The notes beneath the pieces were generated by a model, which was given only the letters and a program-made list of their open reading frames with translations, ran no database searches and was not told the origin of the DNA. This document shows positions 1 to 64,000 of a stretch of 64,000 nucleotides of DNA, piece after piece. Position 1 is the first letter of the stretch. Each line of letters starts with the position of its first letter. The translations under genes were made by a program, and so were the position numbers. Source of the DNA: an uncultured delta proteobacterium (GTDB lineage: Bacteria > Myxococcota > Myxococcia > Myxococcales > Anaeromyxobacteraceae); contig CAVYBH010000007.1 of assembly GCA_963766715.1 (NCBI GenBank), positions 1 through 64,000 of the forward strand, read 5' to 3'.

Positions 1-889
1 TGCGCTCGACAAGCTGAAGCTGCTCGTCTCCATCGACGTACGCTATTCGGAGACGGCCTGGTTCGCCGACGTCATCCTTCCGGAAGCGTCCTACCTCGAG
101 CGAGCCAACATCTTGTGCCAGATGAACCTCCCGGTGCCGGTCCTCGGCATGCGCGACCAGGCGATCGCGCCACGCTTCGACAGCCGCCCTGCCTGGTGGA
201 TCTTTCGCGAGATCCTCCGCCGGATGGACATCAAGGAGGCACTCGACTTCGAGACCATCGAGGAACTCTGGAACTACCAGCTCGAGGGCACAGGTGTCAC
301 CGTGGCCGACATGCGCGAGACGGGCATGGTCACCCTGGGAGACACGCCGAAACTCATCCCCCGCGAGGAGCTCAGGTTCCCTACTCCCTCGGGCAAGATG
401 GAGATCGAGAGCGACGTCCTGACGAAGGCCGGCCTTCCGAGCTTGGCGGCCTACGAGCCCAGGGCCGCGCCGACGGGCGACCGCTTCTATCTGCTCTTCG
501 GACGGCCGGCGACGCTGGCCCATGGCCAGTCGCTCAACAACCCAATCCTGAACGAGATCGCGCCGAAGCAGGTGCTCTGGATCCACCCCCAATCGGGCCA
601 GGGCGCTCGCCATCGAGGATGGGGACGAGGTCGTTGTCGACGGGGGCGGAAGCTACGTCGGAAGGCTCAGGGCCAAGGTGACGCCTGGATCCATCCGGAG
701 GCGGCATTCATGCTGCACGGATACGGTGCCACGGTCCCCCTCGCCACGCGCGCCCGTGGCCTGGGAGTGGCCGACCAGCGCCTGCAGCACGGCAAGCTCT
801 ACGACTTCGACCCGGCCGGCGGTGGCTGCGCCATGACCGAGACCATCGTCCGGGTCAGGCCCGCGGCGGCGGAAGGGGGAAGGCCGTGA
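1..889 (+). CDS. Molybdopterin oxidoreductase catalytic subunit (PhsA/PsrA-like), 3' part only
   Basis: Frame from nt 2 reads ALDKLKLLVSIDVRYSETAWFADVILPEASYLER, then FPTPSGKMEI and a C-terminal molydop-binding region (WIHP..A..I.DGDEV). A compensating +1/-1 indel pair lies at about 590 and 685. Confidence 0.85.
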   Translation, partial: ALDKLKLLVSIDVRYSETAWFADVILPEASYLERANILCQMNLPVPVLGMRDQAIAPRFDSRPAWWIFREILRRMDIKEALDFETIEELWNYQLEGTGVTVADMRETGMVTLGDTPKLIPREELRFPTPSGKMEIESDVLTKAGLPSLAAYEPRAAPTGDRFYLLFGRPATLAHGQSLNNPILNEIAPKQVLWIHPQSGQGARHRGWGRGRCRRGRKLRRKAQGQGDAWIHPEAAFMLHGYGATVPLATRARGLGVADQRLQHGKLYDFDPAGGGCAMTETIVRVRPAAAEGGRP

Positions 890-1401
890 GCATCTACAGC
901 CTGCGCCACGACGAGGCGAGCTGCATCGCCTGCCAGGCCTGCGAGGTGCACTGCAAGGCCAACAAGGACCTGGGAGCCGGCCCGGCACCGTGCAAGATCG
1001 TCACGGTCGGGCCGATCGACGTCGGTGGACGGCCGCGCCTCCGCATCGTCTTCATGCCCTGCTTCCATTGCGAGGAACCCTGGTGCGTCAGGGCCTGCCC
1101 GACGGGCGCGATGCACCGGCGGGAGAAGGACGGCATCGTCTTCGTCCAGGCCAGCCTGTGCGTTGGCTGCAAGACGTGCATCTCCGCCTGCCCCTGGGGC
1201 ACGCCCCAGTGGGACCCGACCGCTCGCAAGGTGGTCAAGTGCGACTACTGCAAGGACCGAGTGGATGCGGGGCTGCAGCCGGCCTGCGTGACGAAGTGTG
1301 TGACGGGCTGCCTCTCCTTCGGCGTCGCCAGCGAAGTGGCGGACCCCCGGCGCGAGCGCTACGCGCGCCAGATCGTCGCCGAGCCGTTCGGTGAAGCGTA
1401 G
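886..1401 (+). CDS. 4Fe-4S dicluster electron-transfer subunit (PhsB/DmsB/NrfC family)
   Basis: Cys motifs CIACQACEVHC, CFHCEEPWCVRACP, CVGCKTCISACP and KCDYC..R...G..PACVTKC; GTGA overlap with the upstream gene. Confidence 0.92.
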   Translation: MSIYSLRHDEASCIACQACEVHCKANKDLGAGPAPCKIVTVGPIDVGGRPRLRIVFMPCFHCEEPWCVRACPTGAMHRREKDGIVFVQASLCVGCKTCISACPWGTPQWDPTARKVVKCDYCKDRVDAGLQPACVTKCVTGCLSFGVASEVADPRRERYARQIVAEPFGEA

Positions 1402-1410
1402 GGGGGAGCC

Positions 1411-4383
1411 ATGAGCGATCCCCAGACAGCACCAGCGTGGCTCGACGCGGGCGCCGCCGCCCTGGCGGGGGCAGCCCCGCCGGCGCCGACCCTCGAGGGC
1501 GCCCTGCCGGGCCTCGCCCAGGCCCGGTCACTGGCGCCAATCCAGCGGCTCCAGCGGCTACGGGATGCAGGCCTCACCGAATGCGGCGGTGCGGGCGAGC
1601 CCGTCCATCTCGCCTGGCGCCAGTTCCTGCGCGGGCACGGCCCGTCGGTACTCGTGATCGATGCGACCGGGCGCGACACGCTGGCACGCGGTTCCGCCAC
1701 GGTCCTGGATCGCGCTCCGTGGCTCCTGGCGGAGGGCGTGCTCATCGCCCTGGGCCTCCGCGACAGCACCAAGGTCGAGCTGCGGCTGCCGGCCGGGCTC
1801 ACCGGGGCCGAAGCGGGTCTCCTGAACGCCGCCGATTCCATCCGGGCACTCGCCCAGATCCCCGTCTCGCGTCGGCAGGTGGAGGTGCAGCGAGACTGCC
1901 GGCCGAGTTGCTGGGCGGAGGGACGGCTTCCCGATGGATCACGACTCGTTCACACGCCGGAGACCTGGTGCCGGATCGCCCTGCAGTTCTCCGGCCGATC
2001 GAGCGCCGGGGCTTCGCTGCTGACGCTCCGGCGCGGCACGAAGCAGCGCGGCCTGGTCGAGCTCGACCACTCCCGGACCCTGCGCGCCCAGATCGCGGAT
2101 TGGGGCGGTGGCGAGAGCGACGGCCGGGACGCCGTGCTCGTCTTCGACGACGGGTTGGGGGGCTTCCTTCCCCTCTCCTCGGCGGACCTTCCGTGCAATC
2201 CCCTCTCCCTTGCGTCTGCGAGCATCGTCCCTGCGCCTTCCAGCCTGATGGTGATGGCCGCGGGCGTGTGCGTCGTCAAGCAGACCGGGCGTGCGCTCTA
2301 TCGCCACTGGCAGCTCGCCGAGGGGGAGGAGGCGCCGGTTCGCGCGCTCCTGGCGCGCGCCGCGCGCCTCGTGACCACCATCACGATCGGCCATGGCGAC
2401 GCCGCGCATCTGGCCGCGCTCGACGAGGTGGCGCTCGAGCTCGCCGCGCAGGGACTGGCGGCCGCCTGGCCGCTGGGCAGCTCCCTGCGCTTCTTCCGTG
2501 AGCAGTGGGAACGCCACGCGCGGCGCGAATCCTGCCCGGAGGGGCTCTGCCTGGTGCGCAACGCCGCGCCCTGCCATCGGACCTGCCCGGCCAACATCGA
2601 CATCCCGAGCTTCATCGCCGACCTCGGCCGCGGCGACCACCGGTCCACGATCGAGGTCATCCGGAGGGACAACCCGTTGCCGCTGACCTGCGGCCTGGTC
2701 TGTCCGGCGCCTTGCGAATCCGCCTGTGTCCGAGGCGGCAGCGACGGGGCCGTCTTCATCCGGCCGATGAAGGCCAAGGCAGCGGAGCAGTGCCTCGCCG
2801 AGGGCGGCTACCCGAAGCCCGAGATGGCGCCCGACACGGGCAAGCGGATCGGTATCGTCGGTTCCGGTCCGGCGAGCCTCACGGCGGCCTACTACCTCCG
2901 GACCCTGGGCCACGCGGTCGAGGTCTTCGAGGCACAGGAGAAGCCGGGCGGGATGCTTCGCTATGGCATTCCAGCCTACCGTCTCCCGCCCGAGCTGCTC
3001 GATCAGGAGATCGATCAGCTCCGGACCCTGGGTATTCCGATTCGCACGGGCGCCCGGGTCGACAGCGTGGAGTCCTTCCTCGAGGGCCATGACGCCGTGT
3101 TCCTCGGCCTCGGCACCCAGAAGGCCCGCCTGCCGCCGATCGAGGGCGCGCATCACCCCTTCGTGCTCGGAGGCATCGACTTCCTGCGCGCCGTGCGCAG
3201 CGGCGATCCGGTGCGGGTCGGGCCGCGAGTCGTCGTCATCGGCGGCGGAAACGTCGCCATCGATGTCGCCTTGACGGCGCTACGACAGGGCGCGAGGCAG
3301 GTCGACCTGGTCTCGATGGAGAAGCGGCGCGACATGCCAGCCAGCCCGAACGAGATCGAGGCTGCCGTCGCCGAGGGCGTGCAACTGCGCCCTGGATGGG
3401 GCCCGCTCCGCTTCGAGCCAGGGGGGGACGCCATCTTCCAGTTCTGCGAAAGGGTCAAGGACGAGACCGGTCGGTTCGATCCGAAGTTCGACGGCGACCG
3501 CTTGCTCACCCTGGAAACGGATCACGTGGTCCTCGCCACCGGTCAGGGCACGGACCTGGCCATGCTCGAGGGCAGCCGGGTCGAGAGCACACGCGGCTTC
3601 ATCGTCACGGACCCGAAGACCCTGATGACCACCCTGCCCGGCGTGTTCGCCGGGGGCGACGCGGAACATGGCCCGAGGACGGTCGTGGAGGCGATCCGCT
3701 CCGGAAAGATCGCCGCGGCCTCCATCGACGCGTGGCTGCGCGGGGCGACGCTCGGTGCCGCAACAGGGACGCCCGTACGCCGTGCGGAAGTTGATCCGCT
3801 GCCCGTCCTGGCTGGCGATCGCAGTCACAGGGCCCGCGCGGTCATGCCGGAGCGAAGCGTCGAGGAGATCGTCGGGGAAGGCAACTACGTCCGGATCGAG
3901 GAGGGCCTGACGGACGCGATGGCTCACGACGAGGCCCGTCGCTGCCTGCGCTGCGACATCTGCATCGGTTGCGGCCTCTGCATGGCCGCCTGCAGCGAGA
4001 TGGGCGTCGAGGCGCTGCGCATGGCCGACACGACCGCCGGCCGGCTCGCCTACTTCGACTTCGAGCACCCTGCCTCGCTTTGCATCGGCTGCGGCGCCTG
4101 CACGCAGGTCTGCCCGACGGGCGCGATCCGCATCGAGGATCGCGACGGCGTGCGTCGCACGATCATCACCGGGACCGTCGTACGCGAGCAGCCCCTGCTC
4201 GCCTGCATCGAATGCGGAACGCCGACACAGACGCCGGCACACCGGGAGTTCGCCCGCCGCCGCCTGCCGGACCACATGACCGTCCACCTGGACCGAGAAC
4301 TCTGCCCGTCTTGTGCTCGCCTGCGGGCCGACAGGCCGGAGATCGTGGGCGGCTTGCCCCCGCGTGAGGCCGCTCGGGCCTGA
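1411..4383 (+). CDS. FAD-dependent oxidoreductase: degenerate NuoF-like N-terminus, GltD/SfrB-like core, C-terminal 2x[4Fe-4S] and CxxC..CxxC
   Basis: APCHRTCPANIDIP, CGLVCPAPCESAC, GSGPAS, GGMLRYGIPAYRLP, VIGGGNVAID, GVFAGGD, EARRCLRC, CIGCGLC, CIGCGACTQVCP. Confidence 0.88.
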   Translation: MSDPQTAPAWLDAGAAALAGAAPPAPTLEGALPGLAQARSLAPIQRLQRLRDAGLTECGGAGEPVHLAWRQFLRGHGPSVLVIDATGRDTLARGSATVLDRAPWLLAEGVLIALGLRDSTKVELRLPAGLTGAEAGLLNAADSIRALAQIPVSRRQVEVQRDCRPSCWAEGRLPDGSRLVHTPETWCRIALQFSGRSSAGASLLTLRRGTKQRGLVELDHSRTLRAQIADWGGGESDGRDAVLVFDDGLGGFLPLSSADLPCNPLSLASASIVPAPSSLMVMAAGVCVVKQTGRALYRHWQLAEGEEAPVRALLARAARLVTTITIGHGDAAHLAALDEVALELAAQGLAAAWPLGSSLRFFREQWERHARRESCPEGLCLVRNAAPCHRTCPANIDIPSFIADLGRGDHRSTIEVIRRDNPLPLTCGLVCPAPCESACVRGGSDGAVFIRPMKAKAAEQCLAEGGYPKPEMAPDTGKRIGIVGSGPASLTAAYYLRTLGHAVEVFEAQEKPGGMLRYGIPAYRLPPELLDQEIDQLRTLGIPIRTGARVDSVESFLEGHDAVFLGLGTQKARLPPIEGAHHPFVLGGIDFLRAVRSGDPVRVGPRVVVIGGGNVAIDVALTALRQGARQVDLVSMEKRRDMPASPNEIEAAVAEGVQLRPGWGPLRFEPGGDAIFQFCERVKDETGRFDPKFDGDRLLTLETDHVVLATGQGTDLAMLEGSRVESTRGFIVTDPKTLMTTLPGVFAGGDAEHGPRTVVEAIRSGKIAAASIDAWLRGATLGAATGTPVRRAEVDPLPVLAGDRSHRARAVMPERSVEEIVGEGNYVRIEEGLTDAMAHDEARRCLRCDICIGCGLCMAACSEMGVEALRMADTTAGRLAYFDFEHPASLCIGCGACTQVCPTGAIRIEDRDGVRRTIITGTVVREQPLLACIECGTPTQTPAHREFARRRLPDHMTVHLDRELCPSCARLRADRPEIVGGLPPREAARA

Positions 4384-4402
4384 TGGGAACTCGCACGGCT
4401 AC

Positions 4403-5881
4403 TTACCGGGATTCCATCCGGAACAGGTGGCATTGCCACGGCCCAAGATCCACGTAGAGACCGGCGTCCTGCATCTCGTCCCCACTCCGATCGTAGGCCT
4501 CACCGGAAAGTGCGTCGTGGAGGCGCCACACCTTGCCTCGCATGTCGTCCCACGGCACGTGGACGCGGGCCTGGGAAGGGTCTTCCCGGTAGTTGACGAC
4601 GACGAGGGAGCGCTCGCCGTCCTTGGCCCAGCACCAGGCGAGCACATCCAGGTGGCTCTGGTTGTCGGGCCATCCGCTCCTCTCGCACGGGCGCCACTCG
4701 CCGTCCCGAAAGACGTCGCGAGTGACTTCCGGCAGCAGGCGCTCGTAGAAGGCCGCGAGGTCGAGATCGATCGGCTCCGCCGGGCGCCGGGCCAGGAAGA
4801 CCGGCAGCCTCACCTTTCTTCCCTCGAACTGCCCCTCGTGCAGCAGCTTGGCGCCGGTGAGCGTGAGCAACACCACCGCAGCGGCGCGCCCCTTCCCGGA
4901 CGGGAAGGCCGCGGCCGCCCTCGGCTCGTCGTGGTTCTCGATGAACCGGATCATCCTTTCCTGGTAGGCGGGGTCCGCGAGGAGGTGGAGCCGGACGCCC
5001 TCCGCATCCCCGCGATCCATCCGGTCGTAGAGTCTCTTGTCGTAGCAGTGGTCGAAACCCTGCTGCTGCAGCTCCCATTCCAGATCCCAGTACGCCTCCG
5101 CGATGAACCGGAACTCCGGGCTCTTCTGCCTGGCGGCGGGGATCACCGTCGTCCAGTAGTCGCCGAGCGGTCGGGGGCCGGCACGCTGTCCCCAGGTGCG
5201 CTCGAAGACGTCGTTCAGCATGAGCATGGCCATGTCGCAGCGGACGCCGTCGCACTGGCCGGAGATGTCCGAGAGCGTCTCGATCACCGCCTGCCGGAGG
5301 CCTGGCTGGAAGGCGTTGAGCTGGAGCACATCGGGCCAGGCGGGGAAGTAGGGATCCTTTCCCCGGGCGAAAACCGTCCCGTCCCTCTCGACGAAGGAGG
5401 ATGGATCGGTCCGTGCGTCATCCGCGGTGCCCAGGACGAAATACTCGGGGTGCTGCGCCACCCACGGATGATCGGGCGCCACGTGATTGGGAACGAAGTC
5501 GAGAATCAGGCGCAGCCCGCGCTCGCGGAGCATGCGGCGAGCCACCGCGAGGCCCTCCGGGCCGCCGAGGCGATGATCGACGACATAGCGACGAATGCAG
5601 TACGGGGAGCCGACGTTGTCCTCGGGCGAGAAGTCGGGCAGGGCGCGGCGGAAGTCCGCGAGAAGGCCCTCGTTTCGCATCGAGATCTCGATCCCGGCCG
5701 GGCTCCGTTCCCAGACGCCCATGAACCACAGGGCGTCGAATCCGTGGGCGAAGAGGGCATCCCACTCCTCGGTCGGGACCGTGCCCAGGTGGACGGGCCT
5801 CCCGTGCTTGCGGGCCAGCTCACCCAGCCACACCCAGGTGTTGATCTCGTAGACGATGGGATGCCTGGGCCATGTGTTCAT
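4403..5881 (-). CDS. GH13 alpha-amylase family glycoside hydrolase (cytoplasmic)
   Basis: GH13 conserved regions LDFVPNH, DGVRCDMA, FIAEAY and FIENHDE; no signal peptide. Confidence 0.9.
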   Translation of the reverse strand: MNTWPRHPIVYEINTWVWLGELARKHGRPVHLGTVPTEEWDALFAHGFDALWFMGVWERSPAGIEISMRNEGLLADFRRALPDFSPEDNVGSPYCIRRYVVDHRLGGPEGLAVARRMLRERGLRLILDFVPNHVAPDHPWVAQHPEYFVLGTADDARTDPSSFVERDGTVFARGKDPYFPAWPDVLQLNAFQPGLRQAVIETLSDISGQCDGVRCDMAMLMLNDVFERTWGQRAGPRPLGDYWTTVIPAARQKSPEFRFIAEAYWDLEWELQQQGFDHCYDKRLYDRMDRGDAEGVRLHLLADPAYQERMIRFIENHDEPRAAAAFPSGKGRAAAVVLLTLTGAKLLHEGQFEGRKVRLPVFLARRPAEPIDLDLAAFYERLLPEVTRDVFRDGEWRPCERSGWPDNQSHLDVLAWCWAKDGERSLVVVNYREDPSQARVHVPWDDMRGKVWRLHDALSGEAYDRSGDEMQDAGLYVDLGPWQCHLFRMESR

Positions 5882-5909
5882 GTGTCAGCTCCTGCCAACC
5901 TGCCCTCGA

Positions 5910-7142
5910 TCACGACTGAATCGCCTTGATCTCGGGCGCTGCCTTCTCGGCTGCGACTCGACGACCGAACACGGCCGAAAGCGGACCGGCGGTCAGTCCA
6001 TGCGCCAGGATGCTGAGGATGATCGTCCAGGCGACAGTTGCGATCAGGATCTCGCTGCCCGGAAGCTTTTCCTGGAGCACCATGACCGCGAAGACGACGC
6101 TCGCGAGCCCGCGTGGCCCGAACCAGCCGATGAACAGCTTGGCGTCCCGGCGCATGCCCAGCCCGGTGAGGGCAAGGTACACGGGGAGCATCCGGACGAC
6201 CGTGAGGCTCAGGACTGCGTACGCCAGCACCTCCCAGGTGAGGAGGCGCCAGAGCGATGGCCCCACCACGATCGCGCCGAACACCACCCAGGTGAGGAGG
6301 CTGAGCACACGACCGAATCCTTCTGCGGCGAGGAGGTACTCGTGCTTCTCCTCGATGGCCATGGCTCCTGCCACGAGACCGCCGACGAAGCACGCGATGA
6401 AACCGCTCCCTCCGAGCGCCTGGGCCGTCGCGAAGCAGGTGAGAGCCAGACCGATGACGGGGAACTGCCGCCAGATCTCCGACCCCCATTTGCGCCGGCC
6501 AGCAAGCCGGATCGCCTGCACGCCGAGGTAGGCGAGGCCACCCCCCACGAGGGCGCCTACGCCGATCTCCTCGACGAAGTGCTTCAGGGCGAACCCGGAC
6601 CCCACGGTGGCGACCGGAGTGGTAGCCAGCGCCAGGAGCGCGAGGAGCACGGGGACGCAGATCCCGTCGTTCAGGCCGCTCTCCACGTTCAGGTCCTCCC
6701 GGACCGCCACGGGGACGGCCTGATTGCGTACGACCGCCAGCCCGAGGGCCGCGTCGGTCGGCGCCAGTATCGTGGCCAGGATGGCGAGTTCGAGGATGCC
6801 AAGCGGCTTCAGCAGGATCGCCCCAGCGGCCCAGCCGAGCAGGATGGTCAGCGGCAGGCCCACGATCAGCAATCGCCGTATCGTCGGGCGATTCTGCCAG
6901 ACCACGGGGAGGTTCGCGGCGGCCGCGTCGCTGAAGAGGACCAGAGCCAGCGTGAACTCGGCCAGGATTCGCAGTTCCTCCGCACCGACGCTGAACCTGA
7001 GGAGGTTCAGGCCCGACGGCCCAAAGGCGAGGCCACCGGCCACGAACACCATCGCCCCACCGATCGGCGTCGCCTCGGCCTTCCCGGCGACGAGCCCGTA
7101 GAGGAAGACGAAGGCGAACAGGACGGCGATGGTCAGGTACAT
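5910..7142 (-). CDS. Cation:proton antiporter (CPA1/NhaP family)
   Basis: Multi-TM protein with LAPTDAALG, ESGLNDG and GWFGPRGLAS motifs; start set at ATG 7142 (MYLTIAVLF). Confidence 0.92.
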   Translation of the reverse strand: MYLTIAVLFAFVFLYGLVAGKAEATPIGGAMVFVAGGLAFGPSGLNLLRFSVGAEELRILAEFTLALVLFSDAAAANLPVVWQNRPTIRRLLIVGLPLTILLGWAAGAILLKPLGILELAILATILAPTDAALGLAVVRNQAVPVAVREDLNVESGLNDGICVPVLLALLALATTPVATVGSGFALKHFVEEIGVGALVGGGLAYLGVQAIRLAGRRKWGSEIWRQFPVIGLALTCFATAQALGGSGFIACFVGGLVAGAMAIEEKHEYLLAAEGFGRVLSLLTWVVFGAIVVGPSLWRLLTWEVLAYAVLSLTVVRMLPVYLALTGLGMRRDAKLFIGWFGPRGLASVVFAVMVLQEKLPGSEILIATVAWTIILSILAHGLTAGPLSAVFGRRVAAEKAAPEIKAIQS

Positions 7143-7392
7143 GGCGGACACCTTCACCCAGCGAGCAAGCGTCCTGGGAGGTGGGACTATACACCCGGGG
7201 TCGCGCGATGAATGCGGGCCTGGCCCATTCGATACGGACTCGGCAATCACCGCGGAGTGAGGGCTCCCAGTAAAGATGGTAGAAAAGGATCTGGCAACCC
7301 TCGATGGCTTCGGCTTTGGCCCCGGAAAGGCGTATGAGGAAGCCGGGCTCCGTAGCTCAAAGTTGGTGGACTCATCCAAGAGGAGAAGCGTG

Positions 7393-7737
7393 ATGACAGA
7401 TACTCGCGGACTGACCCTCGGCCTGCTGTATGGCCTTGCTCTAGCCGTCCTCGCCGGCTGTGCCACCGTGCCGACCTGGGCTCCCGGCGACCCCGACGAG
7501 CTGACGAGGGAGCATTGGGAACTCGCCGTGAAGGCCGTCGACGCGAAGTCCAAGCCGGACGCGCAGGCCGCCATGGACTTGCTGGAGAAGGACCTCACGC
7601 GAATGCGCACGAACAGTTTGACCCAGGCTGCCGCCCTCACGAAGGTCTCCGCGGTGACGAAGGCGGTCGACAAGGGGGACTGGGGGGGGGCGCACGATGC
7701 CTTGGAGAACATATGGACCAGCTACGGGCGCAAATGA
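7393..7737 (+). CDS. Hypothetical lipoprotein
   Basis: AGGAG RBS at 7381; hydrophobic leader ending in the lipobox LAGC; helical mature part. Confidence 0.7.
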   Translation: MTDTRGLTLGLLYGLALAVLAGCATVPTWAPGDPDELTREHWELAVKAVDAKSKPDAQAAMDLLEKDLTRMRTNSLTQAAALTKVSAVTKAVDKGDWGGAHDALENIWTSYGRK

Positions 7738-7798
7738 AGATGGACGCGACACGCGCCTGGGGACATAGCCTGGGGCAACCATCCACAAGGGGACGTCC

Positions 7799-8509
7799 AT
7801 GAAGATGCTAGCCGTCGTTCCAGTCCTTGTTCTTGCGTTGGCTGGTCCCGTCCTGGGTCGTGCCCAGGCTGGAGGCGCCGGGGAGAGTCTTCCGGAGCGG
7901 GTCGCAGCCCTGAAGCAGTCCATGGCACAGAGCCAGCAAGCGCTCCGAACCTACAAGTGGGTCGAGACCACCACGGTCAGCATGAAGGGCGAGCAGAAAT
8001 CCATGAAGCAGGCGAACTGCTTCTACGGGGCAGACGGCAAGGTCCAGAAGACGCCCATCGCCGCCCCACCGCCTCCGCCCCCCAAGGACAAGCGCGGCGT
8101 GCGCGGCAAGGTCGTCGAGTCGAAGAAGGAGGAGATCTCCGACACCATGAAGCAGGCGGTGGCGCTCGTGAAGACCTACCTGCCCCCGGACCCGGCGATG
8201 ATCCAGCGCGCCGTCGATGCAAAGAAGGCGACGATGGAAACGGTTCAGCCGGGCAAGGTCGCTCGCCTCGTGTTCAAGGATTACCAGCTCCCTGGCGACT
8301 CACTCGGCGTCACCATGGACATCGCGACGAACCGCCTCATGGGCATCTCGGTCGCCTCCTACCTGGGGAGCCCGTCCAAGCCCGTCACCATGAACGCGAC
8401 CATGGGAAGCCTGGTCGATGGCGCGACCTACACGGCCAGCACCCAGCTCTCTCTGCCCTCCGAGAAGCTCGAGGTGAACGTCGTCAACTCCGGGTACCAA
8501 AAGATGTAG
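7799..8509 (+). CDS. Hypothetical secreted protein
   Basis: Signal peptide MKMLAVVPVLVLALAGPVLGRAQA; coding-like codon use; beta-rich body. Confidence 0.8.
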   Translation: MKMLAVVPVLVLALAGPVLGRAQAGGAGESLPERVAALKQSMAQSQQALRTYKWVETTTVSMKGEQKSMKQANCFYGADGKVQKTPIAAPPPPPPKDKRGVRGKVVESKKEEISDTMKQAVALVKTYLPPDPAMIQRAVDAKKATMETVQPGKVARLVFKDYQLPGDSLGVTMDIATNRLMGISVASYLGSPSKPVTMNATMGSLVDGATYTASTQLSLPSEKLEVNVVNSGYQKM

Positions 8510-8676
8510 GCGGCCAAGCGTGTGCCCAGGAGGACATGGGATGACACCTCGGTCGGACGCCTGCTCACCGATGTCCTGGCCGCTCGTCACCCATCTGAAG
8601 GACGACCACTCCCCGATCTCTCGGACGCTCGTTCCCGATCTCGCTGGTTCGTTGTTACCTATGTCCCCAGCGTTTT

Positions 8677-8742
8677 AAGCTGGAGAAGGTCTGGTACTGG
8701 TGCACCCGGCACACCTTCGCGAGCCACTGGGTGCTCCCAGGG
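8677..8742 (+). pseudogene. Tyrosine recombinase/integrase fragment (box II relic)
   Basis: Translates to KLEKVWYWCTRHTFASHWVLPG, matching the integrase (H/Y)xxRHTFASxxxxxG motif; no intact ORF around it. Confidence 0.6.
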
Positions 8743-8782
8743 CAAATCGCGACACACAACATATTGATTTTACTAAATAAAT

Positions 8783-9179
8783 GCCGGAGCCGTCCTGTAA
8801 GCCGGGTCCTGTTCCGCCGGAAATCCGGCGGCGACGAACATTCCTCTCGGACGCGCGTTGCCGCGCGCCTCTAGCGAGCCGTACCCGAAGGCTGGGGCGA
8901 GCCGCCCGACACCCCGTCTTTCGACGGAGACGCCTTCCTATTTGCTCTTGCACCGGGTGGGGTTTGCCTTGCCGCCCTGGTTACCCAGGACGCGGTGCGC
9001 TCTTACCGCACCGTTTCACCCTTGCCACGCGCGCCTCGCGGCGCCGTTCGGCGGTCTGTTCTCTGTGGCACTGTCCCGCGGGTCACCCCGGCCGGTCGTT
9101 GACCGGCACCCTGCCCTGTGGTGCCCGGACTTTCCTCGGCGGACACGAGTTCCGACGCGTTCGTCCGGACGGCTCCGGC
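8783..9179 (-). ncRNA. rnpB: RNase P RNA, bacterial class A
   Basis: Minus strand contains GAGGAAAGTCCGGGC, AGTGCCACAGAGAA, GGGTGAAACGGTGCGGTAAGAGCGCACC, GGCAAACCCCACC and ACAGGACCCGGCTTAC; terminal P1 helix 8783-8795 pairs with 9167-9179. Confidence 0.97.
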
Positions 9180-9229
9180 AAGGGGGATGTAACACGCGCC
9201 CCGTGGGGCGGCAAACGAGCCGCCCCCGG

Positions 9230-9634
9230 TCAGTGCGCGACGAAGGCCTCGGGCGTGATCGCTGTTTCGGGAAACGCCGCCAAGACTTGCCTGTCGCTCG
9301 TGACGAGGCGCACGCCGAGCTGGCGCGCCAACGCCACGAACTCGCAGTCATAGGCGGTGCAGCGCGAGCGATTGGCCAACTCGAGCACGTCACGGGATGG
9401 AACCGCATGCAAGGCGCCCTTCAATCGCTCGTCCGCGTCATCAGCGGCCAGCAGTGCGGACTCCAGCGAGAGCAGTCCCCGTCGCATCCACGTCGCCAGC
9501 GTGTTGAGGAGTTCCGAACGCGCGAGCAGCGGAGTCGCCCATTCTGGTTCCCGCATCACGACCCTGTCCACGGTAGCCGTGTTCTCCCCGGGCAGGACCA
9601 GGTTCGCCAGTACGTTCGTGTCGACAACGATCAC
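9230..9634 (-). CDS. vapC: PIN-domain toxin (VapC/FitB family)
   Basis: Starts VIVVDTNVL; has SELLN, YDCEFVALA and LVTSD acidic PIN residues; 134 aa. Confidence 0.92.
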   Translation of the reverse strand: MIVVDTNVLANLVLPGENTATVDRVVMREPEWATPLLARSELLNTLATWMRRGLLSLESALLAADDADERLKGALHAVPSRDVLELANRSRCTAYDCEFVALARQLGVRLVTSDRQVLAAFPETAITPEAFVAH

Positions 9635-9882
9635 GGACGCCCCTTGCGCTTCGCTCGATCGATCTCCGCGTTGGTGATGCGGGCATTCGTCGTGGCGGCG
9701 ATTTGCTCCCGGTGCCTCCGGATCCTCGCCAGTTCCTCCTCCACGTCGATGCGAACCTGGCCGAGCGTCGCTTCCAGGCAGGCGATCACCTCTCCGTCGA
9801 GGCTCCTCCCGTGCAGGCGCGCTCGCTCCTCCAGCCGCTCCCGAAGACCCGCTGGAAAGTCTCTCAACACGATGGTGGCCAT
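9631..9882 (-). CDS. Ribbon-helix-helix antitoxin (FitA/VapB, Arc-like)
   Basis: MATIVLRDFPAGLRERLEERARLHGRSLDGEVIACLE; GTGA overlap with the toxin. Confidence 0.88.
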   Translation of the reverse strand: MATIVLRDFPAGLRERLEERARLHGRSLDGEVIACLEATLGQVRIDVEEELARIRRHREQIAATTNARITNAEIDRAKRKGRP

Positions 9883-9889
9883 GCTCATT

Positions 9890-9917
9890 TCCATAGCAGA
9901 CAGTCTTGTCTGCACAA
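9890..9917 (-). promoter_or_regulatory. TA operon promoter with palindromic operator
   Basis: TTGTGC-N16-TATGGA with an extended -10 TG; perfect inverted repeat GCAGACA-N4-TGTCTGC at 9896-9913 fills the spacer. Confidence 0.6.
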
Positions 9918-9993
9918 GCCGCGCCCGTGCGGACGCCCTGGAATCCCACATGACTGGCGAATCATGGTCCGCGGCGCGGACTCCCGCCCTTCG

Positions 9994-10752
9994 CTACAGC
10001 CGCAGGTCGATGGCCCGGTTCGACATCTCGTCCGCGGCGACGTTCTCCTCGCGCGGGATGTGGCGAACCTCGACCTGGTCGAAGCCCTTCAGCAGGGCCT
10101 TCGCCTCGTCGTGGAGCGGCCGCAGGTGATCGGCCTTCACGGCGTACTCGCCGGAGAGCTGCTTCACGAGCAGCTCGCTGTCGGCCAGCACGTCGAGCTC
10201 GCGAAGGCCCATGGCCTTGGCCCGCTTCAGGCCCAGGATGAGGCCGGTGTACTCGGCCACGTTGTTGGTGGTCTCGCCCAGGTACTTGCCGAGCTTGGCG
10301 ACCACGTGCCCCTCGGGGCTGATGATCACGGCGCCGGCGCCGGCCGGGCCGGGGTTCCCCCTCGCTGCACCATCGGTGAAGAGGCGCGTGCGCACCGGAC
10401 GGGCCACCTCGACCCGCTCGGCCTCGCGCTCGGCGGCGGCGGCCACGACCCGATCCTTCTTCCTGCGGTCGCGGTCCGCCTTCGACTCGTTCATGGCCGC
10501 GTCGAGATCCTCGGCCGACTCGCGGGCGGCGCGCTCGACCTCGGTGACCTTGCGGACCTTGATGCCCTTCGAGCCGGCGGCCTGCGTCGCCGCGGCGGCG
10601 ACCTGCTCGGCCTGCTCGATCCGGTCGGCGGCGGCGTCGATGAGCTTGCCGAGGATGTCGCGGTTGTAGCCCTTGTAGCGGGCCAGCGCGCGCGGCAGGT
10701 CCTCGTTCGCGGCGATGAAGCGGAGCAGCTCCGCCAGGACGGGCTTCGCCAC
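9994..10752 (-). CDS. rnhA: Ribonuclease HI with N-terminal helical extension
   Basis: FTDGAARGNPGPAGAG, TTNNVAEYTGL, DSELLVKQ, HIPREENVAAD. Confidence 0.9.
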   Translation of the reverse strand: MAKPVLAELLRFIAANEDLPRALARYKGYNRDILGKLIDAAADRIEQAEQVAAAATQAAGSKGIKVRKVTEVERAARESAEDLDAAMNESKADRDRRKKDRVVAAAAEREAERVEVARPVRTRLFTDGAARGNPGPAGAGAVIISPEGHVVAKLGKYLGETTNNVAEYTGLILGLKRAKAMGLRELDVLADSELLVKQLSGEYAVKADHLRPLHDEAKALLKGFDQVEVRHIPREENVAADEMSNRAIDLRL

Positions 10753-10760
10753 GGCGCGAC

Positions 10761-11507
10761 TCAGGCGGCCGGCGGGGCAGCCGGGCTCACCGCCTCCGGG
10801 ACGTAGATGATGCGGTTGCAGCTGGGGCAGTTCTCGATGGAGTTGGCCCGGACCAGGATGATGGCCATCTGGGGCGGGACCTGCCGGTTGCAGCCCTTGC
10901 ACGTGCCGCCCACGACCTGGGTGACCGCGATGCCGCCGCGCCGCTTGCGGATGTTCTCGTAGCGCTGCAGGAGCGGGGGATCCACCTTGGTGGCCAGCTC
11001 CTTGCGCCGCCCGTCGAGGGCCGCGAGCCGCGAGACGTACTCGGCCTCGCGCTCGACCAGGAGCTCGAGCTCCTCCTGGGCGCCCGACTCCTTCTCGTCG
11101 AGCCTGTCCTGGAGCGCCTCGATGTTCAGGGCGATCTCCTCGCCCTGCGCGGTCAGGAGCTTCGCCTGCTCGCCCACCGACTCGTTGGTCTTCTTGGCGA
11201 TGTCGATCTCGCGGGAGAGCGCGGCGTACTCGCGCGGCGTCCGGATCTCGGCCAGGCGCCCCTCCCACTTCTTCACCTTGTCGCGCTCGGCCGCGATGGT
11301 CTGTTCCTGGCTGCGGCGCTCCCGCTCGATGCCGGCCAGCCGGTCCTGCTCGGCCTGCCAGAGCTTGCGGACCTCGCCGACCCCGGCCTCGATCTCGGCC
11401 CGCCGGCGGGGAACCGCCTCGGCCTCGGCCTTGACCTCGGCCAGCTCCACGTCGACCTGCTGCAACTCCTCCAGCGCCTTCAGCTTCTCACGCAGCGACA
11501 AGGACAT
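10761..11507 (-). CDS. Coiled-coil C4-type zinc-ribbon protein (DUF164/CT398 family)
   Basis: LEELQQVD start, long coiled coil, CKGC...CPSCNRII. Confidence 0.9.
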   Translation of the reverse strand: MSLSLREKLKALEELQQVDVELAEVKAEAEAVPRRRAEIEAGVGEVRKLWQAEQDRLAGIERERRSQEQTIAAERDKVKKWEGRLAEIRTPREYAALSREIDIAKKTNESVGEQAKLLTAQGEEIALNIEALQDRLDEKESGAQEELELLVEREAEYVSRLAALDGRRKELATKVDPPLLQRYENIRKRRGGIAVTQVVGGTCKGCNRQVPPQMAIILVRANSIENCPSCNRIIYVPEAVSPAAPPAA

Positions 11508-11543
11508 CTCCTTGGGTGGCGAGCCACCCCGGGGCTGGCGGGT

Positions 11544-11615
11544 TGGGCCCACCAGGACTCGAACCTGGATCGAACCGGTTATGAGCCGGCCGCTCTGCCA
11601 TTGAGCTATGGGCCC
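11544..11615 (-). tRNA. tRNA with CAT anticodon, most likely tRNA-Ile2 (lysidine); CCA not encoded
   Basis: GGGCCCA/TGGGCCC acceptor stem, TAGCTCAATGGCAGAGC D arm, GCCGG-CTCATAA-CCGGT anticodon arm, GGTTCGAGTCC T arm; lies downstream of rpoD like ileX. Confidence 0.93.
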
Positions 11616-11667
11616 CCGGACCGCGTCGTCCCTTCCTTAGCACGGTCGCGGTCACGAGGGCGTTCAC

Positions 11668-13955
<2,288 letters not shown>

Positions 13956-14037
13956 GATCTTGGGGGGCTCCTCCGGTTTCCCGGGCGGGCTTGGGGATTT
14001 CTAACGCGGTGGGGCGCGCCCATCTCGCAGATTCTCG

Positions 14038-15858
14038 TCACGACCGGCGCAGCTCCTCTCGCCGCTTTTCCAGGTCGAGGCGGCGCCTCTGGAGGGTCAG
14101 GTACTCCCGGGTCGAATCGTCGGCTCCGGCGGCCCCGGCCCGGGCCACCAGCGCCTCCAGGCGCGAGAGGTCCCGGCGGATGCCCTCGATCTTGGCCTCC
14201 ACCACGGCGCGGCGGAGCTCCCGCTCGGCGGCCTCGGGGTGAGGGGTGGCGGGACCGGCGAGGGCCCGGATCCGCTGGCCCACCCGGGCGTCGGCGTCCG
14301 GCTCCAGCCGGGCCAGGACCGCCTCGAGCGGGATCGGGTCCCGGCACAGGTCGCGGACCAGGTCGGCGAGAGGCCCCTCGGGGAAGAGGCGGGCCAGGTC
14401 CTCCTCGGCGGCCACGGGCGCGAGCGCCGGGTGGCCGACCAGGATGCCCAGCGCGTCCACGGCGGGCCCGGGAAGCAGGACCGCCACGCGCGGACCGGAC
14501 GGGGGGCGCACCTTTCGCTCCGGAGCCGGGGGGGCGCCGCGGGGGCGCCCCTGGATCTCGTCCCGCAGCGCCCCGAGGTCGAGCTCCAGGCGGCGGGCGA
14601 TGCGCTCCTCGAAGGTGCTGCGGGCGAGCCCCTCGGGCGCGAGGCGCACGAGCGGAGCCAGCTCGCGCACGGCGGCCAGCTTGGCCTCCACCGGCGCGTC
14701 CGGGGCGTTGCCCGCGCAGTGGCGGTCGATGGCCCGCAGGATCAGGAAGTCGGTGAGCGGGATGGCCGAGGCGAGCAGCGCGTCGACCCCCTCCTTGCCG
14801 TGGGCCCGGGCGAAGTCGTCGGGGTCCACCTTGCCGGCGTCGGAGGGCAGGACCGCGACCTTGCCCGAGACGCTGGAGGGGAGCAGCACCTGGGCCGCCT
14901 TCGCGGGCGCCGCGAGGCCGGCCACGTCCCCGTCGAAGAGGATCACCACCTCGCGGCAGTCGCACCGCTCGAGCAGCTCGAGGTGCTCGGGGGTGAGCGC
15001 GGTGCCGCACACCGCCACCGCGTTCCGGACGCCGGCCTGGTGGAGGCCGATCACGTCGAAGTATCCCTCGACCAGCACCGCCGACCGGGTCTTGCGGATG
15101 CTCTCGCGGGCCAGGTCGAGGCCGTAGAGCACCCGGCTCTTCTTGTAGAGCACGGTCTCCGGCGTGTTGATGTACTTGGCGCCCTTCTCGTCCCCCATGG
15201 CCCGGGCCCCGAAGCCGATGATCTGGCCGTCGAGGGCGGCGATGGGGAACATGAGCCGGCCGCGGAAGCGGTCGTAGCCGCCGCGGTCGCTGGGCACGCG
15301 GAGGCCGGCCCGGTCGATGGAGGGAAGCGAGATCTCCTTCTGCGCCAGCCGCGGGGGCAGGTCGTTCCACTCGGAGGCGGCGATGCCCAGCTTGAAGCGC
15401 CTCGCCTCCTCGTCGGCGACGCCGCGGGAGGCGAGGTAGGCCCGTCCGGCCTCCCCGTGGGGGCTCCAGAGCCGCGCCTGCCAGTAGCGGGCGGCCGCGT
15501 CGCAGGCGGCGACCGCCTCCGCGCGCTCCTTGCGCCGGCGGCGGTTCTCGGCGGAGTCCTCGACGGCCTCCTCCGGGATCTCCACGCCTGCCTCGGCTGC
15601 CAGGGCCCTCACCACTTCGGGGAACTCCTTTCCCTCGAGCTTCTGCAGGAACTTGAAGACGTCGCCGTACTCACCGCAGCCGTAGCACTTGAAGTGCCTG
15701 TCCTCCGGGTACACGTGGAAGCTCGGCGTCTTCTCCCCGTGAAACGGGCAACAGCCCTTCCACGTCCGTCCCGACTTCTGGAGGTCGACGTGGCGGCCGA
15801 TGACCGCCACCACGTCCGTCCGGTTCCGGATCTCCTCGATGATGGAATCCGGGATCAT
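14038..15858 (-). CDS. dnaG: DNA primase
   Basis: CPFHGEKTPSF zinc finger, DRFRGRLMFPI, KYINTPE, EGYFD, FDGD toprim. Confidence 0.97.
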   Translation of the reverse strand: MIPDSIIEEIRNRTDVVAVIGRHVDLQKSGRTWKGCCPFHGEKTPSFHVYPEDRHFKCYGCGEYGDVFKFLQKLEGKEFPEVVRALAAEAGVEIPEEAVEDSAENRRRRKERAEAVAACDAAARYWQARLWSPHGEAGRAYLASRGVADEEARRFKLGIAASEWNDLPPRLAQKEISLPSIDRAGLRVPSDRGGYDRFRGRLMFPIAALDGQIIGFGARAMGDEKGAKYINTPETVLYKKSRVLYGLDLARESIRKTRSAVLVEGYFDVIGLHQAGVRNAVAVCGTALTPEHLELLERCDCREVVILFDGDVAGLAAPAKAAQVLLPSSVSGKVAVLPSDAGKVDPDDFARAHGKEGVDALLASAIPLTDFLILRAIDRHCAGNAPDAPVEAKLAAVRELAPLVRLAPEGLARSTFEERIARRLELDLGALRDEIQGRPRGAPPAPERKVRPPSGPRVAVLLPGPAVDALGILVGHPALAPVAAEEDLARLFPEGPLADLVRDLCRDPIPLEAVLARLEPDADARVGQRIRALAGPATPHPEAAERELRRAVVEAKIEGIRRDLSRLEALVARAGAAGADDSTREYLTLQRRRLDLEKRREELRRS

Positions 15859-15885
15859 CCTCGCCGGTCGCGCCCCGCCGGCGTG

Positions 15886-16335
15886 CTAGCGCCCCGCCAG
15901 GCGTTGCTTGACGAGCTCGCTCACCACCTTGCCGTCGGCGCGTCCCTGCACGTCGGGCAGGAGCGCCTTCATGACCGCCCCCATGTCCTTCGGGCCCTTG
16001 GCGCCCACCTGGCCGATCACCTGATCGACCTTCGCCTCGAGCTCCGCCTGGGACAGCTGCTGGGGGAGGAACTCCTGCAGGATGCGGAGCTCGGCCTCTT
16101 CCTTGTCGGCCAGGTCCGCCCGGTTGCCGGCCTTGTACTGCTCCACCGAGTCGCGCCGGCGCTTGATCTCGGTGGCCACCACGCCCAGGATCCCCGCGTC
16201 GTCGAGCGGCTTCATGAGCTCGATCTCGCGGTACTTGATGGCGCTCTTCAGGCCCCGCACGGTGTTCATGCGCAGGGAATCCTTGGCGCGCATGGCCGCC
16301 TTCAGGTCCTCGTCGAGCTTCTCGCGGAGCGCCAT
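15886..16335 (-). CDS. GatB/YqeY domain protein
   Basis: MALREKLDEDLKAAMRAKD..KDMGAVMKAL..GRADGK; lies between rpsU and dnaG. Confidence 0.93.
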   Translation of the reverse strand: MALREKLDEDLKAAMRAKDSLRMNTVRGLKSAIKYREIELMKPLDDAGILGVVATEIKRRRDSVEQYKAGNRADLADKEEAELRILQEFLPQQLSQAELEAKVDQVIGQVGAKGPKDMGAVMKALLPDVQGRADGKVVSELVKQRLAGR

Positions 16336-16358
16336 GCCGTTCCTCCCGGGCGCTGCTG

Positions 16359-16553
16359 CTACCAGGTCTTCCGCGCCTTCTTCATGGCGCGCTTCTTCGC
16401 GGCGAGCGCCTTCTTCTTCCGCTTCACGCTGGGCTTCTCGTAGTGCTCGCGCTTGCGGACCTCGGAGAGGATCCCGGCCTTCTCGCAAGCCTTCTTGAAA
16501 CGCTTCATGGCGTTCTCGAAGGACTCGCCCTCCTTGACTCGCACTCCCGTCAT
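16359..16553 (-). CDS. rpsU: 30S ribosomal protein S21
   Basis: [33 protein letters not shown]. Confidence 0.98.
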
Positions 16554-16644
16554 GCGTACCTCTCGCGAAACAAGCGGATAAGGGTCTGGAAAGACGTGGA
16601 GCCGGGCGTGGATTCACCCGGCTCGGACGATGGCTGAATGCGCT

Positions 16645-16673
16645 CGTTTAGGGGGAAAACCCCTGAGTGTCAA
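16645..16673 (-). promoter_or_regulatory. Sigma-70 promoter of the rpsU-yqeY-dnaG-rpoD operon
   Basis: TTGACA-N17-TAAACG on the minus strand, overlapping the hisE stop. Confidence 0.6.
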
Positions 16674-17002
16674 GGGGATTTGGCCGGACGGCCCGGCTTC
16701 TGGAGGTGGCGGGTCTCCAGCACGGCGTACACCTCGGCGGGGGTCACGTCGGCCGAGGCCAGGATCACGAACAGGTGGTAGAGCAGATCGGCCGCCTCGT
16801 GGGCCAGGTGGTCCTTGGTGTCCTGGCCGGCCAGCAGCGCCTGGTGGGCCTCGTTCACCTCGTGGGCCTCCTCCGCCACCTTCTTGCGGGCCTTGGAGGG
16901 GTTCGCGAGCAGCTCGCGGGTGTAGCTCTTCTCCGGGCCGGCGTCCGCCTTCCGGGACTCGATCGTCGCCCAGAGCTGGGCCAGGAATTGCTCGTTCGCC
17001 AT
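16670..17002 (-). CDS. hisE: Phosphoribosyl-ATP pyrophosphohydrolase
   Basis: SYTRELL..KKVAEEAHEV..EAADLLYHL. Confidence 0.95.
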   Translation of the reverse strand: MANEQFLAQLWATIESRKADAGPEKSYTRELLANPSKARKKVAEEAHEVNEAHQALLAGQDTKDHLAHEAADLLYHLFVILASADVTPAEVYAVLETRHLQKPGRPAKSP

Positions 17003-17020
17003 GGTTCCTCCGGGCGCCCC

Positions 17021-17355
17021 TCAGGGCGCGGGATCGAAGCAGCTGCGCTTCCCCTCGTGGCAGGCCGGCCCGGTCTGCCGGACGCGGTACAGCACCGCGT
17101 CGCCGTCGCAATCCGTGCGGACCTCCTCCACCACCTGCACGTGGCCGCTCGTGTCGCCCTTGCGCCAGAGCTCGCGCCGGCTGCGCGACCAGTAATGGGC
17201 CCGCCCCGTGCGGGCGGTCGCCTCGAGCGCCTCGCGGTTCGCCCAGGCGAGCATGAGCACCGTCCCGTCGAGCTCCTGCGCGATCACCGGCACGAGGCCG
17301 CGCTCGTCGAACCGGATGGCCTCGAGCGGGACCTCGACCACGCCGGGGGCGCCGC

Positions 17356-17359
<4 letters not shown>
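17021..17359 (-). CDS. hisI: Phosphoribosyl-AMP cyclohydrolase
   Basis: [43 protein letters not shown] start overlaps the hisF stop. Confidence 0.95.
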
Positions 17360-18117
<758 letters not shown>

Positions 18118-18126
18118 GGCCGGATC

Positions 18127-18840
18127 CTAACCCTCCGCCACGCCGAGGGCCTCGGCCAGGTCCATCCGCTTCTCGTACAGGGCCTTCCCCACGATGACCC
18201 CGGCCAGCCCGGCGGCCTTGCAGGCGCCCACGTCGGCCAGCGAGGCCACGCCGCCGCTCGCCACCACCCTCACCCCGGCCTCGGCCTGGAGGCGCGCCGC
18301 GCCCGCCGCGTCGACGCCGGTGAACATGCCGTCGCGCGCCACGTCGGTGTACTCGACGAGCGTCACGCCGGCGCCGGCCACGCGCCGGGCCACGTCGACG
18401 GCGGGCAGGCCGGTTCCCTGCTCCCAGCCGGCCACCTTGACCTCGCCGTCGCGGGCGTCGATGCCCGCCACCACCCGGCCCGGGAAGCGCCGGCAGGCCT
18501 CGGTGACGAGGTCGAGGCGCTCCACCGCGGCGGTCCCCAGCACGACGAAGCTCACGCCCATGGCGATGGCCTGCTCGACGGCCTCGATGGTGCGCAGGCC
18601 CCCGCCCAGCTCCACCTCGACGCCGGTGGCCACGATCGCGCGCACCACGTCGGTGTTCACCGGGCGCCCGGCCCGGGCGCCGTCGAGGTCGACGACGTGG
18701 ACCCGGCGGGCGCCGGCCTTCCGGAAGGCCTCGGCGAACTCGGCCGGGCGATCCGAGTAGGTGGTGCGGGACGCGAAGTCGCCGCGGGCGAGGCGGACGA
18801 CCTTTCCGTCCATGAGGTCGATGGCGGGGATGACGAGCAT
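18127..18840 (-). CDS. hisA: ProFAR isomerase
   Basis: [35 protein letters not shown]. Confidence 0.96.
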
Positions 18841-18843
18841 GGA

Positions 18844-19452
18844 TCAGAGCCTCACGAATCGATCGAGGAAGGCCAGGCCCACCTTCTGGCTCTTCTCCGG
18901 GTGGAACTGGACCGCGAAGAGGTCGCCGCGGGCGAGCGCCGCGCAGTACGGCCGCCCGTGCTCGGCCAGGAGCTCGACTCCCTCGGCGTCGGCGGGCGCG
19001 GCGTAGGAGTGCGCGAAGTAGACGTACTGACCGTCGATGGGCGCGAAGATGGGGTGGTGCGAGCCCACCGCCCGCACCGGCGACCAGCCGATGTTCGGGA
19101 GCTTCACGCTCGCCGGCAGGCGCGCAATCGTCCCGGGGAGGATGCCGAGCCCGCGGGCCCCGCCCGCCTCCTCGCCCCGCTCGAACAGCACTTGAAGCCC
19201 CACGCAGATGCCGAGCATCCGCGCGCCCCGCCCCAGCGCCTCGACGAGCGCGTCGGCGACCCCGCTCGCGCGCATGGCCTCCGCGCAGGCCGGCATGGAT
19301 CCCTGGCCGGGCACGACGATGCGCCCGGCCCGGCGGACCTCGTCCGGATCGTGGGTGACCTGGACCTCGGCCCCCACCGCGCGGAGCGCGTTCTCCACCG
19401 ACCGGAGGTTGCCCGCGCCGTAGTCGACGAGCGCGATGACGCCTCGGCTCAC
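18844..19452 (-). CDS. hisH: Imidazole glycerol phosphate synthase amidotransferase subunit
   Basis: [24 protein letters not shown]. Confidence 0.96.
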
Positions 19453-20066
19453 AGCACGCCCTTCGTGGACGGGATCCCGTCCCCCTCGCGGCGCAGGGCC
19501 GCGCGCAGGGCGCGGGCCGTCGACTTGAAGATGGCCTCGACCACGTGGTGGAGGTTGCGGCCCTGGCGCACGTTCACGTGGAGCGTGATGCGGGCGTGGT
19601 TCACGAGCGCCTGGAAGAAGTCCTGGGTGAGGTCGACGTCGTAGGCGCCGATGAAGCGCTTCCCGGAGGGGAGCTTCGCGTTCCAGGTGAGGTGCGGCCG
19701 CCCGGAGAGGTCGACCACCGCCTCCACCAGCGCCTCGTCGAGCGGGACGACGGCGTGGCCGTAGCGGGCGAGCCCGGCCTTGTCGGCGGTGGCCTGCCGG
19801 AGCGCCTCGCCGATGGCGATGCCCACGTCCTCGACGGTGTGGTGCGCGTCGACGTGGAGGTCGCCGGCCGCCTTCACCGCGAGCGAGAGGCCCCCGTGGC
19901 GCCCGAGCTGGTCGAGCATGTGGTCGAAGAAGGGGACGCCGGTCTCGGCGGTGACCTGGCCGCCCTCGAGCCCGAGGGCCACGTCCACGTCGGTCTCGCG
20001 GGTCTTCCGCGCGACGGCGCCGCGGCGGGGGATGGGCTTCGCGCTGCGGGACTTGCGAGCCGCCAT
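19449..20066 (-). CDS. hisB: Imidazoleglycerol-phosphate dehydratase
   Basis: [39 protein letters not shown]. Confidence 0.96.
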
Positions 20067-20068
20067 GA

Positions 20069-21412
20069 TCAACCCCTTCGCGCCGGGCGGCGCGCCTTTC
20101 GTTCGGTTCGGCCGGACAGGCGGACGCGGACCGCGCGCGCGTGGGCCTCGAGCCCCTCGGCCGCGGCCAGGGCCTCGACCACCGGCGCGAGCGCGGCGAG
20201 CGAGCCCGGGCTCATCTCCACCACGCTCATGCGCCGCCGGAAGGTGGCGACCGAGAGCGGCGAGGCGAATCGGGCGGTGCCGGCGGTGGGGAGCACGTGG
20301 CTGGGTCCGGCCACGTAGTCGCCGATGGCCTCCGGCGTGAGGCTCCCCACGAAGACCGCGCCGGCCCGGGACAGCCGCGGCACGAGCCGGGCGGCGTCCT
20401 TCACCAGCAGCACCAGGTGCTCGGGCGCGAAGGCGTCGGCCAGCTTCACGGCCTGTGCGAGCCCGTGCGCGAGCACGATGGCGCCGCGGTCGGCGATGGA
20501 GCGGCGCGCGATCTCCTCGCGCGGCAGCCCGCGGAGCTGGCGCATGACCTCGACGTAGGTGGCCTGGGCCACCGCCTCGCTCGTGGCCACCAGCACCGAC
20601 ACCGCGCGCGGGTCGTGCTCGGCCTGGGCGAGCAGGTCGGCCGCCGCCTCGACCGGGCTGGCGTGGGCGTCGGCGAGGACCAGGACCTCGGAGGGCCCGG
20701 CGATCATGTCGATGTCGACCGTGCCGAAGACGAGCCGCTTGGCCGCGGCCACGTAGGCGTTGCCCGGGCCGCAGATCTTGTCGACCGCCGGGATGGTGCG
20801 GGTTCCGTGCGCCAGCGCGGCCACGGCCTGGGCCCCACCCACCCGGAAGAGCCGGGAGACCCCGGACACGTGGCAGGCGGCGAGCGTCCAGGCGTCGACG
20901 TCGCCGGTGGCGCGGTCGGCGGGCGAGACCGCCACGACCTCGGCCACGCCGGCGACGCGGGCCGGGATGGCGGTCATGAGGACGCTCGAGGGATAGCGGG
21001 CCGTCCCGCCGGGCACGTAGAGGCCGACCCGGGCGAGCGGGCGCGACACCTGGCCGAGCCGGGCGCCGAGCTTGTCCCGGTACGGGGGCACGACCGCGTC
21101 GGTCTCGCGGCGGTGGAAGGCCTCGATCCGGTCGGCGGCCACGCGCAGCGCCTTCCGCCCGGCTGCCGGCAGGGAACGCCAGGCCGCCGCGAGGTCCGCC
21201 TTCCCGGCCACCAGGTCGGCCGCCGTGCGCGGCTTCCACCCGTCGAACCGCCGGGTGTACTCGAGGAGGGCCTCGTCGCCGCGCGCCCGGACGTCGGCCA
21301 CGATGGCGCCGGCGGCCTGGCCGACGCCGGCCTCGTCCTCCTCCGAGCCGCGGGCGCAGAGCCGCTTCCAGTGGACGTCGAAGTCGGGGTCGTTTGAGCG
21401 GAGGATCTGCAC
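20069..21412 (-). CDS. hisD: Histidinol dehydrogenase
   Basis: [46 protein letters not shown]. Confidence 0.96.
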
Positions 21413-21476
21413 CGAAGGTCTCGAAAGAGCTACGTTTCTACACGAAACCCGCCGCGCCGCGCTACATTCCCTGGCC

Positions 21477-22589
21477 ATGGCGGCTCGAACGGACGTCTGG
21501 CTGCAGAACCTGCAGGACGAGCGGGACGGCGCGGCGCTCTACGAGGGGCTCGCCGAGGTGGAGAAGAACCCCGACCGCGCGGCCAGCTTCGCCGAGCTGG
21601 CGCACGGCGAGCGCCGCCACGCCAAGGTCTGGCTCGACAAGCTGGAGAAGGAGGGGGTCCACGTTCCCCCGGACCGCCCCTCCTCCCGGGTCCGCACGCT
21701 CATCTGGCTGGCCCGGCGGCTCGGCACCGACGCGGTCATCCCCTACGTCGTGGCCAACGAGGCCGGCGACGCCGACAAGTACGCTCGCCAGGGGGCCGAG
21801 GCCGCGCCCATGGCCGCCGAGGAGCGGGCCCACCAGCAGGTCCTCACCGGCCTGGGCGGCAGCCGCCCCCTCGAGGCCCGCGCCGCCATCGCCACCCGCG
21901 AGGGCTGGCACCGGGGCGGGCGCGGCGGGTCGCTGCGCGCCGCCATCTTCGGCGTGAACGACGGCCTGCTCTCGAACCTCTCCCTCGTGCTCGGCGTCGC
22001 CGGCGCGGGCGCCGAGTCCCACACGCTGGTGGTCACCGGCTTCGCCGGGCTGCTCGCCGGCGCGTTCTCGATGGCGGTGGGAGAGTTCACGTCGGTCGCC
22101 TCCCAGCGCGACATCCTGGCCCGCCAGGTGGAGCTCGAGCGACGGGAGCTGGCCGAGGCGCCGGAGGAGGAGACCGCCGAGCTGGCGCTCATCTTCCAGC
22201 AGAAGGGGCTCTCGGCGGAGCAGGCCGCGCGCATCGCCGCGGAGCTGCTCAAGAACCCGGAGCACGCCCTCGACACGCTGGTGCGCGAGGAGCTGGGGCT
22301 CGACCCCGATGACCTGGGCTCGCCCTGGGGCGCCGCCGGGTCGAGCTTCGCCACCTTCGCGGTGGGCGCCACCATCCCGGTCATCCCGTTCCTCTTCCTG
22401 AAGGGGACGACGGCGGCGGTGGTGTCCTCGGCCGCGGCGGGCGTGGTGCTGGCCGGGGTGGGATCGCTCGTCGGCTTCCTGGCCGGCACGCCCGCCTGGA
22501 AGTCGGCCGCGCGGATGGTGGGGCTCGCGGCGCTCGCGGCCGGCGCCACCTGGGCGGTGGGACACCTCTTCGGCGCCGCGGTGGGCTGA
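21477..22589 (+). CDS. VIT1/CCC1 iron/manganese transporter with N-terminal rubrerythrin/ferritin-like domain
   Basis: N-terminal ExxH motifs (ERRH, ERAH); RAAIFGVNDGL, AGAFSMAVGE, REELGLDP. Confidence 0.9.
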   Translation: MAARTDVWLQNLQDERDGAALYEGLAEVEKNPDRAASFAELAHGERRHAKVWLDKLEKEGVHVPPDRPSSRVRTLIWLARRLGTDAVIPYVVANEAGDADKYARQGAEAAPMAAEERAHQQVLTGLGGSRPLEARAAIATREGWHRGGRGGSLRAAIFGVNDGLLSNLSLVLGVAGAGAESHTLVVTGFAGLLAGAFSMAVGEFTSVASQRDILARQVELERRELAEAPEEETAELALIFQQKGLSAEQAARIAAELLKNPEHALDTLVREELGLDPDDLGSPWGAAGSSFATFAVGATIPVIPFLFLKGTTAAVVSSAAAGVVLAGVGSLVGFLAGTPAWKSAARMVGLAALAAGATWAVGHLFGAAVG

Positions 22590-22622
22590 GCCCGCGGGCT
22601 CGCCCCGGGGCGCCCGCCTCCC

Positions 22623-23946
22623 CTACTCGCTCCCGTCGCCCTCGTCCTCCCCGACGACGGGCCGGGGAGCGAGCTCGTCCTCGACCAGCGCGTCGGTGGC
22701 GCGCATCCGGGCCGACCGGGCGGCGACGCCGGCCCGGCGCCGCTCGTAGTACCGGCTCACCTTGGGGAGGCTGAACCGGTTCATGGTCACCGAATGGGTG
22801 GCGATGGCGTTCAGCCGGTCGACGTCGATGAACCACTCGGGCAGGTACACCGGGCCCACCACGAGCCCCTCGTCCACCAGCTCGCGCACCAGCGCGGCGT
22901 GATCGACGCTCATCTTGCCCGCCAGGAAGGAGCGAACGAGATCGAGGTCGCGCTGCTCGAGCGCGGCGCGGAGGAAGTTGAAGGTCCGGCAGTAGCCTCG
23001 CTGGTAGGCGGCGTCCTTCGTGAACGGCGCGCCTCCCTCGACCACGCCCCCGCGGAAGACCCGCTCCGCCATCTGGGCGGCCTTGGGCGGCGCGAAGCGC
23101 GCGAGCAGGTAGCGGTAGACCTCGAGGAAGTCGGCGCCGCGCGCGGCCATGTCGATGGCGATGGTCCGCTCGCCCAGCTCGATGTAGCGCTCGTCGGTGA
23201 TGTTGCCGGTCAGGTACTCGGCGACGATCCCCCCGCCCTCCTGCGACTCGGTGTGCCGGGCCAGCCCCACCCCGAGGACCGTGAGCACCGGCTGCCGGAA
23301 GCCGTTCAGCGAGGTGAGGACGTGCCAGAGCCCCTCGTGGTGGGCCAGCGCGCGCACCTGGCGGGGGGAGAAGCGCGCCCCCTTCTTGAGCGTGATGCGG
23401 GTCGCCCCCGCGGCGGCGTTGGCGGTGAGGCGGGACCGCACCGTCACCCTCACCTGCCCGCCCAGGAGCGGGTCGCAGAATCTCGTGGACGAGGCGGGCG
23501 GCCTTCTCTGCGGAGAGGCTCTGCTCCTCGTCGCGGGCCCGCGGACGCGACGCCCAGAGCCGGGCGATGGCCAGGTTGTCGGCCTGCACGTCGGGGAAGC
23601 GGTCGCGGGGGTCGCCGAAGATGCGGCGGGAGAGATCGTAGAAGCGGCGGGTGCCCCGGGCGGCGAGCATCTCGGCGACGAGCGCGAACTCGTCGCACTT
23701 CTCCCGGAGCAGCTCCTCCACCGGGTTCTTCCCCCGGATGTGCCGCCGCAGCTCGCGCAGCTCGCGGAGCTTGTCCTTCACGTCGTAGCCGAGCGGCGCG
23801 TACTCGGGCCGGGGCAGCTCGCGGCAGTCGGCCTTGAAGAACTGGGCGTGGACGCGCGGCCCCCAGTTGATGGCCTTCAGGATGCGGATGGGACGCTGGA
23901 TCGCGATCAGCTGATCGGAGAGGCGGCGGAGGGATTCGCGCGTCAC
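22623..23946 (-). CDS. DUF1704 / QEGLA-motif metallopeptidase (Tyr/Phe carboxypeptidase-like); frameshift near 23465
   Basis: IRILKAINW, HHEGLWHVLT..NG..QP, TESQEGG, GADFLEVY, RVFRGG, FTKDAAY; two overlapping ORFs join into one protein. Confidence 0.82.
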
Positions 23947-24038
23947 GTGCGAAGGCTAGCACGGGCCGCGGCGCGGACGGGCGGCGACGGCGCGGACGCC
24001 CGGACGGCCGGGACGCAGGGGCTTTCCGGCCTCCGGCG

Positions 24039-24054
24039 CGGCACGCGGGATGCT
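24039..24054 (+). promoter_or_regulatory. Sigma-54 (-24/-12) promoter of the T3SS-like operon
   Basis: CGGCACGCGGGATGCT is GG-N10-GC, 28 nt before ATG 24082, with an AGGAGG RBS at 24068. Confidence 0.6.
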
Positions 24055-24081
24055 CCAGGCCGCCCACAGGAGGTCGTCCAC

Positions 24082-24514
24082 ATGGAACCCATCACGACGG
24101 TCATGGTCGCACCCACCGCGGATCGAAAGACCGCGCCCTCGAGCTTCGGAGCCACCCTCCGCGCGGCCGCGGCAGGCGCCGCCGAGGGGCTCTCCGCGGC
24201 GGCGGGGCTCCTCGCCCCGCTCGCTCCCGCCGGGATGATCCTGGCCGGAGCGGTCCGCGGCGCGACGCAGGGGCTCGGAGAGCGGGGCGCGCGCCGCCCC
24301 GCCGGCGGCGTCTCCGGGCACCGTCGCCGGCTCGGGGAGCGGCGACTCCTTCGAGGCCGCCCGCCTCCTCCAGCAGGAGGGGCAGAGCTTCAACCTGCGC
24401 TACCTCGAGCTGCAGGAGCGGCTCCAGCGGGAGACGCGGGAGTTCACCGCCCTCTCCAACGTGATGAAGGTCCGGCACGACGCGGCCCGCGCGGCCATCC
24501 AGAACGTCCAGTGA
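24082..24514 (+). CDS. Small protein with T3SS needle/filament-like C-terminal helix (SctF-like candidate); frameshift near 24290
   Basis: Strong RBS; C-terminal frame reads QQEGQSFNLRYLELQERLQRETREFTALSNVMKVRHDAARAAIQNVQ*; first gene before SctI and SctJ. Confidence 0.6.
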
Positions 24515-24870
24515 ACCCCGTCGCGCCGCTCCGCGTCGTCGATCTCACCGCGAAGGCCGCTCCCGTGGCGCCAGCCCCGGTGGCGGTCCTCCGCCGGGAC
24601 CTCTTCTCCGCGCCCCCGTCGCGCCGCGCGCCGCTTCCGGCCGGCCCCCAGGCGGCGGGCTGGGCGGCCCCGCTCGGGGAGATCGAGCGGGCCCGGGCCC
24701 GGCTCGACGGCATGCTCGCCGAGGCCCGGCGCGGCCGGTCGTTCAGCGCCCAGGAGCTCCTCCTGCTCCAGTCCGACGCCCACCGCTTCGCGCAGTCGGT
24801 GGAGCTCGCGTCCCGGGCGGTCGAGCACGGGGTCCAGGGGCTCCGCCAGGCCCTCCAGGCCCAGGTATGA
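24511..24870 (+). CDS. T3SS inner rod protein (SctI/YscI/HrpB2-like)
   Basis: C-terminus FSAQELLLLQSDAHRFAQSVELASRAVEHGVQGLRQALQAQV; lies directly upstream of SctJ. Confidence 0.72.
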   Translation: MNPVAPLRVVDLTAKAAPVAPAPVAVLRRDLFSAPPSRRAPLPAGPQAAGWAAPLGEIERARARLDGMLAEARRGRSFSAQELLLLQSDAHRFAQSVELASRAVEHGVQGLRQALQAQV

Positions 24871-25583
24871 CCGCTCCGCGACGGCTCCTCTCCCTCGCCG
24901 TCCTCGCGGCGACCTCGGCCTGCGGCGACGAGGTGATCCTCCACCGCCTCGACGAGGGCCAGGCGAACCAGGTCCTCGTCGCGCTCGGCGACGCGGGTGT
25001 CACCGCGCGGAAGGCGCGGGACGCGGGCGACGAGACCAGCTTCGAGGTGGCCGTCCGGCACGTCGAGGCGCCTCGCGCCCGCGGCGTGCTCTCGTCCAGG
25101 GACCTTCCCCGCGCGCGAGCCCCGGGGTTCGCGGATCTCTTCGGGAGCGCCGGGCTCGTCCCCTCTCCCCTCGAGGAGCACGCCCGCTACCTTCACGCGC
25201 TGTCGGGCGAGCTCTCGCGAACCGTCGAGGCGCTCGACGGCGTCGTCTCCGCGCGCGTCCACCTCGCCCTGCCCGTGCCCGATCCGCTCCGCCCGGAAGC
25301 GCGGCGGACGCCTCGCGCCTCCGTCCTGGTGAAGTGCGCCCCCGGGGCGCGAGGGCGCCTCGAGGAACAGTCCGACGGGCTGCGCCGGCTCGTGTCCGGC
25401 GCGGCCGAGGGGCTGGAGCCGGCCGGGGTCGCCGTCGTGATCTCCGAGTCGGCTCCGCCCCCTCCACTCCCGCCGGAGCGCCCGGTGTCGCGATCCTGGC
25501 TGGCGGGTTCCGCGCTGGCGCTCGCGGTGATCTGCGGCGCCGGCGCGCTCACGCTCGGCCGCCGGAGAGCCGACGCTCCGTGA
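24867..25583 (+). CDS. sctJ: T3SS inner-membrane ring lipoprotein SctJ (YscJ/HrcJ)
   Basis: Lipobox TSAC, LDEGQANQVLVAL, LVPSPLEEHARY..LSGELSRT, DGVVSARVHL, ASVLVK, C-terminal TM. Confidence 0.9.
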   Translation: MTAPRRLLSLAVLAATSACGDEVILHRLDEGQANQVLVALGDAGVTARKARDAGDETSFEVAVRHVEAPRARGVLSSRDLPRARAPGFADLFGSAGLVPSPLEEHARYLHALSGELSRTVEALDGVVSARVHLALPVPDPLRPEARRTPRASVLVKCAPGARGRLEEQSDGLRRLVSGAAEGLEPAGVAVVISESAPPPPLPPERPVSRSWLAGSALALAVICGAGALTLGRRRADAP

Positions 25584-25870
25584 ACGCCCCTCTTCGCGTC
25601 GTCGCGCTGGCCGCGACCCTGGTGCCCGACCGGGCCGCCCGCGTGCTCGATCGCCACCTCGGGGTCGGACCTCCCGAGGTCGCGCGCAGCTCTCCGCCGC
25701 CCGGTGCGATCGACTGAGGCAGCTCGCGCTGGCGCTGGGATCGACCCGGAACGGCGAGCGGACGGGCGGAGAGCCAGGGTCCGTCGAGCAGACTGCCGTA
25801 CGCGAGGCGGACCGGGCCGGGCGCCTCGGCGTCGGAGAGCCCGGGGCGACTCCCCCGGCATGGAGGGTGC
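25580..25870 (+). CDS. Short hypothetical protein in the SctK position (frame uncertain)
   Basis: GTGA-coupled to sctJ; reads VNAPLRVVALAATLVPDRAARVLDR before the frame becomes unclear. Confidence 0.3.
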
Positions 25871-26874
25871 TTTCCCGGAACGGACGTGCTTCCCTTCGAG
25901 CTGCGAACGGTTTCCCCGGGGCTGGCAGAGGTCGGCGGGGCGCTGCGGGTCCTCGGCGAGCGGGTCGCTCGCTCGGCTGCGACCGGTCTCGCGTCCGTCC
26001 TGGGAGGGGAGGTGTCCGTTCGCGGCCGCCTCCTTCCGGGCGTACCGGAGCCGGGCGCCTCCGCGCTCGTCCCGCTCGAGCTCACGGCGCTGGCCGGGCA
26101 GGCCTCTCTCCTGGTCGATTGCGGCTTCGCGTCCCGGCTGGCCGAGCGCGTCGCAGGCGCCACGCCTCGCGCCCCCGTCGCCACCTCGATCTCCGCCGGC
26201 CGCCCGCGCCGTCGTCGAGCTGGCCGTCCTCGGTGCGCTCGACGGGATGGCGGCCGAGACCGACGTCGAGACCGCCCTGGCTCCTCGCCTGGGGATCCGG
26301 GAGGGCGCGCCGGCTCGCCCGCTCTGCGTGGAGCTCACCATCGCCGCGGCCGGAACGGAGGGGAGAGCCCTGCTGGTCCTTCCCGGCGACGCGCTCCGCG
26401 CCCTCTCCCGGACCGTCGAGCTGCCCGGGCATCTCGCCGAGCGTCGCCGTGCCGGGATCGCTCCGGAGCGGGTCGACGTGTCTTCCGCCCTCCGAGCTCG
26501 CGTCGTTCCGGGAGGGCGACGTCCTCGTCCTCGACACGGCTCCCGGCGAGCGGGCCACGCTCCGCCTTCGCGGCGGGCTCTCCGCGACCGGCCGGCTCGA
26601 CGGTGATTCCCTCGAGGTGACGGAGGTGGCCTTGGACCGAAACGAGCTGGAAGCGGAGGACCTGCCCGTCGTCCTGGACGTGGAGCTGGCGTCGGTGCCC
26701 GTTCCGCTCCGCGACGTGGCCCGGATCGCCCCGGGGGCCCTGCTCCTGCTGGGGCTCGACCGCGACGGACGGGTCGCGCTCCGGATCGGCGAGCGCACCG
26801 TCGCCCACGGCGAGCTCGTGGAGGTGGACGGGGCCGTGGGGGTGCGCATCCTCGCCCTGGAGCCTGCACCGTGA
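25860..26874 (+). CDS. sctQ: T3SS cytoplasmic ring protein SctQ (FliM/FliN SpoA domains); several frameshifts
   Basis: C-terminal SpoA domain DLPVVLDVELA..VALRIGERTVAHGELVEVDGAVGVRI; the N-terminal part is spread over three frames. Confidence 0.82.
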
Positions 26875-27182
26875 GGCGCCCGTTCCTGCGCCGGGCCGCG
26901 TCGCTCGCACCGGTCGCCCTCCTCGCCTCCTGCGGCGAGGCCCCGGCCAGCGCGATGCGGGCGTCGGCCCTGATCGGGGCGCTCGCGCTCGCCGGGGCGC
27001 TCGTCCGGCGCCGGCGGGGGGCGCATCCGGGCGACGGGGCCCTGGAGGTGACGTCCCGGGCCTGGCTGGGTCGCGACGCGGGCGTCGCCCTCGTCCGCGC
27101 ACACGGGGAGGCGTTCCTCGTCGGCTTCGGGCGCGAGGGCGTCCGGCTCCTCTCCCGCCTCGGACGAACGGGCCCGCCATGA
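26871..27182 (+). CDS. FliO-like small membrane protein
   Basis: TM segment followed by LEVTSRAWLGRDAGVALVRAHGEAFLVGFGREGVRLL, a FliO-type beta domain; sits between the FliN-like and FliP-like genes. Confidence 0.7.
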   Translation: MRRPFLRRAASLAPVALLASCGEAPASAMRASALIGALALAGALVRRRRGAHPGDGALEVTSRAWLGRDAGVALVRAHGEAFLVGFGREGVRLLSRLGRTGPP

Positions 27183-27850
27183 TCGCACCGGCCCTCGCGC
27201 AGGCGCTGCCGGGCGAGCGCCCCCTGGAGCTGCTGCTCCTCCTCGGAGCCCTGGCGCTCGCTCCCCTCGCGATCGTCACGCTCACCTCCTTCCTGAAGGT
27301 GGTGGTCGTCCTCTCCGTGCTCCGCTCCGCGCTCGGCGCGCCCCAGGTCCCGCCCAACGCAGCGGTGACCGGACTGGCGCTGCTCGTCACCTTGCTCGTC
27401 ATGCAGCCGGTCGCGGAGGCCTGCCGGGAACGCTGGAAGGAGGGCCCTCCGCCTCGCGGCCCGGAGGAGACTCTCGCCGCCGCCTCGAGGGCCGCCGAGC
27501 CGCTGCGGGCCTTCCTGGCCCGCTTCGCCGCTCCGTCCGACCGGCGCGCCTTCGCCGACCTGGCGGCGCGCGCGGGGGGAATCGCTGCCTCGGCCGACGG
27601 CACGGAGGACTTCCGCGTCCTCGCGCCGGCCTTCGTCGTCTCCGAGCTCCGTCGCGCCTTCACCATCGGGTTCCTGGTGTTCCTCCCCTTCCTCGTCGTC
27701 GACCTGGCCGTGGCGAACGTGCTGCTCTCGCTCGGGCTCACCCAGCTCTCGCCGACGGCCGTCGCCCTCCCCTTCAAGCTGCTCCTGCTCGTCGCGGTCG
27801 ACGGCTTCGGCCTGCTCGCCCGGGGACTTGCCGCCGGCTACCTCCGCTGA
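27179..27850 (+). CDS. sctR: Export apparatus SctR (FliP family)
   Basis: TSFLKVVVVLSVLRSALG..QVPPN, PAFVVSELRRAF.IGF..FLPFLVVDL, ALPFKLLL..DG. Confidence 0.93.
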   Translation: MIAPALAQALPGERPLELLLLLGALALAPLAIVTLTSFLKVVVVLSVLRSALGAPQVPPNAAVTGLALLVTLLVMQPVAEACRERWKEGPPPRGPEETLAAASRAAEPLRAFLARFAAPSDRRAFADLAARAGGIAASADGTEDFRVLAPAFVVSELRRAFTIGFLVFLPFLVVDLAVANVLLSLGLTQLSPTAVALPFKLLLLVAVDGFGLLARGLAAGYLR

Positions 27851-28124
27851 GGACGACCTGGATCCGAGCGTCCTGACCGCCGGCCGCGAGGCGCTCCTGG
27901 TCGCCCTGGTGGTCTCGGCGCCGCCTCTCGCAGCGGCGCTCCTCGTCGGCCTCGTCTCCGGCGCTCTCCAGGCGGCGACCCAGATCCAGGACCACTCGCT
28001 CGGGGCGGTTCCCCGCCTGGCCGCCGTCCTGGTGGCGACCGGCCTGGCCGCACCATGGGCCGCCGCGCGACTGGCGCGCTTCGGGCAGGCCTGCCTCGAG
28101 GCTGCGCTGCGCCTGCCTCCATGA
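27828..28124 (+). CDS. sctS: Export apparatus SctS (FliQ family); true start probably near 27858
   Basis: VGLVSGALQAATQIQDHSLGAVPRL. Confidence 0.9.
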   Translation: MPPATSAEDDLDPSVLTAGREALLVALVVSAPPLAAALLVGLVSGALQAATQIQDHSLGAVPRLAAVLVATGLAAPWAAARLARFGQACLEAALRLPP

Positions 28125-28894
28125 GCGGCCCCATCGACCTCGGCGCCGTGGCCGCCGCCGCGCTCGACCTGGGCGCCTGCTCGCTCCGCCTGATCCCGGT
28201 GGTGGCGCTGTCCCCTTTCCTCGGCGGACCGGTTCTCCCTCCGGTGGCGCGCGCGGCGCTCGCCCTCACCCTGGGCGCGGTGGCCCGGACCGCGGGAGCG
28301 GGCCTTCCCCCGGGCCGACCCTTCCTCGAGGTCGCGGCCTCGGAGCTCGCGCTGGGTGCGGTGCTCGCCTTCGCGGCCACCCTCCCGGTGGAGGCGGCGC
28401 GGGGAGCGGGCCGGCTCGTCGACACGCTGCGGGGTGCGACCCTGGGAGAGCTGCACGTGGCCCCGATCCGGCAGCGCGAGACCGCCCTCGGGGACCTGCT
28501 CGCGCAGTGGACGGTGGCGCTCGCCGGCTGGGTGGGGGCCGACCGCCTGCTCCTGGCCTCGCTCCTCGACACCTACAGGGTCATCCCGGTGGGTGCGGCA
28601 GTGGACGGCACGCTGCGCGCGGGGGGCGCTGCCGCCTCGGCCGGTGAGCTCCTCTCGGCCGCCCTCTGCCTGGGCGCGCCGGCCGCTGCGGCGCTGCTCT
28701 GCGCCGACCTCGCACTCTCCGTGGCCGCCCGCCTGGCGCCCCGGCCGGCGCTCCTCGACGCGGCGCCGCCGGCACGCGCCGCGCTGGGGATCGTGGCGGT
28801 GGCGCTGCCGGCCGCGGCCATCGGAGGGCGGCTGGTGGAGCTCGTGGCGCTCTCCAGCGGGATCGTCCATCGGGTCGCCGGCGGTGCGCCGTGA
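28121..28894 (+). CDS. sctT: Export apparatus SctT (FliR family)
   Basis: Hydrophobic; SPFLGG, ELALG, AGRLVDTLRG, DLALSVAARLAP; follows sctS. Confidence 0.85.
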   Translation: MSGPIDLGAVAAAALDLGACSLRLIPVVALSPFLGGPVLPPVARAALALTLGAVARTAGAGLPPGRPFLEVAASELALGAVLAFAATLPVEAARGAGRLVDTLRGATLGELHVAPIRQRETALGDLLAQWTVALAGWVGADRLLLASLLDTYRVIPVGAAVDGTLRAGGAAASAGELLSAALCLGAPAAAALLCADLALSVAARLAPRPALLDAAPPARAALGIVAVALPAAAIGGRLVELVALSSGIVHRVAGGAP

Positions 28895-29924
28895 GCCGGA
28901 GCTTTCCTCCGTCGCCGCGTCGCCTCCGCGAGGCTCGTCGCCGGGGTGAGGTCCCGGTGAGCCGGACCCTCGTCGGCCTGGGAGCCGCCGTCGCCGGGCT
29001 CGCCGCCGTCGGGGCTTCCCTGCCGGAAGTGGCCCGGGAGCAGGCCGGAGCGCTGCGGCGTGCGCTGCAGGCGGCGGTCGCGGGAACCGATCCCGTGCCG
29101 CTCGACCTCGCCCTCGAGGCGCTTCACGGCGTGGGGCGACTCGCGCTTCCGCCCGCCGCCGCGGCCTGCGCGGGCGCGCTCCTCGCCGGGCTGGCGCAGA
29201 CCGGCGGCGCCTTCGCACCCGAGGCCCTGCGGACGCGCGGGTCCCGCCTGTCCCCGTCGGCCGGCCTGCGCCGCCTCCTCTCGCCGGCCGCGCTCGGCCG
29301 GTCCGCGTTCACGCTGGCGGTGGGCGCGGCGGCGCTCGCGATCGCCGTTCCTGGCCCTCGCGGCCCAGGCCCCCACGCTGGCCCGGCTCCCGAGGCTCCT
29401 TCCGGGGAGCGCGTGGAGCTCCGCAGCCTCCGTGGTCGCCTCCGCCGCCGGACCTCTCGCCCTGCTCCTCGCCCTCGCCGGCGCGGGCGAGCTCCTGCTC
29501 GTGCGTCACCGCCACCTGTCGAGCCCTCCGGATGACCCGCTCCGAGCTGGAGCGGGACCAGCGCGAGGACGAGGGCGATCCCCGCCTGAGATCCGAGCGG
29601 CGGCGCATCCATGCCTCCCTCGCCCGGTCGGGAGCGCGAGCCGCCTGCGTCGTGGTCAACCCGACCCACCTCGCCGTCGCGCTCTCCCACCGGGCGGGCG
29701 CCGACGACCCGCCGTTCGTCCTCGCCAAGGCGTCGGGCGCCCGCGCCGCATCGCTCCGGCGGGAGGCGCGCCGGCTCGGCGTCCCGGTGATCCACGACCG
29801 TCCGCTCGCGCGCGCCCTGTTCCGGCTGGCGGACGTCGGCGAGGCCATTCCCGAGGAGCTCTACGAGGCGACGGCCGCGGTGCTGGCGTACGTGCACGCC
29901 CTCGCGCGAGGGGACGGGCCGTGA
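28891..29924 (+). CDS. sctU: Export switch protein SctU (FlhB family); frameshifts near 29350 and 29530
   Basis: PSPRRLREARRRGEVPVS, MTRSELERDQREDEGDP, autocleavage motif NPTH, PLARALF, IPEELYEATA. Confidence 0.9.
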
Positions 29925-31936
29925 AGCCCGTCCGGGCGCCGGCAGGCCGCTGGCTCCGGCTTCGCGGAGCGGCCGAGCTCGCGCCGGGGGCCGCGGTGGT
30001 GGGGGTGGTGGCGCTGCTCTTCATCCCGGTGGGCCCCGGGGTCATCGACGTCCTTCTCGCGGCGAGCCTCGGGATCTCCGCTTCCGTCCTCCTGGCCACC
30101 CTGCTGGCGCCCGACGCGCTCCGCCTCTCGGCGTTTCCCGCGCTGCTGCTCCTCACCACGCTGCTGCGCCTGTGCGTCGCGGTCGGCTCCACCCGCCTGG
30201 TGCTGACGAGAGGCGAGGCCGGTCGGGTCGTCGAGGCCCTGGGTCGCGTGCTGGTCCAGGGGAACTGGGTGGCGGGAGCGGTGGTCTACGCGATCCTCGC
30301 GCTGGTCCAGCTCCTGGTGATCGCCAAGGGCGCGGAGCGGGTCGCGGAGGTGGCCGCGCGGTTCACGCTCGACGCGCTGCCCGGCAAGCAGATGGCCATC
30401 GACGCCGAGCTCCGGGCGGGCGCCATCGACGCCACCGAGGCCGGACGGCGGCGGCGCGCGCTCGAGCAGGAGAGCCAGCTTCGAGGCGCCATGGACGGCG
30501 CGCTCCGGTTCGTGAAGGGGGACGCGGTGGCCGGCATCGCCATCGCGCTCGTGAACTCGGTCGGGGGATTCGCCTCCGGGCTCCAGCGCGGGATGACGCC
30601 GGGAGCGGCTGCGCGCCGGTACGTGCTGCTCGCCGTGGGCGACGGCCTCGCTTCCCAGATCCCGGCGCTCCTGCTGGCCGTCGCCGCGGGCATCTCGGTC
30701 ACACGGACGGTCAGTGACGAGCGGAGCGTCGCGTCCCACCTCGCCCGCGAGCTCGCCGCCGAGCCCCGCGCCCTCCTCGCGTCGGGGGTCCTCCTCGCTG
30801 CCCTGGGCCTCGCGCCGGGGCTTCCGGCCGCGCCGTTTCTCTCGCTCGCCGCGATCCTCGGGGTCGCCGGGTGGAGGGGACTTCGTCCGCGGAGCGCCGA
30901 GGCGGACCCCGGGCCGGCATCCGGCGGCCCGCAGGGCGTGAACGCTCCTCCGCCCTGCGTGCTGGTGGAGCTCTCGCCGGAACTGCTCGGCTCGCCGGCC
31001 ACCGGCTCCTCGACGCTGCAGGAGACGGCCGCGGCGCTGAAGGGGGAGCTGTGGCGAACGACGGGCGTGCCGATCGGCGGCGTCGCGGTGGTTGCGGCGC
31101 CGCTCCGGCCCGGCGCATGGCGCGTCGTCATCGAGGGCGCCCAGGCGGCCTGCGGCATGGTCGCCCTCGACCGGGCGCTCTGCCTCGTCCCGCCCGACGA
31201 GCTTCGCCTGGCTGGCCTCGCGTCCGCGCCTGGTCGGCATCCGCTCACCGGCGCCCGCGCCGCCCTCGTCGCAATCTCCGATGCGGACCGCGCCCGGGCC
31301 CTGGGCGGAGTCCTCGATCCCCCGAGCCGCGCCCTCGCGGAGGCGCACGCGGCGATCCGGCGCTCGGCGCATCTCCTCGTCGGCGTGCAGGAGGTCCAGG
31401 CGCTGCTCGACTGGCTCGAGCCGTCCGCGCCGGCGCTCGTCCGCGAGGTGGCGCGCCAGATTCCCCCGGCGGTCCTCGGCGAGACCCTGCGCCGGCTCCT
31501 CGAGGAAGGCGTCTCGATCCTGCCCCTGCGCGTGATCCTCGACGCCCTGCTCTCCTTGCCCCCTGGGGCCCCGGCGCCGGTGCTCGCCGATGCGTGCCGC
31601 CGGTCCCTGTCCCGCCACATCGCACAGCCGCTCCTCCGCGGCCGCACCCTCGAGGCGCTCTTGCTCGACCCGGGCGCCGAGCTCGTCCTGCGGGACGCGC
31701 TCCACGGCGACGTCGCGGCGCTATCGCCCTCGCGCGCCCAAAGCCTCGTCGAGTCGGTCGAGTCCGGGCTGACGGCAGCGCCCCACGCCCGGGCGCTGCT
31801 CGCGCCCACGGACGTGCGCCGTCCGCTGCGAAGCTTGCTCGCGCAGAGATTTCCAGAGCTTGCGGTGCTGGGGTACGACGAGCTTCCGCCCGACCTCGCG
31901 GTCAGGCCGGTCGGGCGCGCAGCGTTCTCCGAGTGA
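29921..31936 (+). CDS. sctV: Export gate SctV (FlhA/FHIPEP family)
   Basis: FPALLLLTTLLRL, IAKGAERVAEVAARFTLDALPGKQMAIDAELRAG, GAMDGALRFVKGDA, GDGLASQIPALL, LLEEGVSI. Confidence 0.95.
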   Translation: MKPVRAPAGRWLRLRGAAELAPGAAVVGVVALLFIPVGPGVIDVLLAASLGISASVLLATLLAPDALRLSAFPALLLLTTLLRLCVAVGSTRLVLTRGEAGRVVEALGRVLVQGNWVAGAVVYAILALVQLLVIAKGAERVAEVAARFTLDALPGKQMAIDAELRAGAIDATEAGRRRRALEQESQLRGAMDGALRFVKGDAVAGIAIALVNSVGGFASGLQRGMTPGAAARRYVLLAVGDGLASQIPALLLAVAAGISVTRTVSDERSVASHLARELAAEPRALLASGVLLAALGLAPGLPAAPFLSLAAILGVAGWRGLRPRSAEADPGPASGGPQGVNAPPPCVLVELSPELLGSPATGSSTLQETAAALKGELWRTTGVPIGGVAVVAAPLRPGAWRVVIEGAQAACGMVALDRALCLVPPDELRLAGLASAPGRHPLTGARAALVAISDADRARALGGVLDPPSRALAEAHAAIRRSAHLLVGVQEVQALLDWLEPSAPALVREVARQIPPAVLGETLRRLLEEGVSILPLRVILDALLSLPPGAPAPVLADACRRSLSRHIAQPLLRGRTLEALLLDPGAELVLRDALHGDVAALSPSRAQSLVESVESGLTAAPHARALLAPTDVRRPLRSLLAQRFPELAVLGYDELPPDLAVRPVGRAAFSE

Positions 31937-31943
31937 ATCCGCG

Positions 31944-32306
31944 CTACTGCGCGCCGCTGCTGCTCCCACCCGGCTCGGGCGTGCTGGACCCCGCGGCGGC
32001 CGCCGCTGCTGCCGCGGCCTCTTCTTCCTCGGCGTGGTTCACGCGGTCGCGGAGTTCCTTGCCCGTCCGGAAGAGGATGCCTCGCTTGGGACGGACCGGG
32101 ATCACCTCGCCGGTCTTGGGATTGCGCCCCTGGTAGCCCTCGTAGTGCTTGACGTGGAACGCGCCAAGTCCGCGGATTTCGATGTTCTCACCCTTGCAGA
32201 GGGCGTCCTTCATCGACTCGAAGATGGTCTCGATGGTCAGCTCGGCTTGCTTCTGCGTGACGCCGCGCTTCACCACGAGGATGTTGATGAGGTCCGACTT
32301 CAGCAT
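31944..32306 (-). CDS. HU/IHF family DNA-binding protein (IHF beta-like)
   Basis: MLKSDLI..IEIRGLGAF..GRNPKTGE..FRTGKELRDRVN. Confidence 0.93.
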   Translation of the reverse strand: MLKSDLINILVVKRGVTQKQAELTIETIFESMKDALCKGENIEIRGLGAFHVKHYEGYQGRNPKTGEVIPVRPKRGILFRTGKELRDRVNHAEEEEAAAAAAAAAGSSTPEPGGSSSGAQ

Positions 32307-32386
32307 GGAGGTGCTCCGCATGTCCGATCGAGTCCCTTTGCGAAAACGGTGCGAAGCCTAGCCGAGCCGAGGAAATTCGGCAACCT

Positions 32387-33679
32387 TTATGAGGGGATGC
32401 GAGCCACCGACCCGCCCGCGACCCTGTCTCCGGTTCCCGCGCGGGCCGGCTTTCCCGGCCGCATGGCCTGGCAGAGGTCCTGGATGGTCGTCCCGGACAG
32501 GCGTTCGACCGCAGCCCCCTCCCCTTCCGCCAGCAGGATCGCGAGCTTGGCCGCCGTTGGCTCGATCGGCGCGCGCGGCGCGGGCCCGGCGATGACCCGG
32601 CGGACGTCCGCCATCGAGATCTGGTCGAGCGGGTGCGCCGGGGTGAGGCGGCCGTCGTCCGATTCCGCCAGGAATCCGGCCTCCTCCAGCACCGCGAGGA
32701 CGTCGCGAACGGGCTCGGCCGGCGCGTCGAGCCGGTCGGCCACCTCTCCGGCGTCGGGCGCCTGCGCCCCGTCCCACCAGGCGAGGGCGACCTCGACGAG
32801 CGCGCGCACGGCGAGCAGCTCCCGGCCCATGGCGTTGCCTTCTTCCTTCTCCATCAGGGCGCGGTGGTGCTGGAACACGAACGCCAGCCGCGCGCCGAAG
32901 AGGAAGATGGTCCAGGAGAGGTTGAGCCAGAGCAGGAAGACGAAGATGGCCGCGATCGAGCCGTACACCGCCTGGAACCGGAACAGGTGGGACGCCGCCC
33001 AGGCGTAGCCCGACTTCGCGAGCTCGAAGGCCACGGCCGCCACCACGCCGCCGCCCAGGGCCGGGAGGAATCGGACGCGCGTGGCGGGGAGCACGAGGTA
33101 GGCGGCGACGAAGAAGGCGAGGGTCAGCCCGGCGCCGGCCGCCTGCCCGAGGAGCCACGGCCCGCCCAGGCGGTCGTGCGCGTCGAGGGCGATGGCGATC
33201 GAGCCCGCCACGGCAATCGGGCCCAGCGTGAGCGCCGCCCAGTAGGTCAGCCAGCGCTGGAGCCGGGGGCGCCGGCGGCGCACCGACCAGATGTCGTTCA
33301 CCGCGTGCTCGATCTGGGCGAGCAGCATCACCGCGGAGACGAGCAGCAGGACGAAGCCGAGCAGGCCGGGCGTGGCGGCCGAGGGCCCGAACACGTACTC
33401 GTCGAGGTAGGCCGGGACCTTGTCCCGGGCGCCGACGGACAGGTTCGAGACCAGGAAGTCCTGGATGCGCTGCCGGACGCGGTCGAGGTCCGGGAACGAG
33501 CGGACCATCGAGACCGCGACCATCAACGCGGGCAGCAGCGAGAAGATCGAGATGTAGGTGAGGGCCATGGCCCGGAGCTTCAGGCCATCTCCCTTGAAGG
33601 CGGCGAGGCCGGCCCGGAGCGCGGCGAGTACGCGCCGTCCTCGGGACCCGGCCTCGGGCCGCTCGCCATCCGCAGCCAT
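32387..33679 (-). CDS. YihY/BrkB family membrane protein with C-terminal winged-helix domain
   Basis: RAMALTYISIFSLLP, IEHAVNDIW, YWAALTLGP, VYGSIAAIFVFLLW. Confidence 0.9.
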   Translation of the reverse strand: MAADGERPEAGSRGRRVLAALRAGLAAFKGDGLKLRAMALTYISIFSLLPALMVAVSMVRSFPDLDRVRQRIQDFLVSNLSVGARDKVPAYLDEYVFGPSAATPGLLGFVLLLVSAVMLLAQIEHAVNDIWSVRRRRPRLQRWLTYWAALTLGPIAVAGSIAIALDAHDRLGGPWLLGQAAGAGLTLAFFVAAYLVLPATRVRFLPALGGGVVAAVAFELAKSGYAWAASHLFRFQAVYGSIAAIFVFLLWLNLSWTIFLFGARLAFVFQHHRALMEKEEGNAMGRELLAVRALVEVALAWWDGAQAPDAGEVADRLDAPAEPVRDVLAVLEEAGFLAESDDGRLTPAHPLDQISMADVRRVIAGPAPRAPIEPTAAKLAILLAEGEGAAVERLSGTTIQDLCQAMRPGKPARAGTGDRVAGGSVARIPS

Positions 33680-33685
33680 GGCGGT

Positions 33686-36142
33686 CTAGGCGGGTTCCCC
33701 CGCGGGGGGTTTCGCCGATTCCTCGCGGGGCGCGTTCCCGCCGGCGTTCCCGCCGCCGCGGTCACCGCCACGTTCCGCCACCGCCACCGCCGCCGCCACC
33801 GCCGCCACCGCCGCCGCCGCCACCGCGACCGCCGCGATCACGCCGGCCGCGACCCTACGTGGCCCCCCGTCCCTGCCTTCGCGACCCGGATGTCCTTCGC
33901 GCCCCTCTCGAGGCTCCCGCCCCTCGCGTCCAGCCTCGCGAGCCTCGCCACCCTCGGCCCGCTCCTGGCGGCCGTAGATGTCGAACTGCTCCTGGTGGTA
34001 GCCGGACTGCGGCTTCACCTGGATGGTCTTGTTGAACCGGTCCATGAGGTACCGGAGCTCGTCCCTCTCGGCTCCCTGGACGATGCGGGCCACCTCGGGG
34101 TGGCAGTTCACGACCATCACCGGTTCGTGGAAGCTCGGCGCGTCGCGCCGGATCTCCCGGAAGATCTCGTAGGCCACGGTGACGCGGGAGCGGATGTGCC
34201 CCTTGCCGTCGCAGTAGCTGCAGGACTCGGTGGTCATGCGGGTGATCGACTCCCGCACGCGCTTGCGCGTCATCTCCACCAGTCCCAGCTCGGAGATCTT
34301 GAGGACGTTGGTCTTGGCCTTGTCGCGCCCCAGGGCGTCCTGCAGGGACTTGAAGACCTTGTCCCGGTTCTGGGGTTTGTCCATGTCGATGAAGTCGATG
34401 ATGATGATGCCGCCGATGTTGCGGAGCCGGAGCTGGTAGACGATCTCCTTGGCCGCCTCGACGTTGATCTTGGTGATGGTCTCCTCGAGGCTCTTCTTGC
34501 CGACGTAGCGCCCGGAGTTGACGTCGATGGCGGTGAGCGCCTCGGCCTGGTCGATGATGATGTAGCCGCCGCTCTTCAGCCAGACCTTGCGCTGGCCGGC
34601 GCGCTTCAGCTCCTGCTCGATGCCGTAGGCGTCGAACACCGGCTCCTGGCCGGCGTAGAGCTCGATCTGCGACTCGAGGTGCGGGGCCTGCTCGCGCGCG
34701 AAGCGCAGGATGCGCTCGTGCTCGTCGCGGTCGTCGATGACCAGCTTGGAGACGTCGGAGGTGAAGAGATCGCGGGTGGCGCGGAGGATGAGGTCGAGGT
34801 CCGGGTGCAGGAGCGCCGGCGCCCCCACCTTGTCCTTCGTGCGGATGATCTCGTTCCACACCTGGATGAGGAACCGGATGTCGGCCTCGAGCTTCTGTCC
34901 CTCCACGCCGTCGGCGACGGTGCGGACGATGAAGCCGGTGCCCTCCGGGCGCATGCGGTCCACCAGCTCGCGCAGCCGCCGGCGCTCCCCGTCCCGCTCG
35001 ATCCGCCGCGAGATGCCGACGTGATCGACGGTGGGCATGAACACCAGGTGCCGGCCCGGGATGGAGATGTGGCTCGTGATCCGGGCGCCCTTCGTCCCGA
35101 TGGGATCCTTGGCGACCTGGACGATCACCTCCTGCCCTTCCTTGAGCAGGTCCTGGATGTTCTTCTGCTCGCGGGGGCGCCGCTCCTCGTCGCGCCTGTG
35201 GCCGTTGCGGCCCCGGCGCCCGTCCCGATCGCCGCCGCGGTCGCCGCCGCGGTCGCGCCGCGCTCGCCGCCACGGCCCTGCTCACGGCCCTTGCGCTCCC
35301 GATCGGCGCGGGCCTCGCGGGGAGCGGCCTCGGGCCGGGCGACAATCTGACCCGACGCCGGCGCCGCGACCGGCTCGACCGCGACCGCCGCGATCTCTCC
35401 GGGCTCGACCACCTGGGTGAGCGGAATGGGTGCGGCCGCCTCGCCGGCTGCCGGCTCCAGCGCGGCCGGGGACGGGACCTCGAGCGGTCCGGGCTGGCCG
35501 AGCAGTGCGGCCTCGGTCACGTCCGGCGCGCCCGGCACGTCGATGGACGGCAGGGGCTCGGTCTCGACCGCGGCCGGCGTCGCAGCCTCGGCCACCGGGG
35601 CGGCCTCCGCGGCGGGGGAAGCGGCCGGCGTGGACTCCGCCGCGGCTCCCTCGACCGGTGCACTCTCCGTCGGTGCGCTTTCGACCGTGGCGCCCTCGAC
35701 CGTGGCGCCCTCGACCGGCGCCCTCGACCGTGGCGCCCTCGACGGGGGCGCCTTCGGCCGGAGCGGCCTCGCCGGAGGGGGCCACCGGCGCCACGTCGCC
35801 GGCCAGCGCCTTCACCTCCTGCTCCTCCGCCTCCTGCTCGGTGGGAACGTCGGGCACTTCCTCGGCGTGCTCGCCCTCGGTGAGCTCGAACTCCTCGGAG
35901 AAGTCCGGGTCGCCGGTGACGTCGCCGACGTAGAGGAACGCGGCCTTCTCGAGGCCGATGTCCACGAAGGCGGCCTGCATGCCCGGGAGGACCCGGACCA
36001 CGCGCCCCTTGTAGATGTTGCCGACGATCCCCTTCTCGCGCTTTCGCTCGAGGTAGTACTCGTGGATCGTGTTGTTCTCGACCAGGGCCACGCGCGTCTC
36101 CGCGCCAGCCGCGTTGATCACCAGGATGCTGTTGCCTGCCAT
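33686..36142 (-). CDS. Ribonuclease E/G family with large disordered insertion; multiple frameshifts
   Basis: GNIYKGRVVRVLPGMQAAFVDIG, QVAKDPIGTKGAR, IDVNSG, QLRLRNIGGIIIIDFIDM, CSYCDGKG. Confidence 0.93.
35651..35756 (-). repeat. 15-bp coding tandem repeat (VEGAT-like pentapeptide) inside the RNase E/G insertion
   Basis: Repeated tcgaccgtggcgccc units on the + strand; one unit is only 13 bp, which shifts the frame. Confidence 0.8.
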
Positions 36143-36330
36143 GTCGGACCTCGCATGCCGGGTCCAGACGCAGGGAGGGCGAGGCCCAGGAAGGGCCGCG
36201 AGCGCAGACGCCCCGGTGGAGCCGGAGGTCGCGGATCGCCTGTCGAGCCTGTGCTCAAGTTCGCATTCCCTGCGCCCGGTCGAGCCGCGGTGGTCGCGGC
36301 CCTCTCCCGAGCTCTCGAATTCGTTTCCTC

Positions 36331-38999
36331 TCAGGCGTCCGCGTAGCGCGGCAATCGCGGCTGGGAGCCGCCCGGCTTGTCGGCCGGCCGCGCGAAGCTG
36401 ACGCCTTCCTTCAGGACCTTGACTCCTCTGGGTGGCGTCCCGTCACCGAACACGGCTGCCAGCACCTCGGCTGGCTTGGCGCTTCCGGACGGGTCCGCCT
36501 TCAAGCTGAACGTGACGCCGCCGGTCCCTTCCATGGACAGGTGAGTCACCATCTCCTTCAAATCGATCTCCCTTGCCTTCGGTGCTGCAGATCTTTGGCT
36601 TCTCTTCTTCTCGCGGGCCTTGGGTGGGGCTTCTCTCAGCACCACCGATCGGTCCGCCGAATGAAAGTCGTCGATTCTCCGGGAGAGCGCCTCCGCGCTC
36701 CAACCCTCGGGGAATTGTACCCTGTAATGGACCGCGCGCACGGACTCGGACAGCGACGGGGCGCGCGCGTCAATCTCCCGGGCGTCCAGGAAGGTCAGTC
36801 CCTCCGGCAGCGCGGCGCCGAAGGCCACCCCCACCTGGGACGGGTCATGGAGACCCATCAGCTCCAAGTCCAGGAATTCCGCGGAACTGGCCACTCCGAC
36901 CGGGAGGGCCGGGCCGAACGAGACGCGCGGTTTCGGGTGATATCCCTGCGAGAAGGTGACCGGGAGACCGGCCCGGCGAACGGAGCGCAGGACGGCGTGC
37001 ATGACCTCCAGGTGTGACAGGGCGACCAGGCGCCCCTCCTTCGCGTACCGGATCCGGACGTGGGTCCGGACCGGCGTCTCGGGCGGACGCGGAGGAGGAG
37101 GCGGTGACTTCTCGTAGTCCTCGGGGAGGTAGACCCGGTTCTTCACCGCGTCGTAGTCGCAGGCGCCGCAGACGCTGCAGGGAGCCAGCACGCAGTCGGG
37201 GACCTCGGCCAGGTTGCGCGCCGCCGCGAGCTGCTTCTGTAGATACGTTTTTTCCACTCCGCAGTCGATCCGGTCCCAGGGGAGGACCTCGTCCATCCGG
37301 CGCCGCCGGTAGACGAACCACTCGAGGCCCGACGCCGTGCTCCTGCTCCATCCGGGCGAAGGCGGCCATCCACCTCGACTCGTCGAACCACTCCGACCAG
37401 CCGTCGAGCCGCTGCCCGTTCCGGAAGGCGTGGAGCACGGCCGCGCCGACCCGCCAATCGCCGAGCGCCAGCGCGCCCTCGATCGCGGCGGCCCGCGAGT
37501 CGTGCGGCTTGAAGGAGATGGCGCCGCTGCGTCCACCGAGCTCGGCCGAGATCAGCGCCTGCCGGCGCCGGGTCTCCTCCGGCGTGATCATCGGCTCCCA
37601 CTGGAACGGCGTGAACGGCTTGGGGACGAAGGTGCTGGCGCCCAGGTTGATGGCGACCGAGCCCTTCCCGGGCGGCAGGGCGCGCCGGGCGGCGGAGAGG
37701 GACCGCTTCGCCAGCTTCGCGATGGCCACGACGTCCTCGTCCCGCTCCTCGGGCAGCCCGATCATGAAGTAGAGCTTGAGGAGGGACCAGCCGTTCTTGA
37801 AGATCGACTCGACGGCGGTGAGGAGGTCCTCCTCCCGGTTGCCCTTGTTGATCACCGCGCGCATGCGTTCGGTGGCCGCCTCGGGAGCGAGCGTGAAGCC
37901 GGTCTTGCGGACGCGGGCAATCTTCTCGGCCAGCGCGTCGTTCATGGTCTCGGTGCGGAGCGACGGGAGCGAGAGGGACACCTTGTCCGACTCGTACCGG
38001 GAGAGGAAGTCGTCGAGCAGCGGATTCAGGCAGGCGTAGTCGCCGGAGGAGAGCGAGAGCAGCCCGACCTCCTCGTAGCCGGACGCCCGCAGCCCCTGCT
38101 CGGCCACGCGCAGGACGGTCGCCGGGCTGCGCTGCCGGGTGGGCCGCGTGATCATGCCCACCTGGCAGAAGCGGCACCCCCGCGTGCACCCCCGCTGCAG
38201 CTCGATGGGGAGGCGGTCGTGCACGGTCTGCATGAACGGGACGACCGGGCGCTCGTAGGCCGAGGTGGAGAGGGTGTCGATGTCGGCGACGACGCGCCGC
38301 ACCACCTTCTCGTAGCCGGGGAGCAAGGGCTCCATCGCCAGCAGCTCGCCGGTGGCGGCGTCGAAGCGAGGGCGGAAGAGCGACGGGACGTAGACGCCGG
38401 GCACCCGGGCGAGACGCGCGTGGAGGGCGTCGCGCTCCTCGCCCGCCGCGCGCCAGGCCAGCACGGCGTCGGCGATCTCGTGGACCACGTCCTCGCCGTC
38501 GCCCACCGCGAAGGCGTCGAAGAAGTCGGCCACCGGCTCGGGGTTGTAGGCGCAAGGACCGCCGCCCACCACGACCGGGTCGCGCCGCGATCGATCGCGG
38601 GAGAGGAGCGGGATGCCCGGAGAGGTCGAGCAGCGCGAGCGCGCTCGTGAAGGCGAGCTCCGACTGGAGGGTGATCCCGACCACGTCGAGGTCGCGCACC
38701 GGGGACCGGCTCTCCAGCGTGAAGAGCGGGTGCCCGTTGTCCCGGAGCATGCCCTCCATGTCCGGCCAGGGCAGGAAGACGCGCTCGCAGGCCACGTCCG
38801 CCCGGTCGTTCAGCGCGTGGTAGAGGAGGCGGAAGCCCAGGTTCGACATCCCGACCTCGTAGGTGTCGGGAAAGGCCAGCGCGAAGCGGAGGCGGACCTG
38901 GGCGGCGTCCTTGCGGATGCTGCCGAACTCGCAGCCCACGTAGCGGGACGGCTTCTGGGCCGCGAGGATGACCTCGTCGAGGGAGAGCGGTGTCGTCAT
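36331..38999 (-). CDS. B12-binding radical SAM protein (TIGR03960) fused to TIGR03936/DUF2344 domain; frameshifts near 38600 and 37330
   Basis: KPSRYVG, FPDTYEVGMSNLG, RGCTRGCRFCQ, LYFMIGLP, FVPKPFTPFQW; C-terminal SHLEVM..FSQGYHPKPRVSFGPALPVG. Confidence 0.9.
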
Positions 39000-39125
39000 G
39001 TCGCCGGGCGGCGGGTTCGAACCGCCGGTTGCCCGTGGTGGAGGCCGCGCCTGCGGTCTCCCGGGGTCCCCGGGACTAGCACGCTGCGGCGGCGCGGGGC
39101 AAGCGGCCGAGGCCCCGCTTCCGGG

Positions 39126-41518
<2,393 letters not shown>

Positions 41519-42029
41519 TCAGAAGACCGTGGGACCGTCCGACCTCGCGTCGACAGGTCGGGGCGCGGCACGAAGGAGTGCCCCAGGCCCTCGTAGAACT
41601 GGGTCCGGATGTTGTGGTTTCCGTCCCCGTCGATGTCGCAGTCTCCGACCACCATGAGCAACTCGGGGACGAGCGTGTCGAAGACGACGAAGTGGTAGCT
41701 GCAGTAGGTGGCGCCCTCGACGATCAGCGGCAGCTGGTTCCAGCCGGCTCCCCGTCTGGAGCCACGGCGCGCTTCGTGGTCCCCGGACTGTTGTCGGGGT
41801 TGTAGGCGCCCGCCAGGGCGCCCACCGGCCCGGACGCGTTGAGCGTCACGTCCTCCACGCCCTTGGCGATGGCGCGCATGATGCTGTCCCGCTCGGCGAT
41901 ACGGGCCCGCAGCGTCATGTTCTGGAACTCGGGAATGGCGATGGAGGCCAGGATCCCGATGATGGCCACGACAATCATGAGCTCGATGAGGGTGAAGCCT
42001 CGTGCGTTCCTGCGGTTCGTCTTCTTCAT
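41519..42029 (-). CDS. Type IV pilin-like protein (frameshifts near 41760 and probably 41545)
   Basis: MKKTNRRNARG/FTLIELMIVVAIIGILASIAIP class III signal; continuation GWNQLPLIVEGATYCSY..GDCDIDGDG. Confidence 0.85.
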
Positions 42030-43595
42030 GGTCTCGCTCCCTGCGTCGGCGCCTCGCCGCTCTTGTTCGACTCGGCCGGCTTGGCGCCCGCCGGTGACAC
42101 GACGAAGGTCCCGGGCATCACCTCCCGGACCTCGTTTCCCTTGGCTCGCTCCAGGTTCTTGAAGTTCTCGACCTCCTTGGGGTCGAGCTTCGCGCCGGCC
42201 GGGGCGACCACGATCTTGCCCTGGGGCACGACCGCTCCCACCGTTCCCGACGGCGCCCCGGTCACGGCCGGTGCAGCCGGCCGCGGGCGGTTCACGTATC
42301 GGTGCCCGTGGTAGGCGGCCGCGCCGGCGACGGCGAGGACGAGGACGATGATGAGTCCCCACGGCAGGCCGGAGCGCTCGTGCTCCCGGGCCGGCGCGGG
42401 GTGGACCATCCGCGTCACCGGAGCGGGCTCGGCCCGCTTCGCCTTGCGGCTGGTGGTGATCTCCTCCACCACGTCGGCCGGCAGCACCTGTTGCAGGGCC
42501 TCGGTCAGGTCGATGGCTTCCTTCACCAGGCCGTGCCGGACCATCTCCAGCGCCCGCAGCGCCTCGGGGCTGGCGTCGTCGCTCTCCGCCTTCAGCAGTC
42601 CGAGGACCTCGTCGATGCCCCCGAGGACCTGCTGGATGGCGGCCCGGTCGACCTGCGCTCCCTGGGCCGGAAGCGTGTCGAGCGCCGCGGCCACCTGCCA
42701 GCGCAGCCCGACGGCTCGCCGGACGGGAACGGGATCGAAGGGGAGCTTCTGGCCGAGCGTGGCGGCCTTCTCGGCGGTGGAGAGGCTGTTCACCACCTTC
42801 TCGGTGGTGGCGCGCAGGCGCTGCTCCGGCCACAGCCCGGAGAGCGCGGCGCGGACCACGGCCTGTCCGTCCACCGCGGAGAGCACGGTAGCGGGCCAGA
42901 CGGCGAGCGGCGCGGGCGGCGCGGACGGAGGCGGCGCGGACGGAGTCGACGCGGGCGGCGGCGAGCGCGGCGACGACCACCGGCGCATCGACGGCGCCCG
43001 CCTCGTCGAAGATGGCGTCGAAGGGGTCGGCGGGAAGGCGCGACGGCGGCGACGGGCCGCGACGGGGTGACCGCCGGGCGCGGCGAGGGAGTCATCACCG
43101 GACGTGGAGGCGGCGCGGACGGGGCCGGCGGAGTGGGAGACGGACGAACGGCGGCCCGGGCGGGCTGCGGCGTCAGGATGGGACCGGTCCGGCGCGGCGG
43201 GGGCGCGGGGGCGTCGCGCGCCGCGAGGACGCGTTGGGCGGCGTCGAGGATGGGCTGGACCTGGCCGCGCCACGCCACCACGGCGCTCGCCGACGCCGAG
43301 ATCTGGGCGATGTCGGCGGCGTGCTCCGGCGGCAGCGCCACCACCACGAGCAGGTCGGGTCCGATGGCGCCACGGAGCTCGGCGCAGAGCGACAGCCACT
43401 CGCGCCCCCCGTACTCGTAGACGAGCAGCCGCGCCCCGTCCTGGCAGAGCGCCGAGGCGAGGTGCGGCGAGTCGGCGACGCGTGGCGCGCCACCGAGACG
43501 ATCGGTGAACATCGGGAGCATGGCGTCGACGAACTCCGGGGAGCCGGCGACCACCGCCTCGTTGGGACCCAAACGACCTCCTTCCAGGACATCAT
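42026..43595 (-). CDS. Hypothetical membrane protein: receiver-like N-terminus, Pro-rich linker, helical domain, one TM; frameshifted
   Basis: Pieces in three frames; TM GLPWGLIIVLVLAVAGAAAY; ATGA overlap with the pilin. Confidence 0.6.
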
Positions 43596-43804
43596 AAGCC
43601 ACACGGGCCGTTCCACCTCGCGGCCGCCCGCACCGTGAACATGGCACAAGGTGTGTGCACGCATCTTCCCCCACATGCACCTCTACGCTCCAGGTGAAAT
43701 CCGTCCCCGGACGCGCTCGCGTCGCGCCTCCCGGCGCAGCCTCCGCACCGGGCCGCGCGGCGCGCGGCCGCCTCGCGGCGTGCCGACCCGCACCCCGCGC
43801 GAGG

Positions 43805-43833
43805 TTGACAGCGCGCCCGGCGGCCTTTAGCTT
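43805..43833 (+). promoter_or_regulatory. Sigma-70 promoter of rho
   Basis: TTGACA-N17-TAGCTT. Confidence 0.75.
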
Positions 43834-43934
43834 GACGGCCGGGTGGCGATTCCCGCTGCCCGCTTCCGCGAAACCGCGCCATCCTTCCTCCGGGCTCCTG
43901 CCCGCCGGCGCTCCCGTTCCGACCCATCCCGACC

Positions 43935-45248
43935 ATGCCCGCCTCCCCCTCCGCGCCCGCCGCCCCCACGTCCAGCCTCACCGACCTCAAGCACCGGAAG
44001 GTCGCGGAGCTCGCCCTCCTCGCCCGGGAGCTCGGCATCGAGGCCGCCGGGGCGATGAAGAAGCAGGACCTCATCTTCGCCATCCTCCAGGCCGAGTCGA
44101 AGAAGGCCGAGGAGAAGGAGGAGGAGATGGAGGTCGCCAGCGAGGGGACCATCGAGGTGCTGCCGGACGGCTTCGGGTTCCTGCGCAGCGCCGACTTCAG
44201 CTACCTCCCCGGTCCCGACGACATCTACGTGTCCCCCTCGCAGATCCGCCGCTTCAACCTGCGCACCGGGGACACGCTGCGCGGCACCGTCCGCCAGCCC
44301 AAGGAGGGCGAGCGGTACTTCGCGCTCCTCCGGGTCGACTCCATCAACGGCGAGCCGCCCGAGGAGGGGCAGAGCAAGGCCCTCTTCGACAACCTGACGC
44401 CGCTCTATCCCACCGAGCGGCTCCGCCTGGAGAGCGACCCCAACGAGATGACCACCCGGGTGGTGGACCTCTTCGCGCCCATCGGCAAGGGGCAGCGCTG
44501 CCTCATCGTCTCGCCGCCGCGGGCCGGCAAGACCGTGCTCCTGCAGAACATCGCCCACGCCATCACGCGCAACCACCCCGAGGTGACCCTCATCGTGCTG
44601 CTCATCGACGAGCGGCCCGAGGAGGTGACCGACATGGAGCGGACCGTGAAGGGCGAGGTGGTGGCCTCCACCTTCGACGAGCCCGCCACCCGCCACGTCC
44701 AGGTGGCGGAGATGGTCATCGAGAAGGCCCGCCGCCTGGTCGAGCACAAGAAGGACGTCGTGATCCTGCTCGACTCCATCACGCGCCTGGCCCGGGCCTA
44801 CAACTCCACGGTGCCCCCTTCCGGGAAGATCCTCTCCGGAGGCGTCGACGCCAACGCCCTCCACAAGCCGAAGCGCTTCTTCGGCGCCGCCCGCAACATC
44901 GAGGAGGGCGGCTCGCTCACCATCATCGGGACCGCGCTCGTCGACACCGGGAGCCGGATGGACGAGGTGATCTTCGAGGAGTTCAAGGGCACCGGGAACT
45001 CGGAGATCGTGCTCGACCGCCGGCTCATGGAGAAGCGGATCTTCCCCTGCATGGACCTCGCGAAGAGCGGGACGCGCAAGGAGGAGCTGCTCCTGCCCGC
45101 CGACTGGCTCTCCAAGATCTACATCCTCCGCCAGACCATCCTGAACGGGCTCGACAACGTCGAGGCCATGAAGTTCATGCTCGACAAGTTCCGCCAGGCC
45201 CGGACCCACGACGAGTTCTTCCAGATGATGGTCGGCGGAGGGAAGTGA
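43935..45248 (+). CDS. rho: Transcription termination factor Rho
   Basis: [54 protein letters not shown]. Confidence 0.98.
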
Positions 45249-45257
45249 CCGCCGTCC

Positions 45258-45286
45258 TTGACGAAACGGCCCGAAGCGACTAGATC
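45258..45286 (+). promoter_or_regulatory. Putative sigma-70 promoter of rpmE
   Basis: TTGACG-N17-TAGATC. Confidence 0.5.
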
Positions 45287-45349
45287 CCCCGTTCCCGCCC
45301 GGACCACCGCGCGATCCCGCGCGATGCAAGAGGCGACTGGAAGGAAGTC

Positions 45350-45729
45350 ATGAAGGAAGGCATCCACCCCGAGTACAAGTCGTCGAAGGTGCTCTGCGCC
45401 TGCGGCGCCGTCATCGAGACCCGCTCCACGCGCGGCGATTTCCACATCGAGATCTGCTCCTCCTGCCACCCGTTCTTCACGGGCAAGCAGAAGATCCTCG
45501 ACACCGCCGGCCGCATCGAGCGCTTCAAGAACCGCTACGCGGCCACCAACCCGCCGCCGCCGCGGACTCGAAGAAGGTCGCACCGCCTCCGCCCCCCGCA
45601 CCGGTCAAGGCCGCTGCCAAGGACGAGAACCGCGCCGCCAAGCGCGCCAAGGCCAACGCCGGCAAGCCGAAGCCCGCGCCGAAGCCGGAGGCCGAGGCCG
45701 CCCCGAAGACGGAGACGCCCGAGGCGTAG
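45350..45729 (+). CDS. rpmE: 50S ribosomal protein L31 (Zn-binding type) with Lys/Ala/Pro-rich tail; frameshift near 45552
   Basis: [32 protein letters not shown]; the shifted frame reads [54 protein letters not shown] ending at 45729. Confidence 0.93.
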
Positions 45730-45757
45730 GCCAGCTTCCCGGACGTCCGGCACGAAG

Positions 45758-45791
45758 AAGGCGAGCCCCGAGGGGCTCGCCTTTCTCGTTT
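45758..45791. terminator. Intrinsic terminator, probably bidirectional
   Basis: AAGGCGAGCCCC-GA-GGGGCTCGCCTT hairpin with T-rich tail, between convergent genes. Confidence 0.8.
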
Positions 45792-45806
45792 CCGGGCCGG
45801 GATGAC

Positions 45807-46670
45807 CTACTTCTTCTTGGTCTTCGACTTCGACTTCGACTTGGTGGCCGTGTCGGTGACCGTGACCTGGACCGTGGCGCTCTTGCCGGAGGCGGACGCC
45901 GTGATCTTGGCGCTGCCCTTCTTCACGGCGTGGACCACGCCGTCCGCGGAGACGGTGGCGATCCCCGGCGCCGAGGACTTCCAGGCCACCGGGACGCCGC
46001 CGACCTTCTGACCCTTCTTGTCGAGCGCCGAGACCTTGAGCCCGAGGTTGTCGCCGCGCTTCAGGGTCTGCGTCTTCGACGGGGTGAGGCCGAGCTTCGC
46101 GAACTCCGGCACCTTCACGGTGACGGGCGACGTGGCCTTGAACGGACCCGAGGAGGCCGTGATGGTGGCGGTGCCCGGGCCGACCGCGAGGACCTTGCCG
46201 TCGGCCACGGTGGCGATGGCCGGATCGCTCGAGGCCCAGGTGATGGTGCGCGACACGGTGACCGGCTTGCCGGTGTCGTCGACGACCACCACCGACAGGA
46301 CCACGGTCTCCCCGGGGCGGAGGTCGCGCGAGGGAGGCGACAGGCTGACGCTGCTCGGGATCGACACCACCACCTGGGCGGCGCCCTTGATCTCGCCGAC
46401 GGCCGCGGTGACGACGGACTCGCCCGAGCGCTGCGCGGTCACGGTGCCGCCCTCGTCGACGGCCACGGCCTGGGGCACCGAGCTGCTCCAGGCGACCTTG
46501 ACCTTGGCCATGTCGATGGGCTGGCCCTTGTCGTCCCGGGCGACGGCCGCGAGCTTCGTGGTGGCCCCCTTGGCGTCCAGGGTGGCCTTGGCGGGCTCGA
46601 CCGTGACGGTCTTCACCGAGGGTCCGCAGGCAGCGAGCGCGAGTACGACGACGAAGGCACTTCTCCGCAT
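45807..46670 (-). CDS. Lipoprotein with three bacterial Ig-like (Big_2) domains
   Basis: Lipobox LAAC; three repeats of W.SS.P.IATV..G.V.A...G.A.ITA. Confidence 0.9.
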   Translation of the reverse strand: MRRSAFVVVLALAACGPSVKTVTVEPAKATLDAKGATTKLAAVARDDKGQPIDMAKVKVAWSSSVPQAVAVDEGGTVTAQRSGESVVTAAVGEIKGAAQVVVSIPSSVSLSPPSRDLRPGETVVLSVVVVDDTGKPVTVSRTITWASSDPAIATVADGKVLAVGPGTATITASSGPFKATSPVTVKVPEFAKLGLTPSKTQTLKRGDNLGLKVSALDKKGQKVGGVPVAWKSSAPGIATVSADGVVHAVKKGSAKITASASGKSATVQVTVTDTATKSKSKSKTKKK

Positions 46671-46779
46671 GGCATTCCTCCACACCGGCCCTGTCCGGGG
46701 CCGGCCCGGCGCGACTCTTACACGACCAATCCGACACGGCAAACGGGTGGAAGGGGGGTGCCCGTTGTAGGATCCCTCC

Positions 46780-48201
46780 GTGACGCCCCTGGTCCTGATC
46801 GTCGACGACGAGCGCTCGAACCTCGAATCGCTGGAGCGGATCTTCTCGCGCGAGGGCTGGCGGGTGGCGCTGGCCGCCTCCGGGGAGGAGGCGCTCGCGT
46901 CCATCCGGCGGGACCGCCCCGACGTGGTGGTCACCGACCTCATGATGCCCGGCATGGACGGCGCCGAGCTGCTCCGGGCCGTGCGCACCATCGCGCCGGA
47001 GATCGAGGTCGTGCTCATGACGGCGTTCGGCACCGTCGAGGCGGCCGTGGCGGCCATGAAGGAGGGGGCCTACGACTTCATCACCAAGCCGGTGAAGCGG
47101 CACGCCATCGTGAAATCGGTCCGGCAGGCCCTGGAGCGGGCCTCTCTCGTGGCGGAGAACCGCGCCCTCCGCGCCCGCCTGGCGCGCTTCTCCGGGGACT
47201 CGGCCGAGGGCGGGCTGGTGGGCACCGCCCCGACCTTTCGCGCCGCGCTCGACACGCTGCGGCAGGTGGCGCCGGCCTCGGCGACCGTCCTCCTCCTGGG
47301 GGAGAGCGGCACCGGCAAGGAGCTCGCCGCCCGCCTGCTCCACGACCTCTCTCCCCGGGCGAGCGCGCCCTTCGTGCCGGTGAACTGCGCCGCCATCCCC
47401 GAGACCATCCTCGAGTCGGAGCTCTTCGGGTACGAGCGGGGCGCCTTCACCGGCGCGACGCAGCGCAAGGAGGGGCGCTTCCAGCGCGCCCACGGCGGCA
47501 CGCTCTTCCTCGACGAGGTCGGGGACATGTCGCCGGGCGTCCAGGCCAAGCTGCTCCGCGTCCTGCAGGACGGGGTGGTGGAGCGGCTGGGAGGCACGCA
47601 GCCCGTCCAGGTCGACGTCCGGATCGTGGCGGCGACCAACCGCGAGCTGGCCGCCGAGGTCCGGGCGGGCCGGTTCCGCGAGGACCTCTTCTACCGGCTC
47701 GACGTCGTCACGATCCGGATGCCGGCCCTGCGGGAGCGGCGCGAGGACGTGCCGCTGCTGGCGGCCTCCTTCCTGCGGTCCTTCGCGGAGCGCAACCGCC
47801 GGCAGATGGCGGGCTTCACCGACCCGGCGCTCTCGGCGCTGGCTGGCTACGACTGGCCGGGCAACGTGCGCGAGCTGCAGCACGCCATCGAGCGCGCCGT
47901 GGTCCTCTGCCGGGGCGACGTGGTGGGGCTCGAGGACCTGCCGGATCCGGTGCGGGCCTCCGGTCCCGGGAAGGGAGCGCCGCCGTCGAGCTCCCTCACC
48001 ATCCCGCTCGGTACCCCCCTCGAGGAGGTGGAGCGGATCGTCATCCGGGAGACCCTGCGCCACACGCGCGGGGACAAGAACCTCGCCGCCCGCCTGCTCC
48101 GGGTCGCCCCCCGCACGATCTACCGGAAGCTCGATCGGGACGAGGACGGGCGCCTCGTCGACCCCTCTCCCGAGGACGAGCCGGGCCCGGAACGCGCCTG
48201 A
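46780..48201 (+). CDS. Sigma-54-dependent response regulator (NtrC family bEBP)
   Basis: Receiver domain (DDE, D-LMMP, KP), GESGTGKE, GAFTGA, LFLDE, RFREDLFYRL, WPGNVREL, Fis-type HTH. Confidence 0.96.
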   Translation: MTPLVLIVDDERSNLESLERIFSREGWRVALAASGEEALASIRRDRPDVVVTDLMMPGMDGAELLRAVRTIAPEIEVVLMTAFGTVEAAVAAMKEGAYDFITKPVKRHAIVKSVRQALERASLVAENRALRARLARFSGDSAEGGLVGTAPTFRAALDTLRQVAPASATVLLLGESGTGKELAARLLHDLSPRASAPFVPVNCAAIPETILESELFGYERGAFTGATQRKEGRFQRAHGGTLFLDEVGDMSPGVQAKLLRVLQDGVVERLGGTQPVQVDVRIVAATNRELAAEVRAGRFREDLFYRLDVVTIRMPALRERREDVPLLAASFLRSFAERNRRQMAGFTDPALSALAGYDWPGNVRELQHAIERAVVLCRGDVVGLEDLPDPVRASGPGKGAPPSSSLTIPLGTPLEEVERIVIRETLRHTRGDKNLAARLLRVAPRTIYRKLDRDEDGRLVDPSPEDEPGPERA

Positions 48202-48252
48202 CATTTTGGCGTCCCGTCCCGCCTGGCCGAAGGAGCTTTTGCCAGATTGGCA
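48199..48252 (+). promoter_or_regulatory. Candidate bEBP enhancer sites upstream of the T2SS promoter
   Basis: Palindrome TGCCA-GAT-TGGCA (48240-48252) and related TGACA-TTT-TGGCG (48199-48211), 41 bp apart. Confidence 0.45.
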
Positions 48253-48334
48253 GGAGGCGCTCCGGGCATCGGATGTGGGATGCGATTAGTCGTGTCGTTT
48301 CCGATGTTTGCGGCCGATGCCTCCTGGGGTATGG

Positions 48335-48350
48335 TGGCACGCTCGTTGCT
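48335..48350 (+). promoter_or_regulatory. Sigma-54 promoter of the gsp operon
   Basis: TGGCAC-GCTCG-TTGCT, an exact -24/-12 consensus, 30 nt before the gspC ATG. Confidence 0.85.
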
Positions 48351-48379
48351 CATTGGACTCCGGGGGCGATTGCCCGACG

Positions 48380-49372
48380 ATGCTAGACGTCTTCCTCAAG
48401 AAATACGGCTGGGTGGTCAACGCGATCCTCCTCGCGGCGGCAGCGTGGCTGCTTGCGAAGACGGTGAACACGGCCGTCGGGTCGGCGATCCGCCCCACCC
48501 CGCGGGTCGATCCGAACGCGGGCCAGGCGCCCCAGGTCGCCCAGGCCTTCGCCAGCCTCGACGTCGACAAGCTCTACCCGCTCATCGGCCAGAAGCCCCC
48601 GGCGGTCGTGACCCCGGGAGCCGCCGCGGACGCTCCGCCCCCGCCGCCGAGAACCTGCTCCGACATCGACGCGCCGCCCGTGCCCACCTCGCTCCGCGTC
48701 CAGCTCATCGCCGGAATCGTCGCCGAGAAGCCGCGCTGGTCCACGGCCGTCCTCCTGGATACGGCCTCGCGCACCACCCGGACCTACGTCATCGACGAGG
48801 AGGTCCAGGGGGCGAAGATCCTCTCCGTGGAGCGGATCCGCGACGACCGCGACGCCACGGGCCGCGGCTTCCGCGTGGTCTGCATCGTCTGCAAGGACGG
48901 CCGCAAGGAGTACATCGACTTCGACTCCGGGAGCGGAGGCGGGGCCCCGGCTCCCAACGTCGGCGTCGCGCCCGTGCCTCCCCCGGTCACCGCCGTCGCG
49001 GAGCCGGCCGCCGGGATCCCCCCGGACGGGATCCGCAAGACCTCCGACAACAAGTACGACGTGAAGAAGTCGGTCCTCGACGGCACGCTCTCCAACCTGA
49101 ACTCGGTCGCCACCCAGGCCCGGATCGTCCCCAGCTTCAAGAACGGGGTGGCCAACGGGTTCAAGGTCTTCTCGATCCAGCCCAACTCGTTCTACTCGGC
49201 CATCGGCGTGGAGAACGGCGACGTCATCCAGAAGATCAACGGCTACGAGATCAACTCGCCCGACAAGGCGCTCGAGATCTACCAGAAGCTGCGCGAGGCG
49301 CGGCACGTCACGGTGGACGTCGAGCGCAACGGACAGATCATTCGCAAGGAGTACAACGTCACCGGCCAGTAG
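48380..49372 (+). CDS. gspC: T2SS protein C with PDZ domain
   Basis: N-terminal TM, HR domain, ARIVPSFKNG..GFKVFSIQPNS..GDVIQKING. Confidence 0.92.
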   Translation: MLDVFLKKYGWVVNAILLAAAAWLLAKTVNTAVGSAIRPTPRVDPNAGQAPQVAQAFASLDVDKLYPLIGQKPPAVVTPGAAADAPPPPPRTCSDIDAPPVPTSLRVQLIAGIVAEKPRWSTAVLLDTASRTTRTYVIDEEVQGAKILSVERIRDDRDATGRGFRVVCIVCKDGRKEYIDFDSGSGGGAPAPNVGVAPVPPPVTAVAEPAAGIPPDGIRKTSDNKYDVKKSVLDGTLSNLNSVATQARIVPSFKNGVANGFKVFSIQPNSFYSAIGVENGDVIQKINGYEINSPDKALEIYQKLREARHVTVDVERNGQIIRKEYNVTGQ

Positions 49373-49390
49373 CCGGTGCGAGAGGAACGC

Positions 49391-52162
49391 ATGCGATCGC
49401 TGCTCACCGCCCTCCTCGTGACCGCACTCGCTGCGGGGCAGGCTCCCCCGCCCGATCCCCTCCCAGGCGCCTCCGCCCGACGGCGCCCCCGCGGCCGAGG
49501 AGGCCTCCCCGGCCCCGAGCGAGTCCCCGCCCCCACCCCAGCGGCCCGCCACGGCTCCCGCGCGCAGGGCGCAGTCGGGCATGCGCGCCGGCGTCCCCGC
49601 GGCGGCGCCAGCGGCGGCGGCTCCTCCGGCGGAAGCCCCGGCGGCCGTGCCCGCACCGGCGCCCGCCCGGCGCGGTACCGCCCGCACCCGCGGCCGCGCC
49701 CGCCGCGCCGTCCTCGGCAGGCGGTCCGCCGCGCGCCGAGACCGTCCCGGCCGGACAGGCCGGCGGGACCGCCCGTGCCTCGGGCGCCTGCGTGCCGATG
49801 GAGGGCAAGTTCCTCCTCGCCTTCAACAAGGCCGAGATCCTCGACCTCCTCGAGCAGGCCAGCCGCTGGACCTGCAAGAACTTCGCGTACACGGAGGAGG
49901 TCGTCCGCGGGAAGATCACGCTCCTCTCCAAGACGCCGGTGACGGCCGAGGAGGCCTACGCGGCCTTCCTGGCCGCCCTCAACACGAACGGCATCGCGAT
50001 GTACCAGACGGGCAAGTACTGGAAGCTCGTCCGCATCGCCGACGCGAAGAAGGTCCCCATCCCCACGCTCGTCGGCGACGACGCCGAGTACCCGGCCGTC
50101 GAGCAGCCGATCACCAAGCTCTTCCGGATGCACTACGTCGAGCCCGACCAGCTGCGCGCGGTCCTGGGCAACTTCACCTCGCCGCAGGGCGCGGACATCC
50201 AGACCATCCCGCCCGACATCCTCCTCGTCACCGACATCTCCCTCAACATGCGGCGCATCGAGAAGCTGCTCGAGGCCCTCGACCGCCCGGGCTCGAACGA
50301 CCTCGTCCGCACCATCCAGGTGCAGTACGCACCGGCGCGCGACATCGCCGACAAGGTGAACCAGATCTTCGTCCAGACCCCGGGGCAGCCCGCCAAGGGA
50401 ACGCGCCGGCCGGTCATCGGCGGCGTGGCGGCGCCGGGCGCGGCGCCGGGCGCGCCTCCCGCCGGCGGCGGGGCCGAGTCGGCCGAGATCTCCATCAGCA
50501 AGGTGGTGGCCGACGAGCGCACCAACAAGCTCATCATCATCTCCGACGAGAAGAGCTTCCAGCGCATCATGGAGCTCGTCCGGCAGCTCGACACCCCGAC
50601 CGCGGGTGAAGGCACCATCCACGTCATCTTCCTCAAGAACGCCAACGCCGAGGACCTCTCCAACACCCTGCAGAACCTGGCCAGCGGCGCCTCGCGCCGG
50701 AGCGGAAGCACCCCCGGGGCGGCGGTCCCGCCCGGGGCCGGGGCCATGACCTCGCCGCCCGGCGTGTCGGCGCCCCGGTCGACCGGCGGCGGCTCGGCCG
50801 AGCTCTTCAGCGGCGAGGTGAAGGTCACCGCGGACAAGCCCTCCAACTCGCTCGTGGTGATCGCCTCCGCCTCCGACTTCGCGGTCGTGCAGCGCCTCAT
50901 CGAGAAGCTCGACCGCCCCCGCCGGCAGGTGTTCGTCGAGGCGGTGATCATGGAGGTCGACATCAGCAACACGAGCGACATCGGGGTGGGCATGCACCTC
51001 GCCGTCCCGGTCAACACGCCCAACGGCAAGGGGTTCATCCCCATCGGCCTCGAGCCCGGGAAGGTGAACTCGCTCAACCCGGCCTCGGCCCTCCAGCTGG
51101 GCGGCTTCCTCTCCGGACTCGTGGGCCCGGTCTCCGCGGAGCTGAAGGACATCTTCCCGTTCCCCAGCGTCGGCGTCGTCATCCAGGCGATCCAGTCCAA
51201 CTCCGACGTGAACGTGCTCTCCACCCCGCACCTCATCGCCCAGGACAACGAGGAGTCGGAGATCATCGTGGGGCAGAACGTCCCGTTCCAGGCCGGCTAC
51301 AACCCGGGCTTCAACACCAACGTGGGGACCTCCGGCACCTCGAACACCGCGACGAACACGCTCGCCAGCGCCTACGCGGTGAGCCTCATCGCCCCCATCC
51401 AGCGGCAGAACGTCGACCTCAAGCTGAAGATCAAGCCGCAGATCCACGAGGGCGACATGATCCGCATGGACATCGAGGAGTCGCAGGAGGAGATCGTCAG
51501 CAACGATCCCACCCTGGGCCCGACCACCGCCAAGCGGAGCGTGAAGACCAAGGTGGTGGTGAAGGACCAGAGCACCATCGTCATCGGCGGCCTCGTGCAG
51601 GACCGGAACCTGACCTCGGTCTCGAAGGTGCCGCTCCTCGGCGACATCCCCATCCTGGGCTGGGCGTTCCGGAGCACGAACACCATCAAGAAGAAGACGA
51701 ACCTCCTCCTGCTGCTCACGCCGTACATCATCCGCGACCAGTCGGACTTCCGCCGCATCCTCGAGCGCAAGCAGCGCGAGCAGCGCGAGCTCTACGAGCT
51801 CTACTACGGCAAGAAGCCGGAGTTCACGCTGGCCGAGGGCAGCAGCCGGCCGGGCCCGCTCACCCGCATCCGCCAGCAGGTGGTCACCGAGAACCAGAAG
51901 ATCGAGAACGGCGGGAGCGGAACGCCGACCGAGAAGACGATCAGGCCGCCCAGCTACGCCCCGGAACCCTCGCCGGCGAAGGTTCCGCCCGCGTCGCCCG
52001 TGACGCCTCGCGCCCGCACCGGCGGTCCCGCCGCCCCAGCCGGCGCCGGCGACCGCTCCCACCGGCTCGGCGCCCGCCGCACCCGTCCCGTCCGGATCGC
52101 TCGCTTCCCCGACACCGCAGGCGCAGCCCCCCAGGGCCAGCCTGCAGGCCGGGGTGCCGTAG
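49391..52162 (+). CDS. gspD: T2SS secretin D (frameshifts in the Pro/Ala-rich termini)
   Basis: N0-N3 domains (ADERTNKLII, ADKPSNSLVV), QVFVEAVIMEV, LSTPHL, KVPLLGDIPILGWAF, LTPYII. Confidence 0.93.
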
Positions 52163-52171
52163 GGCCCCGAC

Positions 52172-53965
52172 ATGGCCACCGAGTCCGACATCGCCACCCT
52201 GGCGCGGCCCTCCCCGAGGCGCCTCCCGTGCCGGAGGCCGCCCTGCGCGGGCGGCCGCTCGGGGAGATCCTGGAGGCCATCGCCGGCGTGCCTCCGGAGA
52301 AGGTCGCCGAGGCGCTGGCGGCGCAGCAGGCCGATCCGGCCGGGCCGCGCTTCGGCGAGATCCTGGTGAGGGGCAAGCTGGCGACCGAGGAGCAGGTGCT
52401 CCGCGCCATGGCCCTCCAGCTCGGCCTCCCCTTCCTCGCGAGCATCGACGCGGCCGAGGTCCCCGCCGACCTGGCGCGGCTCGTGCCGATCAACTTCGCC
52501 AAGACGGCGCGGATCCTCCCGCTGGGGCGCGACGGGGACGAGATCCGGGTGGCCGTCGCCGACCCGCTCGACACGGCGGTGCAGGACAACCTGTCGGTGC
52601 TGCTGGGCGCGCCGCTGTCGCCGGTGGTGGTCCCGCCCGCGGTCATCGTCGACGCCATCAACCAGGTCTACGACCGCACCGCCGACCGTCACGACCGGCT
52701 CATGGAGGACCTCGAGACCACCGAGGACCTCGAGAGCGTGGCCCACGAGCTCGAGGAGCCCGCCGACCTGCTGGAGGCCGACGACGAGGCCCCCATCATC
52801 CGGCTCGTCAACTCCCTCCTCTTCCGCGCCGTGAAGGAGCGGGCCAGCGACATCCACATCAACCCGGAGGAGCGGGACATCTCGGTCCGCTTCCGCATCG
52901 ACGGCGTGCTCCGCGAGGTCATCCGCCCCCCGAAGCGCTTCCAGGCGTCCATCGCCAGCCGCATCAAGATCATGGGCGGTCTCAACATCGCCGAGAAGCG
53001 GCTCCCGCAGGACGGGCGCATCCGCATCAAGATCGCCGGCCGCGACGTCGACGTCCGCCTCTCGACCATCCCCACCGCCAACGGCGAGCGCATCGTCATG
53101 CGCCTCCTCGACAAGTCGGCGGTGCTCCTCGACCTCAGCCAGCTCGGCTTCGAGGACTGGCAGCTCGAGGTGATGGACACCCTCATCACCCGCTCGCACG
53201 GCATCGTGCTCGTGACCGGCCCCACCGGCTCCGGGAAGACCACGACGCTCTACGGCGCGCTCGCCAAGATCAACTCGCCGGACCTCAACATCCTCACCAT
53301 CGAGGACCCGGTCGAGATCCAGCTGAAGGGCGTCGCGCAGGTGCAGGTCAACGCCAAGATCGAGCTGACCTTCGCGAACGGCCTCCGATCCTTCCTGCGC
53401 CAGGACCCGGACATCATCATGGTCGGCGAGATCCGCGACCTGGAGACCGCCGAGATCGCCATCCAGGCCTCGCTGACCGGCCACCTGGTGCTCTCCACCA
53501 TCCACACCAACGACGCCGCCGGCGCCATCACCCGGCTCGCCGACATGGGCGTCCAGCCCTTCCTGGTGGCCAGCTCGCTCGTGGGCGTGCTGGCCCAGCG
53601 GCTGGTGCGCGTGCTCTGCCCGGCGTGCAAGCAGGGGTACGAGCCCTCGGCCGAGGAGCTGTCGCAGGCGAGCATCACCCCCGCCATCCTGGCCCGCGCC
53701 GGCAATCCCCGGACAGCTCTACCGGTCGGTGGGGTGCCCGGCCTGCCAGCGAACGGGCTACGCGGGCCGGACCGGGATCTACGAGCTCATGCTCGTGGAC
53801 GACGACATCCGGCAGCTGATCCTGAAGAACGTGGACTCGGGCACCATCAAGTCGCGCGCCGTGGCGGGCGGCATGATGACGCTCCTCGAGCACGGCGCCT
53901 ACAAGGTCGCGATGGGCGAGACCACCGCGGCCGAGGTGCTCTCGGTGACGGCGGAAGACATCTAA
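52172..53965 (+). CDS. gspE: T2SS ATPase E (frameshifts near 52200 and 53712)
   Basis: ASDIHI, AEKRLPQDGR, GPTGSGKTT, TIEDPVE, LRQDPD, CPAC..CPAC, GYAGRTGIYE. Confidence 0.95.
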
Positions 53966-53974
53966 GAACCCCCC

Positions 53975-55201
53975 ATGCCCGTGTTCGCGTACAAGGCGCT
54001 CGACCAGAGCGGGAAGAGCGTCGACGGCCTCAAGGAGGCCGACTCCCCGCGCACGCTCCGCACCGTGCTCCGGCGGGACGGGCTCTTCCTCACCGAGGTC
54101 ACCGGGGAGAAGCAGGCCAAGTCCGCCTCGCCGGAGGTGAACGTCCGGCGCTGGGTCGGCGGCCGGGTGAAGTCCGACGACGTCGCCGTGGCCACGCGGC
54201 AGCTGGCCGTGCTGGTGAACGCCGGCATCCCGCTGGTGGACGCGCTCACCGCGCTCGTCGAGCAGGTCGACCACGAGCGGCTGAAGCGGGTGCTCTCGGC
54301 CGTGAAGCAGCGGGTCAACGAGGGCTCGTCGCTCGCCGAGGCGCTGGGGCAGCACCCCAAGGCCTTCAGCAACCTCTACGTGAACATGATCCGGGCCGGC
54401 GAGTCGTCGGGCGCCCTCGACGTGGTGCTCTTCCGGCTCGCCGACTTCACCGAGAACCAGGCCCGGCTCCGCTCCAAGGTGATCGGCACGCTCACCTACC
54501 CGGCGGCGATGCTCGTCATCATGTCGGTGATCATGGGGATCCTCTTCACGGTGGTCATCCCCAAGATCACCAAGGTCTTCGAGGACACCAAGGTCGTCCT
54601 CCCCTGGACCACCCGCGCCCTGATCGGCTTCTCCACCTTCGTCCACGACTTCTGGTGGGCGCTCGCCCTGCTCGTCGCGGGCGCGATCTACCTCTTCCTC
54701 CGCTGGCAGAAGAGCCCGGCCGGGCGCGCCCGCTGGGACATCTGGGTCCTCCAGGCCCCCATCTTCGGCCCGCTGGTGCGCCAGATCGCCGTGGCGCGCT
54801 TCTCGAAGACCCTCGCCACCCTGCTGAAGAGCGGCGTGCCGCTCCTCACCGCGATGGACATCGTCCGGAACATCGTGGGCAACACGCGGCTGGCCGCCGT
54901 CATCGAGGAGGCCCGGGAGTCGATCAAGGAGGGGGAGAGCATCGCGGCGCCGCTCAAGCGGTCCGGCGAGTTTCCACCATTGGTGTACCACATGGTCGCG
55001 ATCGGCGAGAAGTCGGGCGAGCTCGAGGAGATGCTCGGGAACGTCGCCAGCGCCTACGACAACCAGGTGGAGACCAAGATCGCCGCGCTCACGTCGCTGC
55101 TCGAGCCCATCATGATCGTGGTGATGGGCGTGGCGGTGGCCTTCATCGTCTTCTCGATCCTGATGCCCATTCTCCAGATCAACACCCTCGCAGGAGGCTA
55201 G
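53975..55201 (+). CDS. gspF: T2SS inner membrane platform protein F
   Basis: TRQLAVLVNAGIPL, AGESSG, LTYP, GEKSGEL, LLEP. Confidence 0.96.
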   Translation: MPVFAYKALDQSGKSVDGLKEADSPRTLRTVLRRDGLFLTEVTGEKQAKSASPEVNVRRWVGGRVKSDDVAVATRQLAVLVNAGIPLVDALTALVEQVDHERLKRVLSAVKQRVNEGSSLAEALGQHPKAFSNLYVNMIRAGESSGALDVVLFRLADFTENQARLRSKVIGTLTYPAAMLVIMSVIMGILFTVVIPKITKVFEDTKVVLPWTTRALIGFSTFVHDFWWALALLVAGAIYLFLRWQKSPAGRARWDIWVLQAPIFGPLVRQIAVARFSKTLATLLKSGVPLLTAMDIVRNIVGNTRLAAVIEEARESIKEGESIAAPLKRSGEFPPLVYHMVAIGEKSGELEEMLGNVASAYDNQVETKIAALTSLLEPIMIVVMGVAVAFIVFSILMPILQINTLAGG

Positions 55202-55203
55202 CC

Positions 55204-55608
55204 GTGAGATCCCCCCGAAGCGCCCGCGCCACAGCTCGCGGCATGACCCTCATCGAGATCATGGTGGTCATCACCATCCTCGGCATCATCGCCGCGGCCG
55301 TGGCGGTGAACGTCGTCGGGCAGCTCGACGACGCCAAGATCAAGCAGGCCAAGACGGACCTGCACACGCTCGAGAACTGCCTCGACCTCTACAAGATCGA
55401 CAAGGGGCGCTACCCGTCCACCGAGGAGGGGCTGCAGGCGGTGGTGTCGGCCGGCAAGTGCAAGGCGCAGCTCAAGGACCCCTGGCAGCACCCCTACGTC
55501 TATCTCTTCCCGGGCCAGGTCCACCCGGATTCCTTCGACATCAAGTCCTACGGGGCCGACGGACAGCAGGGCGGCGAGGGCACCAACGCCGACATCGTCA
55601 ACCCCTGA
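55204..55608 (+). CDS. gspG: T2SS major pseudopilin G
   Basis: G/MTLIEIMVV, LDLYKIDKGRYPSTEEGL, KDPWQHPY, SYGADG..GGEG..ADI. Confidence 0.95.
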   Translation: MRSPRSARATARGMTLIEIMVVITILGIIAAAVAVNVVGQLDDAKIKQAKTDLHTLENCLDLYKIDKGRYPSTEEGLQAVVSAGKCKAQLKDPWQHPYVYLFPGQVHPDSFDIKSYGADGQQGGEGTNADIVNP

Positions 55609-55627
55609 GGGGGACCGGCCGGGAGAG

Positions 55628-56263
55628 ATGCGCCGCGAAGAAGGCCAGCCGAGGGGCTTCACCCTCATCGAGGTCCTCATCGTGGTGGCCGTGATCGGGG
55701 TCATGGCCTTCGCCGCAGCACCCGCGGTGAACTCGCTCACCGGGGCCAACGCCCGCTCCGCGGCCGGGCAGATCGCCGGGGCCTCCCGCTACCTGTTCGA
55801 CACCGCCGCCCTCCGCCACCAGACGTGCCGCCTGGTGGTGGACATGGATCGCCAGGAGTGGTGGGCCGAGTGCACCGAGGCCGGCCCCGGCGGGCGCCGG
55901 AGCCAGCCGGTGGTGGCCAAGGACGGGACGGCCGAGGACGACGAGCGGCTCGCGCGCAGCTTCTCCGACGAGCCCGACGCCGAGAAGCGGCGGTTCCTGT
56001 CCCGGGCCCGCTTCGCCGAGTTCAAGGACCGCCAGGTCCAGAAGCGCAAGCTGGCGGGCAGCGCCACCTTCGAGAAGATCTGGACCCCGCGGCAGCGCGA
56101 TCCCCAGACGAAGGGACGGGCCTACGTCTACTTCTACCCGCAGGGGCTGGCCGATCCGGCGCAGATCCCGGTGGTGGACGGATCCAGCACCTACACGGTG
56201 GTCACCCAGCCGCTCAGCGGACGCGCACGGGTGGTGACGGGCCGCCCGGAGATCCCGCGATGA
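55628..56263 (+). CDS. gspH: T2SS minor pseudopilin H
   Basis: G/FTLIEVL N-methyl motif; operon position. Confidence 0.85.
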   Translation: MRREEGQPRGFTLIEVLIVVAVIGVMAFAAAPAVNSLTGANARSAAGQIAGASRYLFDTAALRHQTCRLVVDMDRQEWWAECTEAGPGGRRSQPVVAKDGTAEDDERLARSFSDEPDAEKRRFLSRARFAEFKDRQVQKRKLAGSATFEKIWTPRQRDPQTKGRAYVYFYPQGLADPAQIPVVDGSSTYTVVTQPLSGRARVVTGRPEIPR

Positions 56264-57000
56264 GCCGCCGCGGCGCCCGGAGCGGCTTCACGCTCCTCGA
56301 GGTGATGGTGGCGCTGGCCGTGCTGGCGGGCGCGCTCATGGCCGTGGCCGACCTGTCCGGGAACGCGCTGCGAAACTTCGGCTACGCGCGGGATCTGTCG
56401 GTCGCGACCCTGCTCGCCCGGGGAAAGATGGCCGAGATCGAGGAGAAGTACGAGGACTCGGGCTTCACCGACTTCGACCAGACCGAGAACGGGACCTTCG
56501 CCGACCAGGGGCAGCCGGGCATGCGGTGGACCCTGGAGCTGAAGAAGCCCGACGGCGACATGTCGCCCCAGCAGCTCCTGGGCGCGTTCCTGGGCACCGG
56601 CGGCGAGGACGTCGGGACCCAGGAGATGCTCGGCAAGCTCCTCGGCGGCGGGTCCGGCTCCGGAGGGAAGGGCGGCCCGAGCTCCGCCGGCCCGGGCGGC
56701 GTGCTGGGCGGCGTCCTGCAGACGCAGCTCACGGCCTTCTCGGAGGAGCTCAAGAAGGGCGTGCGCCGGGCGGTGCTCCGGGTCTCCTGGAAGGACGGGA
56801 AGACCGAGCACGGCTTCGACGTCTCGACCTACATGGTGGTCCTGAACCCCAAGGCGCCGGGTGGCGCCCGCACCGCCGACCCGGACATCCCGCCCAACCT
56901 GGCGGCCCCGACGCGCCCCGGCCGCACGCCCGACCACGCAGCCCCCACCACGCTGCCCGCCACCGGCTCGAAGCTCGGCCTCCCCGGGAGCCTCAAGTGA
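56260..57000 (+). CDS. gspI: T2SS minor pseudopilin I
   Basis: G/FTLLEVMVALAV; ATGA overlap with gspH. Confidence 0.85.
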   Translation: MSRRGARSGFTLLEVMVALAVLAGALMAVADLSGNALRNFGYARDLSVATLLARGKMAEIEEKYEDSGFTDFDQTENGTFADQGQPGMRWTLELKKPDGDMSPQQLLGAFLGTGGEDVGTQEMLGKLLGGGSGSGGKGGPSSAGPGGVLGGVLQTQLTAFSEELKKGVRRAVLRVSWKDGKTEHGFDVSTYMVVLNPKAPGGARTADPDIPPNLAAPTRPGRTPDHAAPTTLPATGSKLGLPGSLK

Positions 57001-57662
57001 TCCGGCGGCCGGCACGCGGGTTCACGCTCGTCGAGGTCATGATCGCCATCGGCATCACGGCGGTGATCGGGGCCATGGCGCTGGGCGCCTTCCAGCGCTC
57101 GCACGCCGCGCGGGTGACGGTCGAGGAGCAGGACGAGCGCGTGGCCGGCGCGCGCGGCGCGCTCGGCCGGATGGCCCGCGAGGTGTCGTCCGCCTTCGTG
57201 TCGGAGCACTACGATCGCCTCCGCTACCGGGATCGCCCCACGGTGTTCAAGGGGCGCGACGGCGGCGACCGCGACTCGCTGCTGTTCACGACCATGGGCC
57301 ACACGCGGGGCATCCGCGACGTCCGCGAATCCGACCAGTCGGTGATCGAGTACTACGTGGACGCGGATCCGGAGGCCCCCGGCGAGTACGCCCTCTTCCG
57401 GCGCGAGAAGGTCCGCATCGACGACGAGCCGGACCGGGGCGGGACGAAGGCGGTGCTGCTCCGGCACCTGGTCGGCTTCGACGTGACCTACTGGGACTGG
57501 CAGAAGGAGGAGTGGGCCCGCGACTGGTCGACGGCTCCCGGCGACCGCCCGCTGCTCCCCACCCGCGTCCGGATGAAGCTCACCCTGCGGATGCCGGACG
57601 GCACGAACCGCAGCTTCGAGACGCAGGCCCGGATCGCCATCGTGAGACCCCTCGACTTCTGA
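56997..57662 (+). CDS. gspJ: T2SS minor pseudopilin J
   Basis: G/FTLVEVMIA; C-terminal W..DW...LPTRVRMKL. Confidence 0.87.
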   Translation: MIRRPARGFTLVEVMIAIGITAVIGAMALGAFQRSHAARVTVEEQDERVAGARGALGRMAREVSSAFVSEHYDRLRYRDRPTVFKGRDGGDRDSLLFTTMGHTRGIRDVRESDQSVIEYYVDADPEAPGEYALFRREKVRIDDEPDRGGTKAVLLRHLVGFDVTYWDWQKEEWARDWSTAPGDRPLLPTRVRMKLTLRMPDGTNRSFETQARIAIVRPLDF

Positions 57663-58965
57663 TGACGAGCGCACCGCACACCAGGCGCCCCGAGCGCGGA
57701 GCCGCCCTCCTCCTCGTCCTCATGGTGGTGGCGATCGTGACCGTGCTGGCCACGGAGCTGGCCTACGACACGCGGGTCTCCCTGCAGATCGCGGCCAACG
57801 CCCGGGACGAGCTGCGGGCCTCGTACCAGGCGCGCGGGGCGGTGGCGCTCTCCCGGCTGGTGCTCCACTTCCAGGCGCGGCTCGACCAGGCCGGAGGCGC
57901 CGCCTCGCAGTTCATCGCCGGGGCGTCGGCCGCGGTGGGTGGGCAGGCGGCGTCGCCGGTCCCGCAGGGGTCCTTCTCCTTCCGCCTCTGGGACGCGATC
58001 CCGGTGGACTCGACGGCCATGGGGCTCCTGCTCGGCACGGGGAGCGCCGGGGGCACGGGGGCGGCAAGGGCGCGCCGCCGGGCGCGAAGGACGGACCGCC
58101 GGGCGCCGCGGCCCCGCGCGGCCCGGGCGACGAGAGCTTCCAGGCCACCATCGACGACGAGGACCGCAAGGTGAACGTCTCGCAGCTGGCCGGCCTCTCC
58201 ACCGTCTCCGGCGCGCAGCTGCAGCGGTTCCTCCTGGCCGTGCGGGATCCCCGGTACGACGTCCTCTTCGACCGGGAGGACGAGCTCGGGAACCGGCTCT
58301 CCCGGCGCGACGTGGCGGTGGCGCTGCGGGACTGGGTGGACGAGGACGCGACCACGAGCGTCATCGGCATCAAGCCGGGCGCGCCGTTCGAGAACGGCTT
58401 CGGGGACGAGAACCAGTACTACGACCGCGGCGAGGACCGGTACCGGGCGAAGAACGCCCGCTTCGACTCGCTCGACGAGCTGTACCTGGTGGCCGGGATC
58501 GGCGACGCCTTCATGGCCGCCTTCGGGGACCACCTGACCGTCTACCCCGACGTGAACGCCCCCACGAACGTCAACACCAGCGACCCGGAGCAGGTGCTCG
58601 TGAACGCGCTCCTCATGTCCGATCCCCCGGGCGTCCCCCAGCCGCCGCTGCTCGACCCCGCCTTCACGCAGAAGCTCGACCTGGCCCTCCGGCTGGCGCG
58701 ACCGCTCCCCTTCATGACCATCACGGTCCAGCAGTTCGCCACCGTGCTGCAGGCCCTGGGCATCCGGGTCCAGCCCATCTTCCTCCAGGCCCAGAACACC
58801 GACACCCGCAGCCCCTTCGGCAACACCTCGAGCACCTTCAACATCCGCGCGACCGGCCGGGCCGGCAACGTGGAGAAGACCATCGAAGCGGTCGTCACCA
58901 TGGACGCCCGCGCCGGCAAGCTGCAGGGTGACCTGGGCCGGCTTCTCCACTGGCGCGAGGACTGA
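57662..58965 (+). CDS. gspK: T2SS minor pseudopilin K (frameshift near 58070-58135)
   Basis: G/AALLLVL without E5, IDDEDRKVNV, DWVDED, FDSLDELYLVAGI, NVNT. Confidence 0.88.
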
Positions 58966-58967
58966 CC

Positions 58968-60548
58968 ATGTCCCATCCCATTCTCGGACTCGACCTCGGC
59001 TCGCGGCGCGTGAAGGCCGTCGTGCTCGAGACCACCCTTCGCGGGTTCACGGTGACCGGCGCTGCCGAGATTGCCGTCCCCGCCGCTGCGGACGGCGCTC
59101 CGTCCGCCCCGGAGCGCATCTCCGCCGCGCTGCGCGACCTGCTCGCCGAGCGGGGCTGGCCCTCGGACGCGGCCGGCGTCGCCTCCCTGCCGGGCCTGGC
59201 GGCCGCCTCCCACCTCGTCACCCTGCCCTTCTCCGACGCGCGGCGCATCGAGCAGACGGTGCAGTACGAGGTCGAGGCGGCCATTCCCTTCGACCTCGAC
59301 CAGGTGGCCTGGGACTGGCAGCCCCTCGACACCCAGCCCGGGCGTTCCGACCTCTTCATCGGCGTGGCGCGCCGCGACGAGCTGGGGGCCCTGGTCTCGG
59401 CGCTGGCGGCCGTCGGGGTGGACCCGGCGGTGGTGGTCCCGGGCGGCCCGGCGCTCGCGGCGCTCTGGGCGGCCGGCGCGGTGGCCGATCCGGCCGCGGC
59501 CGGGGACGCCGAGCTCGTGGTCGACGTCGGGTCGGAGCGAACCCACGTCTGCGTGGTCTCGGAGGGGCGCTGCCTCTTCGCGCGCACCTTCGCCTCCGGG
59601 TCGGCCACCTTGATCCGCGGCGCGGCGCGGCATGCCGGGCTCGACCCCGGCGCGCTGGAGCCCGAGGAGGGGCGCCCCGGCTGGCTCTCCGGACCGGGCG
59701 GCGACGCATCGCTGCGGGCCGGCATGGCGCCCCTGATCCGGGAGCTCCGGGCCACGGTTCGCGCCTTCGAGGCCCGCCCCTCCCGCCGGCCGGTGGTGCG
59801 GATCCGGCTCGCCGGCGGCGTGGCCGGGTGGCCCGGGCTGGCGGCGGCCGTCGGCGAGGAGCTGGCCGTCCCCTCCGAGCCCCTTCGCCTCGCCGGTCCG
59901 GCGGCGGACGTGATCGGCCCCGACGAGGCGCCGCGCTACGCGCTCGCGCTCGCGCTCGCGCTGCGCGGCTGGCTCGGCACCCGCTTCCAGCGCCTCAACC
60001 TGCGGCGGGGCGCGCTCGCGAGCACGCGCAGCACCCAGAACGTGCGGGAGCGCCTCCAGCGGATCGCGGTCTACGCCTCGCTCGTGCTGCTCCTCGCGGT
60101 GGTGTCGTCGATCGTGAAGGTGGTGGCCCTGAACCGGCAGGAGAAGCTCCTCGACCAGGCGATGTGCGACGTGACGCAGAAGGTGGTCGGGAAGTGCTTC
60201 GACGACTTCGCGATGGCCGAGTCGGTGCTGCGCGGCCGCGGGACGGCCGGGGCCTCGATCCCGCGCGTCTCGGCGGCCGGCGTGCTGGCCGAGCTGGCCG
60301 CGCGCGCGCCGGGGGTGCAGCTCCGCTTCGACCGGATCGAGATCAGCCGGGAGAAGCTGCACCTCCAGGGGACCACCGACGCTCCCGAGAACGTCGACCG
60401 GATCGTCGGCGCGCTGCGGGGATCGCGCTGCTTCCCCGACGCCCGCTCCGGCGGCGCGCGCAAGCGGGGCACCGAGCAGAAGTTCGAGTTCACGGTGGAC
60501 GCCGACATCGCCTGCGAGGGCGCGCCGGCGGCCGGAGGCAAGGGCTAG
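58968..60548 (+). CDS. gspL: T2SS protein L (PilM-like actin-fold cytoplasmic domain plus PilN-like periplasmic part)
   Basis: LGLDLGSRRVK, EVEAAIPF, VDVG, LAGG, one TM; operon position. Confidence 0.85.
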   Translation: MSHPILGLDLGSRRVKAVVLETTLRGFTVTGAAEIAVPAAADGAPSAPERISAALRDLLAERGWPSDAAGVASLPGLAAASHLVTLPFSDARRIEQTVQYEVEAAIPFDLDQVAWDWQPLDTQPGRSDLFIGVARRDELGALVSALAAVGVDPAVVVPGGPALAALWAAGAVADPAAAGDAELVVDVGSERTHVCVVSEGRCLFARTFASGSATLIRGAARHAGLDPGALEPEEGRPGWLSGPGGDASLRAGMAPLIRELRATVRAFEARPSRRPVVRIRLAGGVAGWPGLAAAVGEELAVPSEPLRLAGPAADVIGPDEAPRYALALALALRGWLGTRFQRLNLRRGALASTRSTQNVRERLQRIAVYASLVLLLAVVSSIVKVVALNRQEKLLDQAMCDVTQKVVGKCFDDFAMAESVLRGRGTAGASIPRVSAAGVLAELAARAPGVQLRFDRIEISREKLHLQGTTDAPENVDRIVGALRGSRCFPDARSGGARKRGTEQKFEFTVDADIACEGAPAAGGKG

Positions 60549-60550
60549 CC

Positions 60551-61105
60551 ATGGAGACACTGCGCAAGCTCCGCGCCTCCCTCGAGGCCTTCCTGTCCCG
60601 GCTCTCCCCGCGCGAGCGGGTCATGGTGTCGGCGGCGGCGGCGGCGGTGGCCGCCTTCTTCCTCTTCCTCGTGATCACCGGCGTGTCCCGGTCCATCGTC
60701 GCCCGCGAGCGGCGCATCGAGGCGAAGACCGAGATGCTCGCCCAGATCGGCAAGCTGACCCGCGGCTACCGGCAGGCCCAGGCCGAGCGGCAGTCGCTCG
60801 ACGCCCGCCTGAAGGGGCCCCCGGTGCAGCTCATGAGCTTCGTCTCCCAGACCGGGGCCCAGTCCGGCGTGGAGGTGAACGACCTGCGGCCCGGCACGCC
60901 CGTCGTCGCCGAGGGGCTCACCGAGGAGAGCGTCGAGGTGAACCTGGCCCGCATCGACCTGCCGAGGCTGGCCCGCCTGGTCGAGGCCCTGGAGCGAGGT
61001 CCGGGCGTCGTCAAGGTCCGCAAGATCCGGATCGCGACGCGGAACGACGATCCCAACCTCGTCGACGTCACGCTCCAGGTCTCCACCTGGCAGCAGAAGA
61101 GCTAG
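60551..61105 (+). CDS. gspM: T2SS protein M
   Basis: LSPRER before a TM, coiled coil, ferredoxin-like C-terminus. Confidence 0.85.
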   Translation: METLRKLRASLEAFLSRLSPRERVMVSAAAAAVAAFFLFLVITGVSRSIVARERRIEAKTEMLAQIGKLTRGYRQAQAERQSLDARLKGPPVQLMSFVSQTGAQSGVEVNDLRPGTPVVAEGLTEESVEVNLARIDLPRLARLVEALERGPGVVKVRKIRIATRNDDPNLVDVTLQVSTWQQKS

Positions 61106-61113
61106 GAGGCCGC

Positions 61114-62040
61114 GTGAAGATCGCCCTGCCGAACTGGAAGCTCGTGGGCTGGAGGCGGAACGCCGCCTACGCGGCCTTCTTCGTCGTGGCCTTCCTGGTG
61201 TCGCTGCGCCTCACCTTCCCCGTCGAGGCGGTGAAGGAGCGGCTCATCCTGGACGCCGCGGCCCAGGGGTACCAGGTCAAGGTGAACGACCTCTCGCCCT
61301 CCGGCCTGCTGGGCGTTCGCGCGAAGGAGATGACGATCCTCGGCTCCGACGGGACCCGCATCCCGGTCGAGGACCTCCGGGTCGGGTTGCGCCTCTGGCC
61401 GACCTTGCGCGGACACCGCGCGCTCGACTTCGACGCCCGCCTCTTCGACGGGCGGGTGACCGGGTACAGCGACCAGTCGTCGACCCTCCAGCGCTACCAG
61501 GCCCGGATCACCGGGATCGACCTGCGGCGGGCCGGTCCGCTGCGCCAGGCGACGGGGCTCGACCTCGCCGGGATCCTCACCGGCGACCTCGACGTCGCGC
61601 TCGACGTGAAGGACCCCATGAAGAGCACGGGCACGCTCGAGTTCCACGTGAAGGACGCGGCCATCCTGGGCGGCAAGCTTCCCGTGCCGGGGATGGAGGG
61701 CGGCTTCAGCGTTCCGCCGATCCGGCTCGGCGCGGTGGACGCCCGCGGAACCGTCAAGAACGGACGGGCCGACTTCGGGACGCTCGAGGCCAAGGGAGAC
61801 GACGTGCTCGTCACCGCCGACCAGGTCTTCGTGCAGCTGCAGCCCCGCCTCGACTACTCGGCCCTGAACGGCAGGGCCCGCGTCCGGCCCACCGACGCCT
61901 TCTGGAAGACCGAGAAGATGGCGCTCATCCGCCCCCTCCTCGAGCAGGGGCTGGCCTCCGCCAAGGCGCGGGACGGCGGGTACGGTTTCCAGATCTACGG
62001 GACGGTCGGGAAGCCCCAGGCCCGCCCCATGGCCTTCTGA
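61114..62040 (+). CDS. gspN: T2SS protein N
   Basis: N-terminal TM followed by TFP, beta-rich body; last gene of the gsp operon. Confidence 0.82.
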   Translation: MKIALPNWKLVGWRRNAAYAAFFVVAFLVSLRLTFPVEAVKERLILDAAAQGYQVKVNDLSPSGLLGVRAKEMTILGSDGTRIPVEDLRVGLRLWPTLRGHRALDFDARLFDGRVTGYSDQSSTLQRYQARITGIDLRRAGPLRQATGLDLAGILTGDLDVALDVKDPMKSTGTLEFHVKDAAILGGKLPVPGMEGGFSVPPIRLGAVDARGTVKNGRADFGTLEAKGDDVLVTADQVFVQLQPRLDYSALNGRARVRPTDAFWKTEKMALIRPLLEQGLASAKARDGGYGFQIYGTVGKPQARPMAF

Positions 62041-62182
62041 TCGGGGCGGTCTCCGGGCCCCCCTCTGCTGAGGGTGAATTGATCCCCGGAGTGGCCATAC
62101 ATGACGTGCCATGCAAGGTTCCGTTTTTCCTCGGAGATCCGGCGCGTCTCGGCAAATTCTCTCTAGATATCAAGGACTTGCC

Positions 62183-62211
62183 TTGAAAGACCCCCAGGGG
62201 CGTGCTATCCG
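62183..62211 (+). promoter_or_regulatory. Putative smc promoter (possibly leaderless transcript)
   Basis: TTGAAA-N17-TATCCG with an extended -10 TG, 6 nt before the ATG; no SD sequence. Confidence 0.45.
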
Positions 62212-62217
62212 ACCGGG

Positions 62218-64000
62218 ATGCGGATTCGCCGTCTGGAGATGGTGGGCTTCAAGTCCTTCATGGACCGAACGGTCGTCGTCTTCGACGAGGGCGTGACGGG
62301 CGTCGTCGGGCCGAACGGCTGCGGGAAGTCCAACGTCGCCGACGCCATCCGCTGGGTCCTCGGGGAGCAGTCCGCCCTGCGGCTCCGCGGGCGCTCGATG
62401 GAGGACGTGATCTTCAACGGGTCCGAGTCGAAGCCCCCGCAGTCGCTCGCCGAGGTGACGATCACCTTCGAGAACGACCGGCCCACCGAGCTCCCCGCCG
62501 CCTTCCAGGGCCTGGCCGAGATCACCGTCGGGCGAAGGCTCCACCGGACCGGCGAGTCGGACTACCTGGTGAACCGGGCGCCGGCGCGGCTCCTCGACGT
62601 GAACGACATCTTCTTCGGCTCCGGGGTCGGTCGCACCGCCTACTCGATCATCGAGCAGGGGCGAATCGGCCAGATCGTGTCGGCCCGGGCCGAGGACCGC
62701 CGCTCCGTGATCGAGGAGGCGGCCGGGATCACCAAGTACAAGAAGCGCCGGGAAGCCGCCGAGCGGAAGATGGAGGCCACCCGGCACAACCTCGAGCGGG
62801 TCACCGACATCGTCCTCGAGCTGGGCAAGCAGCTCGACTCGCTCAACCGCCAGGCCCGGAAGGCCGAGCGCTACCGCGCCCTGAAGGCCCAGATCCGGGA
62901 GCTGGAGCTCCACGTGGGCGCCACCCGATGGCTGGAGCTGACCGTCGGGCGCCGGGAGGCCGAGGAGCGTCACGCGGCTGGCGCGGGCCGAGGAGGCCGA
63001 GATCGCCGCGCGGCTCACCCAGATCGACGTCGCCCTCGAGGCCGACCGGGCGCTGCTCGCCGAGCGGGAGCTCTCCCTGCAGCAGCTCACCGACCGGGAG
63101 CACGAGCTGGAGAGCCAGGGGCGCGTGTCGGCGGTCTCCACCGAGGCCGCCGAGCGGGAGCTCGACCAGATCGCCGAGCGCTCGCGCGGCCAGGCCTCCG
63201 AGGTCGAGATCCTGAAGGTCCAGGCCGACGCGCTCACCGCCGAGCGGGATGCCCTGCTGCGGCAGCGCGAGGAGCTCGCCAGCCTGTCCGGCACCGACGA
63301 GGCCCGGCTGGCGGATCTCGAGAACGCGCTCCGCGCGGCTGCGTCCGAGGAGGCCGCTGCTCGCCACCGAGACCGAGTCCGCCCGCGCCGACGGCGCCGA
63401 CGCCCACGGCCGCGCCGCGGCGCGCCGCAGCGCGCTCGCGCAGGTCGAGCGGCAGCGGGCCGACCTCCAGTCGCGCCTGGCGCGCGTTCGCGCCGAGATC
63501 GACGAGCTGGCCTCCCGGGCGACCTCGCTCGACGGCTCCCGCTCGGCCCACGTCGAGAAGCTGGGGAAGACCCGCCAGCTCAAGCTCCACCTCGAGGAGC
63601 AGCGCGGCGCCCAGGAGGGGTTGCTCGACCGCACCCGCTCCGAGTTCATCCAGAACGAGGCCCGGCTCATCACGCTCCGCGAGGAGCTCTCCGACCGGCG
63701 CGCCCGCCTCCAGTCGCTGCAGGAGGTCCTGCGGAACTACGAGGGCTACGGCCGCGGCGTGCGCAGCCTGATGACGCGTGCGCGCTCCGCCGACGGGACC
63801 GAGGGCGGCGTGATGGGGCTCGTCGCCGACGTCATGACGGTGCCGGCCGAGTACGAGAACGCCGTGGAGGCGGTGCTCGGCGAGCGGCTCCAGTACGTCA
63901 TCGTCGAGAGCCACAGCCAGGGCGTCGAGGCCATCGACTTCCTCAAGTCGGCCGCCGAGGGGCGCGCCTCGCTCATTCCCCTGCTCCGCCTGCGCGACGG
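62218..64000 (+). CDS. smc: Chromosome segregation protein SMC, 5' part (frameshifts near 62970 and 63350)
   Basis: GFKSF, VVGPNGCGKSN, WVLGEQS..LRG..MEDVIFNG, YSIIEQG, EEAAGITKY; coiled coil and start of the hinge (YEGYGRGVR, AVEAVLGERLQ). Confidence 0.96.

Follow-up and report, generated by a model that had tools for sequence, protein, structure and literature searches.

A short myxobacterial type III secretion operon with a needle-like first gene and a candidate ATPase module at a separate locus

How could a type III secretion operon export anything if it encodes neither an ATPase nor a passage through the outer membrane? The question is raised by a cluster on the + strand at 24082-31936 of the window, the 64,000-nucleotide stretch of an Anaeromyxobacteraceae contig analysed here. 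A first-pass annotation, made from the sequence alone, proposed a stand-alone export machine that might be driven by proton motive force or might borrow its ATPase and secretin from elsewhere.

The operon and its reading frames

The operon is real and comprises ten coupled genes, with Pfam or NCBIfam matches to SctJ, the SctQ C-terminus, FliO and SctR, S, T, U and V. As the annotation stated, the cluster itself contains no flagellar gene, no secretin and none of sctN, sctL and sctD. About 45 nt 5' of gene 1 is a + strand motif (24040..24054) that we take to be a sigma-54-type -24/-12 promoter. Gene 1 (F, 24082..24514) encodes a putative SctF-like filament subunit of ~145 aa, with a low-complexity N-terminal extension, a needle-like C-terminal helix and one assembly frameshift near 24279. 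It is followed by the inner rod protein SctI (24511..24870), the inner-membrane ring lipoprotein SctJ (24867..25583; PF01514 E 6e-25, TIGR02544 E 2.5e-37), a fusion of an SctK-like protein with the C-ring protein SctQ (25580..26874; FliMN_C E 4e-18; four frame changes in this assembly), a FliO-like export-gate chaperone (26871..27182; PF04347 E 9.5e-6), SctR (27179..27850; PF00813 E 9e-59), SctS (27828..28124, start uncertain; PF01313 E 4e-21), SctT (28121..28894; PF01311 E 3e-26), SctU with its NPTH motif (28891..29924; PF01312 on both halves of an ORF split by assembly frameshifts) and the export gate SctV (29921..31936; PF00771 E 1e-161). A Pfam search with the window's own SctI protein returned no relevant match, and its assignment comes through the orthologue in genome G036 (PF17001 E 4.7e-5, below cut-off).

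The count is ten, where the annotation had about 11, because in this genus one gene encodes both the SctK-like protein and SctQ; the 'short unknown' gene (25580) represents the 5' portion of this fused gene. K-Q is a single ORF of 413-431 aa in 6/6 genus relatives having the region, and K and Q are separate genes in the 10/10 listed loci of other genera. The SctK-like label is positional and weak: K matches the N-terminus of the long-locus K weakly (E 0.0013, probability 18%), and searches against Pfam and PDB sequences returned nothing relevant. NPTH and the two SctV motifs listed by the annotation are all present in the translation. The 'strong' Ala/Leu/Arg drift is real and only modest, the combined fraction being 0.41-0.51 in SctJ, R, T and V versus 0.25-0.40 in five neighbours and controls.

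The operon is the published 'short' Myxo NF-T3SS, described by Abby & Rocha in 2012 (PMC3459982, seen in part), and corresponds to T3SS(2) of M. xanthus, MXAN_5643-5654 (PMC10196010). SctR, S, T, U, V, J and I keep both their order and their genomic site (SctI through the orthologue, below cut-off). A quick-search SctV tree with two canonical outgroups places the window's protein in the short-locus clade (13 short rows, SH-aLRT 98; FlhA clade 100).

Seven frame breaks cross the operon in this assembly; together with long branches and dN/dS values mostly higher than those of housekeeping controls (0.03-0.23), they could be taken for signs of a decaying relic. The breaks in F, K-Q and U are instead assembly errors. 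F is intact in 16/16 relatives, and in 18/18 the frame of U runs uninterrupted for 360 codons or more. Short-read contigs ~96-97% identical to the window differ from it by single-base indels at 24279 (two runs), 25680 (three runs) and 25874 (two runs), and a contig covering SctU has two gaps there; the same comparison gives an indel at 23479, in an unrelated neighbour gene (four runs). The breaks are thus missing from relatives and from near-identical contigs, and they also strike unrelated genes. Gene order and site are unchanged between this genus and M. xanthus AM003, and dN/dS is 0.15-0.43 (0.15 for F), not the value near 1 that, with confirmed frameshifts, the annotation had named as the mark of a relic. 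That reading is refuted at the family level and keeps practically no probability; intact relatives and purifying selection bear out the annotation's view that the operon is no relic.

Needle likeness and satellite loci

Gene 1, called small and SctF-like by the annotation, is needle-like by family profile, which speaks against the 'needleless' label. The top PDB match of the family profile of F is 7Y6C chain F (E 2.5e-4), which by its length and PMC9426511 is the needle EsaG, residues 33-73. In hhalign the probability to an annotated needle was 90.7%, and the needle likeness ranked best against 982 decoy ORFs. By a 25-sequence profile, which joins F, FX (described below) and long-locus paralogues and outperforms F-only profiles, the C-terminal polymerisation helix appears homologous to that of the SctF needle. 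TIGR02105 matches a family member at E 5.8e-6, its best score, in a paralogue, being 26.6 of the 41.7 bits of the curated cut-off; PF09392, the nearest named Atlas family, is matched by 4/17 members (best E 0.017, below cut-off); and F itself falls under every curated needle cut-off. Searches of PDB sequences with F-only profiles found no needle, one returning only FlhD at E 0.05 and the other nothing, and hhalign of a deep F alignment with one needle gave a probability of 14%. AlphaFold, given only the last 65 residues of F, predicts one long helix and no hairpin; the SctF needle is a helix-turn-helix hairpin of ~70-90 aa, and F is 132-170 aa long across relatives. Taken together, these comparisons suggest that F probably builds a filament.

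The promoter motif recurs in 15 of the 17 short loci, between -43 and -47, with a background of 0.006 per 160 bp, and in 2/28 Myxococcaceae-type loci only. It also stands 5' of FX in 8/10 cases, so that F and FX have a promoter motif in common. None was found 5' of comEC or dprA, and 1/14 sctL regions has one.

An ATPase of the Myxo type is present at a separate locus. One FliI/YscN ATPase exceeds the cut-off in the genome, on contig C12, between an SctL-like gene (TIGR02499 E 1.7e-14) and an SctO-like coiled-coil gene whose product matches its long-locus counterpart weakly. This sctL-sctN-sctO module lies 3' of rpoC and a sigma factor in 13/13 family loci fetched. The SctN motifs are intact (Walker A, checked in this genome's protein, Walker B, a GERGRE-type motif and SRxM), and the satellite SctN groups with that of T3SS* (99/99), separate from FliI. 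T3SS* is the long myxobacterial locus, mxan_2434-2464, described as 'needleless' in the available parts of PMC12075869 and PMC10433427. The long loci of genomes G029, G036 and G025 also start with an F-like gene, and those of G029 and G036 hold several needle-tailed repeats of 72-78 aa, which makes the label doubtful for T3SS* in those genomes as well.

The annotation's suggestion that the ATPase comes from elsewhere is therefore sustained by a dedicated sctL-N-O operon. Its main idea, a stand-alone gate powered by proton motive force without any ATPase, would explain why L, N and O are missing from all 46 SctV-bearing loci among 80. It also draws on G029, G036 and G025, each with two SctV gates and one ATPase over cut-off, so that the short gate there either shares that ATPase or runs without one. 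The family nevertheless keeps Myxo-type sctL-N-O under purifying selection, and the module is lost along with the gate. Export by proton motive force alone is thus largely refuted for this family, and we hold it to be very improbable; a multi-locus, ATP-driven machine is highly probable.

Another locus outside the window, beside ruvX, pairs the needle-tailed protein FX with a SycD-like chaperone, for which LcrH/SycD scores highest among T3SS families (E 2e-6 to 3e-14). FX has a hydrophobic segment and no translocon family match, and is likely a chaperoned substrate. The SctD candidate is an FHA-FHA-TM protein whose gene starts 4 nt 3' of comEC and which ends at the TM helix. Its FHA domains are generic (nine PF16697 matches in the genome), and comEC and the FHA gene have a gene of the opposite strand between them in G029 and G036. 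Of the parts that the annotation wanted sought across the genome (sctN, sctL, sctC and sctD), sctN and sctL were located together with sctO, an SctD candidate was found, and no dedicated secretin was.

Outer-membrane exit and joint loss with comEC and dprA

None of the secretins in this 85% complete genome is a dedicated SctC; the three present each sit inside another operon, for a T2SS, a type IVa pilus and a Tad system. The filament or its cargo might leave through one of them (GspD, PilQ or the Tad secretin), which is compatible with the explanation that we prefer and, in our judgement, possible yet doubtful. Such borrowing is proposed for Kil and T3SS* in the available part of PMC12075869, which supplies a precedent. 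The GspD named by the annotation lies within a complete T2SS operon, and a GspD-type secretin is kept at the syntenic place in 4/4 genomes lacking the T3SS; its borrowing is not favoured by gene position. GspD and PilQ types are both kept without the T3SS, a pattern from which dependence cannot be read. A strong match to the Tad secretin N-domain is absent in 16/29 well-assembled T3SS-positive genomes, and the Tad secretin was rejected as an obligatory or general partner.

SctR, the satellite SctN, FX, ComEC and DprA are all present in 29, all absent in four and mixed in none of 33 family genomes, these being the genomes out of 60 with at most 200 contigs, a limit chosen after the data were seen. 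Of the 27 genomes above that limit, gate, ATPase and FX occur together in 14, and the other 13 are mixed; across all 60, the same four are the only ones without DprA. Empty sites were found on intact contigs for the operon (4/4), FX (4/4, two with a chaperone remnant), L-N-O (3/3 checked) and comEC with the SctD candidate (3/3 checked). The loss falls in two independent clades, that is, two events, with the profile compared for the named genes only. A hypergeometric P for the co-occurrence was set aside because kin genomes are not independent.

These losses allow the tentative suggestion that the machine's function is tied to competence. A job other than DNA uptake, be it development, adhesion, the killing of kin or the building of a periplasmic structure, would leave the same multi-locus ATP machine in place, joint loss reflecting a shared change of lifestyle or regulator in two lineages; we regard this as a serious contender, if somewhat short of an even bet. 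It gains from there being only two loss events, from a promoter motif not common to comEC or dprA, from the loose comEC gene link in G029 and G036, and from the persistence of DprA in families lacking the system. At the order level DprA is present in 19/21 other genomes, including families without the short gate, so that competence genes elsewhere do not need a short T3SS; this test was discarded as independent support for the competence link. In 80 GTDB loci, neither comEC nor dprA lies within ~10 kb of the operon. On the other side, the loss clades retain two to four secretins each, PilQ- and GspD-like, as well as flagellar genes, which argues that the loss was not indiscriminate, and the SctD candidate directly follows comEC here. 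Prey killing in M. xanthus reportedly has no need of T3SS(2), as relayed second-hand by PMC10196010 and PMC12248157.

Proposed mechanism and relation to known systems

The explanation that we find rather probable as a whole combines a membrane half with an off-site ATPase and FX-SycD, a filament and a possible role in DNA acquisition. The operon would encode the membrane half of a Myxo-type T3SS, the ATPase module and FX-SycD being encoded at other loci. By analogy with the family, SctR/S/T/U/V would form a gate inside SctJ, K-Q would dock L-N-O, and the FHA-FHA-TM protein encoded after comEC may replace the cytoplasmic SctD. ATP and proton motive force likely drive export of rod and needle-like subunits. 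The profiles point to F as the filament subunit, polymerising once exported, and to FX as a tip or minor subunit, so that the filament would be tipped by a chaperoned protein; it possibly serves in obtaining DNA for natural transformation. The explanation builds on the observed genes, which are conserved and under purifying selection, on the satellite loci, and on the loss of all these along with comEC and dprA; its weakest steps are the outer-membrane route, with no dedicated secretin, and the purpose.

To our knowledge, no function has been assigned to T3SS(2) since 2010-2012, and the joint loss points to transformation as a candidate phenotype. In a bolder version, which we think unlikely, the short myxobacterial T3SS would be a sigma-54-controlled natural-transformation device whose needle-like filament, with its chaperoned tip, lyses neighbours or captures DNA and guides it to ComEC. 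If true, this would make it the first type III system dedicated to taking up genes, and the two 'needleless' myxobacterial systems would have needle subunits after all. The needle-like subunits, substrate-chaperone pair, ATPase and SctD candidate are named targets in M. xanthus and Anaeromyxobacter. With one ATPase and two gates in Myxococcaceae-like genomes, deleting a stretch of T3SS* that includes sctN may knock out both systems. The Vibrio cholerae T6SS, coupled to competence, offers a functional analogue of a secretion machine that helps to acquire DNA; in the part of PMC6783263 available, that is another machine and the link is experimental, whereas here it consists of joint loss and gene adjacency only.

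Myxobacterial systems are the textbook needle-less intermediate between flagellum and injectisome. A flagellum was rejected here: the genome has a single SctV/FlhA, outside the FlhA clade, its SctN is outside FliI, and PF00460, the one rod/hook family searched, has no match at 85% completeness. A second flagellar or long T3SS set was likewise sought in this genome and not found. The order F-I-J-K-Q-FliO-R-S-T-U-V beside IHF and BrkB is common to M. xanthus AM003. The short system was published as lacking SctF, whereas the operon here, like that of AM003, starts with an SctF-like gene; because the loci are orthologous, that description is revised. According to the accessible part of PMC3459982, both Myxo variants share SctI, SctJ, the ATPase and the export apparatus; Anaeromyxobacter is coded 'Syst_1-s' there and Myxococcus '-a', with no definition of the suffix found. 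Given the shared ATPase and the Anaeromyxobacter code, its authors may already know of the off-site ATPase. The same part gave no mention of the locus pairing FX with its SycD-like chaperone, the fusion of K with Q, the FHA gene 3' of comEC, the loss of the system together with comEC and dprA, or one ATPase with two gates in G029, G036 and G025.

T3SS* draws on the same family of parts: LcrH-like chaperones are common to both, its SctN is the sister of the satellite SctN, and its SctD-like gene has the FHA-FHA-TM build of the candidate here. The long locus is missing from this genome except for L and N homologues, and the single large cluster that defines it (N, L, D, P, a FliA-like sigma and several LcrH) is not seen. 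The annotation was right to see a secretin-less myxobacterial T3SS; the predation that it invoked is linked to long T3SS*, which is lacking here.

The canonical injectisome, represented by the Nitratidesulfovibrio vulgaris DP4 plasmid, has SctC and periplasmic SctD rings; the operon's system has no dedicated SctC, and its SctD candidate, ending at the TM helix, would lack the rings. FliO is present here and F is ~2x needle size. SctP was not found in this genome. Common to the two are the order J-K-(L-N-O-P)-Q-R, the needle C-terminal helix, and a SycD/LcrH chaperone adjoining a substrate with a hydrophobic segment.

Operon identity and selection

The type III secretion operon at window 24082-31936(+) reported by the first-pass annotation is real: Pfam and NCBIfam families match SctJ, the SctQ C-terminus, FliO, SctR, S, T, U (in two pieces) and V, within a source assembly (G000) of 4.2 Mb, 18 contigs and 85% completeness. 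Anaeromyxobacter and Anaeromyxobacteraceae records are the closest named loci for F, its first gene, so the source family is probably Anaeromyxobacteraceae. Of 20 loci fetched from relatives, 18 have the genes in the order F-I-J-K-Q-FliO-R-S-T-U-V with an IHF gene and brkB head-to-head at its end; contig ends truncate two of these 18, and the remaining two loci are long-locus SctV. Named Myxococcaceae, M. xanthus AM003 among them, share this operon order. A 'short unknown' ORF once listed as a separate gene is the 5' end of a K-Q fusion confined to the source genus (6/6 genus loci versus 0/10 others). Passages of PMC12075869 and PMC10433427 describe two T3SS clusters in M. xanthus, with the ATPase in the long one; because that long cluster carries the ATPase, the window operon is T3SS(2), the 'short' Myxo locus (sections of PMC10196010, PMC3459982). 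FliO was already reported in both M. xanthus systems (part of PMC12248157). The locus itself is already known; its anatomy is new and its function testable.

One relative (G021) has a ~2 kb insertion separating K and Q (L050:2900-5000), and the closest relative shows degraded second SctR/FlhA-like matches (G008:C8:22288-26908), possibly a flagellar remnant. Adjoining the operon site, a rubrerythrin-VIT1 fusion (window 21072-22589(+)) is conserved with the T3SS present or absent.

That the operon is a decaying relic, for which a dN/dS near 1 would have spoken, is refuted at family level by reading frames, read data and selection together. F is intact in 16/16 relatives and U open in 18/18. Single-base indels at 24279, 25680 and 25874 separate the window from ~96-97% identical short-read contigs of four public runs; another lies at 23479, where a one-base assembly error splits a T3SS-unrelated MATCAP/DUF1704-family peptidase gene adjoining the operon (window 22381-23946(-)); contigs of run X1 have two gaps each over the rest of Q and over U. 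Nei-Gojobori dN/dS, from six pairs among four genus relatives and rough because of high GC, is 0.15-0.43 for operon genes, 0.18-0.35 for satellite genes and 0.03-0.23 for nine control genes.

Satellite loci and a proposed mechanism

The earlier reading of an ATPase-less machine fails, since an sctL-sctN-sctO module lies on contig C12, separate from the operon. Its SctN (C12:708770-710089(-)), the sole FliI/YscN ATPase over cut-off in the source assembly, has intact catalytic motifs and stands between a SctL-like gene and an overlapping SctO-like coiled-coil gene; the latter is frameshifted in G000, encodes 130-170 aa in 8 relatives and matches long-locus SctO weakly (E 0.004). In 13/13 fetched family loci, rpoC and a sigma-70-type gene precede the module. 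In a 28-row tree, 12 satellite ATPases group together (99/98) with five long-locus SctN as their sister group (99/99), and FliI and two canonical SctN branch separately; eight SctN matches in family genomes contain one internal TGA. The short sigma-70-type factor directly after rpoC and before sctL (C12:710816-711589(-)) is 88-99% conserved and retained in three of the four genomes lacking the T3SS, and was not found in the fourth, G018. Three other genomes (G029, G036, G025) each have two SctV gates and one FliI/YscN ATPase over cut-off, located in the long locus in G029 and G036; the long-locus ATPase would serve their short gates too.

Searched with a profile of the F tail, the source assembly yields one paralogue, FX (C17:182040 to about 182965(-); ~300 aa), which shares the C-terminal helix of F and also contains a hydrophobic segment and a block of conserved motifs. 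The TPR gene after it has LcrH/SycD as best T3SS family, and the pair adjoins ruvX in the source family and in G029 and G036. An FHA-FHA-TM protein (C17:148468-149202(+)), starting 4 nt after comEC, has the same architecture as the SctD-like gene of the long locus (E about 1e-38 by profile) and occurs in 38/60 genomes by single-query search and three more by synteny. Against a background of 0.006 per 160 bp, 15/17 short loci have a sigma-54-type motif 43-47 nt upstream of F, and the motif also precedes FX in 8/10; it is rare in Myxococcaceae-type loci (2/28). The source genome also encodes a T2SS operon with GspD (window 48290 to beyond 60545(+)), pilMNOPQ (C7:95377-101187(-)) and a Tad cluster (C5:5885-12790(+)), with several of their genes frameshifted in the assembly; a strong Tad secretin match is missing in 16/29 T3SS-positive well-assembled genomes.

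In T3SSs, R, S, T, U and V form the gate within J, FliO helps gate assembly, Q and K recruit L, N and O, and U switches substrates. Beside the genes, order, selection, satellite loci and joint loss observed here, a sequence of events may be proposed: I and then F would be exported and polymerise, the SycD-like chaperone would escort FX as tip or minor subunit, and the FHA-TM protein may anchor K.

Needle likeness of F and its paralogues

Single F proteins match T3SS_needle_F (4/17), HrpF (4/17) and HrpA (2/17), all below cut-off, and F-only profiles retrieved no needle from the PDB. When a profile built from 25 sequences, covering all needle-tailed paralogues, is searched against 177,635 PDB sequences, its top match is 7Y6C chain F (E 2.5e-4; next 1.4). 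That chain bears a co-chaperone label, but its entry describes EscE-EsaG(33-73)-EsaH, and a chain of 43 residues fits the needle EsaG (part of PMC9426511). The same profile scores 90.7% against an annotated needle, and ranks the annotated needle first of 982 ORFs. As an ESM Atlas lead, PF09392 clusters are the nearest named family for both tails, with 19-27% of members annotated. Against needle likeness count the AlphaFold model, in which the last 65 residues of F form one helix, and the size of F, about twice that of a needle.

Long T3SS* loci carry needle-like genes too (L073:9900-11044(-) in G029; L076:2008-5048(+) in G036; L074:10327-10899(-); L136:5506-6372(+)): an F-like first gene, several repeats of 72-78 aa that are near-identical and needle-tailed, and larger proteins with a needle tail adjoining TPR chaperones. 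The 'needleless' label of this predation system, used in passages of PMC12075869 and PMC10433427, may therefore be wrong; a section of PMC3459982 gives SctF as absent from Myxo systems, and one of PMC11509652 likewise terms a bradymonad system needle-less. Our literature search found SctF named nowhere in Myxo systems; figure 5 and the supplements of PMC3459982 and Thiery 2022 lay outside its scope and may bear on this. F-like genes also occur in Bradymonadia, a Pyrinomonadales MAG and others (L212, L215, L238, L240, L246-L249), with no T3SS core match within the fetched flanks.

Joint loss with comEC and dprA

Among 60 family genomes (59 at least 90% complete, plus G000), with short and satellite SctR/SctN types separated from FliP/FliI at about 55% identity, we counted short-type SctR in 45, satellite SctN in 49, FX in 55, ComEC in 51 and DprA in 56. 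Under a limit of at most 200 contigs, chosen after the results, 29 of 33 genomes have all five profiled genes and four (G050, G052, G018, G071) have none. The 27 genomes dropped comprise 14 with gate, ATPase and FX and 13 with mixed profiles, as expected from presumed assembly fragmentation. Across all 60 genomes, the only ones without DprA are G050, G052, G018 and G071, and 9/9 ComEC-negative genomes lack SctR. On intact contigs the sites are empty: the operon in 4/4 (gaps of 0.7-1.1 kb, and in G052 5.3 kb without T3SS matches), L-N-O in 3/3, FX in 4/4 (chaperone remnants in two), and comEC with the FHA gene in 3/3. The four genomes belong to two separate clades and retain 2-4 secretins, PilQ-like and GspD-like among them by score and position.

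Several observations count against a competence link: only two loss events underlie the pattern of the five profiled genes, DprA occurs in 19/21 other genomes, including families without the gate, comEC-FHA linkage is looser in G029 and G036, no comEC or dprA lies near the operon in 80 GTDB loci, and comEC and dprA do not share the sigma-54-type motif of F and FX. No record listed by our literature search links a T3SS to transformation in myxobacteria. T3SS(2) is reported, second-hand, as dispensable for prey killing (passages of PMC10196010, PMC12248157). DNA acquisition is the best lead to the purpose of the short T3SS, and the V. cholerae T6SS, as described in part of PMC6783263, offers an analogy for a secretion machine tied to DNA acquisition.
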